DNA from: Diplonema japonicum
Taxonomy: Eukaryota; Protista; Euglenozoa: Diplonemea
Length of the DNA: 64,000 nucleotides
Assembly: GCA_964019335.1 (NCBI GenBank)
Contig: OZ025681.1
Coordinates: 496,001 to 560,000, forward strand
Direction: 5' to 3'
The notes beneath the pieces were generated by a model. It saw only the letters and a list, made by a program, of their open reading frames with translations, did not search any database and was not told the origin of the DNA. Positions 1-64,000 of this stretch are shown one piece after another; the first letter of the stretch is position 1; each line of letters begins with the position of its first letter. The position numbers and the translations under genes are program-made.

Positions 1-352
1 GGGGATTTTCCTAAGGTAATACAGGGTAGCTATTTCGCCGTGGCATTTAAAGGGGAAGTAAGGCACTTATTCCCACTTTTAAGGGCTGGAATGGCCTCAG
101 ATGGCCAAAAATAGTCAAAATACCCCCACCCCAAAAAAATTTTTCAAGGGGTTGGGTGCATTTTTTTCCACGACAAGACCCATTTTTTCACTCTGAAGGG
201 CCATTATTTAACTGCAAAATCTCATTATTTAACTAGTTAAATAATGGCGATTTCGCGTTAAATAATGGCCGTTTCGCGTTAAATAATGGCCATTTCGCGT
301 TAAATAATGAGGCCCCTAGTGAGTGAAGAAAATGACGAAGAGTGAAATAAAA
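1..352 (-). mobile_element. Partial copy (cut by window edge) of the non-autonomous element at 13725-14216
   Basis: Reverse complement of ~13725-14015; contains ~4 tandem 21-bp units TTAAATAATGGCcrTTTCGCG at ~237-310. Confidence 0.75.
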
Positions 353-454
353 AAAAAAAAGACGAATGACGGAAAAAAAGAAGAAAAAAAAAAACGGGGG
401 AGGGGGATGGGAGGAAGGGGGAAGAAAAATCTTTCTTTTCTTCTTCTTATAAGC

Positions 455-488
<34 letters not shown>

Positions 489-1315
489 AATCGTGAGCCC
501 CTCCCCCATTGCCATTTATTGCCTTTGGAGGCCTGCAGGGCTTTGCTATCTTCATTATGTATTAACAGGACAACTACAACTCAAAGTTTTGGACAAACTA
601 AGTCGTGGTTGTCATATTTTTTTTCCCGAGGAGGGATGGCCATGCGCAGGAACAAAAAAAGAAAACCTATTTTTCTTTCTTTCTTTTTTCTTTTTTTTTG
701 AAATATTGTGTAAGATTTCAACCGGCTTTTTTTTTTTTTTTGTTTCTTGTAAAAAGAATACCGGTGGAGGGAACGAAAGCAAAAGGGGGAACTCCCCCCC
801 TTTTTTTTTTATTTCTTTTGTGAAACGCGATATTCTTGAGAAATCCCGATGCCGTCCGACAACGTATCCAATCAGTCCTCGGGGGGGGGGGGGGAAGAAA
901 AACAAGAAAAATCCATTCATCTACCATTTTGTAATCGCCCCCCCCCCCCCCCCCCCCCCCCCTTCTTTCCTCTCATTCTGTTTTTAGACTAATCAGGCCG
1001 CTTCATATAGCAAAAAAAAAATTCTTTTCTTTTTTATTATTATTATTATTTTTTTTTTTGACCTCTTTCCCTAGCACCCTTTTCAGGCGCCATTGAGGGG
1101 CGGGTGGAAGGGGAAGGCGGGGGAACAGTACTAAACTCATCAAGTAAGGCTACCCATTTCTTCCCGGATTCCATATTTCACCATCGAAGAAGAAGGTTCG
1201 ATAAGCACAACGGGGGAGACCGGGAGGACAGTAAAGTAAATATTGGCGGCAGTAAGACATATAATCTCGCGATTCTTTGAAATATATGCACATATAGGGT
1301 GAGGACAACAAGGTC

Positions 1316-1440
1316 CGTTTCTGTATCTTCTTTATTTTTTAGATACAAAGGAAACGGCCCCAAAATAAAGGAACGTTTCCGTTTCCTTATTTTCAAAAGA
1401 AAAAGCTTGGAAACGCGTTTCCTTGCCAACATAGCCCTGG
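1316..1440. mobile_element. MITE fragment (GGGCTATGTTGGCAAG TIR family)
   Basis: Shares ~70 bp, including CTTGCCAACATAGCCCTG, with the complete copy at 37864-37980. Confidence 0.6.
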
Positions 1441-2471
1441 GGGGGGGGGGGGGGGGTAACAATCATTCACAGGAAGAGCCAGGGGAAAAAAAACCCCCCC
1501 CCACCCGTAACTGAACCTAGGCATTATTGTACACGAAAAAATACCCTCCCCTCCCCGAGTGTGTGAAAAAAAAGAAAAAAACAATTTCACAATGATGGGG
1601 AAGAAAAAGGTGTTTGGCAAAAAAAAAAAAAAAAAAAAAATGCCCATAAACAAGAAAGAAAGAAAACTTAAAATAAGCGTAAAGTGGGGAAGTGTTGGCC
1701 TTCAGCGAAAACAGAAAAGGTAGCAGCACCACACAAGACACCCCCCCCCCATTTTTTAAACACCTTTTTCTCTTCTTTAAAAGGGAAGCGGATAGAGTGC
1801 GTGCTAGAAGAAAAAAGAAATTCCCGTAAGAACACCGGCCTTCTCGTGCTCAGTTGAGGTCTCCTGTGGGGCTTCATGCGTAGCATGGCCTATTCAGCAC
1901 AATCGGCCTCTTGTCGTGCCCGTGTGTGGTCAGGCCTCCACTACAGCGCAGGGAGTTATTGGAAAAAGAAAAGAAAAAAAAAATCGAGCCCAACGGAATG
2001 AAGCCCCTCTCTCCCCGTTACACCATCGAGCAAAGTAAATAGAAGTGAGACAAAAAAAAAAAACTAAAGTTGATAAACAAAGGGGGGGGGGGGGGGGGGG
2101 GGGGGGTATGTGGTAACTACCAATATATGCTTTTTACATGTCAACGTGGGGGCAAAGGGAACTCAAAGGAGAAGAGAAAAAAAAAAAAAGGAGAAGAGAA
2201 ATGGGCAGCCAACGCAGGCAGCACGCTGTACATAAAAAACTATACTGCGGTGAGTTTGCAGCCTGCTGGCCAGGCCTAAGCATCGCTTGGTAGCTCTACT
2301 GGGTTATCCCCACTACCCTTTAAATAAAGAAAAGGAACGAAAAGGAGCGGATGGGATGGGGGGCTGAGGGGAACGTTCAAACCCTCTTTTTTTTTTTTTT
2401 TTTTTTTTTAAATCTTTTATTATGGGGACATGCGGGAGGGAATATAAAAAAAAAAAAGAAAAAAAAAGAAA

Positions 2472-2682
2472 ATGGGGCTTTGATTGCAACACTAAGTGGC
2501 GTTAAGTGTGCAACGAAGCACGAACTGTCTACTTGATCACAGGAGGACGCACCGCGGCCGAGCTGTAGCTTCTTCTGCGTTCCGCTTCGTGTCCTTAATG
2601 CGTGCGGTGTGCTACTCAAATCTAAGCTATGTGGTCAACAGCGAACAACACTTCTTAATATATCCATGTTTGCCCCACCACC
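2472..2682 (-). mobile_element. SINE family A, internally deleted copy (ribozyme core lost), tail type 2
   Basis: Matches the core of 4354-4676 and 19061-19388, with the same 5' end GGTGGTGGGG. Confidence 0.75.
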
Positions 2683-2794
2683 AAAATAAAAAAAAAAAAA
2701 GAAAAATAAAAAAAAAGGGAAAACTGAGATATTCTTTTGGCCCTTCCCCCCCCCCTTCAAAATATTGTTTTTGAAAGAGAGGGGAGAATACTAA

Positions 2795-4278
2795 AGGGGG
2801 GGCCTGAATAATTCCCTCCCAAATAATGTGTTTTTTCCCAAATAATTCTTTTTTTTTTTGGGGATTTTTCCACTCCAAATTTCCCAAATAATTCCCAACC
2901 CCCTTTCTTTTTTTTTTTTGGGGACCAGGGTAGGGGGGGTCACATGGTAGTCATGCAATGGGCTTTTCTCAGTTATGCCTGTGCAGGGTACTAGCCTACC
3001 TAACCCATTATGACACCCCTTTTTTGACCAAAAAGTCGATTTTCACCTGGTTTTGGGCACTTATGAGCAATTCCTTTGCATTTTGAACAGGGACCACAGG
3101 GTTTGGCACCTGGGTTATTGTGGGGGACTATTTTTCTTAATGCAAGAAGCTAACTGGTTTGTGATGAACGGTTCAAAATTTCACAGAACCACTTAGTTCA
3201 AAGGCGCTTGTGGGTGGCCTGGGTGCTTCTGCATTGCCAGAAGGGCATGTGCATTCATGTGTTGACAACTTATCCAGTATTTGCTTTGTTTCATGGCCCA
3301 CAATGTCAATATTCCATTCCTGAGCAAGATCCCAAAGTTGTGTCGTAGCCCACTGGCAGTATTGTGAGGCTGCTTACACAAGTAAGAGTGCTGGCCCAGT
3401 GAGCCATAGAAGATGAGAAATATTATAATATTATAGTGTGACATGATCAGACTGGAACGGCCACCCTGGGGCATCCTCTGCTCAACCCAGCAGACGTGGG
3501 AGGCCCTTCTTCAGAAGGTGCCAGTTGCTTGATCAGTGCCATCATGCACGCTATATTTTATTAGTACAAATATAACAATCGATTGAAAAGGAAAAGTCTG
3601 TATTGTGAGGCTGCTTCTCACCATTTTGAGGGGTTAAGGGGCTGTGGCATGCCCCAAGCAGCCGAGGTGGGACGTTGATGACTGCAGCAGAGTGCCGAGT
3701 CAACGTGGCACTGTGGATAGGGCAAGCACATGAGAAAGGTCATGCAACTGCTCAACACCTTTAGCTATATGCAATCTCACGGCTACCTTCCAGGTAGTTC
3801 TGAGGAGGCCATACAGCTAAGGGCACTTAGCAAAGTTTAGACAGTGCAGCACAGAATGTTGTTGCAGGTGTTACAATGGACACTACACCTGATGAGACTC
3901 CAGCAGCCTCCCAAGCCCTTGCAGCTTCTCAAGCCCTGACAGTTTCTCAAGCCTCTCAGACCCCAGCAACCTCCCAGCAACCACCTATTGCCAAAACCAG
4001 GCAGTTTGTCTGCAACGTTTGTGGGTTCTCCACAGCCTGGGAGAAAAACTGTTAAAATTTCCCTTGGAAAAAAAAAGGGCATGAAAAAAGTCTTGGCACG
4101 ATTTGGCATGTTAAGATTTCCAAAGTGCTCTAAGCCCTGCTCCCTGCTTTCCATGTGGCAGGCCCCCCAGCCCAAATAAATACAACCCAAATAAGTGTAT
4201 TCCAAATAATTCTTTTTTTTTGGAGCCCTAACACCCCCCCTCCACTGCCCAAATAAAGGGATTATTCAGGGGGCCCCT
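2795..4278. mobile_element. ~1.5 kb non-autonomous TIR DNA transposon, Kolobok-like (AGG...CCT termini, TTAA target), copy 1
   Basis: TIRs AGGGGGGGCCTGAATAAT / ATTATTCAGGGGGCCCCT; flanked by CTAA and TTAA; diverged inverted copy at 8840-10392. Confidence 0.8.
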
Positions 4279-4353
4279 TTAAAAAAAAATTTTTTTTTCT
4301 TTTTTTTTTTTTTTTTTTTTTTTTTTGCTTAAAACTCTCAACTAAACAAAAAA

Positions 4354-4676
4354 TATATGAGTTAAAGGAGGCCGGTGTTGGCGGCGCCCTGCACAAGAAC
4401 TGTCTACTTGATTACAGGGGGCGCACCGCGGCCGAGTTGTAGCTTCTTCTGCGTTCCGCGTCGTGTCCTCAATGCGTGCGGTGTACAGCTCAACCCCAGC
4501 CGGTGCGTCCCGGGTAACCAAGATTCTGCGCTCGTGCAGTTTGCTGCCTGTTCGTCACCCTGAGCATCTGCATTATGTTCTTCCACTCGGGCGCTACCGG
4601 TGATGACCGACGAGGAGGTCAACAGCGAACAACACATCTGATGTACTTCTTATATTTCCATGTTATCCCCACCACC
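4354..4676 (-). mobile_element. SINE family A, full-length, 5' HDV-like ribozyme, tail type 1
   Basis: Near-identical core to 19061-19388; flanked by sense-strand T tracts. Confidence 0.85.
4543..4676 (-). ncRNA. HDV-like self-cleaving ribozyme (predicted)
   Basis: P1 GGTGGTG/CATCACC; P3 ACC/GGT around L3 TCCTCGTC; GG for P1.1; P4 CGCCCGAGT/GCTCAGGGTG; J4/2 ACGAA; P2 GCTGTTG/CAGGCAGC. Confidence 0.75.
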
Positions 4677-4701
4677 TCAAAAAATCTTTTTTTTTTTTTC
4701 T

Positions 4702-5273
4702 TCAAGTTTCTTCTTTTTTATTCGGGGTGGGGGACGTGCTTTTAAGCCGATTATACCTCTCAGAGGCCTTTGAGTAGATGTGTGGGTTAGGGCACTTATC
4801 CCCCAGGGGGCAGTCACCAGAATAAAACGCATCGCACTTCGAGAAAAATTCCAACTTCGTCTTCCAAGAAGTTTGGCATCGCTTGCACCTCAGTGTGATG
4901 GAGTTCTTTTTCTTAGTCACACGCTCCCAAGCATTGTGAATGCACGGCCGCTCAATCGTGACAGCCAGCCTCTGTTCTGGCCGTTTCCCATTCAAGTCTT
5001 CACCTTTCAGCAGCATAGGGGGCTGCGAACTATAAGAGGCAGGTTGCGAGGTAGACGCATCAGCATCCTCTTGAAAAATGTCAGGTATGGGGAACGAGGT
5101 CAGAACAGCTGGTGCACTGATACACTGTCGCTTAAGGTCGGCCCGGAGGGCATCTAGATTCGCCTCTGTTAGCTCCGCGGCAGGTTTTGCCCCAGGCCCT
5201 GACCACACAGGATTCAACATGTGTACCAAATCGCAGGCGGGGGCAGATGAGAGCATGGTCTGGAAAGAAAAAG

Positions 5274-5307
<34 letters not shown>

Positions 5308-5437
5308 GGTGTGTCGGCCATACTAGTCCTTGCTTCAGCTGGCCTTGAACATCTTCAGGTAGCTCGTTGTGTACACCCCAGCCCTCCCACAGTGCCTCAG
5401 ATGGCATCTCATCTGGCTCACTCTGGCTGTCATACAT
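4702..5437 (-). CDS. Zinc-finger protein (C-x-H...C-x2-C plus CCCH); two exons, 5437-5324 and 5259-4702, 223 aa
   Basis: RPCIHNAW...LRCKRC...CDAFYSGDCPLGDKCPNPH; a phase-0 GTATGG...CCAG intron joins the upstream MYDSQ... exon in frame; paralog at 8228. Confidence 0.8.
5260..5323 (-). other. Predicted 64-nt GT-AG cis-intron
   Basis: Donor GTATGG, internal poly-A, acceptor TTTCCAG; removal gives a continuous ORF. Confidence 0.7.
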
Positions 5438-6189
5438 TGTATTTTTTTCCCCCCCCCTTTTTATGTGTGGAACATATGATAATGGGGCAAAAGAAAAAAA
5501 ATAAATTAAAAAGAAAAGGTCTGAAAAAGAGGAGGCAAAAAAAAAGGAAAAAGAAAAAAAAAAAGGAAAAAGAAAAAAAAAAAAAAAAAGGAAAAAAAAG
5601 GATTGGATGAAAAAAAAGAAAAAAAAAAAAAGAAAAAAAAAAAACGTAGAATAAAGAAACAAAACAAAAACAAAAAAAGTTGTGTTTTTTTTTTTTTTTC
5701 TTCCATATCGCAAGTGTAGTAAGTCTCTATTTAAACCCAAGGTCCTCAGACGCTTCACTAGAAAACTGTTTTTCAGACTTGAGGTATGACAGCAGGTGTG
5801 GATTTCGAAAAACTTAGGTTTTTGGTAAACGTCTAGTCTTGAGGCCTTGGGCTTGCGTCACAAGCTCGATAGGAAGAAAAAGCTTTTTTTTTCCCTCCCC
5901 TTCCCTACCTCCTTCCTGTATCTTTCTTTTTGCACACGGAGTACGGTATGGTGTCTACGTGAACGGAAGGAACAAAAGGGAAGGGGGGGGGAAAAAAAAG
6001 TTAAAAAAAGAATAGAAAATGAATGGATTTAGTACCAAAAAGAGTATGAAAGGAACAAAACGGCCACATATCTGAAGCCCATCAGGCATCCTCCCACGAT
6101 AGATTTTGGAATTCTAATGGAACCAGTTTGGGTCAGCTGAAGTTGATGGCAGTAAAAGCAGTAAAAGTAATGTAGGTAGGAAGGAAAGA

Positions 6190-6270
6190 GGAACTGACCG
6201 TTGTTTGTACATCGGGTAAAACTTGAACCCGAAACACCTTGCCAACGTTCCCCTTTTTGTTTGGACAGTC
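6190..6270 (-). repeat. Short interspersed repeat family B (also 6812-6881, 19975-20070, 27954-27980, 30497-30602, 31275-31355)
   Basis: Shared GTTGTTTGTAC...TGCCAACrTTCCCCTTTTGTTTrGACAAGTCAAAGACT..TTCTTGC, all in the same orientation and within homopolymer tracts. Confidence 0.7.
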
Positions 6271-6344
6271 AAAAAAAAAAAAAAAAAAAAAAAGGAAGAA
6301 AATATCACAAAACTTAACAAGATGAAATCGTGTTCAGAAAAGAA

Positions 6345-6382
<38 letters not shown>

Positions 6383-7304
6383 AAAAAAAAGGAAAAAAGA
6401 AAAAAAAAAAAGAAAAAAAAAAGAGAAAGGAAACGGTATTTTAAACCATACATGGGGGAAAAGGAAGAGGAAAAAAAAGAAAAAAAAGAAGAAGAAAAAG
6501 TCGCATGAAGCTACTGTGTTTCAGTTCTCTTTTTTCGAAAGAAGGTACGCCTCCTTCTCTTCCGCCCCACCTCCCTTCCTCCCTCTCTTTTCTTCTTCTT
6601 CTTCTTCTTCTTCTTTTTTTTTTTCTTTTTTTTTTTTTTTTTGTTTCAGTCCTGTTTGTTTGTTTGTTTGCTTGATTACTCGGAAAAAAATCTCACATTT
6701 TCTCTTTTATTTTATTTTTTTTTTTTTTTTTACAAAACCCCCCCAATCTGCCCAGAACAGGGGGAAGAGAAAAAAAAAAAAAAAAAAAAAAGAGAAAGAA
6801 AAAAAAAAAAAGAACTGGCTGTTGTTTGTGCGATTGCCGCCGTTCTCCTTTTGTTTGGACAAGTCAAAGACTCGTTCTTGCAAAAAAAAAAAAAAAAAAA
6901 AAGAAAGAAAAGGCTAGGATGGCTATTGGAAGGAAGTAATAAAGTGCACAACCATCGATGCAAGGTCCGCTCTGGGAGAAGAAGCTGGGGGGGTTCACTC
7001 CTTCTACATTAACTTAAAAAGGTTTGGACCAAACCCCCTTTTCCCCCCTTGTTTACTGTCTCTTGGCTGCTTTCCGGTTCAAACTAAGCACTACAAAAGA
7101 AGAAAAACAAAAAGCCTCAAGAACAAGAAACGGACACCTCGGACTGAGGTTGTTTCCCTGTTTTTTTTTTTTTTCTTTTTTTTCCCGCGTTCTTGTTAAA
7201 CAAGAAACCGGGGGGAGGGGGGATAAAAATGAAGAGAAATAAAAAAAATATAAAAAAAAAGAGAAAGTGTTGCAAAAAAGAATAAATTCTTTCTTTTTTT
7301 TTCA

Positions 7305-7345
<41 letters not shown>

Positions 7346-8151
7346 GGAGACTCAATGCTTTTTTTTTTCTTAACCGGAAGAAGAAGAAGAAGAAAAGAAA
7401 ACGAAGAAAAATATAGAAATTACTAAACTTCTATTTTTCGTCCCCATTTTTCCTCCCTCTTATTTTCAAAATCGATAAAGCCGTCTATAAAAGCAGGTCT
7501 CTGAGAGAAATGCAAGGGTAGTGAAGGGTTTATTTTTTCTTTTTTTTCATTATTCTTTTTGAGGTCGGGGGGTTAATGTTAAATCAAAGGTGAATCAATT
7601 TTTTTGTTAAAGAATTCTTTTTTTTTTTTCTTTTCCCGACCTCACCTCTTAGTAAACTAGCTGGTATAAAAAAAAAAAAAAAAACCTATAAGTATTGTTC
7701 TTTTTTTTTTTTTTCTTTTTCTTTTTATTTTTTTTTTTGAACTTCACCACCCTAAAAGAATGGGTGTCGTCATTGGTTTCACTTTATGCCCGGAGACAGA
7801 AAGTTGAAAAAGAAGAGAGGGAAATCTTTTTTAAAAAAAAATAAAATAAAATAATAAACTGCCAAAGCGTCAGACTAGCACTTCAGCAAAAAAAAAAAAA
7901 AAAAAAAAAAGAAACATGGGTCCGTTGACAAGACTCCTTTAATAATAAAAGAAGGGGGAAAAAAAAAAAAAGGACATGGTTTGGATCGCAACGACCCACC
8001 AAACGAGGGGAGGAAGAACAATTAAAAAAGAAATATAATATTCATCATCTTCTTTTTCTAACCACAGCGATATGTTTTTTTTTTTTTTTTTTGTTGCGTT
8101 TGGGAGTGGGAGGGGGGAGAGTTTTTTTTTTTTTTTTTTTTTTTGTCACCT

Positions 8152-8189
<38 letters not shown>

Positions 8190-8227
8190 CGGTATAGATA
8201 ATAAACAATATAATTTTCATTCTTCTC

Positions 8228-8710
8228 CTACTTTTCCATTACCTTAGGAGAACCAAAAGAGTATGGGTCGTGGCGCCAAGAACGAGGTTCCGTGGGTAGA
8301 TGCTCAAGGTCCGGAGCTGCAAAGGTTGAAAAAGGTTTTTCGAGTAGAGGCTTGAGCCCATTAGAATGCGTTTGCTGCCTTCTTCTCTTTTTCTCTGCTA
8401 GTTGCTCGTTTTTTTCTTTTATGGCGACTAGATATTCTTTCCTTGCATAAATATGTGGTCGTTCGCACTCGTCCCCTTTCTTGCACTCTCTTCGGTGAAA
8501 ATCTTTGCATTTTTCATGGTTTTCTGGGACTATTTTCCAGATCCTACCGCAAACAGCACACTTCAACACCAGCTTCCCCTTCTTCTTAGTCTGCTTCATC
8601 CACTGGTTGTGTCCACACGGTCTTGGTTTTTCAGGGGCAGGGGGCGTATAGCCAGAGGACTCACTCTCCGACGTATCGCTGTCGCGCACTGCTGGTCTTT
8701 TGGCGCACAT
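8228..8710 (-). CDS. Zinc-finger protein, paralog of the 4702 gene, with C-terminal WRHDPYS motif
   Basis: RPCGHNQW...LKCAVC...CKDFHRRECKKGDECERPHIY; 160 aa. Confidence 0.85.
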   Translation of the reverse strand: MCAKRPAVRDSDTSESESSGYTPPAPEKPRPCGHNQWMKQTKKKGKLVLKCAVCGRIWKIVPENHEKCKDFHRRECKKGDECERPHIYARKEYLVAIKEKNEQLAEKKRRRQQTHSNGLKPLLEKPFSTFAAPDLEHLPTEPRSWRHDPYSFGSPKVMEK

Positions 8711-8839
8711 TTTTAGTTTTGGTAGAACAAAAAAAAAGAAAAGTTAGAGAGAGAACTTAAAAAGAGGTAGGGAAAATGAAACCTATGTGCATAGTGAATA
8801 TGAGGGCAAAAAAAAAAAAAAATAATAATAATAATTTAA

Positions 8840-10392
8840 AGGGGCCCCCCGAATAATCCCTTTATTTGGGCAGTGGAGGGGGGGGTGTTAGGGCCCAAAA
8901 AAAAAAAGAATTATTTGGAATACACTTATTTGGGTTGTACTTTGGGCTGGGTCGCCTGCCACATGGAAAGCAGGGAGCGGGGCTTAGAGCACTTCGGAAA
9001 TCTTAACATGCCAAATCGTGCCAAGATTTCTTTCATGCCCTTTTTTTTTCCAAGGGAAATTTTAAAACAGTTTTTCTCCCAGGCTGTGGAGAACCCACAA
9101 ACGTTGCAGACAGACCGCCTGGTTTTGGCGTTAGGTGGTTGCTGGGAGGTTGCGGGGGTCTGAGAGGCTTGAGAATCTGTCGGGGCTTGAGAAGCTGCAA
9201 GGGCTTGGGAGGCTGCTGGAGTCTCGTCAGGTGCAGTGTCCATTGTAACACCCGCAACTACGTTCTGTGCTGCACTGTCTAAAGCCCGACTCCTTCAAAG
9301 TGCTTACTTCGCTAAGTGCCCTTAGCTGTATGGTCTCCTCGGAACTACCTGGAAGGTAGCCGCGAGACCGCATACAGCTAAAGGTGTCGAGCAGTTGCAT
9401 GACCTTTCTCATGTGCCTGCCCTACCACAGTGCCACGTTGATTCGGCGCTCTGCTGCAGTCATCACCAACGTCCCGCCTCGGCTGCTTGCCGCAGCCCCC
9501 TAACCCCTCAAAATGGTGGTAGGTCTGAATCGCCGGTGCCACACAGAAGCAGCCTCACAATACGTACTTTTCCTTTTCAATCGATTGTTATATTTGTACT
9601 AATAAAATATAGCGCGCATTCGACGGCACTGATCAGGCGACTGGCACCTTCCGAAGAAGGGCCTCCCACGTCCGCCGGGTTGAGCAGAGGATGCCCCGGG
9701 GCGGCCGTTCCAGTCTGATCATGTCGCACTATAATATATTTCTCATCTTCTAGAAGAAAATGGGGTTTTTGCCCTCGTAGCTCGCCGGGCCAGCACTCTT
9801 ACTTGCGTAAGCAGCCTCACAATACTGTCAGTGGGCTACGGCACAGCTTTGGGATCTTGCTCAAGAATGGAATTGACATTGCGGGCCATGAAAGCAAATA
9901 CTGGATAAGCTGTCAACACATGAATCCACGTGCCTTCCGGCAACGCAGAAGCACCCGGGCCACCCACAAAGCGCCTTCGAACTAAGTGGTTCCATGAAAT
10001 TTTGAACCATTCATCACGAACCATCTAGCTTCTTGCGTTAAGAAAAATAGTCCCCCACAATAACCCCCAGGTGCTAACCCCCGTGGTCCCTGTTCAAAAT
10101 GCAAAAGAATTGCTCGTAAGTGCCCAAAAAGTGCCCAAAACCAGGCGGAAATCGAGTTTTTGATCAAAAAAGGGGTGTATACATGGGTTAGGTTGGCTAG
10201 TACCCTGCACGGGCGTGACTGAGAAAAGCCCGTTGCACGACTGTGGCCCCCTCACCCCCCGGTCCCCCCCCAAAAAAAAAGAAAGGGGTCGGGAATTATT
10301 TGGAAAATTTGGAGCGGAAAAATCCCCGAAAAAAAAAAGAATTATTTGGGAAAAAACACATTATTTGGGAGGGAATTATTCGGGCCCCCCCT
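8840..10392. mobile_element. Kolobok-like non-autonomous TIR element, copy 2 (inverted relative to copy 1)
   Basis: TTAA|AGGGGCCCCCCGAATAAT...ATTATTCGGGCCCCCCCT|TTAA; perfect TTAA at 8836-8839 and 10393-10396. Confidence 0.85.
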
Positions 10393-10778
10393 TTAACAAA
10401 AAAGGACGTTTATGGGGGGAAAGGGGGGGGGGGGGTGAGAGGATGGTTATGGTTAGAAACACTACAAAAAAACTTTTTTTAAATTTCCCCCCCCCCTTTT
10501 TTTTTGAAGATTTTAAGTAACACGACTGCTTCCCCACCACCCCACAAAAGAAATTATAAAACGACAAAATCGGAAGGAAATCGATAAGATAGTTCATAAA
10601 AAAAAAAAAAAAAAAAAAAAAAAGAAAAAGAAGTCAGATTGTTAACCGTCTGGCACTACACAATTAAAGGCCACTTTAAAAAAAAAAAAGAAATTCCAAA
10701 CATCCATTCCAAAACACTTTCTTCTATCCTGGTGTCACACTCCCCCCCCCCCCCCCCCCCCCCCCTCTTTTTTCTTTC

Positions 10779-12281
10779 CTACTTCTTGTGGATCATGTGA
10801 CCATAAGCATCGAAACAAGTAATCACAAATGAGTTAGTTCCTCTGCAGTTACCGCCGACGTCGAGAAGCAGTTTGAATTGATTGTAGAATCTCCTCCCCT
10901 TCCCAGGCCCCCCTGCTTCCTCTTCTTCTTCCTCCTCTTTCTCCTCTTCCTCATCTCCCTCCTCAGCTTCCTCAACAATCTCCCAAAGCCCTGTTTTTTC
11001 ATGCTCATTTATTGCCATGTCATTCTTGTGGACCTTGAGAACCCTCCATGTTAGGCCGCTGTCAGGCGACCCTAATAAAGTCCAATTTCGTGGGTAGAAT
11101 GTTATAGGGCCATGGCGGTGGGAAAATGTGTAATGTGAAGGAGCGATTGAAACACCAGGAGGGAGCGATATTTTGACCCATGTTAGCTCGTCCGGCCTGT
11201 GGCACTCCGAGTAGTAAAGCTGCTTGTCTGTGAACTTTCTGTCGACCGCAGAGATGTTCGCACCGGTAACCTTGCCATTCGTGGTAACGGTGACGCCAGC
11301 ATCAAGAGGGTTCGATTTGTTCAACCTTGCAAGGTACCCCATCACACCATGATTCCCATCAATATGGTCTCGATGGCGAAGAATTCTTTTAACAGCTTCG
11401 GGAACCGGTTCTTCGACGACGGGCTGACTGGGCTCCAACGTCTTAACTTTTCCGTACAATTCCAAACAGCCAACAAACATGTCAGTCGAATGAGAAGTGT
11501 TCCCCCGTGCGTCCATAATAATACGAAAGTATCTGAAAAAGTCCTGGCACGGCGGTGAAGAAAAAGCAGCCCATGGGACAGATGGGTTCAGAGTCCGATC
11601 GTCAACACGTGTATCGATAGTGACCCACGCTGTTCCGTTCATGGAACCTTCGAGCTTCCATGATCTCAAGAATGCTTCTCCCAACCGTGTGCCAGTTGCT
11701 ATGGAGTACACGTCTGGGCATACTACCAGTGCGTCGAAACGAATGCCTACCCATGGTGCGTCGCCCTGGTTTGATGGTGCTCTTAGAATGTTAGTTTCAG
11801 AGTATGTTTTTTCGCATAATGCCGGGAGGTATGTTTGTGTGTCGGTGGATATTCTCATGGCGATCTCGCAGGGTTTTGCTTTTGCAGGGTTTTCCCAGTC
11901 TTGTTTTCCTTTTCTCGTGCCGACCCAGGCGATGACGCCGTTGCCGTCTCCTACGCGCGAGAAGGAGAACGTTTTTTCAATTGTGTCTTGTGGTTTGTAA
12001 GGGCGCGGGACGATTCTTTTCATTTTGCAGTCTCGTTTCACGATGGGCTTGTCCATGGGCTGGCCTTCGTCTTCCCGCCGTCTTAGCTTCATGTGGGCCT
12101 TTTTACCCCCTTCCATCAGCCGTGAAATATCGCCTATTTTCATGCCCGCGCCTCTCAGTTCGTCGCGGTGCAGCTTCAGCACCGAGGGAACGTTCGTACA
12201 GCCCCTGTCCCTTAGCTCCATGAGGACCTGTTCTGTCACTTTGATGTCCAGGAGTTGGAATAAATTGGTGATTTCGATCAT
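10779..12281 (-). CDS. SAM-like domain plus two F5/8-type-C (discoidin/galactose-binding-like) domains, 500 aa
   Basis: ATG at 12281 after an A-run; LRGAGMKIGD (SAM-like); duplicated NGVI/HGVM...SWKLEGS/NWTLLGS...ELYG/DAYG module. Confidence 0.8.
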   Translation of the reverse strand: MIEITNLFQLLDIKVTEQVLMELRDRGCTNVPSVLKLHRDELRGAGMKIGDISRLMEGGKKAHMKLRRREDEGQPMDKPIVKRDCKMKRIVPRPYKPQDTIEKTFSFSRVGDGNGVIAWVGTRKGKQDWENPAKAKPCEIAMRISTDTQTYLPALCEKTYSETNILRAPSNQGDAPWVGIRFDALVVCPDVYSIATGTRLGEAFLRSWKLEGSMNGTAWVTIDTRVDDRTLNPSVPWAAFSSPPCQDFFRYFRIIMDARGNTSHSTDMFVGCLELYGKVKTLEPSQPVVEEPVPEAVKRILRHRDHIDGNHGVMGYLARLNKSNPLDAGVTVTTNGKVTGANISAVDRKFTDKQLYYSECHRPDELTWVKISLPPGVSIAPSHYTFSHRHGPITFYPRNWTLLGSPDSGLTWRVLKVHKNDMAINEHEKTGLWEIVEEAEEGDEEEEKEEEEEEEAGGPGKGRRFYNQFKLLLDVGGNCRGTNSFVITCFDAYGHMIHKK

Positions 12282-12373
12282 CTTCTTCTTTTTTTTTCCC
12301 TTCTTTTTTTCTAAATATTTATATGCCCCCCCCCCCCCTGTGCTTTCGGAAGGGTTTTTTTGAGCTCCCCCTG

Positions 12374-12463
12374 CTATGCTGGCAGGAAACGTGGAAACGT
12401 GGAAAAGTTTCCGTTTCCTTATTTTCAAAATTCTTATGGAAACGCGTTTTCATGCCAGCGTTA
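12374..12463. mobile_element. Degenerate MITE (GCTATGYTGGCA family) abutting the next element
   Basis: GCTATGCTGGCAGGAAACG...GTTTCCTTATTTTCAAAA...TGCCAGC resembles 37864-37980. Confidence 0.5.
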
Positions 12464-13417
12464 GGGGGGGTCACATGGTAGTGGTAAAGCGGGTTTTTTC
12501 AAATTCGGAAAAGCAGAGTACTGGAGCTGCTTAATCCATGTAAAACACCCTTTCTCGACCAAAAAATCGATTTCCGGTTCTTTTCACTTTTGGGCACCTA
12601 CAAGGCATTATTTTGCATTTCTAAAAAAGGTGACCACGGTTTGGTACCTGGCCTGTTGTCTCCCCTGTAGTTTCTGAATTTTCTGAAAATTTTAGAATTT
12701 GACCCCAACGCCTTGAGTACGAACGACAGTGGATTTACGCCTTTCAAAGAGGCAGTCATCGAAGGGCTACTAGGGAGGCAGTCTAAACAACAGATAAAGT
12801 CAACTACAGAGCAGGCTGCCCCAATACCATGCCCCGAAACACGAACGAGTGCTCTGAGACCCCAATGCGCCGTGACAGTACCTTCTGGGACCATTTACCC
12901 GAAAAAGTAGTGCAACGTGCGGTGCAAGCATTGCAAGTCGAAAAGACCCCTATTTCAGTGTTCGGCCTACTTGGTACAACTTTGCGTGACTCCTTGCGTG
13001 CTTCAAAGACTACCACCTTGCCGGGGATACCCCCAGAAACCCCTCCCGGGGTCAAAAAAGAAGTCCCCCAGCCCTGGGGCACATACGAACCGCGTCAAGA
13101 AGGCGTTAAATAGCTTTTTATAGAATTTTACAGTCGATTTTTTTGACTTGTTTTTTGTACCACCTCTCGAGCACTTCAGGAACGCTATTTTTGACAATGT
13201 TGTGGGGGTGGACCCTGCTGTGGGCACCCTCTCTCTAGAATTGGGACATCTGGAGGCATTTCCGGGGGCATATAGCCCCGGCGTTGCGCTAGAATAGCTT
13301 TTTTTGAAGTTTCGAAAATTTACCCCCTGGTGGGCAAATATGGTCCGTTGGTAGATGGTTAAAAAAGTTTTCTTTTCACGTTTAACCACGTTTTTAAGGA
13401 CCATGTGACCCCCCCTA
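12462..13417. mobile_element. 956-bp non-autonomous TIR element
   Basis: Perfect 18-bp inverted repeat TAGGGGGGGTCACATGGT (12462-12479) / 13400-13417; the left ~200 bp resembles 2930-3120. Confidence 0.75.
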
Positions 13418-13665
13418 CCCCCCCGTACGTACTTTTTTTTTCCTTTGAGATTTTGCCGCGTATGCTCCAAGAGAACTTGAAGAGTGAGAGTACCAACACA
13501 TTCAACCAAATAAAGGCAACAAACGGGCCGGCTCCAGGACCAAACGAAAACACTTCAACGAAGTTAGCAGGGATCAACTACATCAAGAAATTCTACGCCG
13601 CGGCAGGCAGAGGATGACAAAGCTGCAGAAAGCTGACTTGGGGGGAAGGGGAAAAACACAGCGGG

Positions 13666-13701
<36 letters not shown>

Positions 13702-13724
13702 CAGCCACAAACTTCTCTATTTTT

Positions 13725-14216
13725 TTTTATTTCACTCTTCGTCATTTTCTTCACTCACTAGGGGCCTCATAACTTAACGCGAAATGGCCATTATTTAACG
13801 AGATTTTGAAGATAAATAATGGCCCTTCAGAGTGAAAAAATGCGTCTCGCCGTGGAAAAATTGCACCCAACCCTTGAATCTTTGGGGTGGGGGTATTTTG
13901 ACTATTTTTGGCCGCCTGAGGCCATTCCAGCCCTTAAAAGTGGGAATAGGTGCCTTACTTCCCCTTTAAATGCCACGGCGAAATGCTACCCTGTATTACC
14001 TTAGGAGAATCCCCAAAAAGCTGACCTGCGTGAAAAAAAACAGCAGTGAAAGCAGTGAAGAGTGAGTGACTCAAATGACGAAGAGTGAAATAAAACGACT
14101 TACTTGCCGCCAAATTAGCCATTATACACTCGTTACCGTTTTTTTGCACGAGGGCCCGCAGGGCCGAGTGCAAAAAATTCGGGAACTCGAGTGAGATTGT
14201 TGGCAATAAATAGCTA
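13725..14216 (+). mobile_element. Non-autonomous element with asymmetric 23-bp inverted repeat and terminal hairpin (Helentron- or Crypton-like, unresolved)
   Basis: IR at 13725-13747 / 14073-14095, then hairpin TTTTTTGCAC-GAGGGCCCGCAGGGCCGA-GTGCAAAAAA; second copy at 1-352. Confidence 0.65.
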
Positions 14217-14382
14217 TTTCTTTTTTGCGTTATCTTGGCAAAGAGAGGAGAGACAGGCACAGTGGACATTCCATACGGGAAAAAAAAAAAAAAAAAAAAA
14301 AGAGGGGAAATGGGAGGCTCTCACCTTTTTTTTTTTCTTCCCCCTTTTGTTTTTTTTTGATCGTAAAAAACAGTATTATTTT

Positions 14383-14841
14383 TTTTATTTCACTCTTCAG
14401 AAATTACTTCACGCACTAGGGGGTCCATTACTTCACGCTAAATCTCATTACTTCACGGTGAAATAATGGCCTGTTTTCCGTGAAGTAATGGGGCAAAATA
14501 TCGAAGCAGCAGAAAGTGAGGAGCGAGAGGCACGCCAGATATGAGAAGGCCTGATTAGAGATGGTGACAGTGGCAATGCCAGCGGCAGCGGCAGCACTTT
14601 TAGTCAACAAAAGGAGGAAAGACAACTTGTATTGTAACCTTTGTAACCTCTCTCTTGTTGTACCCCTTGTCACCCTGTTGTGCCCCTCGTGGTGAAGTAA
14701 TTTCAGAGTGTCGTGAAATAAAACCACTTACCTACCGCCAAGTAATGCTTTACCGACCTCTCGGTTCCGCATTTTACCATCGAGGGCCCTGCGGAACCTC
14801 GAGGTAACGGTAAAGTCATTACTTGTTGGCAGTAAATAGCT
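14383..14841 (+). mobile_element. Sister element with the same IR-plus-terminal-hairpin architecture
   Basis: TTTTATTTCAC..GAAATTACTTCAC is inverted at ~14692-14723; hairpin ~14728-14834; ends TTGTTGGCAGTAAATAGCTA like the preceding element. Confidence 0.6.
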
Positions 14842-15430
14842 ATAGCGCCTCATATTCTCTAAAACCCGGAACCCGGCAGGATTGGCCAGACTAGGTTTAA
14901 AGGCACGGGCATTTTTTGTTTTGTTTTGTTTTTTATTTTCTTACTTGTTCATTTAAAAAAGAAAAACGCTGAGATTTGGGGAAATACATATCATTTCACG
15001 TCGTTGCTTTAATTCTCACTGGGGGGGGGAGGAGCAGGGGAATCATCTTCTTTTTTTTTTATCGCACATCGGGGGGGAAACCGTCAGATGTACCCAAAGC
15101 ACTGGTAAAGAAATACCTACACTAGGTACTAAAGGCAGCATTACACACATATTTCTTTTTTTTTTTTCCTCCCTTTCTTTCTTCTCTTTCGTCTTCTTAA
15201 TTTCTATCCTTCGTCAGCTTTTTTCGTCATTTTACCAGAGGGGCCTTTTTTAAAAACCCTTTTTTTGAAAGAAAAAAAAAGAAGAAAAAACTACTTAACT
15301 TACCTGATCACTCTTCTAAAAAGAACCTACGCACGCGGGTTTACAGGACTTAATTTTCCTCTTTTTTTTTTTTTTTTTTTTTAATCCCTCCAAAAAAAAA
15401 AATATTTCTTTATGACTATATGTCCTTGTT

Positions 15431-15560
15431 GCGTTAAGTGTGTCAACGAAGGATGAACTGTCTACTTGATCACAGGGGGCGCACCGTAGCTTCTTCTGCG
15501 TTCCGCGTCGTGTCCTTAAGTAACCAAGATTACAACGAACTTCTATATCTCTCCACCACC
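15431..15560 (-). mobile_element. SINE family A, deleted copy
   Basis: Core GAACTGTCTACTTGAT...TTCTTCTGCGTTCCGCGTCGTGTCCTTAA and CCACCACC end. Confidence 0.65.
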
Positions 15561-15648
15561 AAAAAAAAAAAAAAAAAAAAAACACTTAAAAAAGAGGGAA
15601 AGAAGAAAGAGGGGAAAAAAAAAAAAAAAAAAGAAAAAAAAAAGAAAA

Positions 15649-16281
15649 TCAAGTGTTATAAGTCTGTTGCTGCCGGCCTCTGAAGGTGGAAAGAGGTATC
15701 GGGACGCGCTGCAACCGTTCCTCGTCTTCGTCGTCAGCCGTCTCGTCGTCGAAAAAGGAACAGCAGGCTGCCATGCACCCCAGGATGGCTATGGTGAGCA
15801 AGGTGAAGAAACTAACAGAGATCAACCAAAACCCAGCAGCAAAGGCGGTATCATCCTCTAAAGCCTTATCGCACCAAGACCGGTTACGCCACATCAGAAG
15901 GCACGACCCACAAATTACAGTGAAAATGCATGTAAAGATATCGCAAAGCACCAACATCACTTGTGAGTGCATCCAAGGCAGGATAATACCGCTGAAGCTG
16001 CCCAGCGCGGCCAGCACTAGCATCGCCTTTGTGAGTCTGACATTTGACTTGAAGTCGTTGCACTTTTCAAAGAGGTTGTGAGTGTCTATAGTCTTGCAGG
16101 GGAGCTTCCTGCCAGTGGTCGCGTCCTTCTCGCACTCTTGAGTTCTCCAAATTTTTATTTCCCTCGACATCGTAGAGGTATCGTTCGACAGAACCGGCTC
16201 AAAGGCACCCACCGCGAGGAACAGAATTGCTACCAAAGCCGTGCAGAGGCGGCCTGTTTTGAAAGATGATGAATATTTCAT
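15649..16281 (-). CDS. Amastin/claudin-like four-TM surface protein, 210 aa
   Basis: Four hydrophobic segments; first loop W...C...C...C; AAGFWL before TM4; acidic tail. Confidence 0.75.
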   Translation of the reverse strand: MKYSSSFKTGRLCTALVAILFLAVGAFEPVLSNDTSTMSREIKIWRTQECEKDATTGRKLPCKTIDTHNLFEKCNDFKSNVRLTKAMLVLAALGSFSGIILPWMHSQVMLVLCDIFTCIFTVICGSCLLMWRNRSWCDKALEDDTAFAAGFWLISVSFFTLLTIAILGCMAACCSFFDDETADDEDEERLQRVPIPLSTFRGRQQQTYNT

Positions 16282-16710
16282 TTTTTTTTTTGTGTGTTGT
16301 GTGTGTTTACAGCATTTTTTTTTTGGTTTCTTTTTTCTCCTTTTTTGTGTGGGGGGGGGTGACTTGTTTTCTTGCGGGGAGGGGGGGGAAAAAAAGCCTG
16401 ATTTTTTTGAGATAAAAAAGTTCTTTTTTTTTTTTTTTTCCGCCCCTGTTCTTTTCGTCCCCCATGTTTTCTTGTTGGAAACGTGCTTAAGTTTTTTTTT
16501 TTTTTTCCTTCTTTTTTTTTTTTTTTTTTTTTTCAGATTAAAAGTTCATCGAGGTTTCACTACATGAATATCCATTACAAGAAAGAAAAAAAAAAAAAAA
16601 AAAAGAAGAAAAAGCTCTCAAACCAAAAAAATAGCGAGAAAAAAAAAGAGAATTCACACCGATGGGAGCCTGTCAGCAACAACCCACCCTTTCAGTGAAA
16701 TGGGAAAATA

Positions 16711-16750
16711 AGGCGATGTTTAAGGGAAAATCTCTTTTGAGGACTACCCT
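16711..16750 (-). repeat. Retroposon-like 3'-tail fragment family D (also ~18936, 24199-24240, 38248-38287)
   Basis: AGGCGATGTTTAAGGGCAAATCC motif recurs four times in the same orientation next to A-runs. Confidence 0.55.
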
Positions 16751-16903
16751 TGGGGGCATATTGCTTTGAGATTTTTGTCAATTTGGTTTTTTTTCGCTCG
16801 AACAAAAGAAGAAGAAACCATGCATAAAAAAAAAAAAAAAAAAAAAGGGAGAATGGCGAAAGTTATTATTTTGGATACGCGCATAAATATATGGCATCGT
16901 TTC

Positions 16904-18466
16904 AAACCCCCCCCCCCCCCCAAAAATGAGGCCAATTGACACTTTCAATATTTCTCTAAGTACTTTTTTCCAAAGAAAAAAAATTCTACAACTTTCCCGG
17001 CCCAGGTTAGGAAAGAAAACACCCCAGAAAATGGGAAAGTGAGTGTTACTAGTACCCAGAAAATTCAGTCCTAGGGGCAAAAATGGGTATTTTCACTTTG
17101 CACAAATTCAGTAAAAGAGGGGGTGACAAAAACGGATGCTTTTAAACTTGCTGTTGAGAAGCTAGGGGTAAAAAAAAATGGTATTCGGACCGAGAAAGGG
17201 TAAATGGGAACACCACGGCGATCAGGACACTCGCCACAGAGGTTTTTGAGAAGCTCAGTGGCAACGACTGTGCTGCACTAGTTTGTGACGTAGTGTGTAA
17301 AGGGGAACTCCTAGCGGCACTTCTGCTATCATTTTCTGGTTGATTTAGTAGCCAACAAGACACCACACGGCGCCAATTGGTCAGAGGCATGAGGCTTGAC
17401 CACATCACACATGATGAAATAAGGGCAGCTGGCCTTACTGTTGGAAAAGTCTTGTTCCACAGTAGCATGGGCACAGAAAAAAATAAAGAAAAAAATGGAG
17501 TGGATACTCTGGACTGACGGTGGGCGTCACTTTCGTGCAAAGGAAATTTGCTACTTTGTTCTTTTTGGTCTTCGTTATGTATATCCCGATCGGACGTTTT
17601 CCCTGTGGTTTCTGGGGGAGAAACACGGCAAAAACAACAGGGACAGCCACTTTGGTGTGCTCTCTCGTGTTTGGTTTTGGGTGCCTCGTTCCACAACAAT
17701 TAAAACTGTGGAACAAATAGCTAACATCACCAAAACGATACGGTGCGCCGTGCATGTAGTTACTGATGTCTTTGGCCCGTACAAAAAGAAAATTCTTGAG
17801 TTTCCGGATTTTACAGGTGCATATGAGCTCAGGAGCACACCGGAGGGTGTATTTGCTACGTGCGCGTCCACGAGCTAGAAAGAACTAAAGTACATCATCA
17901 AAGAACTCGATGCAGACAGGGCAGAGAAAAGGCCCCCAGTCTATGAATCTTGTGATGGTATGAGGACGTTCCTGATAGCCTTCCCGGACTTGAAAAACGA
18001 GAAAGAATAGTAACCAAATTACGAAAATACTCGCCACCCCATGACAAGCCCAAAGCACAAGTACACCTACGAATGAGCCTCTTAAAACCCCCCCAAAATG
18101 CGGTAGAAGGCCTAATAGTATGAAAAAGAAACGAGGTCGCCCACTCAGCAGCAGCACATCTCAGCCGCAGAAGACTAGGAAATGAAGGTTTCCACTTCCA
18201 ACATCATTTCAGCCACCTTCTAGCAGTGAGTTTCGCTATTTCTTGCTATTGAAAGCATAATCTCTGACTTTACCAAAACCACTAAAACCCGATTTTTACC
18301 CTAAGACTGAATTTTTCATAGGTCAAAATAGCACCCTTGAGCGATTTCTGACCCGGGTTCTTTCCTAATATGGGCCGGGAAATATGGAGAATTTTTTTTA
18401 AAGGGGCGGCATGCCCAAAGATGCAACGAAAGTGTCAATTGGCCTCATTTTTTGGGGGGGGGGTTT
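16904..18466 (+). mobile_element. Degenerate DNA transposon with long (~190 bp) imperfect TIRs and a Sola-like DDD transposase remnant
   Basis: TIR CCCCAAAAATGAGGCCAATTGACACTTTC at both ends plus matching subterminal blocks. Confidence 0.75.
17441..18180 (+). pseudogene. Transposase fragment (Sola-like)
   Basis: WTDGGRHFR...FLGEKHGKNNRDSHFG catalytic-type motifs; downstream AT-hook-like KKRGRP near 18125; interrupted by stops. Confidence 0.65.
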
Positions 18467-19060
18467 AAAATCGACCCATTTAGAAAGAACCCTAATGCTC
18501 AGCACAAAGTACGGAGTACCTCAATCGTCTCAAAATTGCATTTTGAAAATACAAATTTGACAAGAAAAAAAAAAGAAGAATAACTTCTCAACCGTGTGCT
18601 AAAATACATAAAATTAGATAATTTAGCAAATGGGAATAAAAGAAATTCGCCTAATCAACGTCGGGAGAAAAAAAAAAAGAAAAACGGCGCTCTGTGGGGG
18701 GGGAGAGAATATAATAAAAAAATAATTCTTTATGATTATATGTCATTGTTGTTCGCACGAGCAAAAAAAAAAAAAAAAGAAGAAGAAAAAAAAAATATAT
18801 GAGTTAAAGGAGGCCGGTGTTGGCGGCGCCCTGCTGAAAAAAAGAAAAAGAAAAAGCTGCGAAAAGGTTTTTGCTCGGCACAAGTCGCATATAGTGATAA
18901 AATCATTTTTTTTTTTTTAGAAACAAAAATAAATAAGGCGATGTTCAGGGCAAGGGGGGGTGGTAAAAAATCTTCTTGGGGGGGAGGGGGGGAGGGTAAA
19001 AAATAACTATCTATTGATGAAAAATCAGCTTACCTGAAGCAAAAAAAAAAAGAAAAAAAA

Positions 19061-19388
19061 TGGGGCTTTGATTGCAACACTAGGTGGCGTTAAGCGTGCA
19101 ATGAAGCACGAACTACCTACTTGATTACAGGGGGCGCTCCTCGGCCGAGCAGTAGCTTCTTCTGCGTTCCGCGTCGTGTCCTTAATGCGTGCGGTGTACA
19201 GCTCAACCCCAGCCGGGACGTCCCGGTAACCAAGATTCTGCGCTCGTGCAGTTTGCTGCCTGTTCGTCACCCTGAGCATCTGCGTTACGTTCTTCCACTC
19301 GGGCGCTACCGGTGATGACCGACGAGGAGGTCAACAGCGAACAACACATCTGATGTACTTCTTATATTTCCATGTTATCCCCACCACC
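19061..19388 (-). mobile_element. SINE family A, full-length, 5' HDV-like ribozyme, tail type 2
   Basis: Near-identical to 4354-4676 except for the 3' tail. Confidence 0.85.
19255..19388 (-). ncRNA. HDV-like ribozyme (predicted), second copy
   Basis: All pairing elements identical to 4543-4676; differences only in the P4 loop. Confidence 0.75.
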
Positions 19389-19775
19389 TTAAAAAAAAGA
19401 AACGAATTAAAACTCATAGTAAAAGACAGCCTCATACACCCTTAAAAAAAAGTGTCCCCACAAAGCGAAATCTGTCTGATTTTTTCATAAAATACACCTT
19501 TTTATTTTTACTGGCAAGCTGCTTTAATGAAATTCTTACACCCGGCTCCGAAGCACGCTACAAGGTGGTAAAGATTGCTCAACCAACCGGGGGTCTCCCT
19601 CGTACCTGCGAAGCAAGATGGCTTGAGGCCTTTTGTAAGTGACCTTGCGCTGGATGCGCTTCCCAGAAACCTTCGGTTTTTCTACCCTGCCTGAGCGTGA
19701 AATAAAACTTTGATTTATATTTTAAGCCAAAGGTTTTCAAGAGAGAAAGCAGCTTGGAAGTAAATAAAAAAGAAA

Positions 19776-20070
19776 AATTCAACTATGATAGGAGGGATAG
19801 CAACGGCCCACCAATATATAGCGCCACACCTCGCACAGTGAACCGCAGTGTCACCGTGCAAGATGTCGCACTCCTCGAAGATGCAATCCGCGAGGTGAGG
19901 GGCGCGAGTGCTTCCCGATGGGTACTCGAGGTCCGCGTATTGGACCAGATCATCCCAGTCTAGTGCCGTCATTTTTGTTTGTACGTGGGTAAAACCTGGA
20001 GAAGTTTGTCAACCCGAACACGTTGCCAACGTTCCCCTTTTGTTTAGACAAGTCAAAGACTCGTTCTTGC
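19776..20070 (-). mobile_element. Composite non-autonomous retroposon: family B 5' part plus LINE-type 3' end
   Basis: 3' end GGGCCGTTGCTA...CCTATCATAGTTGAATT is shared with the LINE remnant ending near 62551. Confidence 0.55.
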
Positions 20071-20333
20071 AAAAAAAAAAAAAGAAAAAGCGCTAACCGC
20101 AAAACCCTTTCGCGAAAAAGAAAAAAATGCATTCTAAAGTACTTTTGATTATATATTCCACCCCACATACCCGCCCCCCCAAAAGAAAACCTCCCTCTAC
20201 CATGTTTTGGCCCCAACTGGTCTCGCTTAACTGGGGGCTTGGTGCCACCCTGGCTGGGTAAGAAAATCCTGGTTATGCAAAAAAGAAAAAAAAGAAAAAA
20301 AAATACGGCTGATGGAGGAATAATCAGTCAACG

Positions 20334-20368
<35 letters not shown>

Positions 20369-20370
20369 CA

Positions 20371-23300
20371 CTATTGTAGATAAGAAGGAATCGGGCACTC
20401 CCCATCACGAAGGGGGACGCCAGCTGCCGTGTTTGAGTTCTTTGTCCTTGAGGCCGCAACTGCCGCACGCGGCCACCGAAGGAACCCCATGTCGACCCCA
20501 CCAGCCCTGGAGTTGAAGGCGGTATAAACTAAAGTGCAGTTCCTAGCTGCCGTTTCGAAAGTAAATCCCGAGCACTGCCCTGTCTTTTCGTCAAGGTTGA
20601 AGCACAGCTCGCAGCACTGGTGCGCAGAATCTGCAGCAACAACAAGGCCCTCACCCCCAATATCTTGTTCCGCGCTGTAGGCCCAGCCATCTTCCACGAA
20701 GCAGGACCTCGAGCCACGCTTGTCCTTCAAATCGATGAAGCTGCTGTTCACTGCGACGTTCAACCTCTCACGCAATGCCCGGACAAACCTGAGGACCCCC
20801 GTCCCTATGACACTACGAGCGTCAACTTCGGAGAACACCTCTTGTCTCCCCCCATCCTGCAGTCTTTTTAGCATCTTCGTGTCCCACGTGTTCTTCGCTT
20901 GTGTGCCGTAGTAATTCACCCCAAACCCTGCCGAGCAGCATGCTTTCCCGGGCATTTGCGGGAGTTGCTCTCCGCCGCTGCTTTGAGCCCACCCCCTGCA
21001 CCCTTCTGAGTCTGACGTTATACTTCTCTCCGTGCACTCTGACGATTTATACGGTGTGGCCTCCTTCGATGAAAAACTTGTGTTAACAGGTTCGTGCCTG
21101 TCCCCCACGTGCTCCCGTGTTACGCACTGTGTGTTGTAAAGCATGGTAGTACGCCTGCACCCTGCACACGGTGCGAACTGCTCCGTGCATGCTGCGCTGT
21201 GATCGGTGCAGTCGCCGCCGCTGGAGAGGAAGTTCTCCGTCATAAGGCCGGGGGGCATCTCGTAGTGTCCTGAGGTTCCGAACCGTTCCCAGCGCAGCCA
21301 TTGGAAGGCGTCGTGAGGGTCGCAGTTGTGTTCCAAATGGTGTCCCAGATCGCACGACATGGTGGGGAAGATGAACTCATCGGTGTCGGCAAAGATCCAC
21401 CAATCCACGTACGGTGTCACATAGTCATGGCACAGCTTGAGGTTGGCGCAATCTTCTGGGGATGCGGCACCTTCACACTCGTGCTGGGGAACCTTCGGGA
21501 TGATGGTGACAAACCCCTTCGACTGGTAGTCCTCGAGGATGGTTTGAGATTCGCCCTCAGCGTTGAGCACCCACACGTGGTCGATCCCGGCAAGGAGCTG
21601 GAGTTCGAGCCATTCGTGGAGCCCTTTTGCGGAGGTTACTGCCGAGCCGCAGACAGCAAGGTACCAGTGGTGTGCGGGAGTCAACAGGGAATGTGTTGTG
21701 GGGTTGGGGTTGGCCGTGTGCTTCTGTATGATAGGCGTGCGGCCTACGCGGTGGCGGGGAATGAGCTGGGTCTTCACCTCTGGAATCGGTACTGCTGCCC
21801 GCTTGTCCCCACCACGGCTTGTCATACCAGGAGAGCTCAGCTGAGGTGGCAAAGGACATTCACCATCATGCAGCACAAGGCCAGAGACGTAACCCTCTTC
21901 CTTCGTACGTGAGATGGGGACAGCGCTGTGCGGCCACCTCAACACATTCAAAGGCTCAGCATCGATGTGTGAAATGTAAGGACCGTAGAATAACAGACAT
22001 GTGCTGGTGTCCTTTTTAAAAGTCCACGCAGAGCAGCGCCCTTTGCGGCCCGTGCGCAGCGTCCAGCATTTCGAGCAGCATGCCTCCAGCGTTCTTTTGT
22101 TGCTGAGGATTTGGAAGCTCCCCAACGCCTTGTTGGTGTGGTATCGCCAGCCATCTTCCACGAAGCAGGCACGGCCGGGTGCGGTGTCTATGAAGGAAAC
22201 GTTTTGTGACACAGGCACTCCAAGGAGCGAAAAGCGCTTGCGAAGCGCACGGGTGAACCGCAGGACGCTTGTACTGATGACGCTCTTCATCTCCACCAGA
22301 CCGAAATCGGCTTTGAACCCGCGTCGGGTGCTTGTCGCCAGCTTCTCATCCCATTTCGACTTCGACTTTGTCCCATAATGGTTGTACCCGAACCCTGCAG
22401 AGCAGCAGTCTCTTGATGCGATGGGGGGGAACCGCGAGCCGCCCCCATGCTGTGCCCAGTCACGGCAGGCGGAGGAGTCCTTCCATATGTCACGCTCCTT
22501 GCATATCGGCGACTTGTAAATACTTTCATCGTGGTCCTGCATAGGAAGGTACTTGTCGCGGATGTCATCATGTTCGCCTCTGTAACGATGTTGCCGCTTC
22601 CAGAAGCTGGTGTTGACCGGCTCGTGGATCCAGCCGACATGGTCGCGGGTGACGCATTGGGAGTTGTAGAGCACCTTTGTGTGCCGGCATTCCATGCACA
22701 TCACGAACTGTGTCTTGCACTCGATTCCGTTGTAGTTGTGGTCGGTGCAGTCGCCGCCGCTGGAGAGGAAGTTCTCCGTCATAAGGCCGGGGGGCATCTC
22801 GTAGTGTCCTGAGGTTCCGAACCGTTCCCAGCGCAGCCATTGGAAGGCGTCGTGAGGGTCGCAGTTGTGTTCCAAATGGTGTCCCAGATCGCACGACATG
22901 GTGGGGAAGATGAACTCATCGGTGTCGGCAAAGATCCACCAATCCACGTACGGTGTCACATAGTCATGGCACAGCTTCGGGGTGATACAATCAGCAGCAA
23001 CCCACATGTTATCACACCCAGGGAATGGTGGTTCAGGGTGTTTCTCGGGTATGATGGTGACGAAGCCGCGTTGCTGGTACTCTTCAAGGATGACTTTTGT
23101 CATGGTGTCCTTCCCTCGCTTGTTGTCATTGAGGAGCCACACGTGGTCCACGCCGGAGATAAGTTGCAGTTCTAGCCATTCTCGAAGCCATTCTGATGAG
23201 GAAGCGGTGGAACCGCAGACCCCAAGAAACCAATGGTGCTTTTTAGGATCTAGTTGCGTGCTTTTTGTGCTTGTTGGGTCTTCTTCTTCTGCAGGCTTGG

Positions 23301-23493
23301 TGTCGGGTTCTTTTTTGTGTTCGGAAGGGATCGTAGGTTGTTCTTGTTGCACTTCAGTCCGGTAGACTATCCTGATGTGTTCTTCTTTCGGTACTGGGGC
23401 CACCATTATGCCCAGCACGAACACAGCTACCAAGCCCAACACGTAGCCTATGAACCCCAGGGATGTGATCCTTTTGCCAGCTCTGCGCAACAT
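20371..23493 (-). CDS. Type II membrane glycosyltransferase with tandem [GT92/GT2-like + PAN/Apple] x2, 1040 aa
   Basis: N-terminal anchor; EWLELQL..GVDH and WIFADTDEFIFP (DxD) occur twice; CC..C...C..WTF PAN motifs occur twice. Confidence 0.85.
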   Translation of the reverse strand: MLRRAGKRITSLGFIGYVLGLVAVFVLGIMVAPVPKEEHIRIVYRTEVQQEQPTIPSEHKKEPDTKPAEEEDPTSTKSTQLDPKKHHWFLGVCGSTASSSEWLREWLELQLISGVDHVWLLNDNKRGKDTMTKVILEEYQQRGFVTIIPEKHPEPPFPGCDNMWVAADCITPKLCHDYVTPYVDWWIFADTDEFIFPTMSCDLGHHLEHNCDPHDAFQWLRWERFGTSGHYEMPPGLMTENFLSSGGDCTDHNYNGIECKTQFVMCMECRHTKVLYNSQCVTRDHVGWIHEPVNTSFWKRQHRYRGEHDDIRDKYLPMQDHDESIYKSPICKERDIWKDSSACRDWAQHGGGSRFPPIASRDCCSAGFGYNHYGTKSKSKWDEKLATSTRRGFKADFGLVEMKSVISTSVLRFTRALRKRFSLLGVPVSQNVSFIDTAPGRACFVEDGWRYHTNKALGSFQILSNKRTLEACCSKCWTLRTGRKGRCSAWTFKKDTSTCLLFYGPYISHIDAEPLNVLRWPHSAVPISRTKEEGYVSGLVLHDGECPLPPQLSSPGMTSRGGDKRAAVPIPEVKTQLIPRHRVGRTPIIQKHTANPNPTTHSLLTPAHHWYLAVCGSAVTSAKGLHEWLELQLLAGIDHVWVLNAEGESQTILEDYQSKGFVTIIPKVPQHECEGAASPEDCANLKLCHDYVTPYVDWWIFADTDEFIFPTMSCDLGHHLEHNCDPHDAFQWLRWERFGTSGHYEMPPGLMTENFLSSGGDCTDHSAACTEQFAPCAGCRRTTMLYNTQCVTREHVGDRHEPVNTSFSSKEATPYKSSECTERSITSDSEGCRGWAQSSGGEQLPQMPGKACCSAGFGVNYYGTQAKNTWDTKMLKRLQDGGRQEVFSEVDARSVIGTGVLRFVRALRERLNVAVNSSFIDLKDKRGSRSCFVEDGWAYSAEQDIGGEGLVVAADSAHQCCELCFNLDEKTGQCSGFTFETAARNCTLVYTAFNSRAGGVDMGFLRWPRAAVAASRTKNSNTAAGVPLRDGECPIPSYLQ

Positions 23494-23516
23494 TGGCTCC
23501 TCCTCCCCTTCCCCTC

Positions 23517-23549
<33 letters not shown>

Positions 23550-24165
23550 CCCCTGGTCCCATCTAGTCACCCTTGAACTGCGTGAATTTTGCAAAATACA
23601 CTTGGTAAATAATTTTACTGATTGAAAATCAGATTGGTCTATGTGGTGCTAAATCCCTGCTAAGGGGAACAAAACCCCTCCCAAAATCCAACAATACCTA
23701 GGGGGCGAGAATATAAAAAAAAAAAAAAGGAAGGAAAAAAAAAGGGGGGAGCGGGAGAGAAAAAAAAGAAATAGTGGTATATAAAGGGAGAGGAGGAGTG
23801 GGGGGAAGAAAAAAGAGCTTTTAACTGGCCACCTCCCAGACGTGGCTTGCCAAGAGGGGGAGTTTTTTTAAAGGTTGTTTTTTTTTTTCTCTTTTTTTTT
23901 TCCCCCTTTTTTTCTTCTTATTTGTTATCAGTCTGGTCCGTCGCATTAATGTGGGTTCAGAAAGTTCTGGACATTAAAGGTAGGACAACAGTTCAGCCGA
24001 GAGAAGAAAAAAAGGGGGCGGGAAGAGGGGAAAAGAAGAAATTAAGAGATAAAGGAGGCCAGTCCGCGCAGTGCTGGTGACGCCCTGCGAAAAATAAGCC
24101 TTTTTTTTTTGTTTTGTTCTGTGTGCCTATTGAGTGTTATCTCCCCTCCCCCATTTGGAGAGGGG

Positions 24166-24202
<37 letters not shown>

Positions 24203-25674
24203 CGGTGCTTAAGGGCAAATCCTACTTGGGAGAACCCCTAAAAAAAAAACCATAAAGAAGAACTAAGCTACGAGGGGGCGTGACAGAGGGGTGAAGAAGG
24301 AGAACGAAGAAAAAAAAAAAGAAAACCGAAACATAGGGGAGGGGAAAGGGATTGGGGGGGGGCTACTTACTACGAAATTCTCATTTGAAAGCAAGAAATT
24401 TTCTTTTTTTTTTTTTATTTCTCATTCTTTTTTTTTTTAAACGCGTCACGTCTCTAAACCCGTTTTTTACAAAGTGAGATTCTTGAATTTGTTTATCTTA
24501 ATGCCAACCGGTGGCCAGGTCTTTTGCAAGATTTCTCAAGAACTTTGCTGCGTAACGGGTCGGGATGCGGAGCGTTGAAAATCTTCTGAGTGATGCTTCA
24601 TGAGCCCATGAAAGCTTCATTTCTTTGTCGCATGAACATTATTTTACCTAATAAAATAGCTCATTACGCTGCCATCAACTAGTTTTTAGTCTCGACAATA
24701 ATATTGCCAAACACAAAAAAAAAAGGTAACTTATTGGGGGGGAGGGATTTTTGGGATCAAAAGCAGGGCGATTTAAAATGTCAGGCGTGCAAATGGGATA
24801 GGGGGAGTAGTTTTCTTCTTTTCCCCCCCTTTTTCTTTTTTCTTCTTTTTTCGTCCCCCCCCCCTAGTATACTTCTACTCCAAAAGAGGATGTTTATAGA
24901 ACACCATTTTTACATTTTTTTTTTTTAATAGGAGTTAAGTTTTGTGTGTTTGAAAAAACTTTCTCTTTTTCTTTTTTCGGGGGGGTTCTTTTCTCTTTTT
25001 TTTGGTGTTGTTCTCTTTTCTTATTTCTTTTTTTTTATATCCCGGAGGTAAACGTGCGACAAGCAGCTAGCAACGTAAACATCTCTTTTTTTTTTTTTGT
25101 GTTGAAACATTTTCCAGCCAAAAAAAAAAAAAAAAAGGTTTTCTCATTTGGCGGAGGAAGATAAGAAAGGGGGGGGGAAATAAAAGAGAAGAAAAAAAAA
25201 AGGGGAAAAAAAAAAAAAAACTATTCTGGCGTTTATTGTTCGTGCGGCACCAGCACCTTTACTGTGTTTTCTTTTTCCTTTTTTTGTTGCCAACGATAGT
25301 TGTTATGATGGGGGGGGGGTGGGGGGGGCACGAGGGTTTTGATGATGGTATACTTCGCACAACAAAAATAGATCAAAATCGGTTGAGGGAAAAAGGGGGG
25401 AAAAAAAAGTACTTAAAGGGGCAATAAAAGGGGCACAGAGAACGTGAAGACGCATCTAAGCTACTCAAACGCTCAAGGAGGGACAAAAAACCCAGGGTAA
25501 GGAAAAAGGGTAACGTTGTGGAGGGGGGGGGGGGGGGGGGAATTTTCTAAAGAGAAAGTAAAACTGTTGGCTTAAGTAGTATTTTTCTTTTTTTTTTTTT
25601 TTTTCCACGGCCAGAGTTAGCCTCTCTAAGAAGGCACCATTCTATTCTTTCTCTTTTTTTTTTTTATATCACTC

Positions 25675-25882
25675 CAGTCAGATTTTCAATTGTGGGAGTG
25701 AATATTATATTTCACTTTTATTTTCACAGGAAGCGTGAATATAAAGTACTTTACATTCACGCTGCCCTATTTGCACTGCACAACAAGGGTTCGGGGGCGC
25801 AAGCACGGAAAAGAAATCATCCAAATGGTTACCATATAGGCCCCCCCTTGTCTTGGAAACCCACACTTTCAAAATCTGACTG
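25675..25882. mobile_element. MITE-like element with CAGTCAGATTTT TIRs
   Basis: CAGTCAGATTTTCAATTGTGGG / CCCACACTTTCAAAATCTGACTG; internal ~32-bp near-perfect palindrome at ~25732-25763. Confidence 0.55.
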
Positions 25883-25912
25883 ACGTTAAATAAAAACAAC
25901 GGATTTAGTGGG

Positions 25913-25944
<32 letters not shown>

Positions 25945-26623
25945 GATCCGATTTTTCACTTGTGGTGGCATGTTTCAACTCGTCGACGCTTTCTTCACTC
26001 GCTTCGCTCGTGAAGTAAACATTCATGACTACTTCATATACTCACTCGTTAAAACACTGCTACCGCGAGAAAATAATTCGACCAATTTTTTTTCACTAAA
26101 CCCGATAAATAGTTGTTTGAAAATGGTAATTGAGGCAGGGGTAAGGGACAAAAGCACACCTCCTACTTTGAGTGCAAATCAATCACACACATCAAAAAAG
26201 TTTTTTTTTCCGAGGGGGGGAGGCAGGCAGCAATTTTTTTGTTATCTTATTTATCGTTTTTTTTTTTTTTTTTTTTTGATTTTGCCTCTCTACACATTGT
26301 TTATCAGCAGACATAGGTGGTCCAGCATTTAAACATAGGGTAGTAGCGAAAGGAATGGAAGAAAATGGGCTAACCCACTCCCCCCTTCGGACCTTTCTCT
26401 TTTTTTTTTTTTTTTTATATTTATTCTCATTCATGCCGTGGAGGGTACGAGACGATAAAAAAAGTTGATTTAAAAAAATCTTCTTATCCCGTTGGTGGGT
26501 GTTTTCTCCTCTTTCTTTTTTTTTTTTTGTTCTTTTCTTTTTTTTTTTTTAGAATATCAGGGCATTGTGGGGGGGGAGGGGTGGTTTTTTTTTTTTTTTT
26601 TTTTTCCTTTGTCTCAAAAAAAA

Positions 26624-26749
26624 GAGTCGGTTGATGGTTGTTTGTGCACAGCCGGGATTAACCTGTAGAAGGATAAGCCCAACAATGCCACCACTACTCT
26701 TTTTAGCAATAACAATTCATTATCAATATATTGTTTTTCCTGTTCTTGC
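26624..26749 (-). repeat. Short interspersed repeat family C, copy 1
   Basis: 126 bp, 2 differences from 48114-48239. Confidence 0.8.
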
Positions 26750-27340
26750 AAAAAAAAAAGAAAAGAAAGAAAGAAAGAAAAAGAAAGAGGTTACAGAAAA
26801 ACAGAAAGTTACAAACTAAAAAGAAACTCGCGTGGAGCTAAAGTTTTTTTTTTTTTTTTCTCTTTATTATTTTACTATCATTAACGATTCAACTTTCTTT
26901 TTCTGCAGAAACCTACAACTTGCCTACCCAGTGTGAGCCCTGTTTGTATTTCTTTTTCCATCCTTCGGAGCTCGAAGGTGGATAAGCTACTTAAATAAAT
27001 AGCCTTTTTTTTTTTCCTTTCTTTCTTTATTTCTTTCGTTTTTTTTGTTTTTGTTCCCTGACACTTGTGCCTCCACATAACAGGAGGTATAATAGTGCCA
27101 CAAGCACGAAGGCCTTTACAGGCAAGGAGAAGGGGCGGGAGGGAGAGATGGAGAGAATAAAGGGAGTGGGTTAAGTATTTAAAAAAAAAAAAAAGAAGAA
27201 GAAGAAGAAGAAGAAGAACTCATTGGGTAATCAGGAGAAAAGAAAAAGCATTTTTTTTTTTGTTTCTTCGTTCCTTCTCGATACACTTTTGTTTTCCAGT
27301 ACCTTTCCAGTTATTACATAAAAGCAATTTTTTGCTTCGC

Positions 27341-27380
<40 letters not shown>

Positions 27381-27731
27381 AGAAAAATCAAATAAAATCC
27401 GATAAAAAAAATAATTAAAAAAAAAAATCTTCAAATAAAGTACAGTGCAGTTGGTGAGTGCCTATCGCACTTTTTTTCTTCTTCATTTCTTTCTTTTTCG
27501 GTCAGCTTTCACGCCTCTTAAAGAACGCTGCTTCCTCAGCTGGTTCGCTGCAGAACTAAGCCCCTTGGAGGGATGGGTGTTACAAGGTGGGATTCTTCTT
27601 TTTTTTTTCTTCCAAAATTTTTTATCCCTTTTTTTTTTTTTTTTTTTCCATTCTATCTTTATCCCACGCATACCCGAGTCATTTTTACAAAAAAAAGGGG
27701 GGCTTTTAATATCTGGCCGTCCCAGCCTACT

Positions 27732-27790
<59 letters not shown>

Positions 27791-27894
27791 AGGGGTAAAT
27801 TTAGTCGTACGGGGGGAAAAAAAAAGAGAGGTGGGAAAAAGAGGGGAAAAAAAAAAAAGAAGAAAAAAAAAAAAAAAAAGAGAAACGCCTCTTT

Positions 27895-27933
27895 TTTGAA
27901 CGGGAACCTGCACGCATGCGACAGGATCGCCTA
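27895..27933 (-). repeat. Isolated 3' tail of the LINE (also 48258-48295)
   Basis: TAGGCGATCCTGTCGCATGCGTGCAGGTTCCC matches the LINE 3' UTR at 41074-41104. Confidence 0.65.
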
Positions 27934-28161
27934 GAAAAAAAAGAAAAAAAAGAGGAACTGGCCGTTGTAACGTGCCGGAAGAGGGGAGGGGGAGGGTAAA
28001 AAAAGGGGTTTGTATTTGAATGTGTTTGTTACTTTTTTTTTTTTTTTTTTTTCTGCTTCTTCTGGGAAGGGCGGGAGAATGGGGGGGGGGAAAAAAAGAG
28101 AGAAAAAAGAAATTGTTTGTATTTTTTTTTTTTTGTGCATTACATATCAGACTTGGAGTCC

Positions 28162-28192
<31 letters not shown>

Positions 28193-28193
<1 letters not shown>

Positions 28194-28786
28194 CAAACTT
28201 CACAATCTTCGAAGTCAGACACGGGGCTCATATCCCCGATAGGTTCGTTGCCCTGAGTTTCAATTTCATCAAAAGCATTAGGACGCCAATGTGGGCTGCT
28301 GACATTGCTCCTGGGAGTATGAGGTGAAGGGGGCCTTGAGTGTGGCGCCCCATAGGGATATTTCGTTGGGGAGCTTGGGTGAATAGGATTGGCTTCAAGC
28401 GGAGGATAAAATGAAGTTTCCTGACCTCTGGTCAAGTCCCTCTTTTGATCCTCGGTGTCTTCTTCACATAAAGTACTTTGGATCTCTTTAGCTTTATCCC
28501 TCCTTACTTCCAGCGAAGTTTTCTTTTTGCACCCAAACCTCACCACCAGCACTGCTATAATGCATAGGATAAGGACAAAGCCAATAATTAAACCACCAAT
28601 GACTGTGCTGTTGATCCCCTTGTCGTAGTCCTCTGTCACCAGCGCGCACGAGTGCTTGACGTTCCCGTAAATATCTTCGGTGAAAGGCTGGTAACCTTTG
28701 ACACATTCGAGGGGAAAACAGAGACCGTTCTTCGTCGTGGTCCTTACTGCATTTAACAGTTCGCATGGGGTGAGAGTGGACACCAT
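28193..28786 (-). CDS. Single-pass membrane protein, N-terminally truncated paralog of the 31919 gene, 197 aa
   Basis: CELLNAVR..CFPLECVKGY..YG..KHSCAL aligns with CEISNAVR..CRPLECHKGY..YG..QHSCAL; TM segment; similar GNEP...MSPV tail. Confidence 0.75.
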
Positions 28787-30382
28787 TTCTTTTTTTTTTT
28801 TTTTGGCTGGGAACTGTATTTTTTTTTTTTTCCCCCCCACAAGCGTGACATATTGAAAAAAAAAAAAAAAAAAAAAAAAAACTGAAAAAGAAAAAGAGGG
28901 AGGAATAGGAGGGGAAAAAAAAAAAAAAAAAAAAGACGGGCTTTTTTTTTTGTTTCCTTTTTTTTTTTTTTTTTTTTCTTTTTTGTTCCTTTTTCCCTAG
29001 ATAACTTACAAAACTACGAATACAAAAAAAAACAAAAAAAATTAAGGGGAGGAGCTCTTAAATATTCGAAGGGGAAAAAAAAAAGAAAAAAAAAGAATCC
29101 CCCCCCCACGTGCCTCGGGCCTTTCATTGAAAGTTTGTTGAGAGCACGATGGGGAAGGGTATCTTCTTTTTTTTTTTTTTCCCCCCACGTGCGTGCTCTC
29201 CTAAGGAAAGAGAGGGGAATCTCACTTTGTACCGTCGCTCAATCTTTTTTTTTTCTTTCTTCATTAAGCTTCTTGTCACTTCTTCCTCCTCCCTCCCCCT
29301 AAAAAAACTACGTTAAAATATAATAAATGTAATAAAGAAAAAAAAAAAAGAGAATTCACTATGATGAGCATCCATATCATTATTTTTATAGGGAAACAAT
29401 CGCTTTCGGTAAGCAGGAAAAAAAAAAAAAAAAAAACAAAAATAAAAAGGAGGAAAAAAAAAGCTTTTTTACCCAAAGCCTATGAGCAGAATCATTCTTG
29501 TTTGAAATCAACTGTGGATGGTGGAAAAGCGATGGTCCTTTCTTTTCCTCGTTTTCTTTTTCTTTTTTTTTCCCCCGGTCGCCGTGATATTGTGTTTTTT
29601 TTTTTTTTTTTTTTTCCCCTTTTCTTTTTTAAAGATGTGAAAGCGGAAAGAAAGAAAGAAAGAAAATAGATGAAAGCAGCTGATGAGGTCAGGTGGTAAA
29701 AAAAAAAAAAAATAAAAAGAAAAAAAAAAAAGCAACAATACGTATACATTACAAAAAAAAAAAAAGAAAAAAAAAAAAGAAAGAAAAAAAGCGGCCAGTA
29801 CTCCGCTTTTATGTCATAAACTAATTTGAAAGAAGACAAACAAAAAAGTTCATGGCAAAACTCTCGAACTGGCCGCATACTAAATAAGTGATCAAAGGTG
29901 CAATGAAGTCCCTTTACTCTTCTGGGGGGAAGCAGCGGAAAGAAAGGCGAGTGGGTTTGCCTTCCCTTTTTTTTTAAAAATCTTTAGGGTGGGGGGAGGG
30001 ATCGGGGGGGGGGGGGAGAAAATATCACTATCCCACAACCTTTAGACCGGCATTTTTTTTTTTAAATTTTTCTTTTTGAGCCTATTTTCTTCGAGATCTT
30101 GTTTAAAGGCTATCGAGAAGGGGCTTGCTGTTTTCCGCTTCCGCAAATACTTCTCTCAGAGCTGTGGTAAACACAAGCCCCCGGTGATGTGCCCTAAAAC
30201 ATTTTTCACGAAACACTGCACCAACAAGTGGTGGCAAAAGAATTTTAAACAAAAAAAAAAGAGAGAAAAACAATAAGAAAGAAAATGTATAAAAATTCAG
30301 GCTAAAAAAAAAAAAAAAAAAAAAGGTACCGGGCTAACAGGAAAATCTACCCCCTTTCGTCTTTGTTTTTTTTTTTTCATTG

Positions 30383-30423
<41 letters not shown>

Positions 30424-30973
30424 TAATAGGCTCTTAACTGAGTAGTACTTGTTAACTACAAAAAAAAAAAAGAGAGAAAAGGGGGGGGAAAGATGAGTTG
30501 TACGTGCAGGGAAGAAAACCTCAGGAAGTTTATATTGATAACCCGATAAGCACGCTGCCAACATTCCCCCTTTTGTTTGACAAGTCAAAGACTTGTTCTT
30601 GCGACAAAAAAAAAAAAAAAAGAAAGAGTAGCAAACACAAAAGGGAATAAAAGGGAGGGAATAGACTTTTAGAAGGAGTGATTTTTTTGGAGGAGTGAAA
30701 AAAAAAAGTTTTTTTTTTTGTACAAAAGGTCAAACTAACATAACGCTGCAACCTTGTGCATATTATATACTTTTAAAAAAAAAAAGTTGTTAAGAGAAAA
30801 ACCCAACTATCAGGAAACATTTTTTTCTTTCTGAAGTGATAAAAAAAAAGGGGGGGGGGAAGGGGAGGAGGGGGAGAAAGAAACTACGTCCTGATCTTTG
30901 CCCGAGCATTTGAGAGGGGTACTTTTTTTTTTTTTTTTCTCTTTTTTTTGAGAAATAAAATAATTTGAGGAGA

Positions 30974-31012
<39 letters not shown>

Positions 31013-31354
31013 GGAGCCGTGTGGGCCACTATCATTTCAAGTGGTCCATAACAATTTTCGAAGGTAAGGCCCTTGCAGGGCAGAAAATGGGGCCGGGAGA
31101 GATTAAGAGGACAACTAAAAGAGAAGAACAAAGAAAAAGGCTATGTTTCAAACCGACACGAGAACCAAGAATAGAAAATATGAGCAGGAGGTCTTTGTGA
31201 GACGCTCAACTTTCCCTGACATTCTTTTTTTTCGATAAACTTGAAAAGCGGAAACTAAAAAATTGGCAAAAAGAGGAAGTGGCCGTTGTTTGTACGTGCC
31301 GGGTATATAACCCGAGAGGTTATATGCCAACATTCCACTTTAGTTTTGTTAGAC

Positions 31355-31394
<40 letters not shown>

Positions 31395-31841
31395 AGGTCG
31401 CTGGTCCCTATAAGGCCCTCAGGTCCACTGTGCAGAAAGGCTAAAAGAAATCCCCGAACGTCAAAAAAAGAAGAAAAAAGAAAGAAAAAAAAAAAAAAAA
31501 CATTCGAGCCAGAAAGCCGATCAGTTAAGGGTTAGAGTATTTATAGCCCGTTTCGGGTTTACAGCGCAGTTTTTTTTTTTTTTTTTTTTTTTTTTCTTCC
31601 AAATTTTTTTCTTCCGTTTCTTATCAAAAAAACAAAAACAAAACAAAACAAAAACAAAGACCAAAAAAAAAAAAAGAGGGGGGAAAAAAAAAATACAAGA
31701 CAAAAAAAATAAAAAGAAATTTGATAAATTTCAGTGTGCGGGGGTGGGTGCTCACCGAAATTCCCCACAAAAAGAAAAGGATGCTTTTCCTCAACTGATT
31801 CGTTGCATCTAGCAGCCCTTAAAGGGGGATGGAGAAGGATT

Positions 31842-31873
<32 letters not shown>

Positions 31874-31918
31874 TTCGTTCCGATAAAAATAAAACACAAA
31901 AAAAAAAAGGCCTCCCGC

Positions 31919-33148
31919 CTAAACAGCAACATCATGAAACTCTTCACCGTCAGATGTGACAGGGCTCATAACCCCGGACCTGTTCTCCGCAAAAGGCTCA
32001 TTCCCGTGGTAGTGATACCCAGGATCATCATACGGGCGCACACCCCGCTGCATAGGACTTCCAAAGGCAGAAACAAGCGGGCTCTGAGGGTAGGTAGGAC
32101 TCTGTGACACATAGTCACCATAAGGGTAATTACTTCTCTGGGAAGGGTTCCCGAATGCAGAAGCCAGGGGGCTCTGCACCACATGCTCATACTCATTACA
32201 CGCTGAACTGTAATCTTCGTTCACTGAGTCTGCGTCCTGCTGCTGTTGTTTGTCCCTCTTTTCCTGCTCCTCCTCCTCCTCTTGTTTCTTGCAAACGAAC
32301 CACAAGATCAGAAGCCCTGTAATGCACAGCAAGAGAACGATCCCTACGACAATCAAACCTATCATAAAATTACTAATTCCACCACCACCACCACCAAGAA
32401 TGTTCAAAGCACATGAATGCTGGAGCACGCCGTAGAGCTCTTCCGTGGAGATGCTGTAACCTTTGTGGCATTCGAGAGGACGGCAGGTTCCTTCCACGAT
32501 AACGGACCGAACAGCATTGGAAATTTCGCATTGTTGCGAAGGCTGAGCTGCGTTCGGAGCCGGTATGACCGTCAGCTGCGGTAGCGCAGAGGTGTTGAAG
32601 TGTTTGAGCGCGTTAGTATATGTCGGCGAGAACCCTATCGCCCCCGCACCTTGCTGGATGTCCACAGCAGCCTGGTTGATCGTTACAGCATCGGTTCCCT
32701 CTGTCAAGATTACCATAGAGACTGACCCGCAGAGGATGTCGTAAGTCACAACCTTCACGATAGTCTCGAAGAAGCTGTTAAACTCCGCCATCGCGTTGTT
32801 GATGGCGTTGAAGTCGTTGCAGCTCGCATCAGGAAACGTCACAACGAAATAGAAGAACACCAACACAGCCTCCCCTATGGTGTCTGGCTCGGGGTAGCAG
32901 ACCTCTCCTGCGTACCCGCTTGTCTTGCACACGCACACGTTGTCGGCCCCGCATGATGCACCTGTGTCGCCCAAGCGGTAGCAGTCGATGTCCACTATGC
33001 AGAATAGGATGCCAGCCGAGCCGTCCATTGGGGCGTCTGCAGCTAGCTCCATGCCTGCTCTTTCTTCGTCGAGTAGTTCTCGCGGTGTCTTTGCTTCGAG
33101 TGGTTGTGTCGTTAGAAGTAGCAGCAGAAGCAGTGGTGTTCGATGCAT
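31919..33148 (-). CDS. Type I membrane protein: signal peptide, EGF-like Cys-rich domain, second Cys domain, TM, tail with repeated QSPLxSAFGxP/PY motifs, 409 aa
   Basis: Leu-rich signal; C...C...C...CVC..GYAGEVC; hydrophobic TM. Confidence 0.85.
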   Translation of the reverse strand: MHRTPLLLLLLLTTQPLEAKTPRELLDEERAGMELAADAPMDGSAGILFCIVDIDCYRLGDTGASCGADNVCVCKTSGYAGEVCYPEPDTIGEAVLVFFYFVVTFPDASCNDFNAINNAMAEFNSFFETIVKVVTYDILCGSVSMVILTEGTDAVTINQAAVDIQQGAGAIGFSPTYTNALKHFNTSALPQLTVIPAPNAAQPSQQCEISNAVRSVIVEGTCRPLECHKGYSISTEELYGVLQHSCALNILGGGGGGISNFMIGLIVVGIVLLLCITGLLILWFVCKKQEEEEEQEKRDKQQQQDADSVNEDYSSACNEYEHVVQSPLASAFGNPSQRSNYPYGDYVSQSPTYPQSPLVSAFGSPMQRGVRPYDDPGYHYHGNEPFAENRSGVMSPVTSDGEEFHDVAV

Positions 33149-33181
33149 TTTACACACGCAGAGCCCCTCCCTCTCTCTCCT

Positions 33182-33213
<32 letters not shown>

Positions 33214-33818
33214 CTCACAACCCAACGACGGAGAAAAAAAAGAAAAGAAAGAAAGAAAAAAAAAGCGAGGGAAGAGAGGGTTAGAGAGAAAAAAAAAAGG
33301 GGAAAGGTTGCTAACAATTTTACAAAAGAAAAAGGGGGGAGGAGGAGGGAACTGTGAGTTGACCCCCTTGTATTGTAAAGGCCAGACCACTTTTTATTCC
33401 TTGTTCCAACGATTTTTCCTGGGAAAAAAAAGGGCATGGGATTCGATATGAGCAGGGACTTCAGCACACAGGGGGGGGGGGGAAGAGTGTCATTGCAAAC
33501 TGCAGGCTGCGACGATGGTAGTTCTGCACCTCAGAGAGAAAAAAAGGAACTCCGTGGGTATGTCCACAAAAAGGCGGGAGGGGGACAAAAGTACACAAAA
33601 TAAAAAAGGGGGGAAAAAAAAAACATTTCTTTTATCCGGTCGACACCACCAGTAAAGCGAGCTATGCCGCGTGAACAGTCGATAAAAAAAAAATTAAAAA
33701 AAAAAAACAATAACTATAAAACCTGCACCCCCGCGTGTCGCTGACGTGTCGCTGTTCTTTTGTAAAAAAAACGGTAAAATAGTCTGAATTATTATTAAAA
33801 AGTATCCCCCCCCTCCTC

Positions 33819-34448
33819 CTAACTCACGACGATCTTGCGCAGCACCCGCAGGCCATCGCTCGCACGATTGTACTGAGTTATCCGGCCAGACTCCGGCGAT
33901 TTTCTGATTTCTAGCTTCGTTTCTATGCCTTCTATTAAAACGCGGATTGAGCCATTAGAGGGGAACCCTAACTTCATTAGCTGGTCCAACTGATATTGGG
34001 CATCATCGTCATAGGGTGTCCACCCCTTGTCGCTTTCCCAGCACCAAACTCTTTTTTCCTTGACCACGGCGGATACAGGCGCCACGGCGACCTTTGGGTG
34101 CACGTACGCGCAGGTATCTTCATTCAGGCACCGGCCGTAAGCTGTAAAGTTCCTGCACACCTCCCTGGGCATGTCATGACTGTGCAAGCATTTTGACTTA
34201 TTCCAACATTTCCCCCTTTTAAAATTCTCGCAGGGAGTTTTTGTAACCTCTGAGATCGCCACTGGTGCTCCCTCTGAGATCGCCACTGGTGCTCCCTCGC
34301 ATCTTGCCGCTGGTGTACATTGATACCAGCTAGCAGAGCCCCCTTTGCCTTTGATCTCCAATAACTCCTTTGCTCGTTTCATCTTGTGTATAGCGCACAT
34401 CTCCATCTCAGGTTTCGGCACTCGTTCATGGTGCTGATACGTTTTCAT
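33819..34448 (-). CDS. CxxH-type motif + 2 CCCH zinc fingers + WWE domain, 209 aa
   Basis: CENFKRGKCWNKSKCLHSH; CRNFTAYGRCLNEDTCAYVH; WCWESDKGWTPYD...QYN...R.LR; 24-nt tandem duplication (EGAPVAIS x2). Confidence 0.85.
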   Translation of the reverse strand: MKTYQHHERVPKPEMEMCAIHKMKRAKELLEIKGKGGSASWYQCTPAARCEGAPVAISEGAPVAISEVTKTPCENFKRGKCWNKSKCLHSHDMPREVCRNFTAYGRCLNEDTCAYVHPKVAVAPVSAVVKEKRVWCWESDKGWTPYDDDAQYQLDQLMKLGFPSNGSIRVLIEGIETKLEIRKSPESGRITQYNRASDGLRVLRKIVVS

Positions 34449-34793
34449 CTTTTGTTCTTCTTTTCTTTTTTTTTTTACCCCACTCTTTTATTTTTTCTTG
34501 GGGAAGAACAAAAAAAAAAGAGACTGGAGATTGAACATAAGGAACTAGATGATGGGGGGGGGGGGGGGGGAGTCGTTTTTCATTTTTAATTTTTCTCTAT
34601 TTACGAAGGGGGGACGGAGGTGAAGTGAGTTTGAAAAAAGAATTCAAAATAACATGCAAGCTCCCTGAGACGAAAGCAGCATGCCCTAAAAAGGGGTAGT
34701 ACTAGGTATCTCTCAGGTTCGGACATATCTCACGACCTTCAATGGCTCCTACTAGTGTTCCAGTAGGTTTGGAGCGTACTTTTCCCGACCACG

Positions 34794-34826
<33 letters not shown>

Positions 34827-34899
34827 ATTCTTTTAAGGTATGCGTTTTTGCGCTCACAGCCGAGCTGCGCTTGGTCCCCGTTGTTAAAAAAAGAAAATA

Positions 34900-35035
34900 A
34901 GAGGCCAGTATTAATAGGCGCCCTGCACAAGCACTGTCTACTTGATTACAGGAGTGGGGTGCACCTCGGCGGAGCTGCAGCTTCTTCTGCATTCCGCGTG
35001 TCGTTACTGCGATGTACAGCTCAGCCCCCAGCCGG
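34900..35035 (-). mobile_element. SINE family A, 5'-truncated copy with tail type 1
   Basis: GGCGCCCTGCACAAG.ACTGTCTACTTGATTACAGG matches 4384-4418. Confidence 0.65.
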
Positions 35036-35558
35036 GAAAAAAAGGGGGGGGGGGGAAGAAGAAAAACTCACCGGAATGAAGAGAAGTGTTACAGACCATC
35101 ACAAAAGAAAGAAAATGATTCAGAGTTTGTATTTTTTTTTCTTCTTTTTCTTTTCATTTTTTCTTGGCCTCCTTGTTGTGCACATCACAGCTACGACTAC
35201 TCTTTTTTGCTGAACAAGAAACTGAGCGGAACTTAATGACAACAATAATAAGACAGAAAAAGAGGGGGGGGGGGGGAGGAAGCATTGCACATTTTTCTTT
35301 TAATTTTGAACTTTTTAAAACTACAAAAGAGTTCCAAAGTGTCAAAAGTAAAAAAAATAAAAAAAACTTAAACACATGGAAGAAGGAAGAAAAAAAAAAG
35401 AGAGGGAGAGAAATGAGGGGGGAAAGGCTGCAAAGACAGCGCTCAAACGTTACTCTTCCAAGTCAAGGTGACAAGAAAAGAAGAAGAAAAAATTGTGATT
35501 TGAAACATCAGTTTACACACGAAAGAAAAGGGTTTGTTTCTTACGGCATATCAGATAA

Positions 35559-35598
<40 letters not shown>

Positions 35599-36238
35599 AG
35601 GAAGACAGGTATCGTCGAATTCTACTCAATTCAACATAGACTGCAAATCAAGAGGTGAGCATCTTCATGACTACGGAAGGCTCGAGCTTTGTCTCAGAGG
35701 CTTTCCTACTCATGACCCCTGATTCACATGCTGTACTGTTGGTTATAAATAAGTAATAATTAATTTCGTCTAAATTCTTTAACCATTTAAGGACGAAGAC
35801 TAGATATCTAGCGATCAAAAAACTAAAGATCTTTGTAAAGGCATTTTAAGTACCACACGCCCGTGCCCCTAGATTAACCTCCAAAAACACCCTCGAAACC
35901 AGTTTTTGGTGGCACGAAAGTGAATATTCAGACGACCCTTTCTTTTGCCCAAAAATCCCCCGTTCTTTAATGGATAAAAAATAAAATGTTTTACGCACAT
36001 CAGGAAAGCCCGGTGGGGGAGGGGGGGGATTCAGCAATGAGATGAGTATCTCTCTCTTTTTCCTCCACTTTTTTTTTTAAAAAAAATCTTTATTTTTTTT
36101 TATTTTCTCGTAATTCCAATAAAACCCTTTTTTTCTATTTTTTTTTTAAAATTCTCTTCTTTAAAAAAAAGGGAAAATGCAGGTAAGGAGAAAAAAAAAA
36201 AAAAAAAAAGAGGAAAAAAAAAAAAAAAGTGGAGTTTT

Positions 36239-36269
<31 letters not shown>

Positions 36270-36287
36270 TTCCAAATTTTCTCATTT

Positions 36288-37682
36288 TTAGTTTTCTTCG
36301 ATTTTAAACTCCACCAAATTGGATAATCGCTCCAGATTTTCATCAGCGTCACTTGGAGAGTCACCACGCGCCGCCAGCCAACCCAGCGCTGAAAAACTCA
36401 AAGGCGGCATCATTACCTTGCTCCCCACCTCATGGTACAACGCAGCACCAACGAACGAAGGGTCCGTCAAAACAGACGCAGGGATATGCTGGTGAACAAG
36501 ACTCCCCGAGGCACTAGGTCTAAAATTCACAGAAGACATATGCTGCATAGGCTTTGGAGGATAATTCTTCTCAACAGGAAGCCCAACCGAAAGCCTCGCG
36601 TACTGCAGGGCAAGCGAAGTACCCCACGTGTTCCTGTTAAGGCAGTCCGTCTCCGCAGCCCCAATCCGCAAATTAACTTCTATAACATAAGATTTACCAC
36701 GAACTGCATCATACTTACATTCGTAATGTAAGATACAATTAAGATCGGTACCGGCTGCGGTGACATATTTTTCAAGCTGGCTGTAAATGTCATTTCTAGC
36801 GTCTTCAGGCAGCCTTGTAGGTGCCATGCCGCCCATTTCGCAAAAGTAAGGTTCCGAGACCTCCTTGTTGTCTGAGATCCCTGCGTACATTATTACACCG
36901 TTTTGGACTGCGACATCGACGTCGATTTCTTGACCGGAGATGTATTCTTCGACTTGTAGACAAGCGGGTTTCCCGTAGTTATTCCAGTAGAGTACGTCGG
37001 GTGAGGCGGCGAGGGCTTTAAAAGCTGTTTTGCAGTGTTCCTTCAAGTCAGGTAGGTTGTCTAGACGTTTTGCAAGCATAGATCCCGCGCCAGGTGACGG
37101 TTTGCACACAACGGGGAACTCCAAGTTGAAATTACCCTCGGAGAGCTTCGTGGCCACCTCGTCAACACTCTCAACACGTGTGAATTTCGGGCTTCTTATC
37201 CCGTTTTTCTCACAGAAATCCCGGAAATCCCCTTTCACGTTCGTCATTTTAACAATCTCCGGCGATGCCGGGCATTGCACCACACCAAGCTCCCTTGTGA
37301 GGACCGCGCAAGGGTACGTCCCGTACTCGTCATATGTGAGGCCAGCGTCAGGGGTGATATTCCATTTTTTGAGTTGTGACTTTACATCGCAGACCATTTG
37401 CTCGATGTTGGTCACATCGGTGAGGATGTACCTCCATACCACCGGTTCTGCCCAGTTGACCTTCGGTGCCACCATGATTATGTGCACGCCTTTCTTCTGA
37501 AGCATTTTGTAGCTCCCCATGCGGGCCGTGTTGCCGCTCAGGACCACGACGATGAACTTTCCCTTTAGCTGTTCGCTGCACTCGCACACCCATCGGCAAG
37601 AGTGCGGCCGTGCCCGTGTCTTCGGCTCGAAGGGTAGCCTTGGGTCGTGCTCTAGTCTTGTTAAGTCCCCGAAGTATGTCAT
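36288..37682 (-). CDS. ATP-grasp peptide ligase (carnosine synthase / L-amino-acid ligase-like), 464 aa
   Basis: FPVVCKPSPGAGS, VEEYISGQEIDVD, HYE, IEVNLRIG motifs. Confidence 0.88.
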   Translation of the reverse strand: MTYFGDLTRLEHDPRLPFEPKTRARPHSCRWVCECSEQLKGKFIVVVLSGNTARMGSYKMLQKKGVHIIMVAPKVNWAEPVVWRYILTDVTNIEQMVCDVKSQLKKWNITPDAGLTYDEYGTYPCAVLTRELGVVQCPASPEIVKMTNVKGDFRDFCEKNGIRSPKFTRVESVDEVATKLSEGNFNLEFPVVCKPSPGAGSMLAKRLDNLPDLKEHCKTAFKALAASPDVLYWNNYGKPACLQVEEYISGQEIDVDVAVQNGVIMYAGISDNKEVSEPYFCEMGGMAPTRLPEDARNDIYSQLEKYVTAAGTDLNCILHYECKYDAVRGKSYVIEVNLRIGAAETDCLNRNTWGTSLALQYARLSVGLPVEKNYPPKPMQHMSSVNFRPSASGSLVHQHIPASVLTDPSFVGAALYHEVGSKVMMPPLSFSALGWLAARGDSPSDADENLERLSNLVEFKIEEN

Positions 37683-37863
37683 GTTTTTTTTTTCTTTTTC
37701 TTATTATTATATATACTCTGAAGGTTTAAAAGGTGGCTGTGTAGAAAAAAAAGGGGGGGGGGGAGACGGGGGAAAAAAAGAAGAAGAAAAAGAAAGATAA
37801 CTCCCAAGATGATTTTCTTTTTTCTGAGTTATGAGGGACGGCGGGGGGGGGGGGCGGCGGGGG

Positions 37864-37980
37864 GGGCTATGTTGGCAAGAAACGTTTCCGTTTTTCTTAT
37901 TTTTCAGATACTTAAAAGAAACGTTTCCTTATTTTCAAAAGAAAAAGCTTGGAACGCGGTTCCTTGCCAACATAGCCCTG
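37864..37980. mobile_element. MITE with 16-bp TIR, inserted in a poly-G tract
   Basis: GGGCTATGTTGGCAAG at 37864-37879 / CTTGCCAACATAGCCC at 37963-37978. Confidence 0.7.
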
Positions 37981-38828
37981 GGGGGGGGGGGGATTCATAT
38001 CAACAACAAAAGAATCTCGCGGTAGGGTGGGAGGGATCTGTTGCTTGCCGAAGCCAAAAATGTGATCCATGTTAACCTCTGTTTTGAGACAGATGACAGC
38101 AGGCCAAGGTTTGCTTTATTCTTGTCTCTCTGCCGAGCTCCCCCTTGGCACAGACTTTCCTGAAATGACTCGCTTAAGGGGAGGTGTCGTTACGCACCCA
38201 GACCCGGCCAAAGGTCTTGCTGCCCCTGGAAAAAAAAAAGAAAAGAAAGGCGATGTTTAAGGGCAAATCCCACCGAGGACCACCCTAAAAAAAAGATCGG
38301 AGCTGTCAACGTGCGTTCTGGGGTTGGAAAAGAGAGGGGGAAAGAAAAAGAATAGGGGGTATTTGGCTGTTTGTGTTGCGTGTCTCCATTGCTTAGACAA
38401 GAAGAAGAAGGGGGAAAACAAAAAGAATTCTGACCTTCATTTGTATTGGTACCAACTAAAAAAACAAAAGAACTCGTGTAGATTTTCTTTCTTTTTTTTT
38501 TTTTTTTTTTAATCGAGCTGCCTATTCTAAAATCATGTTGAAAAGAGTACCGCAAAAGAAAAAGAGAATTTAGGGTTTACAAAGGTCTTATGCGCGGGGC
38601 GGGATTTCTTTTTCGGTTTTCTCTCTTTTCCCTCCTCCTATTTTTTTTTTTCTCTTTTTTTTTTTTTTCTCGCGCAGCACGAACACATTTTATTTTTTCT
38701 CTTCTTTTCTCCCTCAAAAGCCCCTGTGAATAGTCTTCAGTGCTGAAGTGTAAGAATTGTCACAACAAAAAAAAAAATCAAAACGTCTGGGGGTGGGGGA
38801 GAAAAAAAAAAAAAAAAACATACCTGAC

Positions 38829-38859
<31 letters not shown>

Positions 38860-39140
38860 GTAATGAAAAAATTACTATAAATGACAATCATGGGGGATCC
38901 GGAAAAAAAAAGGGGGGGGAGATATATAAAGAAAGACAACAAAAGACTCCAAAGATAATGATGCTTGGCTGACAAGTACGTAAGTGAGGAGGGGCCTCTG
39001 GACTAAATGCCCTGCTCCACTTATTCAGTGATCCTTATGAGCTTTTTTTTTTTTTTTTTTGAGTCTAAAATCATTTCTAATATCCCCCCCACCCCACGAT
39101 GCAAAGTTCTTTTTTTTTTTTTTTTTCTTCTTAAAAAAAA

Positions 39141-40742
39141 TCATTTCAAACATTCCCCGCTCCTCAGAGGGGCTCCGGACACATAATTAACATCCCATTT
39201 CCTCGCTGCCAATGCATGGTACGGCGCGACACGGTGGCCCTTGGGGTCAATACTGGTGGGGACATGGCTAGCAGGCTGGAGAAGAATACAAAGTGCCTCT
39301 TCACGATGGTAGGTCCAAACCGCACAAGACTGTTCCACAAAACAAAGGGAGCAACAGTCAGAAATAGAATTCGTATGTTCATACTTTGTGGTAGTTGTAG
39401 ATCGGTCCATATCGGGAATGTATTGGAAATTCTGCTCGCTGAAACAGGTATGCTCACCCGGGCCTTCAAGGTCGATGAAGTGGGTGTTTTCTGAAACAGT
39501 GTGCCCGATCTCCTTGAAACGCCTTCTCAGAGCTCTTGTGAATCGCAAGATTGAAAAAGAAATTGTTGAATTCAAATCAACAGACAGCAACGGGGCGCGG
39601 AACCCCCGCTTGCTCTCCGCGGTAGGCGTTGTTTTCTTCTGAACGTAGTACTGCAGCGACTTCGTCCCGTAGTGGTTGTACCCCAACCCGGCTGAACAGC
39701 ATTTTGAACTGTACTCCCGTTTCGCCGTGGAGCCCCCTCCGGTGTACAGCCATTGTTCGCACCTCCATTGGTCCTTCATATCGGTGGCGTAGGTGCAGTT
39801 GTCGGATTTCCAATGAGCGCCCAACCCTTCCGACTGTGTCCAGATTTTGTAATGGTCTTTTCTTTTTTCCGGTGTCATGTCGTCCTTCCAATCTGTTGTG
39901 TTTGTGGGCCAGTGTATCCATCCTGCATGGTCTAGGGTTGCGCACTGTCCGGTGTTCCATATTACTTTTGTGTGGCGGCACTCCCCGCACATTGCAAAGG
40001 GGTGCTTCGAGCAGTGGTTTCCGAAGAAATCGAAGAACGGACCCGGCTTGCTGCAGTCCCCACCGGATGTAAGAAAATTTTCTGTCATCAACCCTTGAGG
40101 GTGCTGTTCAAAGCCGGATGTTCCAAAGCGTTCCCACCTGACAAGAATGTGCGATTGCATAGCGCTGCAATGTGTCTCGATGTGATCTCTAATGCTGCAC
40201 GAGGTGTGTGGGAAGATGAACTCATCTGTATCGGCAAAGAGAAGCCAGTTCACATGCGGTGAAGCATGCTCGAAACATACTTTCGGGGGGACGCAGTTGT
40301 GCACACCAGCAGGGCCGCCTAGTTGCTTGCAACCAGGATGCGATTTGGGCATTCTCCCTGGTATTACTGTTACGTAGCCTAGTTTTTCGTACTCTTGAAG
40401 GATTTTCTTCGTGACTTCTTGTGATTCGGGTGGGTTGTCGTCCACAATCCAGACGTGATCCACGCCAACGAGGAGCTGGTGTTCTAACCACTCTCTGAGC
40501 CATACGCCGCTGCCCTTTGTGCCCGTGCACGTGCCGAAGAACCAAGGGCCTTCTTTTTGTATCGTAATCTTGCCGCCCAGGATCTGGGGTACGATTTTCT
40601 CCTTTTCCAGATTTGCCTTGTACTCGTGAAGGCCGTCCTCATTCACCTCTTGGGAGCGCTGCTCGCTTAGCATGAAGCTGTACACCAATCGAAGTATTAT
40701 CACCCCCACCATGATGCTCAGAAATTGCTTGTCGATTTTCAT
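39141..40742 (-). CDS. Type II membrane GT92/GT2-like glycosyltransferase + PAN domain, 533 aa
   Basis: WLREWLEHQLLVGVDH, WLLFADTDEFIFP, WERFGTSG; single-unit paralog of the 20371 gene. Confidence 0.85.
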   Translation of the reverse strand: MKIDKQFLSIMVGVIILRLVYSFMLSEQRSQEVNEDGLHEYKANLEKEKIVPQILGGKITIQKEGPWFFGTCTGTKGSGVWLREWLEHQLLVGVDHVWIVDDNPPESQEVTKKILQEYEKLGYVTVIPGRMPKSHPGCKQLGGPAGVHNCVPPKVCFEHASPHVNWLLFADTDEFIFPHTSCSIRDHIETHCSAMQSHILVRWERFGTSGFEQHPQGLMTENFLTSGGDCSKPGPFFDFFGNHCSKHPFAMCGECRHTKVIWNTGQCATLDHAGWIHWPTNTTDWKDDMTPEKRKDHYKIWTQSEGLGAHWKSDNCTYATDMKDQWRCEQWLYTGGGSTAKREYSSKCCSAGLGYNHYGTKSLQYYVQKKTTPTAESKRGFRAPLLSVDLNSTISFSILRFTRALRRRFKEIGHTVSENTHFIDLEGPGEHTCFSEQNFQYIPDMDRSTTTTKYEHTNSISDCCSLCFVEQSCAVWTYHREEALCILLQPASHVPTSIDPKGHRVAPYHALAARKWDVNYVSGAPLRSGECLK

Positions 40743-41116
40743 TTTATTTATTTTCTTTTTAAATATCCCCCCTTTCCCCCCTCCCCCCCCACTCTCTCCT
40801 TCTTTTTTGAGGAAATGAAAGGGGGGGTACTTTGTTTTAAAAAAAAAAAGAAAAAAATGGATAAAAAGGATTTTCTTTCTTTTTTTTTTTTGCGTTTCTT
40901 TTTTCTCGCGTTGTAGGGAAGGGTAGGGGATTTTTGAAGAGAAAAAAAAAGAAAAGAGAGGGGGGGGGGGGGGGGGGAAAGAGAAATGACGGTTCGATGG
41001 GGAGGGGAGGGGAAAGATAAACATGCAAACAGGCAAATAAAAAAAAGGAAGAAGAAAAAAAGATGTCTTTGAAGGGAACCTGCAGTATGTGACAGGATCG
41101 CCTAACGACAATCAAC

Positions 41117-44100
41117 TCATCTAGTGTTTGATCCCTTCTGTCGTGGTAGTGCCTTAGGCCCGTCGTAGTATCTCATCAGCAGCTTGGGCGTGAAACCGAC
41201 TAGCGAGTTGTTGAGGATGCAATGCGTTCGCAGTTGTTCCTCTAGGGTCGGGTGGGTTGCCTTCGGGGACGCGAAGACCGGACGAGTGGAGTATCCAATG
41301 ATGGAATGGCTGTGGAGCCCCAGGGTACGCAGTGAGTGTACTGACTTCTTAGTTTCTGCCGGAATCAGGTGATTCCCCGTTCCTGTTCTGTGTGCCCTGT
41401 CCAGGACGTTGAGGATTCTTCCGATTTTCCTAGCCCAGCATGCCAGGTCTTCACCACCCATGTGGATTCTCTCCGTTGCTATGAAGTCGACAGCAAGCTC
41501 CGCCTTGGACACTTGCCCTCCATCCTTGCCCCATTTCAGGGCACTCAGCCATTTGAGGACAAACGGGATCAGCCCCGGGAAGTACTTCTTCCCCAGCCCG
41601 TGCTTGTGATACCAAATGAGGGGTTTCGGTTCTAATAGGTTTCCCGGTTGGAATGGTCTTTTCCAGAAGTGCAGATTGTCGTATCTGACCTGCTTCTCGG
41701 TGTGCAGGCTCTCGAGTTTCCCCGCAATTTCCGCAAACATCAGGTGTAGTTCCTTGACACTTGTCAGGCTTATGTCCATATCAGAGGTAATAATGCCGTG
41801 TAGTCGGGCGCAGCTTGGCCAGCTGACGTGGTCTTGCACCAGCCGAATGCGGTCAGTGTTGGTCGTTCTGCAGTCGGCGTGCGCTGGGCATTGCCAGATC
41901 GTATGTTGTAGTAGGGAGCTGGTCCCGTTCCCAATGTTATATGGTGTGCCACACCCCAGGCATTTCGTATGTGAGCCGTTCATGTCGCCGTAAGCTCTGG
42001 GGTGTAGGGGAAGCATCGCGCCCGCAATGGCACAAAGTATCCTCCTTGCTTTCTGTGGGTTGGTGGTCGTCACCTCGTTGTGGAGGAAGTTCGTTTTCTC
42101 CTCGTCAATGCCTGTTTCGACCCCCTGGTAGGTGTCTCGCTCTTCGGCCAGATCCTCACGTAGTTTGGCTTTCAGCAGCGTCCTGATCTCGTGTTTCAGG
42201 AGCTGTTTGCCTTGCGGTAGTATCTTCGTCTGGAAGTCCTTCCACCTTGACCCTATTTCTCGGAGCCATAGGTCTGCATTGGCAAATGGTCCCATCGGAA
42301 ATGATGGAGAGCCTTGATCCCTTGCTCTCCTGTACGCTTCCCAGCATGATATGAAAAGGGACTTGTTCGAATGTCGTGTGCAAAGTCGTCCCAGAGTAGA
42401 GATGGCCTTGTAGATCGCAGTAGAGTACGGGTCCAGGGTGTGTCCCTTATGGGCAATTCCCAGCAGGGCGCTGGAGGAGCGCATTGGGTTGCGGGCACCC
42501 CAGACGCAAAGAGTGATCCGCTTCTTCAATTTCTCCATCCAAGAGTCCGGGATCGGGTCGAACAGGATGCCGTAGAAGGCGGATGGCAGGATGTTCTCTG
42601 CGATGATCCGTACCTTGCGATCGTGGTATAGCCTAGTTGAGGCGAGGCGTTCTATTTCGGCCAGGGCTTTGTGGACCCTGAGTTATCCCTCCTGCTCGGC
42701 TGGAAGTAGATTTGTACTCCTAAGATTTGCAGACTACTGGTCGTGGCAAAGGTCTCTCCGTTCAACTTCACATTCCCCCGGTATTTGGGTTTCGTTCCAA
42801 ATGACCTGGTCTTCTTCGGGTGTACGGTCATCCCCGTGAGCTTGCAAAGGCTGCCTAGTAGATTTACGGAACGCTGAACCGCGGCCTCCGAGGTAATTGA
42901 CGTGAAGTTAAGGTCGTCTGCATATGACACTGGGTGTGCGTTTCTTGGATTTGCCGTACATTTCTTGGTGAAGATGGCAAGGATTGCGTTGATGAAAACG
43001 GGCGAGATCGGGCATCCCTGGAGTATTCCATTCGTGGTTCGGAATGGAGCACCTACTCCCACGGGGAAACGTAGGCGGCGGATTAGGTCAGAGTAGATGG
43101 CCTTGATCGGTCTCAGGATGAGCTGGCTTAGGCCTAACCGATCGACCAGTTCGAACGTGAGTGCGTGGGGGACAGAGTCAAAGCATTTCTTGAAGTCGAC
43201 CGAGAGACCCCAAAGGTGGTTGCCAGATACTTTTGCCAACTCCACACTGGTGCAGACCTTCGCGAGGAGGTCATCTGTGCTGTGTTCCGGTCTGAAGCCG
43301 AATTGGAGCGGAGTAATCCACTCCTCTTGCCATTCGAGGATGGCTGGTAGTCGTGCGCCAGCCCAGAGCCGATAGAATGCGCTCGATACAGTAATAGGTC
43401 TGTGATCTAGCGGCTCTTCGGATTCTCCTTTCGGGATCATCGTAACAAGCGCGGTCAGGACTGCCTTTGGCCATCGTCCCTCATCCTCAATCCAGTTGTA
43501 TAGGAAGATGAATCCCTCTAGCAGGGCATCTGGTAAGTGGGCGAGTTCGCAGAGCCTCCATCCATCAATCCCAGCGCATTCCTGTTTCTCCTTCTTACTC
43601 AGCACTCTTCGCAGGTCTTCTAGCGTGATCGCGAGGTCGACCATGGGGTGGTGGGTGATCTGCGACCCAAAAGTTTCCTCAAAAGAATCAAAACTCGGCT
43701 CAGGGTGGTCCTCGTATTTGCGGAAGATGTGGCGCCATGCCGACCTGAAGGCTTGGTCTATCTCTTCGACTGAGGTCGAGAGGGTACCGTTCGTGTTTGC
43801 TGCAACTAGCTCTCTATTTGGCTTGTCCGTCACAAATTGCATAATCGCGCTCCGGTTCACCGAGAAACCCGAGTTCAGGTCCCTCCGTGCCTTCACGTTG
43901 CGCAGGATCTTCGAAGCGATGTCCATGTTCCGTTGTCGTGCCGTAACGTTCTCCCGAATCAGGTCTGCTTCCTTGACGATGTTACCCTCGGAGAAGGTTT
44001 CCGGGTGGAACCGTAGGATCTTAATTGCCTTTGCCTTAATATTGTCCCAGCTCTTGCGTAGGTCATACGGCAGGGCCGGGTCTTTCAACAGTGGGACTCT

Positions 44101-45327
44101 CCGCACAATAGCGGCTGCACTCTGCCGGATTTTCTCAAGTGTTAGGTACTTTTTAGAGACTGCCCCAAATGCTGTCATCGTAGACGGAGCCGCCGTCCTC
44201 CGCATGCTGGGGGTATTAATCACGCCTCTGCCAGAGTAGATCGAATTCTCCAGCTGCGCCGTTCCACTCAAAAGGTGTTTCTCGCAAGCAGAAGAAAGCT
44301 CTAAGAAAGCTGCATCCAGGTCCCCGTTGTCTTTCAGGGATCTCAAAGTAGGGAGAATGTCGCTGTACGGAGCGCGGTTCCGGGAGTCATGGAGAGGGAT
44401 GATCTTCTTGGGTATACTGTACTGGAGTGAGGGCTCGTAGAATCTCGGCATATCGATTCTAATTACTAGTGCGCGGTGTGAGGGTACGCCAATGTCCAGA
44501 GTCTGGCAGTCGGTCAGCGCCATCGCAGCTGTCTTGTTCACCAAGATGTAGTCTGGCCTCGTCTTCGCTGTTGCAGTTACGAAGGTAGGAGGGGCTTGTG
44601 TTCCATGTAGGCGCGATATTTTGTTCGAAGCGTCTGTCCAATGTTGAGAGAGGGCGTGCGAGAGGACCGGGGAGTCCATTATCGTCGTGTTGAAGTCTCC
44701 TGTCACAATGACCGGAACGTCCCCCAGCTGAGCCGATCTCTGTAGGGTGTCGGATATTAGCGCCTCCCTATTTCTCTTGGCGTGTCTGGAGCCGTCGCTT
44801 ACCTGGCAGTAGAGGGTGATAATGTGTAACCAGTCACGTTTCCCAATCGCGACTCTTACATGTACCCTTCGCGAGTTGGTGTTGTGGTCCTCGAAAAGGG
44901 AGGATTCCTTCTTAGCTGTCAGTTGCTTGTTCACCATAATTCCCACGCCTCCTCTTTGGGCGATTGAGGGGGATTCTGCACCTTTTGACACCTTCCCTTG
45001 TTGTGGGGGTCCCCAAAAGAGACGGTGTTCTTTTAGGAAAACGTCTTGCTTCGCTTCCTTGTCCATCATCCATTGCCCCGCTTGCGTAAGGGCGGTCTCT
45101 TGCAGGCAAATCACGTCAAACTCCTGTAGTTTGACCCTGTTCAGCTGATTTGGGAGGTTCGTCACGTTCACAGAGATAATAGTGATTTCCTTCTTCCCCT
45201 TCTCGGGCCCCGGATTGGGGTGGACGTCACCGTGTGTCATGAGCCGTTTCCTCGCTTCTCGCGCAATGGACCGCTTCGACCTTTTCATAATGAGGAAATG
45301 TGCCCGCGGGAGGTGGATTATTGCCAA
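41117..45327 (-). CDS. LINE ORF2: 2A-like peptide, AP endonuclease, reverse transcriptase, CCHC finger; one frameshift near 42685
   Basis: DVICLQET, GDFN, PDYIL, SH (APE); QGCPISP and YADD (RT); CLGC...HTIWQC; the alternative frame RVHKALAEIERL... runs into the 41117-42538 ORF. Confidence 0.9.
45205..45231 (-). other. 2A-like StopGo motif GDVHPNPGP
   Basis: RKRLMTHGDVHPNPGP immediately precedes the APE domain. Confidence 0.75.
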
Positions 45328-45495
45328 CGAGTAGATCAGATGATTGTTTTCGGTCGGGGAGCCGAACCAGTCGCAGGAGAGAGGGGCAAAGGGGCGTGGT
45401 GTGGCCGAAAAGGTTAGGAGGTCAATGATTGATAGACTAATAATGATGATGATGGGGAGGGATAGAATTTCCCCGAGATGCCTCAGACCCTCCTG

Positions 45496-47117
45496 TCAGA
45501 TCTTTTGATTCTTGGGGCTCGGCGACGTCTGTGCGTGGGTCTCCGATTCACCCCTCTTCCGTGAGCTCTCGGCCCTGGCAGCCTCCGCCTGTGCTTTCTC
45601 CTGCGCCGCCCTTGAACTGGGGAATTCTGCCTCCGACAGCTTCACCCTATGCTGTTTCCCCCGGAAGCTCCTCTCGTTCTTGTTTGGTGCATCTTCCCGT
45701 GTCCAGTCCCTAATCGTCAGGGAATGAAGTTTTTCCCCCCTCGCAATAAGCCTGGCGGTGGGAGGGGTGGTGGCCCGAACGAGCCATCTCGAACCTTCTA
45801 GTCTGTCCAAGTGGCTAATGGACCATCCACATCCTGCGAGGTCGTTCATCAAGTCACACGGGTGTTCCCAGCTGAGGCACCCTTCCAGGATATATTTGTC
45901 CCCAGCCTTCCGCGCCGGGAGAAGTATGGGGTTGACCCTTGCCAGTACCTCGCTGCGGACTGCTCCTCTCGGTAGCATTAGGGCCAGTCCGATCGGCGTT
46001 ACCGTGAGTGAGGTGCCTATTGATGCTGTGGGGACATCGGCCGCCTTGATCCCCTTCTTCAACTGGATGACCTCCAGTCTGTCTGCAGCGAACGCGTGTG
46101 TCCAGAATACACATTGGTCTCCGATGCGACCAGCAGTCTAATCGCGTGCTCAGGGTCCACCCGTACCAGGGCAGAGGCGGTGTTGTTCTCGGTCGAGCGG
46201 TTGATCCTGAAGACGTTTTGCGGGGTTACCTTGAAGGGACCCTCCTTGTCTCGCGCCGCTAGAAGTGCCATTCTTTTAATGGCATTGCCGTCCGCTGTTC
46301 GCTTCCACTGTGCAGCTGAGCAATGGTCCTTTGCAATCACTGCCTTGAGGATAACGGTCCCTTTGCTGTCCTTGGGAGGGGCGTCCATGGCTTGCGGTAG
46401 TACTTCGTCCCCCAGGACCCAGGTTTTCATAATGCCCCTCGAGGTTGGGGAGTCGGACTCGGTTCCACCAGAGAATGGTTGGGTGCTGATGATTTTGAAA
46501 GTCAGGCCGAGGGCCTTGAGGCGTGCGGAGAGTTGGACAGGGTCTGCGGGATTAAAATATATTCCTGTCGTGAGTTTGTCCGGGAGCGCGTTGTGTATCT
46601 GCATATCTCCCCAGTGCTGCTGGATCAGGGCTAAGGGGGGTTTGGCGGGGCCCGGTCTGCTCATCCAGTTGGTGGCGGCTCCAAGGTAGGACTTGGTGTT
46701 ACCTCTTGAAGCCTTCCTTGGCGGGGTCCTCTTCTCGTTCGTCTTGGCGGTGGGTTGCTGCTGCTGACTATTCTTGCCTTGCTGCTTGTGCGGTTGTCCT
46801 TTAGGCTGTTGGTATTGTTGCTGCTGAACCTGTTGCTGTTGTTGTTGGAATTGTTTCTGGGGCTGATGAACTTGTTGGAGCTGCTTGAGTGGCGGCTGTT
46901 GCGTGTACGATTGTTGGGGTTGTGGTGAGGAATTTTGGAATTGCTGTTGTTGAACTTGGGCCTGTAGCGGAGTGGGCTGCTGGGGTGAGGACTTCTGTGC
47001 CATCTCGACCAGCTGCAGGATGCAGCCTAGGGTGGTCAGGACGAGGCTTCTGTTCTCCTCGGATAGTTCGCCTGCGAGCAGGCTCTGGGCTCTCTGGACC
47101 AGTTGATGGGGGTCCAT
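45496..47117 (-). CDS. LINE ORF1 (Q-rich N-terminus); one frameshift near 46130
   Basis: ORFs 46059-47117 and 45496-46062 overlap in different frames directly upstream of ORF2. Confidence 0.75.
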
Positions 47118-47369
47118 GTTAAGAGCGTGATGGGGGGAAGTGGAGTACGGAAAGGGGGTTGTGGGATGACGGAGTCGGTCGCTTTCTTACACTTACACTG
47201 TCACTGTCACTATTACTATCACTGTCACTGTTACCGTATTTATACTGTTCTTTTCTTCCTGCTATTGTCGTCACTTCTAAACACTTGCTTGGATATATCC
47301 GGTTGTGGTCTGGTCAATATATTTTTTCTTTTCAAACCGTTCTACCTGGTTCCTTTATTGGCACGGTCG

Positions 47370-47412
47370 ATACCAATAAAGTACAGAAACTGTAGCTTTA
47401 GAATCGTTGCTA
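47370..47412 (-). ncRNA. Spliced-leader exon copy (diplonemid type) followed by GTAT
   Basis: (TAG)CAACGATTCTAAAGCTACAGTTTCTGTACTTTATTG|GTAT; the 3' half is the conserved euglenozoan SL core. Confidence 0.9.
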
Positions 47413-48113
47413 AAAAAGGAAGAGAAAGAAAAAAAGAATACTGGCCTACTGGTGTGGGAGGAGTGGGGAGAGGGGATCTAGCGATAAAAAAGAGGTAAGG
47501 GCCCTGCCCCCCACCGGTATTCCAGTGGCCGAAGATTCATATCGATGAATTTAATCGCAAGTGAAAAGGTTGGCAACAAGTTTAACTACATCTTTAAAAA
47601 AAAAGGGGGTGACATCAACTAACAGAAGATGGTGCAAAAAAGGTGCGCATTTCTAGTCATTGTATCCCACTTTCTTTTTTTCTTTTCGTTTTTTTTTTCT
47701 TCTTCATTTTCGCAAAAAAGCATAAAAGAAATTATAAAAAAAAAAAAAAAAACAGGGAGTGGGCACTAAAGGTACTAAAAAGGAAGAGGGGGAGGGGGAA
47801 AAAAAAAGAAGGAAGTTTACCAAAGATTTGATTCAGAAGAAAAAGAACAAGAACACATTGACTTATTTGTTTCTCTTTTTATTTTATTTTTTTTATTACA
47901 GTTGGTCAAACCCGTTTGTGCGCACAAACAAAGAATAACCCTTGGCCTGTTCTTTTTAATAAAAAAAAAAACCCGGCAAAAAAAGAAGAAAAAAGAGAGA
48001 AAACGAAGGGGTTTTTCTCGTTTTTTTTTCCCCTAAAATCTTTTTTATTTCCTCGCATATGTTTTTTATGGCAGTCACACAGAGAAGAGAAGAAAAAAAA
48101 AAGAGAAAAAAAA

Positions 48114-48239
48114 GAGTCGGTTGATGGTTGTTTGTGCACAGCCGGGGTTAACCTGTAGAAGGATAAGCCCAACAATGCCACCACTACTCTTTTTAGCAAT
48201 AACAATTCATTATCAATATATTGTTTTTCTTGTTCTTGC
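48114..48239 (-). repeat. Short interspersed repeat family C, copy 2
   Basis: Near-identical to 26624-26749. Confidence 0.8.
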
Positions 48240-48579
48240 AAAAAAAAAAAAAAAAGAGACATTTAAGGGTACCTGCGGTGTGTGGCAGGACGCCTGAAGA
48301 GTCTCAATCTATCTCTTGATCGAAAAAAAAGAGAAAGATAAAAAAAAAAGCGGTGGGGGAAAGAAAGTCACTAACTATGTACTGACTAATCATATGTTAA
48401 TATTTGGGTTTTAAAGAAAGAAAAAAAACTTTAGAAACTATAAAAAATGGTGCACTTTTAACGGGCACATACAGCAGAACAAAGAGGAAGACTGGGGGGG
48501 GGGGGGGGGGGGGAGAGAGAGAGAAAAAGGGAAAAACCAAAACTGACAAAAACGGAACAAGAAATAAGAAATCATCATT

Positions 48580-51500
48580 CTAATTCAAAAATATATCTTC
48601 CTTAGGAGGCGCACTCGGTGTCGGTGCTATGCCCATGTACTCTGGGCAGTTGGGAAGGGGTACTGACTTCCTTCGGGAGGACCTCCTAGAAGTGAGACGA
48701 GAGGGAATCGGCGAAGAGCGCATAGGTGCCGAGGGTAGACAGGCGCTGCTCTTTAAGTCGGGTGTGTAGCCATAGACATCTTCTTGTTCCTCGGAAGCAA
48801 GCTGCCGTTTGACTGCGCTCTCTAGCCCAGCGTGCACCACCAGTGGGTTCGGGACATCTTCTTCGTCTTCCTGGTTCAGATGCTTCACTGTTTTGTTTTT
48901 CTTCCCCTTCCTAGTCTTGCACAGCATCGCTACAAAGAGCCCTGTGCACAGTCCCAGCCCTCCTGCCACGTACCACAGTGACAGCGCTGCACTGCTCCCC
49001 GTGCTGCAGGGCGGCTCGATCTCGCCCTCGAAGTCGTTCTGCAGGATGTCGTGCACATTGGCACACCCCTTCGCCTCCTCCACCTCCGCCACCTCTGGGA
49101 ACACCGCCACCGTCGTGCTCCCGCTGCTGTCGACCGTCTCGTTGCAGCACGCCACCTTCCACCCCTTTTGTTCAAACAAAGCACGCTGCTCGCTGCAGGA
49201 CACCCCCCGCACCTTCACCTGGAAGTTCCCGCAGGTGTTGGCCGGAGACGGCTCAGAAGTGGTGGGCTCGGGTGTCTCAGGGGCGATGGTAGGGGCGATG
49301 GTCTCAGGAACAGGCGCTGAGGTGTCAGGTGCTGGTGTCGCGGGTGCAGGAGTGTCGGGGGCTGGTGTCTTGGGTGCTTGAGTATCAGGTGCCGTCGTGT
49401 CGGGAGCAGAGGTGTCTGGTGGAAAGGTCTTCCCAGCCGGAAGAGGGGTAGGTGCAAGGGTGTCGGGGGCCGATGTCGCAGGTGCTTTCGTGTCAGGGGC
49501 TGGTGTCTTGGGTGCTTGAGTAACAGGTGCTGGTGTGTCAGGAGCAGAGGTGTCTGGTGGAAAGGTCTTCCCAGCTGGAAGAGGGGTAGGTGCAAGGGTG
49601 TCGGGAGCTGGTGTTGATGGTGCTTGCGTGTTAGGTGCTTCTGTACTCGGGGCTTGAGTATCAGGTGCAAGTGTGTCAGGGGCAGAGGTGTCTGGTGGAA
49701 AGGTCTTCCCAGCCGGAAGAGGGGTAGGAGCAAGAGTGTCAGGTGCTGGTGTCGCGGGTGCCGGAGTGTCGGGGGCAGGTGTCTCTGGTGCTTGGGTATC
49801 AGGTGCCGTCGTGTCGGGAGCAGAAGTGTCAGGTGGAAAGGTCTTCCCAGCTGGAAGAGAGGTAGGTGCAAGGGTGTCGGGGGCCGATGTTGATGGTGCT
49901 TGCGTGTCAGGTGCTTCTGTATTCGGGGCTTGAGTATCAGGTGCAAGTGTGTCAGGGGCAGAGGTGTCAGGGGCAGGTGTCTCTGGTGCTTGGGTATCAG
50001 GTGCCGTCGTGTCGGGAGCAGAGGTGTCTGGTGGAAAGGTCTTCCCAGCTGGAAGAGGAGTAGGTTCAAAGGTGTCGGGTGCAGGTGTGTCAGGAGCAGA
50101 TGTGTCAGGTGCATTTGTCGGCTCAGCCGTAGGGGGAGCCGGGGTATCAGGGGCAGCTGTGTCTGGAGCAAGAGTGGGCTCTGCAGTGGGCGGAGCTGGC
50201 GTATCTGGTGATGAAGTTGGCTCTGCCGTGTCAGGGGATGGTGTGTCAGGAGCTGAAGTTGGCTCTGCCGTATCAGGTGCAGGTGTGTCAGGGGCGGGTG
50301 TGTCAGGAGCAGGAGTGTCAGGAGCTGAAGTTGGTTCTGCCGTGTCAGGTGCAGGTGTATCAGGGGATGGTGTGTCAGGTGCAGGTGTGTCAGGAGCGGG
50401 TGTGTCAGGAGCTGAAGTCGGCTCTGCAGTATCAGGGGCAGGTGTGGCAGGGGCAGCTGTGTCAGGAGCAGGTGTGTCAGGGGCCGGCGTGTCGGGTGCA
50501 GGTGTGTCAGGAGCTGAAGTTGGCTCTGCCGTGTCGGGGGCAGGTGTGGCCGGGGCGGGTGTGTCAGGAGCAGGTGTATCAGGAGCAGTTGTGTCAGGAG
50601 CTGAAGTTGGCTCTGCCGTGTCAGGAGCAGGTGTGTCAGGGGCTGGCGTGTCAGGAGCAGTTGTGTCAGGAGCAGGAGTGTCAGGAGCTGAAGTTGGCTC
50701 TGCAGTATCAGGTGCAGTTGTGTCAGGGGCAGGTGTGTCAGGTGCAGGTGTATCAGGTGCTGGTGTGTCAGGAGCTGAAGTTGGCTCTGCCGTGTCAGGT
50801 GCAGGTGTGGCCGGGGCGGGTGTGTCAGGAGCAGGTGTATCAGGTGCTGGTGTGTCAGGAGCTGAAGTTGGTTCTGCCGTGTCAGGGGCAGGTGTGGCCG
50901 GGGCGGGTGTGTCAGGTGCAGGTGTGTCAGGAGCAGTTGTGTCAGGAGCTGAAGTTGGCTCTGCCGTATCAGGTGCCGGCGTGTCAGGTGCAGGTGTGGC
51001 AGGTGCAGGTGTGTCAGGAGCGGGTGTGGCAGGTGCTGAAGTTGGCTCTGCCGTGTCAGGTGCAGGTGTGGCCGGGGCTGGCGTGTCAGGAGCAGGTGTA
51101 TCAGGAGCAGCTGTGTCGGGAGCTGAAGTTGGCTCTGCCGTGTCAGGAGCAGGTGTATCAGGGAATGGTGTGTCAGGGGCGGGTGTATCAGGAGCGGGTG
51201 TGTCAGGAGCTGAAGTTGGCTCTGCAGTATCAGGTGCAGGTGTGGCAGGGGCGGACGTATCAGGAGCAGGTGTATCGGGGGCAGGTGTGGCAGGAGCACT
51301 TGTCGGCTCAGCTGTAGGGGGAGCTGGGGTATCGGGTGCCGGCGTATCAGGGGCAGGTGTGGCAGGAGCAGGCGTGTCGGGGGCAGGTGTGGCAGGAGCA
51401 GGTGTGTCGGGGGCTGGTGTATCAGGTGCAGATGTGTAAGGAGCACTTGTCGGCTCAGCCGTAGGAGGAGCTGGGGTATCGGGTGCCGGCGTATCAGGGG

Positions 51501-52077
51501 CAGGCGTGTCAGGAGCAGGTGTGGCAGGGGCGAGTGTATCAGGTGCAGGTGTGTCAGGTGCAGGTGTATCAGGGGCAGGCGTATCTGGAGCAGGTGTGTC
51601 AGGTGCAGGCGTATCTATCTTGTACCATAACCTGACCCTTTCTGAGCTGCAGCACTTAACCCACTTCCCTTCGGTTGTATAGAACTGTCTCCACTCACCC
51701 GAGGGCACGTCTTGTATCCACAAGTGCTTAATGCGGAGCCCGTCCGTGCTGTCGGAGACAAGCTTGATGCTGTAAATCTCTTCGTAGCTGAAAGGGGAGT
51801 CGAAGACAGCAAAGGTCTTCACCTCACTAGCACTGAGGGGGCCGAGGGTCATCCAGTACCAAGAGGGCTGATTGTATTTGCGGAGGAAAGCCCTGACGTC
51901 ACCATTGGTACCTGCATTCTTCTCAACACTCCAGCTCTCGACTTGTATGCGGAAGTACATAGGAGGAATGGGTGCTGCTGTGTCAGGTGCATTTGTGTCT
52001 GGGGCAGCAGTGTCAGGTGGCACTGTGTAGGCGGGAGTGGCGAGGCACAGGAAGAAGGTAGCGAGAGCGCGTAACAT
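48580..52077 (-). CDS. Mucin-like type I surface protein: signal peptide, PLAT/LH2-like domain, PDTPA repeat stalk, Cys domain, TM, tail; 1165 aa
   Basis: AGTNGDV...DGLRIKHLWIQD...F...KWV (PLAT-like); long Pro/Thr/Ala/Asp repeats; TM LWYVAGGLGLCTGLFVAML. Confidence 0.9.
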   Translation of the reverse strand: MLRALATFFLCLATPAYTVPPDTAAPDTNAPDTAAPIPPMYFRIQVESWSVEKNAGTNGDVRAFLRKYNQPSWYWMTLGPLSASEVKTFAVFDSPFSYEEIYSIKLVSDSTDGLRIKHLWIQDVPSGEWRQFYTTEGKWVKCCSSERVRLWYKIDTPAPDTPAPDTPAPDTPAPDTPAPDTLAPATPAPDTPAPDTPAPDTPAPPTAEPTSAPYTSAPDTPAPDTPAPATPAPDTPAPATPAPDTPAPDTPAPPTAEPTSAPATPAPDTPAPDTSAPATPAPDTAEPTSAPDTPAPDTPAPDTPFPDTPAPDTAEPTSAPDTAAPDTPAPDTPAPATPAPDTAEPTSAPATPAPDTPAPATPAPDTPAPDTAEPTSAPDTTAPDTPAPDTPAPATPAPDTAEPTSAPDTPAPDTPAPDTPAPATPAPDTAEPTSAPDTPAPDTPAPDTPAPDTTAPDTAEPTSAPDTPAPDTTAPDTPAPDTPAPDTAEPTSAPDTTAPDTPAPDTPAPATPAPDTAEPTSAPDTPAPDTPAPDTPAPDTAAPATPAPDTAEPTSAPDTPAPDTPAPDTPSPDTPAPDTAEPTSAPDTPAPDTPAPDTPAPDTAEPTSAPDTPSPDTAEPTSSPDTPAPPTAEPTLAPDTAAPDTPAPPTAEPTNAPDTSAPDTPAPDTFEPTPLPAGKTFPPDTSAPDTTAPDTQAPETPAPDTSAPDTLAPDTQAPNTEAPDTQAPSTSAPDTLAPTSLPAGKTFPPDTSAPDTTAPDTQAPETPAPDTPAPATPAPDTLAPTPLPAGKTFPPDTSAPDTLAPDTQAPSTEAPNTQAPSTPAPDTLAPTPLPAGKTFPPDTSAPDTPAPVTQAPKTPAPDTKAPATSAPDTLAPTPLPAGKTFPPDTSAPDTTAPDTQAPKTPAPDTPAPATPAPDTSAPVPETIAPTIAPETPEPTTSEPSPANTCGNFQVKVRGVSCSEQRALFEQKGWKVACCNETVDSSGSTTVAVFPEVAEVEEAKGCANVHDILQNDFEGEIEPPCSTGSSAALSLWYVAGGLGLCTGLFVAMLCKTRKGKKNKTVKHLNQEDEEDVPNPLVVHAGLESAVKRQLASEEQEDVYGYTPDLKSSACLPSAPMRSSPIPSRLTSRRSSRRKSVPLPNCPEYMGIAPTPSAPPKEDIFLN

Positions 52078-53737
52078 CCCCCCTGCTTCTTAACACTCCC
52101 TCCCCTCCCCACCTTTATCTGGGTTTGTATGAGTTTTGCGTCTGGTCAAAGTTGACCCATCGATCGTCAGTTAAAAGAAGAAGAAGAAGAAAGAAGAAAC
52201 TAAGGGGGGGAGAGGGGGGTTCTTCCTTTTTTGTTCGTCATCTTTCGGTTTCCTGTTTTCTTTCTTTCTTTTTTTTTTTTTTTTCTGGGAGGAAAAAAAA
52301 AAAAAAAAAAAAAGAACAGAAAATAAAGAAGACATGACAAAGGAGAAGGAAAGAAGAGGAAAAAAAAAGAATCGCATACACAAGAATCAACTGAAAAGAG
52401 CAACAAAGAATATGTGAGAAATAATGATCAAAAAAAAAAAAAAAAAAGAAAAGAAAAGAAGAAAAATAGCTAGCAATAGTCTGACTTTTTTTCTGTGATC
52501 GAAAAGGAAAAATCGTTGAACAAAAAAAAAAGCTTTGACTAGATGGAGGAAAAAACTGAAAAAAGAGAACTGAAAACTGAAAAAGAGAAAAGAGAAAGAT
52601 CACGCACAAAGGGCTCCCGAGCACACTGCAAAATCCCTTTTTTTCCCAGCAGATTATAAGTACATTGGACCGCTGATTTTTTTTTTTTTTTTTTTTTTTT
52701 TTGGTAATTGTACGGGCTGAAATATAAGAATTTCGCCTTAGACAATTTTTCAAATATACGGTCATAAATTTATATGCACATACGAAGAAAGAAGAAAAAA
52801 AGAAAAAAGAAAAACTGAAAACTTTTTTTTTTTGAAGAGGGGGAAAAAAGAAGAGTCGGTCTTTAGCAATACATGCATGCTATCACTACTCTTTTTCGCC
52901 CCTACAAGAAGCTAATCAGTACTTGTTAAATACAAATAAAAGGGGGGGGGGGACTGCACAAACAATCATAAACATATGCTAAAGGAGGTTCCGAGACGCT
53001 GCATTCATCTTCTCAACCTCACCATTAACAATAACTGGTATAAAAAAAAAAAACTCATAAAAGAAGACTCAAAGTAGTAAAAAGACAATAAAAAATATCC
53101 CCCCCCCCACGTGAGGTTCTTAAAAACCCTGAAAGAAATTGCAAAAAAAAAAAAAAGATCTTTTTCATCATTAGATAAGCACAGTGTTGTAGGATGCAAA
53201 AATGTAAAATGCATGGCCCTCACCAAAAAATAATTTATTAAATAATTTTATGGAAAAAAAAAAAAGGGAAAAAAAAAACGACTTAGCCCAGATGTGCAAT
53301 GGCCCTGGTACCAAATACTCAGCAAGAGAGAGATGATTCACCAAATTCGATGGTAACCCACGGTATGTGTAAGATAGATGAGTTCACTTTATTCACCGTT
53401 TTTTTCAATTGGTTTTCTTTTTTTTTCTTTTTTTTTTTTTTTTATTTTTTTTTTTTATTTATCCGTTTCACTGTTCCCCTTGTCGCGTTTTGGAAAATTT
53501 TCAGCGGAGTTATTTTTCTTTTTTTTTTTCTTCTACCCGAGAAATAAAAAATAAAAGAAGAAAAAAAAAAGATTTTTTTAACTGCCCTCCGCTGGAGAGA
53601 ACAAAAAAAAAAAAAAAAAAAGAAAAATGGAAATACGACTTAACAAGAGGAGCGAAAAAGTGTTAAATGGGGTACAGAATTTAGCCCTTGTCCCGAGAAC
53701 GTGATTTTATTCCACGACATTGACCCATAGTTTTTTC

Positions 53738-56700
53738 TCAATTTAGATAAATGGCATCGCATGGCGCGCTGGGCACGGCACACATAGGGGGCTGTGACCC
53801 GGAGCCACCCGTCTCTGTGGAGTTGGGGAGCATGATGGACTGCCTTCGTGACGTCGATTGTTGCGAGTACCTGCGGTGCGTAAATGGGGCAGAGGGCACC
53901 TGCTCTTGCTCGCTGGGGGAAAGCACTGCGCCGGCAGCAGGATCCACAACATCAGCAGGATTCACGACTCTAGCAGAATCTGCGATTTCACCGTTCAAAA
54001 CGACTGTTGGGTTAGCTTCTTGCTCCTCCACGTCAAGCTGCATCTTGACTGCCCTCTCCAGTCCTTCGTGCACCACCAGTGGGTTCGGGACGTCCTCTTC
54101 GTCTTCATTCTCCTCTTCCAGCGTCTTCGCCTTCTTCTTCATTTGCATTTTGCACATCATCACCACAAACAGCACCACAATAACAGCCCCCGCGACAAGC
54201 ATGATGTAGGAGAGTGGGATGGGCATCGCAGACGAGCTCCCCGTGCTGCAGGGCGGCTCGATCTCGCCCTCGAAGTCGTTCTGCAGGATGCCGTGCACAT
54301 TGGCACACCCCTTCGCCTCCTCCACCTCCGCCACCTCTGGGAACACCGCCACCGTCGTGCTCCCGCTGCTGTCGACCGTCTCGTTGCAGCACGCCACCTT
54401 CCACCCCTTTTGTTCAAACAAAGCACGCTGCTCGCTGCAGGACACCCCCCGCACCTTCACCTGGAAGTTCCCGCAGGTGTTCGCCGGAGACGGCTCAGAA
54501 GTGGTGGGCTCGGGTGTCTCAGGGGCGATGGTAGGGGCGATGGTCTCAGGAACAGGCGCTGAGGTGTCAGGTGCTGGTGTCGCGGGTGCAGGAGTGTCGG
54601 GGGCTGGTGTCTTGGGTGCTTGAGTATCAGGTGCCGTCGTGTCGGGAGCAGAGGTGTCTGGTGGAAAGGTCTTCCCAGCCGGAAGAGGGGTAGGTGCCAT
54701 CGTATCAGGAGCAGGCGTGCTGGGTGCAGGTGTTTCGGGGGCAGAGGAGTCTGGTGGAAAGGTCTTCCCAGCCGGAAGAAGGGTAGGTGCAAGGGTGTCA
54801 GGTGCTGGTGTCTCGGGTGCTTGAGTATCAGGTGCCGTCGTGTCGGGAGCAGAGGTGTCAGGTGGAAAGGTCTTCCCAGCCGGAAGAGGGGTAGGTGCAA
54901 GGGTGTCGGGTGCTGGTGTCGCGGGTGCCGGAGTGTCAGGGGCTGGTGTCTTGGGTGCTTGAGTATCAGGTGCCGTCGTGTCAGGAGCAGAGGTGTCAGG
55001 TGGAAAGGTCTTCCCAGCCGGAAGAGGGGTAGGAGCAAGAGTGTCAGGGGCTGGTGTCGCAGGTGCCTTCGTGTCGGGGGCAGGTGTCTCTGGTGCTTGA
55101 GTATCAGGTGCTGGTGTGTCAGGAGCAGAGGTGTCTGGTGGAAAGGTCTTCCCAGCTGGAAGAGGGGTAGGTGCAAGGGTGTCGGGTACTGGTGTGTCAG
55201 GAGCAGATGTGTCGGGTACTGGTGTGTCGGGAGCTGTTTTTTTTTTTTTTTTTTTCTTCCCGTCAAACACAATATGGTTAAAAGTGTAGTAAAGGAAGGC
55301 TGGCACAAAAGTATTAATATGCTTGAACCCTTTTTATAAAGGAAAAGTGTAAAGGATGGCTGGCACAAGAATGCCCTGAAGGGTAATGTCCATAAGTAAA
55401 ATGTTCAGAAAAGAAGCTTTGCAGATCGACTCCCTCCGAGTTATCTTACAATAGTTATAAAGGAAGATGAAATCATGACACACCTTTCGTATCTGGTGCA
55501 GAAGTAGGCTCCGAAGTATCAGGGGCTGGGGTATCAGGGGAACTTGTTGGTTCCGCCGTCATGGGAGCAGGTGTGTCAGGTGCTGGTGTGTCGGGGGCAA
55601 GCGTATCAGGGGCAGTTGTGTCAGGAGCAAGAGTGGGCTCTGCAGTGGGCGGAGCTGGCGTATCTGGTGATGAAGTTGGCTCTGCTGTGTCAGGGGCGGG
55701 TGTGTCAGGAGATGATGTGTCAGGGGCCTGCGTATCAGGAGCAGTTGTGTCAGGAGCTGAAGTTGGTTCTGCCGTGTCAGGTGCAGGTGTGGCAGGGGAT
55801 GGTGTGTCAGGAGCGGGTGTAAATGGGGCGGGCGTCTCAGGAGCAGGAGTGTCAGGAGCTGAAGTTGGCTCTGCCGTATCAGGTGCAGGTGTATCAGGGA
55901 ATGGTGTGTCCGGAGCAGGTGTGTCAGGAGCAGTTGTATCAGGAGCTGAAGTTGGCTCTGCCGTATCAGGTGCAGGTGTGTCAGGGAATGGCGTGTCGGG
56001 GGCGGGCGTATCAGGAGCGGGTGTGTCAGGAGCTGAAGTTGGTTCTGCCGTATCAGGAGCAGATGTGTCAGGGAATGGTGTGTCAGGGGCGGGTGTGTCA
56101 GGAGCAGCTGTGTCAGGAGCTGAAGTTGGCTCTGCCGTGTCAGGTGCAGTTGTGTCAGGTGCAGGTGTGTCAGGGGCAGGCGTATCAGGAGCAGGTGTAT
56201 CAGGAGCTGAAGTTGGCTCTGCCGTGTCAGGAGCGGGTGTATCAGGAGCAGATGTGTCAGGTGCAGGTGTGTCAGGAGCAGGTGTGTCTGGGGCTGGTGT
56301 ATCAGGAGCGGGTGTATCAGGGGCTGGGGTATCAGGAGCAGGTGTAGCAGGGAATGGTGTGTCCGGAGCAGGTGTATCAGGAGCAGGTGTGTCGGGGGCT
56401 GAAGTAGGCTCAGCCGTATCAGGTGCAGGTGTATCCGGAGCACTCGTGTCAGGCGCTGCAGTCGGTTCGGCTGTAGGTGGCGCCTGTGTGTCTGGTGCTG
56501 AAGTGGGTTCAGCTGTAGGGGGTGCAGGAGTAGCGGGAGCAGGTGTGCTTGGCGCGACTGTTGGCACGGCCGTCGGGGGTGCAGGGGTATCTGGAGCGGG
56601 CGTAAGAGGTGCTGGCGTGTCGGGAGCAGGAGTATCGGGAGCAGGAGTATCGGGTGCAGGGGTGTTAATCGTAAACCACAACTTGACCCTGTCGGTCTTG

Positions 56701-57077
56701 CAGCACTTTAGCCACTTGGAGCCATCAATGTAGAACTGTTTCCAGACCCCACTCGCCACGTCCTCGACCCAAATGGTCTCGACGCGGAGGCCATCGGCCC
56801 CCAAGGCGACCAGCTTGACGCTGTAGATCTCATCGATGGTATAGGGGCACCCGAACACGTCATGTGTCTGCGTTTCGCCTGCCGCGATGTCCCCGATGGT
56901 GGACCAGTACCACGAGGGCTCGTTCCACTTCCTTAAGTACACCTTGAAGTTGTCCTTCGTGCCTGAGTACTGATTAACACTAATGTTGATGCGGAATCTG
57001 AGAGGCGGCGGGGTTGTCGCTGTGGAAGAAGCAATGATCAGGAGCAGGGTGTAGACAGCAAGGAAGCAGCGTGACAT
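53738..57077 (-). CDS. Paralogous PLAT-mucin surface protein; two exons, 57077-55484 and 55233-53738
   Basis: The ORF-track pieces join in frame (AAA G|CT CCC = K-A-P) through a GT-AG intron; same architecture as the 48580 gene. Confidence 0.88.
55234..55483 (-). other. Predicted 250-nt GT-AG cis-intron with A-rich acceptor
   Basis: Donor GTGTGT; acceptor ~A19-CAG; phase 1; restores the repeat unit. Confidence 0.85.
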
Positions 57078-57704
57078 TTTATTTTATAAAACGCTGTGCC
57101 CCCCTCCCCCTCCCCGACCTTTGTTGTTGAATAGGATACACCCCACATCTGCAGCAGAGCTCGTTTTGCCAGGTCACGCGGAATTTTAAATGTGACTTGG
57201 TTTTAGTGGGCCATGCAGTATGTGACACAGCGGACTCCCGTGTCTGAAGCTTCGCCCTGAAGCCTCCGAAGTCTGTGGTCCCGTAGAACGTAAAAGTGAA
57301 GTGGCAAAGAAAGCTGAGCTTTGAAACAGGGAGGGCAAAGAAAGAAGCAATGAACATCAACTGGAGTATGCCGTGGGAGGTATGCTTCACAAGCACAAGC
57401 CTGGTGGAACTACCATGTAATGGACTCTCCGTTGAGGGCAGTGCCAACCGGTCTCCACCCCGTTGAGGTTTCTACGTGTACGGCTTAAGAACGAGAGTTT
57501 CCCCCCCAAACCACAATTACAAGGAAACCACCACTGGGTGGTCCCCCCTAAAATTAAAAAAGAATTCTTTCAAGAAAAAATGAATAAAAAAAGTCAATGT
57601 GTGTCGCGTGAAGATGGTGAGGCTAGGTGCCTGATGAGAAGATAGGTCAACCGAACGACGGGACATGGTTGGTCTTTTTCTTTTTTTTTTTTTTTTTTTA
57701 ACTC

Positions 57705-60200
57705 TTACTCGAACATGCCAGCAGCCATGGTGCCTGCAGCTTGGGCGATCATTGTGGGCGGGGCGGAGCTGAGCCACGCCATGGGGTAGAGGACCAGATG
57801 CCCAGTGATGGATTTCAAAAGACTGTCGTCGTTGGGGGGCTTGGTTTGAAGACGTTGAGCTTCTTCGAGGGTCGTGACCTCCGAGTTCGGTGCTGCAGGG
57901 AAAACCTTGGTGTAGGCGTGGGTGTTTTTGGTGGAGGTGGACCAAATGAGGTCCCAAACCTCGCGAGAAGTGGGATTTTCCACACGATCATCAGGAACAC
58001 CCAGATGCTCTGTCCACAGACGCACCCGAAGCTCCTTCACACTATGTGCAGATGGCGATCCATCAATCAGAACAGCAAGCTCGCTGTCACGGTCTCCAAG
58101 GAAAGACCTGTCATTGATGTTGGCACTCCCCAAGATGAACCGGGTGTCATCGACAATGATGAACTTCGAGTGGATATAAATAGGTGAAAACGTCGCCTTT
58201 TTATTCTCCGGAGAATGCCCGTACTGCTGCAGGCACCCTACGAACAGGTAGTTGTCGACCTCTTCTTGCGACCCGAGCTGCTTCGTCAGCATCGCCACCA
58301 TGCGGAGGAGCGTCTGGTTCTGAAAGTACAAGATCGATCGGATGAACTGGTCCGTGACGGGGTCGCCTTCTCCATGGGGTTGAAGCAGCAGAAAAACCTT
58401 AAACGACAGCTGGTCCTTCCAGGACTTGACGATACGGTTGACCAATGCTTGCGCAACGCCGTTTGTAATTTCAGGGCCGTAGACACCGGAGATGAAGTAT
58501 TGGTTTTCGATGTATATGTAGGACTGGGCACTGTCGATGAGTTCGATGTACTTTGCGTGGATGCTTTTCTCCGGGGCGCCTGAGTTCCCCGACCAGAGCC
58601 CGAGGGATCGGCAGACAGTTGCTTTGACGGTATCGCGGTGGTCTTCTATTTTCTGCAGGTTTTTCTTGTCGTACAAAACACGCACGTCTGGTGTGATAAA
58701 GATGTTCTCTGTAGTCCGCTTCACATGGTGGTGCCAACGCTGCACGAAGTTCAACCCTACTACGTAGGCAAGGCGGCCTTTGAGACGCAGGTGTAAGTCG
58801 TGCCAAGGGAGCCTGTGCGTTGTTCGTTTGTTCAACGCGGAGACAAATGGTGTTTTCGTCTGCGTAACGGCGTCGTCGGCTAGAAGAACGGGGTTCCTGT
58901 AGTCGAGCCCAGGGAACAGTTCTCCCCCATCGCCAGCATCGTAAAGAGGATGTTCCTGCGTGTCGAAGCGTCCGTAGCAAGGGTCCAACCCGCCTATGAA
59001 CAGAACCTTCCAATCGATGACCGTGAACTTTTGGTGGTGAGTGAACTGCAGCGGCCCACGGTGCCGGACAACCTTGATGTTCGGGTGCAGCGACTCAAGA
59101 TACGTCTTAGTGTGCAGCGATGTCAAAGCCGTCGCCCGTCCTATCTCTTGATACAGCAGAATGTATATTTTAACACCCTCATAAGCCTTCTTGTGAAGCA
59201 GATTGTCTAACCTGCAATTCTGATCGATTGTGCAGTCGCCCTTTTTCCGTTTCAGGTATATGTAAGGTGACATCCACCATGCTGCCATTAGGACTTCCTT
59301 CTCGGCTTGGAGGAGTTCGTTGGCAAGCTCTGGGAAGAATTGTTCGCCGTCGATAAAAAACTTCCCGAGGCCAGGGTGCGTGGTTGCGCCGTAGGGACGG
59401 GAGGCGACATGGCACGCTTTGATGGCTGCGGTGGCTGCGGGGTACTCCTTCGGGGGGATTTTTAACTTCAACGGGCGGTCGCTGTTGAGCGTTGAGATCC
59501 TGATGATGAATTCTTGATTGCTGAACGAAAGCTCACTTATTTCAAGTAACACCAACGTGAAGACAGGCGGTGCCTCAATGAGCTCATCCCACGACATGAG
59601 ATTCTTCGAACTGCTGCTTGAAATGAATGGGGACAGCACTCTCTCCGCTGTGGTTGGTTTCCCAGCTTTGTACAGACTGAAGAACCCCCACTCTTCCCGA
59701 ATGGCGAAGATGTATGACCCCTCTGCTAATCTTGCTGATTTGCATTCGTACCTCTCCACCGTGTTCAGCGTGCAAATGAAATTCGTTTTTCGTTTTGTTT
59801 TCGGGATGGCCACCTCGGGGTGTTCTCCTTTCGGTTTCAACGCCAGTGCCCTTCTCACGTCATCCCGCTTCTCGTCCGACAGCATGGCGAAGGTGTTTAT
59901 GATTAGGTTTTTTTTCTTGAGCTCGTTCCACCCAGCGACGTCTTCCAAGAACTTCATGTAGGCCTCCACATCGGGCACCATCTCCTTCCTCTCCTTTTTT
60001 TTCTTCTTGCTTTTCTTCTCCCTGCTCTTGCTTCTCCTTCGTTTTTCCTTTTTTTCCTTCACACCGTGAGCAGGCGACGGCGCTGGTGACGTGCCCCCTG
60101 TCCCATGCACGGGGTACTGCATTGCAGCCATGTTCATATTCATATTCACATTTCCAAAACTGGGGCCATATGAGGGGTACCCTCCCCAGGATGGGTTCAT
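57705..60200 (-). CDS. PLD: Phospholipase D (eukaryotic PLD1/PLD-zeta type), 831 aa
   Basis: Two HKD motifs (HHQKFTVID, HSKFIIVD); GGLDPCYGRFD; PWHD; IYIENQYF; GSANINDRS. Confidence 0.95.
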   Translation of the reverse strand: MNPSWGGYPSYGPSFGNVNMNMNMAAMQYPVHGTGGTSPAPSPAHGVKEKKEKRRRSKSREKKSKKKKKERKEMVPDVEAYMKFLEDVAGWNELKKKNLIINTFAMLSDEKRDDVRRALALKPKGEHPEVAIPKTKRKTNFICTLNTVERYECKSARLAEGSYIFAIREEWGFFSLYKAGKPTTAERVLSPFISSSSSKNLMSWDELIEAPPVFTLVLLEISELSFSNQEFIIRISTLNSDRPLKLKIPPKEYPAATAAIKACHVASRPYGATTHPGLGKFFIDGEQFFPELANELLQAEKEVLMAAWWMSPYIYLKRKKGDCTIDQNCRLDNLLHKKAYEGVKIYILLYQEIGRATALTSLHTKTYLESLHPNIKVVRHRGPLQFTHHQKFTVIDWKVLFIGGLDPCYGRFDTQEHPLYDAGDGGELFPGLDYRNPVLLADDAVTQTKTPFVSALNKRTTHRLPWHDLHLRLKGRLAYVVGLNFVQRWHHHVKRTTENIFITPDVRVLYDKKNLQKIEDHRDTVKATVCRSLGLWSGNSGAPEKSIHAKYIELIDSAQSYIYIENQYFISGVYGPEITNGVAQALVNRIVKSWKDQLSFKVFLLLQPHGEGDPVTDQFIRSILYFQNQTLLRMVAMLTKQLGSQEEVDNYLFVGCLQQYGHSPENKKATFSPIYIHSKFIIVDDTRFILGSANINDRSFLGDRDSELAVLIDGSPSAHSVKELRVRLWTEHLGVPDDRVENPTSREVWDLIWSTSTKNTHAYTKVFPAAPNSEVTTLEEAQRLQTKPPNDDSLLKSITGHLVLYPMAWLSSAPPTMIAQAAGTMAAGMFE

Positions 60201-60316
60201 TTTCTTTTTTTTTTTTTTTTTTTTTTTTACACTGAATGTCTGATATATAATCTTTAAAAAAAATGAGGGCGATCAGACGACTCTTCTTCTTTTTTTTTTT
60301 ACCCCCTTCATTCTCA

Positions 60317-61297
60317 TCAAGCGAAGTAAAACGGCCGCCGCCGCAAGCCCTCCGACTCGGGTATTTCCCGATATTCGAGTATTTCCAACGCTGAAAAATT
60401 TGTTAGGTGTGAAAGCAGCTCCGAGGTGTGCTGGTTGCCCCACGCAAGCTTCCCCATTGTCGTGTCGAAGCTCTCTGTGTCCACGACTAGGGTGGGAGCG
60501 CCGTTGATGGTGAGGCACGAAGCTTGAGAAACTTCGGAACAATAAGAAGAGAAGAAAGAGGCGAAGATCGCTTCCGTTTCCCTGATGAGAAGGGAGTCGG
60601 TGTCGTTCTCCACAATCGCCTTAATATGCAACGGGACGAGGGAGAATTCAAAATCGGAGAACGGATTGATGATGGTTTGTAGTTTAGAAGACAGTGCGGC
60701 ATCATCAAGCATGCATATGGAGAGCGCGTCCTGCCCGTTCTGCCATGTCCCTTGAAACTCCGATAAAAGCTGGGTTTGATGGCCTTCCTGTATAGTCTCA
60801 ATGACCCCAGGTGAGGTTTCAATGACAGGGTTGTTGAAGCTTGATTTGTATTTTTTTGTGAACTCGCCGGCAAAATCACTGCACCTTTCCAATGACGTGA
60901 AGTAGCACATGACCCTGACACCGCCCATGTCGAACAACTGTGGTGATGGAACTCCGTCTGATTCGTCTTCCGATACTAAAAACACGATTTCTGAACGTGT
61001 TAGGTGTCCGTATACTTTCTTGCGTAACATCCACGGGTCGCACGAGGCGGGAAACCCCTCCTCTACCCCTTCCAGTCTCCCTTGCCGACTTTCTTTCATT
61101 CTGTCTATCTTCCCGCTGTGTCTTTTTTGCACCTTCAGCCATGCGTCAATGTCCTCCTCTAGTTGATTCCCGTCTGGGGGTTGTTCTTGCGTGTACCCGG
61201 GTTCCTCGGGTGCTGCCCCGCCCCCTTGCTTCTTGTACATCCCTGCTATGCTCTTCCCCAATGTTAGCTTCCGAAGGCAGGCCGTTCTGCATAACAT
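60317..61297 (-). CDS. SseB/SseB_C-like protein with a putative mitochondrial presequence, 326 aa
   Basis: MLCRTACLRKL N-terminus; YFTSLER and IINPFS motifs typical of SseB N-domains. Confidence 0.65.
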   Translation of the reverse strand: MLCRTACLRKLTLGKSIAGMYKKQGGGAAPEEPGYTQEQPPDGNQLEEDIDAWLKVQKRHSGKIDRMKESRQGRLEGVEEGFPASCDPWMLRKKVYGHLTRSEIVFLVSEDESDGVPSPQLFDMGGVRVMCYFTSLERCSDFAGEFTKKYKSSFNNPVIETSPGVIETIQEGHQTQLLSEFQGTWQNGQDALSICMLDDAALSSKLQTIINPFSDFEFSLVPLHIKAIVENDTDSLLIRETEAIFASFFSSYCSEVSQASCLTINGAPTLVVDTESFDTTMGKLAWGNQHTSELLSHLTNFSALEILEYREIPESEGLRRRPFYFA

Positions 61298-61439
61298 CCT
61301 CTCCTCACCTCCCCCCTTCTTTGTACATAAGTATAAACAAACAAAAAAAAGAAAAAGAAGAGAAAGTGTTAACTTATTTAAAGGGAAAAAAAAAACCCCC
61401 CCCTCACTCAATTTTTTTACCCACTTTTTTTACCCCGTG

Positions 61440-62441
61440 TCACCCCGGTGGAACAGCTCCTTTTTGTTTGCCCCAGGAGTAGAGCACGGCCCCGATGGTT
61501 ATGGCGAGCATTCCCAATGCTTCGGATGTGTAGAACGCTTCGGAGAAGACCGCGACTGCTGTGAAGACGACAAGAGCTTCCTTCAGCTGCCCGGCGATGG
61601 AGAGAGAGAGGGCGGAACCAATGTTAACCACCTGCGCCTCGGAGAGAAAGAGAAGAAAGGCACAGAGCGCCCCTGCAAGGACAGTGGGAACAATACACGC
61701 AGCAGAGTCGGTGGTGTGTAAACGGGGGTCGGCAGCTGCAGCAGGAAGCTCATCCGACATCACCAGTAGGACCAAAGACATCAAGAACGCGCTCGGCGAT
61801 GAATAGAGAAGGATCTCCACAGGGGACAATCGCTCCTCCTTGGACTTCAACAGGATCTCTGCCAAGACCCACCGGACGGCCGCGAAGAAGCTCGCAGTCA
61901 GCACCATACCCACGCCAACCAGCGATGGAAACCCCCCCGACAGCTTGTGGTAAAAGCACAACGCGATCCCCCCTGTTACCGTCACGACAGCAAGTGCTGT
62001 GAGGGTGTTCACCACACCAACCCCTGTGTATATGCTGAGCAGGAATGTAAACGGCAGAGATGATGCTTTCAAGAGATTCGTCAGTGAAACTTCTGCACAG
62101 CAGGACACGGCCCAGTTCGTCAGGCATATGTCGCCACCTGCAGCAAGGCCTACAACACTGGCAAGCCTGAACCTGCTCCATACCAGCGGGTGGCCTATGC
62201 GCCTTAAGTACAGGTAGGCTAGAAAGCCTTTTAGAAGGATGTGGCACGCAGCTATCGTGTTCGGGTACACCAGCCCACCGCACATCACAGTGAAGGTCAA
62301 CTTATTGAACACGTTGAGAGCCGTGCTCGTTCCGTACCATATGAGGCACCACAGAACCAACATGGACCTCAGCTGCAGCGCGTTAGCCGCCATAATAGCC
62401 ACGATGATAAGGCATGCTATGATGCGGAGGTCATCGAGCAT
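61440..62441 (-). CDS. Triose-phosphate / nucleotide-sugar transporter family protein (SLC35C2-like), 333 aa
   Basis: About 10 TM segments; LNVFNK, DICLTN, LLKASS, AAVRWVLAE, SIAGQLKE motifs. Confidence 0.88.
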   Translation of the reverse strand: MLDDLRIIACLIIVAIMAANALQLRSMLVLWCLIWYGTSTALNVFNKLTFTVMCGGLVYPNTIAACHILLKGFLAYLYLRRIGHPLVWSRFRLASVVGLAAGGDICLTNWAVSCCAEVSLTNLLKASSLPFTFLLSIYTGVGVVNTLTALAVVTVTGGIALCFYHKLSGGFPSLVGVGMVLTASFFAAVRWVLAEILLKSKEERLSPVEILLYSSPSAFLMSLVLLVMSDELPAAAADPRLHTTDSAACIVPTVLAGALCAFLLFLSEAQVVNIGSALSLSIAGQLKEALVVFTAVAVFSEAFYTSEALGMLAITIGAVLYSWGKQKGAVPPG

Positions 62442-62550
62442 GGGAAGGGGTGGTGGAAGCCTTTTTTTTTTTTTTTTTTTTTTTTCTTTTTTTTCTTCTT
62501 TTCCCGTCCGAAAAACTGTGCAGAGGAGGGGGGGGGGGGGGGGGGGGGGG

Positions 62551-63330
62551 GAATTCACTATGATAGGAACGAAGTGGTTAGCAACGGCCCGCCGCGGTGT
62601 ACCTTATGATGCTCCCCTTTTGGGGTCGTTCCCTGCTACCCACCGTAGTGCCTAGCTGTCGTTTATATCTTCCAATCCTTTCTTTCCGGTAATCTTCTCT
62701 AAGTCCTTTCAGCTTGGTCGCCGTCAGCCCGATGCAAACAGGGCCCTCCTATCAAAGCGGCCAATGGATCGTAGTGATCTCACCTTCTTGCATGGCTGGC
62801 CGGAAAAGCGCGTCCTCCTCTTCTCCCTCATCCATGTCGCTTGCAGCGTATCCAGGATCCGCTTGATCCTCACCGCCTTCTTGCCGACGTCTATCGTCGT
62901 GTTGACATTGACCCCCAACGTCTTCTTCGTGTAGCATTCGAGCATTCAAGTCAATCGCCAGCTCGATCGCCGACACGGACGTTCCCTCCTCCAGTAGCTC
63001 CTGTAAAAAGTGTGAGTCGAGGGAGCACTAAGAAGCCAAGGTGCTCGAATTACCAAGCAAGACTGTCATGCGAAACTGCACCATCTTCTCTCTCGCTCTC
63101 GTTGCGGCATTGGGATGACGCACAAGGCTCGCACTACCCTTGCAGTATTCAAAAGAGGAGGCTCAAGGCCTCAGAAGTGCCAGGCACGAAATACTGTTCT
63201 AAGTTCACTCCTTTTATCCTCGGCAACCGGGTGAAAGTCTGATGGCCGTATGCTCTCTTCGTTCCTATTTTGAGACGGAGGATATGCGCAGTGCAACACT
63301 TCTTGTACACGGGTTGCTGAAGGGACGATG
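62551..63330 (-). pseudogene. Degenerate 3' remnant of a related LINE
   Basis: SVSAIELAIDL...RIKRILDTL...KKVRSLRSIG aligns with the ORF2 C-terminus QVSKAELAVDF...KIGRILNVL...KKSVHSLRTLG; stops and frameshifts; 5' boundary approximate. Confidence 0.7.
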
Positions 63331-64000
63331 GAAAGAATAAAAAAGGGGGTAAGTGGGAGTGGGAATGAGTGGCGGGCTGGGTGGAGTGATGAACAAAAAA
63401 CAAAAAAGAAATTTAAATCTCTCTCTCCCCCCCCCCCCCCCCCCCCCGTAGTTGTTCTTTTTTTTATTTGGGTAAAACAACGTTTTTTCAGTAAAACTAT
63501 CTCTTTTTCTTTTTTCTTTTTTTCTTCTTCTTCCCGGGAGTAACAGAAGTCGTTTTTCTCCACTGTTTACCTTTTTAAAAAAAAGGGTTTTTTTTTTTGA
63601 TTTTTCTTAAGTTACAAGTTTTAGTTCCAAAGTGACTGATAATCACAAGTAAATTGGAGTTAGAAAAACGGTGGGGAGCAAACCTTCCAGCTGAGAAGAA
63701 GCGTAGCTACTGAAAGAATGGTGGGTTCCGAACTTCCCAAATATCCCCCCCCCCCCCCCACAAGAAAAGAGTTACTGAAAACGTTGATTTACCCCCTTTT
63801 TATTATGATCTCACAAAAAAGAAGAAAGAAAGAAAAAAGCAGAATCCACATGGAAAGTGAGGTGAGTTTGTTCCGGAGCATACACAACTTACTATCGTAA
63901 TTGCTCTGGAAAATAAGGTTCACCAGCCTTTCGTGTTTCATTTGCTTGTTTGAATCAATATGAGAAAAAGCAAGTAACAACGGAAGAGAGGGGAAAAGAG

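Follow-up and report, generated by a model that had tools for sequence, protein, structure and literature searches.

A DNA-encoded spliced leader at the 5′ end of a superfamily of APE-type LINEs in Diplonema japonicum

Architecture of the window element

The window, a 64-kb stretch of DNA from the marine protist Diplonema japonicum (contig OZ025681.1, positions 496,001 to 560,000), carries on its minus strand a LINE of 6,350 bp (6.35 kb) with an APE-type endonuclease and a reverse transcriptase (APE+RT), which extends from 47411 to 41062. The element opens with a copy of the host spliced leader (SL; 47374-47411), followed by a conserved 52-nt module (47322-47373) and by the remainder of the 5′ UTR (47118-47321), for which the read-derived contigs include a variant in which 182 different letters separate 47118 from 47322. 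ORF1 (46059-47117) encodes 352 aa, is Q-rich, matches no Pfam family and probably runs on into the frame at 45496-46062. A protein search returned no homologues of ORF1, and a 1-nt indel at 46120 in this region separates the window from all read-derived contigs.

ORF2 is split by a frameshift, and here too a 1-nt indel, at 42679, distinguishes the window from all read-derived contigs. The N-terminal piece (42652-45327, 891 aa) contains the endonuclease (Exo_endo_phos, E 3.4e-10, aa 67-265) and the reverse transcriptase (RVT_1, E 4.1e-23, aa 632-872) in a Pfam profile search, which detected no further nuclease family, the restriction-enzyme-like type included, in any ORF. The ORF2 search matched three transcript-derived EukProt proteins. 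P0001, a transcript-derived APE+RT protein of 1454 aa, is 46% identical to the N-terminal piece, and its residues 989-1434 match the 473-aa C-terminal piece beyond the frameshift (41117-42538; 44% identity, E 9e-118). Since P0001 aligns collinearly with both, the 891-aa and 473-aa ORFs are pieces of one ORF2. The window copy is read as a young but slightly damaged LINE copy.

The 3′ end of the element (41062-41116, ...CTGCAGGTTCCCTTCAAAGACATC) terminates in ...CAAAGACATC without poly(A). The same ending, ...CAAAGACA(T/C)C, that is, a final ...GACATC or ...GACACC, was found at all 30 of the 3′ ends read, and every one of these copies continues into 4-26 T on the sense strand, either an oligo(T) tail or the target. 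Candidate 3′ ends number 495 genome-wide against about 60 heads, the usual 5′-truncated LINE population. In the window copy, the 3′ flank (41038-41061, TTTTTTTCTTCTTCCTTTTTTTTA) is a T-run or pyrimidine tract, a candidate target-site duplication or oligo(T) tail, and the 5′ flank (47412-47435, TTTTTTTCTTTCTCTTCCTTTTTT) is a pyrimidine/T-run target of the same kind. When the two flanks (47435-47412 and 41061-41041) are aligned with a single gap of 3 nt, 21 of 24 positions match, so that the imperfect direct repeats reported in the preliminary description as bracketing leader and LINE are real; however, they lie in a low-complexity pyrimidine tract, and in four other full-length copies the two flanks have nothing but T-runs in common. 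A target-site duplication at the window copy is a plausible candidate, and no empty-site allele came to light. The APE domain, together with T-run flanks that differ from locus to locus, agrees with the earlier view of a dispersed APE-type LINE, not an element of the SLACS/CZAR/CRE type seated in an SL array.

The leader itself occupies 47411-47374 on the minus strand and covers SL positions 2-39 (AGCAACG...TTATTG), matching the host SL at 37 of 38 letters from position 2, and is followed directly by GTATCG. The minus-strand order is TTTTTTTCTTTCTCTTCCTTTTTT-AG-CAACGATTCTAAAGCTACAGTTTCTGTACTTTATTG-GTATCGACC, with the ORF1 ATG at 47117, 256 nt downstream, which bears out the arrangement first described (leader about 260 nt upstream of ORF1, behind a pyrimidine tract and AG and ahead of GTAT). 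From CAACG to TTATTG the copy is identical to the SL RNA genes of the genome (36/36). Within the 64-kb window the 3′-terminal 23-mer of the SL has a single match, and 100 shuffles gave none. At SL position 3 (47410) the window copy has G instead of C, and the same G is present in the read-derived contigs of three sequencing runs. The sequence is most simply explained as the ACCAACG start seen in other copies with one C>G change. Because the T-run target and the C>G change together would produce it, the pyrimidine-AG appearance of the 5′ boundary is taken as an accident, and a used splice acceptor before CAACG was rejected in favour of this simplest account.

The bona fide SL RNA genes of D. 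japonicum possess a conserved upstream block (...GGGAGGTTA / ...CTCTAAGCCTTATCTGGGTTTGGAGAAAGAGGTYCGGGAGGTTA), lie in tandem about 350 bp apart and adjoin a 5S rRNA gene. Their sequence is (A)ACCAACGATTCTAAAGCTACAGTTTCTGTACTTTATTG | GTACCCAATCTGATCCATGATCAATAAAC...GAGACAC with a T-run after it, and their intron starts GTACCC. The match to these genes identifies the window leader as D. japonicum's own. The leader given in the preliminary description was indeed the SL, but differs at two letters, which are species differences: the leader of Paradiplonema papillatum presumably contains ...GATTTAAAAG... where that of D. japonicum has ...GATTCTAAAG.... The suggestion that GTAT represents the start of the SL intron does not hold, as the true intron of this genome opens with GTACCC; the sequence after the SL has nothing in common with that intron beyond GTA and an anti-SL arm of the CAATAAA type. 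The window head contains the exon alone and lacks the real intron (GTACCCAATC...). Other diplonemid SL RNA genes, found in metagenomes, do have introns starting GTATGG or GTATAG. The leader is 39 nt long in P. papillatum (PMC10161547), and the published genome paper of D. japonicum YPF1604 makes no mention of transposons, telomeres or the spliced leader (PMC13598402).

The leader head across the superfamily

The genome (62.5 Mb in 132 contigs) was scanned for a head pattern consisting of the SL 3′ end, 6-30 nt and ATAAAG, which occurs at 61 sites. Three head types account for 57 of these, GTATCGACCGTGCCAATAAAG (13), GTGTCCGACCGTGCCAATAAAG (about 35) and GTCGCTCCCCGTGGCTGATAAAG (9), and all three keep the SL and the anti-SL arm; the remaining four sites are D-type heads (see below) that match by chance. 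The SL or its 3′ part precedes every one of the 43 superfamily heads read with their flanks, all at different loci, and 20 further heads (13 C4, 7 C5) are known as pattern matches only. A probe from the 5′ UTR recovered three more full-length copies, 99% identical over the 5′ UTR, as well as about a dozen heads of diverged subfamilies, and in all of these, at different loci, leader and LINE join at the identical nucleotide. A genome-wide pattern search found no head with a plain AG acceptor or with any preceding sequence other than TTATTG. Two matches for a non-T followed by G before the head were discarded: one is an SL that carries a point mutation, and the second is an unrelated gene.

The flanks of the heads differ at every locus and contain T-runs, and neither the upstream block of the SL genes nor the SL intron is found beside them. 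Two observations could have overturned the idea that SL and LINE form a single unit, namely full-length copies lacking the leader or an independent SL pseudogene already resident at the site; every full-length relative at other loci carries the SL, joined at the same nucleotide across loci, and the idea stands. Apparently, then, the leader is the first 38 nt of the element, an inherited, built-in part of the whole LINE superfamily. A full-text literature search, which included the P. papillatum genome paper, yielded SLACS-type annotations, Pr77 and dinoflagellate relics, and no published description of a LINE with a spliced leader as its 5′ terminus.

Most copies start with a T-run followed by ACCAACG, which on a 39-nt leader is SL position 2. 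A minority start elsewhere, some with CCAACG and three heads with AACCAACG, that is, at position 1 (AACC). The expectation that full-length copies begin at SL position 3-5 was thus not borne out, the starts falling mainly at position 2 and sometimes at 1 or 3, and the loss of three SL nucleotides is not the rule but a reading of the C>G variant in the window. It is upheld that the head stems from an RNA that bore the SL and was copied nearly to its 5′ terminus. Cap 4, in contrast, does not as a rule cause a shortfall of 3 nt, given these starts and those of the three SL RNA retrocopies of the genome, which likewise begin T-run|ACCAACG at position 2. Because these retrocopies start with ACCAACG, the enzyme is considered to reach position 2 on authentic capped SL RNA, and a block of 3-4 nt at cap 4 would not be the rule, to judge from the start sites.

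Truncation of the leader is concentrated in one sublineage. In C4b, seven of eight loci start with a T-run and CTGTACTTTATTG, a truncated SL, as does only one of about 35 other heads; one C4b copy has the full SL. The truncated C4b head appears to behave as a heritable character, although these heads could instead be recurrent microhomology joins of a T-run target with the TTT of the SL.

The 52-nt module that follows the leader opens with the donor-like GTATCG and contains the anti-SL arm CCAATAAAG (47361-47353), the complement of CTTTATTGG, that is, of the SL 3′ end and the first G. Subfamilies with only 72-76% identity in their ORF1 DNA have the same SL and agree at 94-98% of the 52-56 nt that follow it, while the remaining ~200 nt of the 5′ UTR are subfamily-specific and cannot be aligned. 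The predicted hairpin buries the donor-like junction G|GTATC, which resembles the cis 5′ splice-site consensus of D. japonicum, (G)/GTATG (PMC12621601). Genuine SL RNA forms an equivalent stem, TTTATTGGT/ATCAATAAA, and in the model the anti-SL arm would sequester the donor-like G|GTAT much as stem I does in real SL RNA. A conserved hairpin and a possible pseudoknot are predicted in the head, the latter from a possible loop-tail pairing between ACCGT (47367-47363) and ACGGT (47340-47336). Taken together, the SL/anti-SL stem, an SL-internal hairpin and the loop-tail pairing are 99.4% paired in nine distinct heads, compared with 31-50% in slid controls. The stem substitutions are all one-sided and wobble-compatible; two-sided covariation is impossible because the SL side is fixed, and the result denotes a conserved pairing potential, not a structural proof. 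No Rfam family, including ribozymes of the HDV-like and other types, was detected in the head at E up to 10.

Partner family D, relics and SL RNA chimeras

The LINE shares its 3′ tail with family D, a non-autonomous, non-coding family of about 1.4 kb with 733 heads, the last 490 nt of which are the LINE tail. The 5′ end of an ordinary D copy, two of which lie in the window (4675 and 19387), reads T-run + [T/A/C]AG|GTGGTGGGG without SL, so that a pyrimidine tract and AG stand exactly at the element boundary. Nine of the 733 copies do bear the SL, joined as SL|GTGGTGG in five and as SL|GGTGGTGG in four. On sequence grounds, these joins are the products expected from trans-splicing at the boundary AGs. 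Families A, D and E and the single retrocopies all join exactly at the end of the SL exon, with unrelated sequence after it. Ordinary D copies usually have an extra A before the first G; the A of ACCAACG could likewise be untemplated, which would place the true stop at position 3.

SL matches are common in the genome (227). At seven loci a full SL is followed by TTTCTGTACTTTATTG, a 16-nt relic of a second leader that begins after the internal CTACAG, and at an eighth (L109) by a 22-nt relic, the part after CTAAAG. One relic-bearing copy (L032/L083) is a sister of the window copy, 99.6% identical, whereas the window copy itself has a single SL and no relic. The relic copies, eight among roughly 220 SL sites, are proof that elements with an SL head are transcribed from upstream, trans-spliced and retrotransposed. 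A different product is found at L089 and L093, in which a full-length SL RNA and TTTT precede a D head, the outcome of template switching onto SL RNA.

Evidence from sequencing runs consists of assembled Logan contigs. A contig of run X6 spans the unique upstream flank of the window element into the head. X6 and X7 are inferred to be RNA runs, as they contain more than 1,000 contigs with SL, against 68-84 in X1 and X2. Two further joints in these runs, SL>46826 and SL>45172, were judged assembly artefacts (CAG/CAA low complexity or a contig branch), with no preceding AG.

Origin and propagation of the head

The preliminary description had left three options for the head, a built-in 5′ module, trans-splicing, or a template switch to SL RNA. 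The built-in module fits best, in view of the lack of any AG-acceptor head, the truncated SL of C4b and the conservation of the head beyond that of the ORFs, and trans-splicing is retained as the proposed original capture. The account favoured here, with moderate confidence, is that trans-splicing to a T-run+AG acceptor on the 5′ junction of the element first brought in the SL, which is now inherited through DNA. The capture step is modelled on partner D, where integration at T-runs would place a new copy behind a pyrimidine tract, and an A together with the element's first G would create an AG at the 5′ boundary. Read-through transcripts would be SL trans-spliced there, and reverse transcription to within about 1 nt of the capped end would write the SL into DNA. 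In the pattern observed, the SL head then became a constant part of the autonomous LINE superfamily, along with the conserved 52-nt module, whose anti-SL arm can pair with the SL 3′ end and the donor-like G|GTAT, like stem I in SL RNA. New copies would take their head from the DNA of the source copy, which requires a template RNA whose 5′ end lies at the encoded SL or very shortly before it; the head is presumed to contain an internal promoter or initiator and would in this respect parallel Pr77, the head of the trypanosomatid LINEs. Read-through RNAs re-spliced at AGs inside the encoded SL yield, as by-products, the copies with full SL and a 16- or 22-nt relic. The benefit would be that an SL 5′ end makes the LINE RNA resemble a normal translatable mRNA, which the non-coding D can do without; an autonomous LINE that always has the SL, compared with 1% in D, is consistent with a leader that serves the function of the mRNA.

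Against inheritance, a constant start would need initiation one nucleotide upstream, in arbitrary flank, and all families carry the present species-specific SL, with no family-specific variant seen. Both would follow more readily if the leader were renewed in every cycle, a rather doubtful alternative in which a read-through template regains the authentic capped SL instead of inheriting it. Renewal could proceed by trans-splicing at the CAG inside the encoded SL, the 16-nt direct repeat being lost later in reverse transcription, or by a homology-guided switch of the nascent cDNA, once it has copied the encoded SL, to SL RNA or to another mRNA with the SL. Upstream transcription, trans-splicing and retrotransposition of SL-headed copies are indeed proven by the relics, the X6 contig runs from the unique flank into the head, and template switching onto SL RNA occurs (L089, L093); moreover, in several unrelated families nearly all heads share their first nucleotide with the SL RNA retrocopies, and three include position 1. 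Against this, relics are so few (8 of ~220 SL sites) that the 16-nt repeat would have to be deleted in more than 90% of cases, C4b propagates a truncated SL without regaining the full one, and partner D, with the same machinery, has the SL in only 9 of 733 copies. Renewal also offers no reason for a conserved 52-nt module with an anti-SL arm.

An origin by template switching, in which the reverse transcriptase passed from the LINE RNA, at its 5′ end, to unspliced SL RNA as in U6/L1 chimeras, is unlikely. The 52-nt module would then be a diverged and shortened SL intron and the head a degenerate SL RNA gene, maybe still with SL RNA-type transcription or RNP assembly. Chimeras of SL RNA and D exist, the module and SL RNA share GTA, a CAATAAA-type arm and the geometry of stem I, and SL RNA ends in a U-run as LINE copies end in a T-run. 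However, apart from GTA and the arm, which complementarity forces, the module cannot be aligned with the 90-nt intron, and exon-exact joins to unrelated sequence in A, D, E and single retrocopies are the mark of splicing, D showing that such joins arise at AG acceptors. Chance adjacency, in which a LINE landed beside an SL pseudogene or a remnant of an SL array, has next to no probability left: the abundance of SL relics (227 matches) would suit it, with nothing else beyond the single locus, but in four copies of 99-100% identity and in dozens of diverged ones, at different loci with different flanks, the join always falls at the same SL nucleotide, and the promoter block of the SL genes is absent upstream of the window head. 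The constant join across loci and the 61 genome sites refute it.

As a tentative possibility, the head may act as a functional mimic of the 5′ domain of SL RNA. The LINE would then transcribe itself from an SL-RNA-type initiator, and its RNA would be born with an encoded leader and be exported and translated in the manner of a trans-spliced mRNA, yet without trans-splicing, while the anti-SL arm would shield G|GTAT from the spliceosome. The host may in that case cap-modify the encoded leader. If so, a retrotransposon would have internalised the host's universal mRNA 5′ signal, and would be a potential source of SL-RNA-like genes.

To our knowledge, every nuclear mRNA in Euglenozoa receives its 5′ end by SL trans-splicing, with the upstream sequence removed. 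The survival of a LINE 5′ end under such universal trans-splicing is a real puzzle. SLACS, CZAR, CRE and NeSL use a restriction-like endonuclease for site-specific insertion inside SL RNA genes, and the SL pieces next to them belong to the target. Like these, the window LINE is a non-LTR element physically tied to SL sequence; unlike them, it encodes an APE endonuclease, occurs scattered at T-runs and has the SL exon as its own 5′ terminus. Trypanosomatid LINEs answer the puzzle with a promoter/ribozyme head, Pr77. This head of ~77-90 nt, found in L1Tc/ingi/NARTc/SIDER/DIRE, defines the RNA 5′ end, binds TBP and SNAP50, which are SL RNA promoter factors, and is also an HDV-like ribozyme, its transcripts being reported as unspliced (PMC1874656, PMC3185411, PMC8190864). 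In D. japonicum, as with Pr77, a short 5′ head is conserved across diverged euglenozoan retroposon lineages; in contrast, Pr77 has no SL, the present head matches no ribozyme family, and partner D does without the LINE head.

Relic SLs are described for dinoflagellate retrogenes (Slamovits & Keeling 2008, as related in PMC7245778 and PMC6050394). The likeness lies in a DNA-encoded SL at the 5′ end of a retrocopy and in re-splicing at internal AGs to give a full SL and a clipped relic (eight copies here). The dinoflagellate cases concern cellular genes that accumulate relics, whereas here an autonomous euglenozoan LINE has a single clean SL, rare relics and a pairing module. Chimeric U6/L1 retrocopies made by template switching (10.1101/2025.02.02.635956) similarly fuse a small spliceosomal RNA 5′ of LINE-mobilised sequence, and L089 and L093 look exactly so; those chimeras are sporadic dead ends, unlike the window head, which comprises the SL exon only and is a fixed family feature.

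D. japonicum thus shows another solution than Pr77, in which the leader itself forms the first 38 nt of the element, together with a conserved pairing arm, and the same genome holds the intermediate steps: the AG-boundary partner D, rare SL-tagged copies, relics and SL RNA chimeras. This makes testable the re-entry of SL-tagged RNA into genomes outside dinoflagellates, the substitution of an encoded leader for trans-splicing in translation and cap-4 formation, and the reach of reverse transcriptase into a hypermodified cap.

Metagenomes were also searched, with no match for the SL joined to an anti-SL arm. A scan with the SL 23-mer returned 120 contigs, mostly transcript 5′ ends, none of which encodes a relative of the window LINE. 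In these environmental transcripts the leader is followed by A in about 44% of cases and by G in about 20%, so the G found after the SL in every family reflects the G-rich 5′ ends of the elements and not a general property of acceptor exons.

Heads and tails of the LINE and its non-autonomous partner

The tail of the window LINE, an APE- and RT-encoding element headed by a DNA copy of the spliced leader (SL), corresponds to the last 490 nt of D, an abundant, non-autonomous family of ~1.4 kb whose head reads GGTGGTGGGGATAACATGG... and which is represented on the minus strand of the window at 4649-4680 and 19361-19392. D usually starts as a T-run and NAG/GTGGTGGGG (slashes mark junctions), without the SL, which is carried by 9 copies among 733 heads genome-wide. 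Directly downstream of the LINE, also on the minus strand, an ORF (39141-41111) encodes glycosyltransferase family 92 and PAN domains; because its mechanically listed start extends into the LINE tail, the true gene begins further in.

At least nine heads (L084, L108, L110, L095, L098, L107, L111, L032 and L027) carry C residues between the T-run and the SL, as a CC dinucleotide or, in L027, as CCCCC. Two of the CC-bearing heads belong to relic copies, in which a full SL precedes the clipped remnant of an older encoded one, and here the SL must have been freshly added. Untemplated addition, slippage on CCAA and the target itself are all possible sources of these residues.

Internally deleted derivatives (L016, G000:C7:47431-50453; L038; L040; L044) pass directly from the SL and 14-56 nt of head into internal or 3'-terminal LINE sequence, while L041 and L045 have head-to-tail or stuttered heads.

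Retrocopies of SL RNA and of a small RNA or mRNA

Unspliced SL RNA has itself been retrocopied at three loci of the genome (L089, G000:C30:483043-486068; L093, C107:7388-10413; L085, C2:149085-152110), each copy starting as a T-run joined to ACCAACG. In two of the three a D element is fused by its 5' end to the U-run, an arrangement similar in make to U6/L1 chimeras. The junctions, TTTTAAAG/GTGG and TTTTAG/GGTGG, are themselves good acceptors. A short retrocopy on the minus strand (L003, G000:C2:57030-60052) consists of the SL, ~116 nt and A11. With the SL as its head and a poly(A) tail, it is the processed copy of an mRNA or small RNA unrelated to the LINEs.

Environmental diplonemid leaders

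Three metatranscriptome contigs (L120, L152 and L210, including Ga0073966_11825003 and Ga0073964_11730856) represent transcripts with the leader found here, in which a full SL precedes a second, nearly complete one that starts at position 6 or 7. SL-tagged retrogenes, trans-spliced anew, therefore seem to occur also among ordinary diplonemid genes. Four metagenome contigs (L148, L158, L180 and L181) hold SL RNA genes from diplonemid-like organisms other than this one; their exon is the same as here or related to it, and their introns start with GTATGG, GTATAG or GTACAC; the three genes on L158 differ in the 5' half of the leader.

A second SL-headed family at contig ends

A second family of SL-headed elements (L012, G000:C5:1-2037; L014, C6:408-3430; L018/L019, C9; L080; L082), with heads reading GTCGTTCG... 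or GTCGTCTG..., clusters at contig ends and is oriented outward. The ORF of one copy, L014, includes an AlkB-like motif. Long (CCCGCAAA)n arrays are joined to these elements after ATGGATCCAAGACGA, and given this outward orientation the C-rich strand runs 5' to 3' toward the contig end, the reverse of canonical telomere polarity. At several junctions, partial SLs are joined to the (CCCGCAAA)n repeat.
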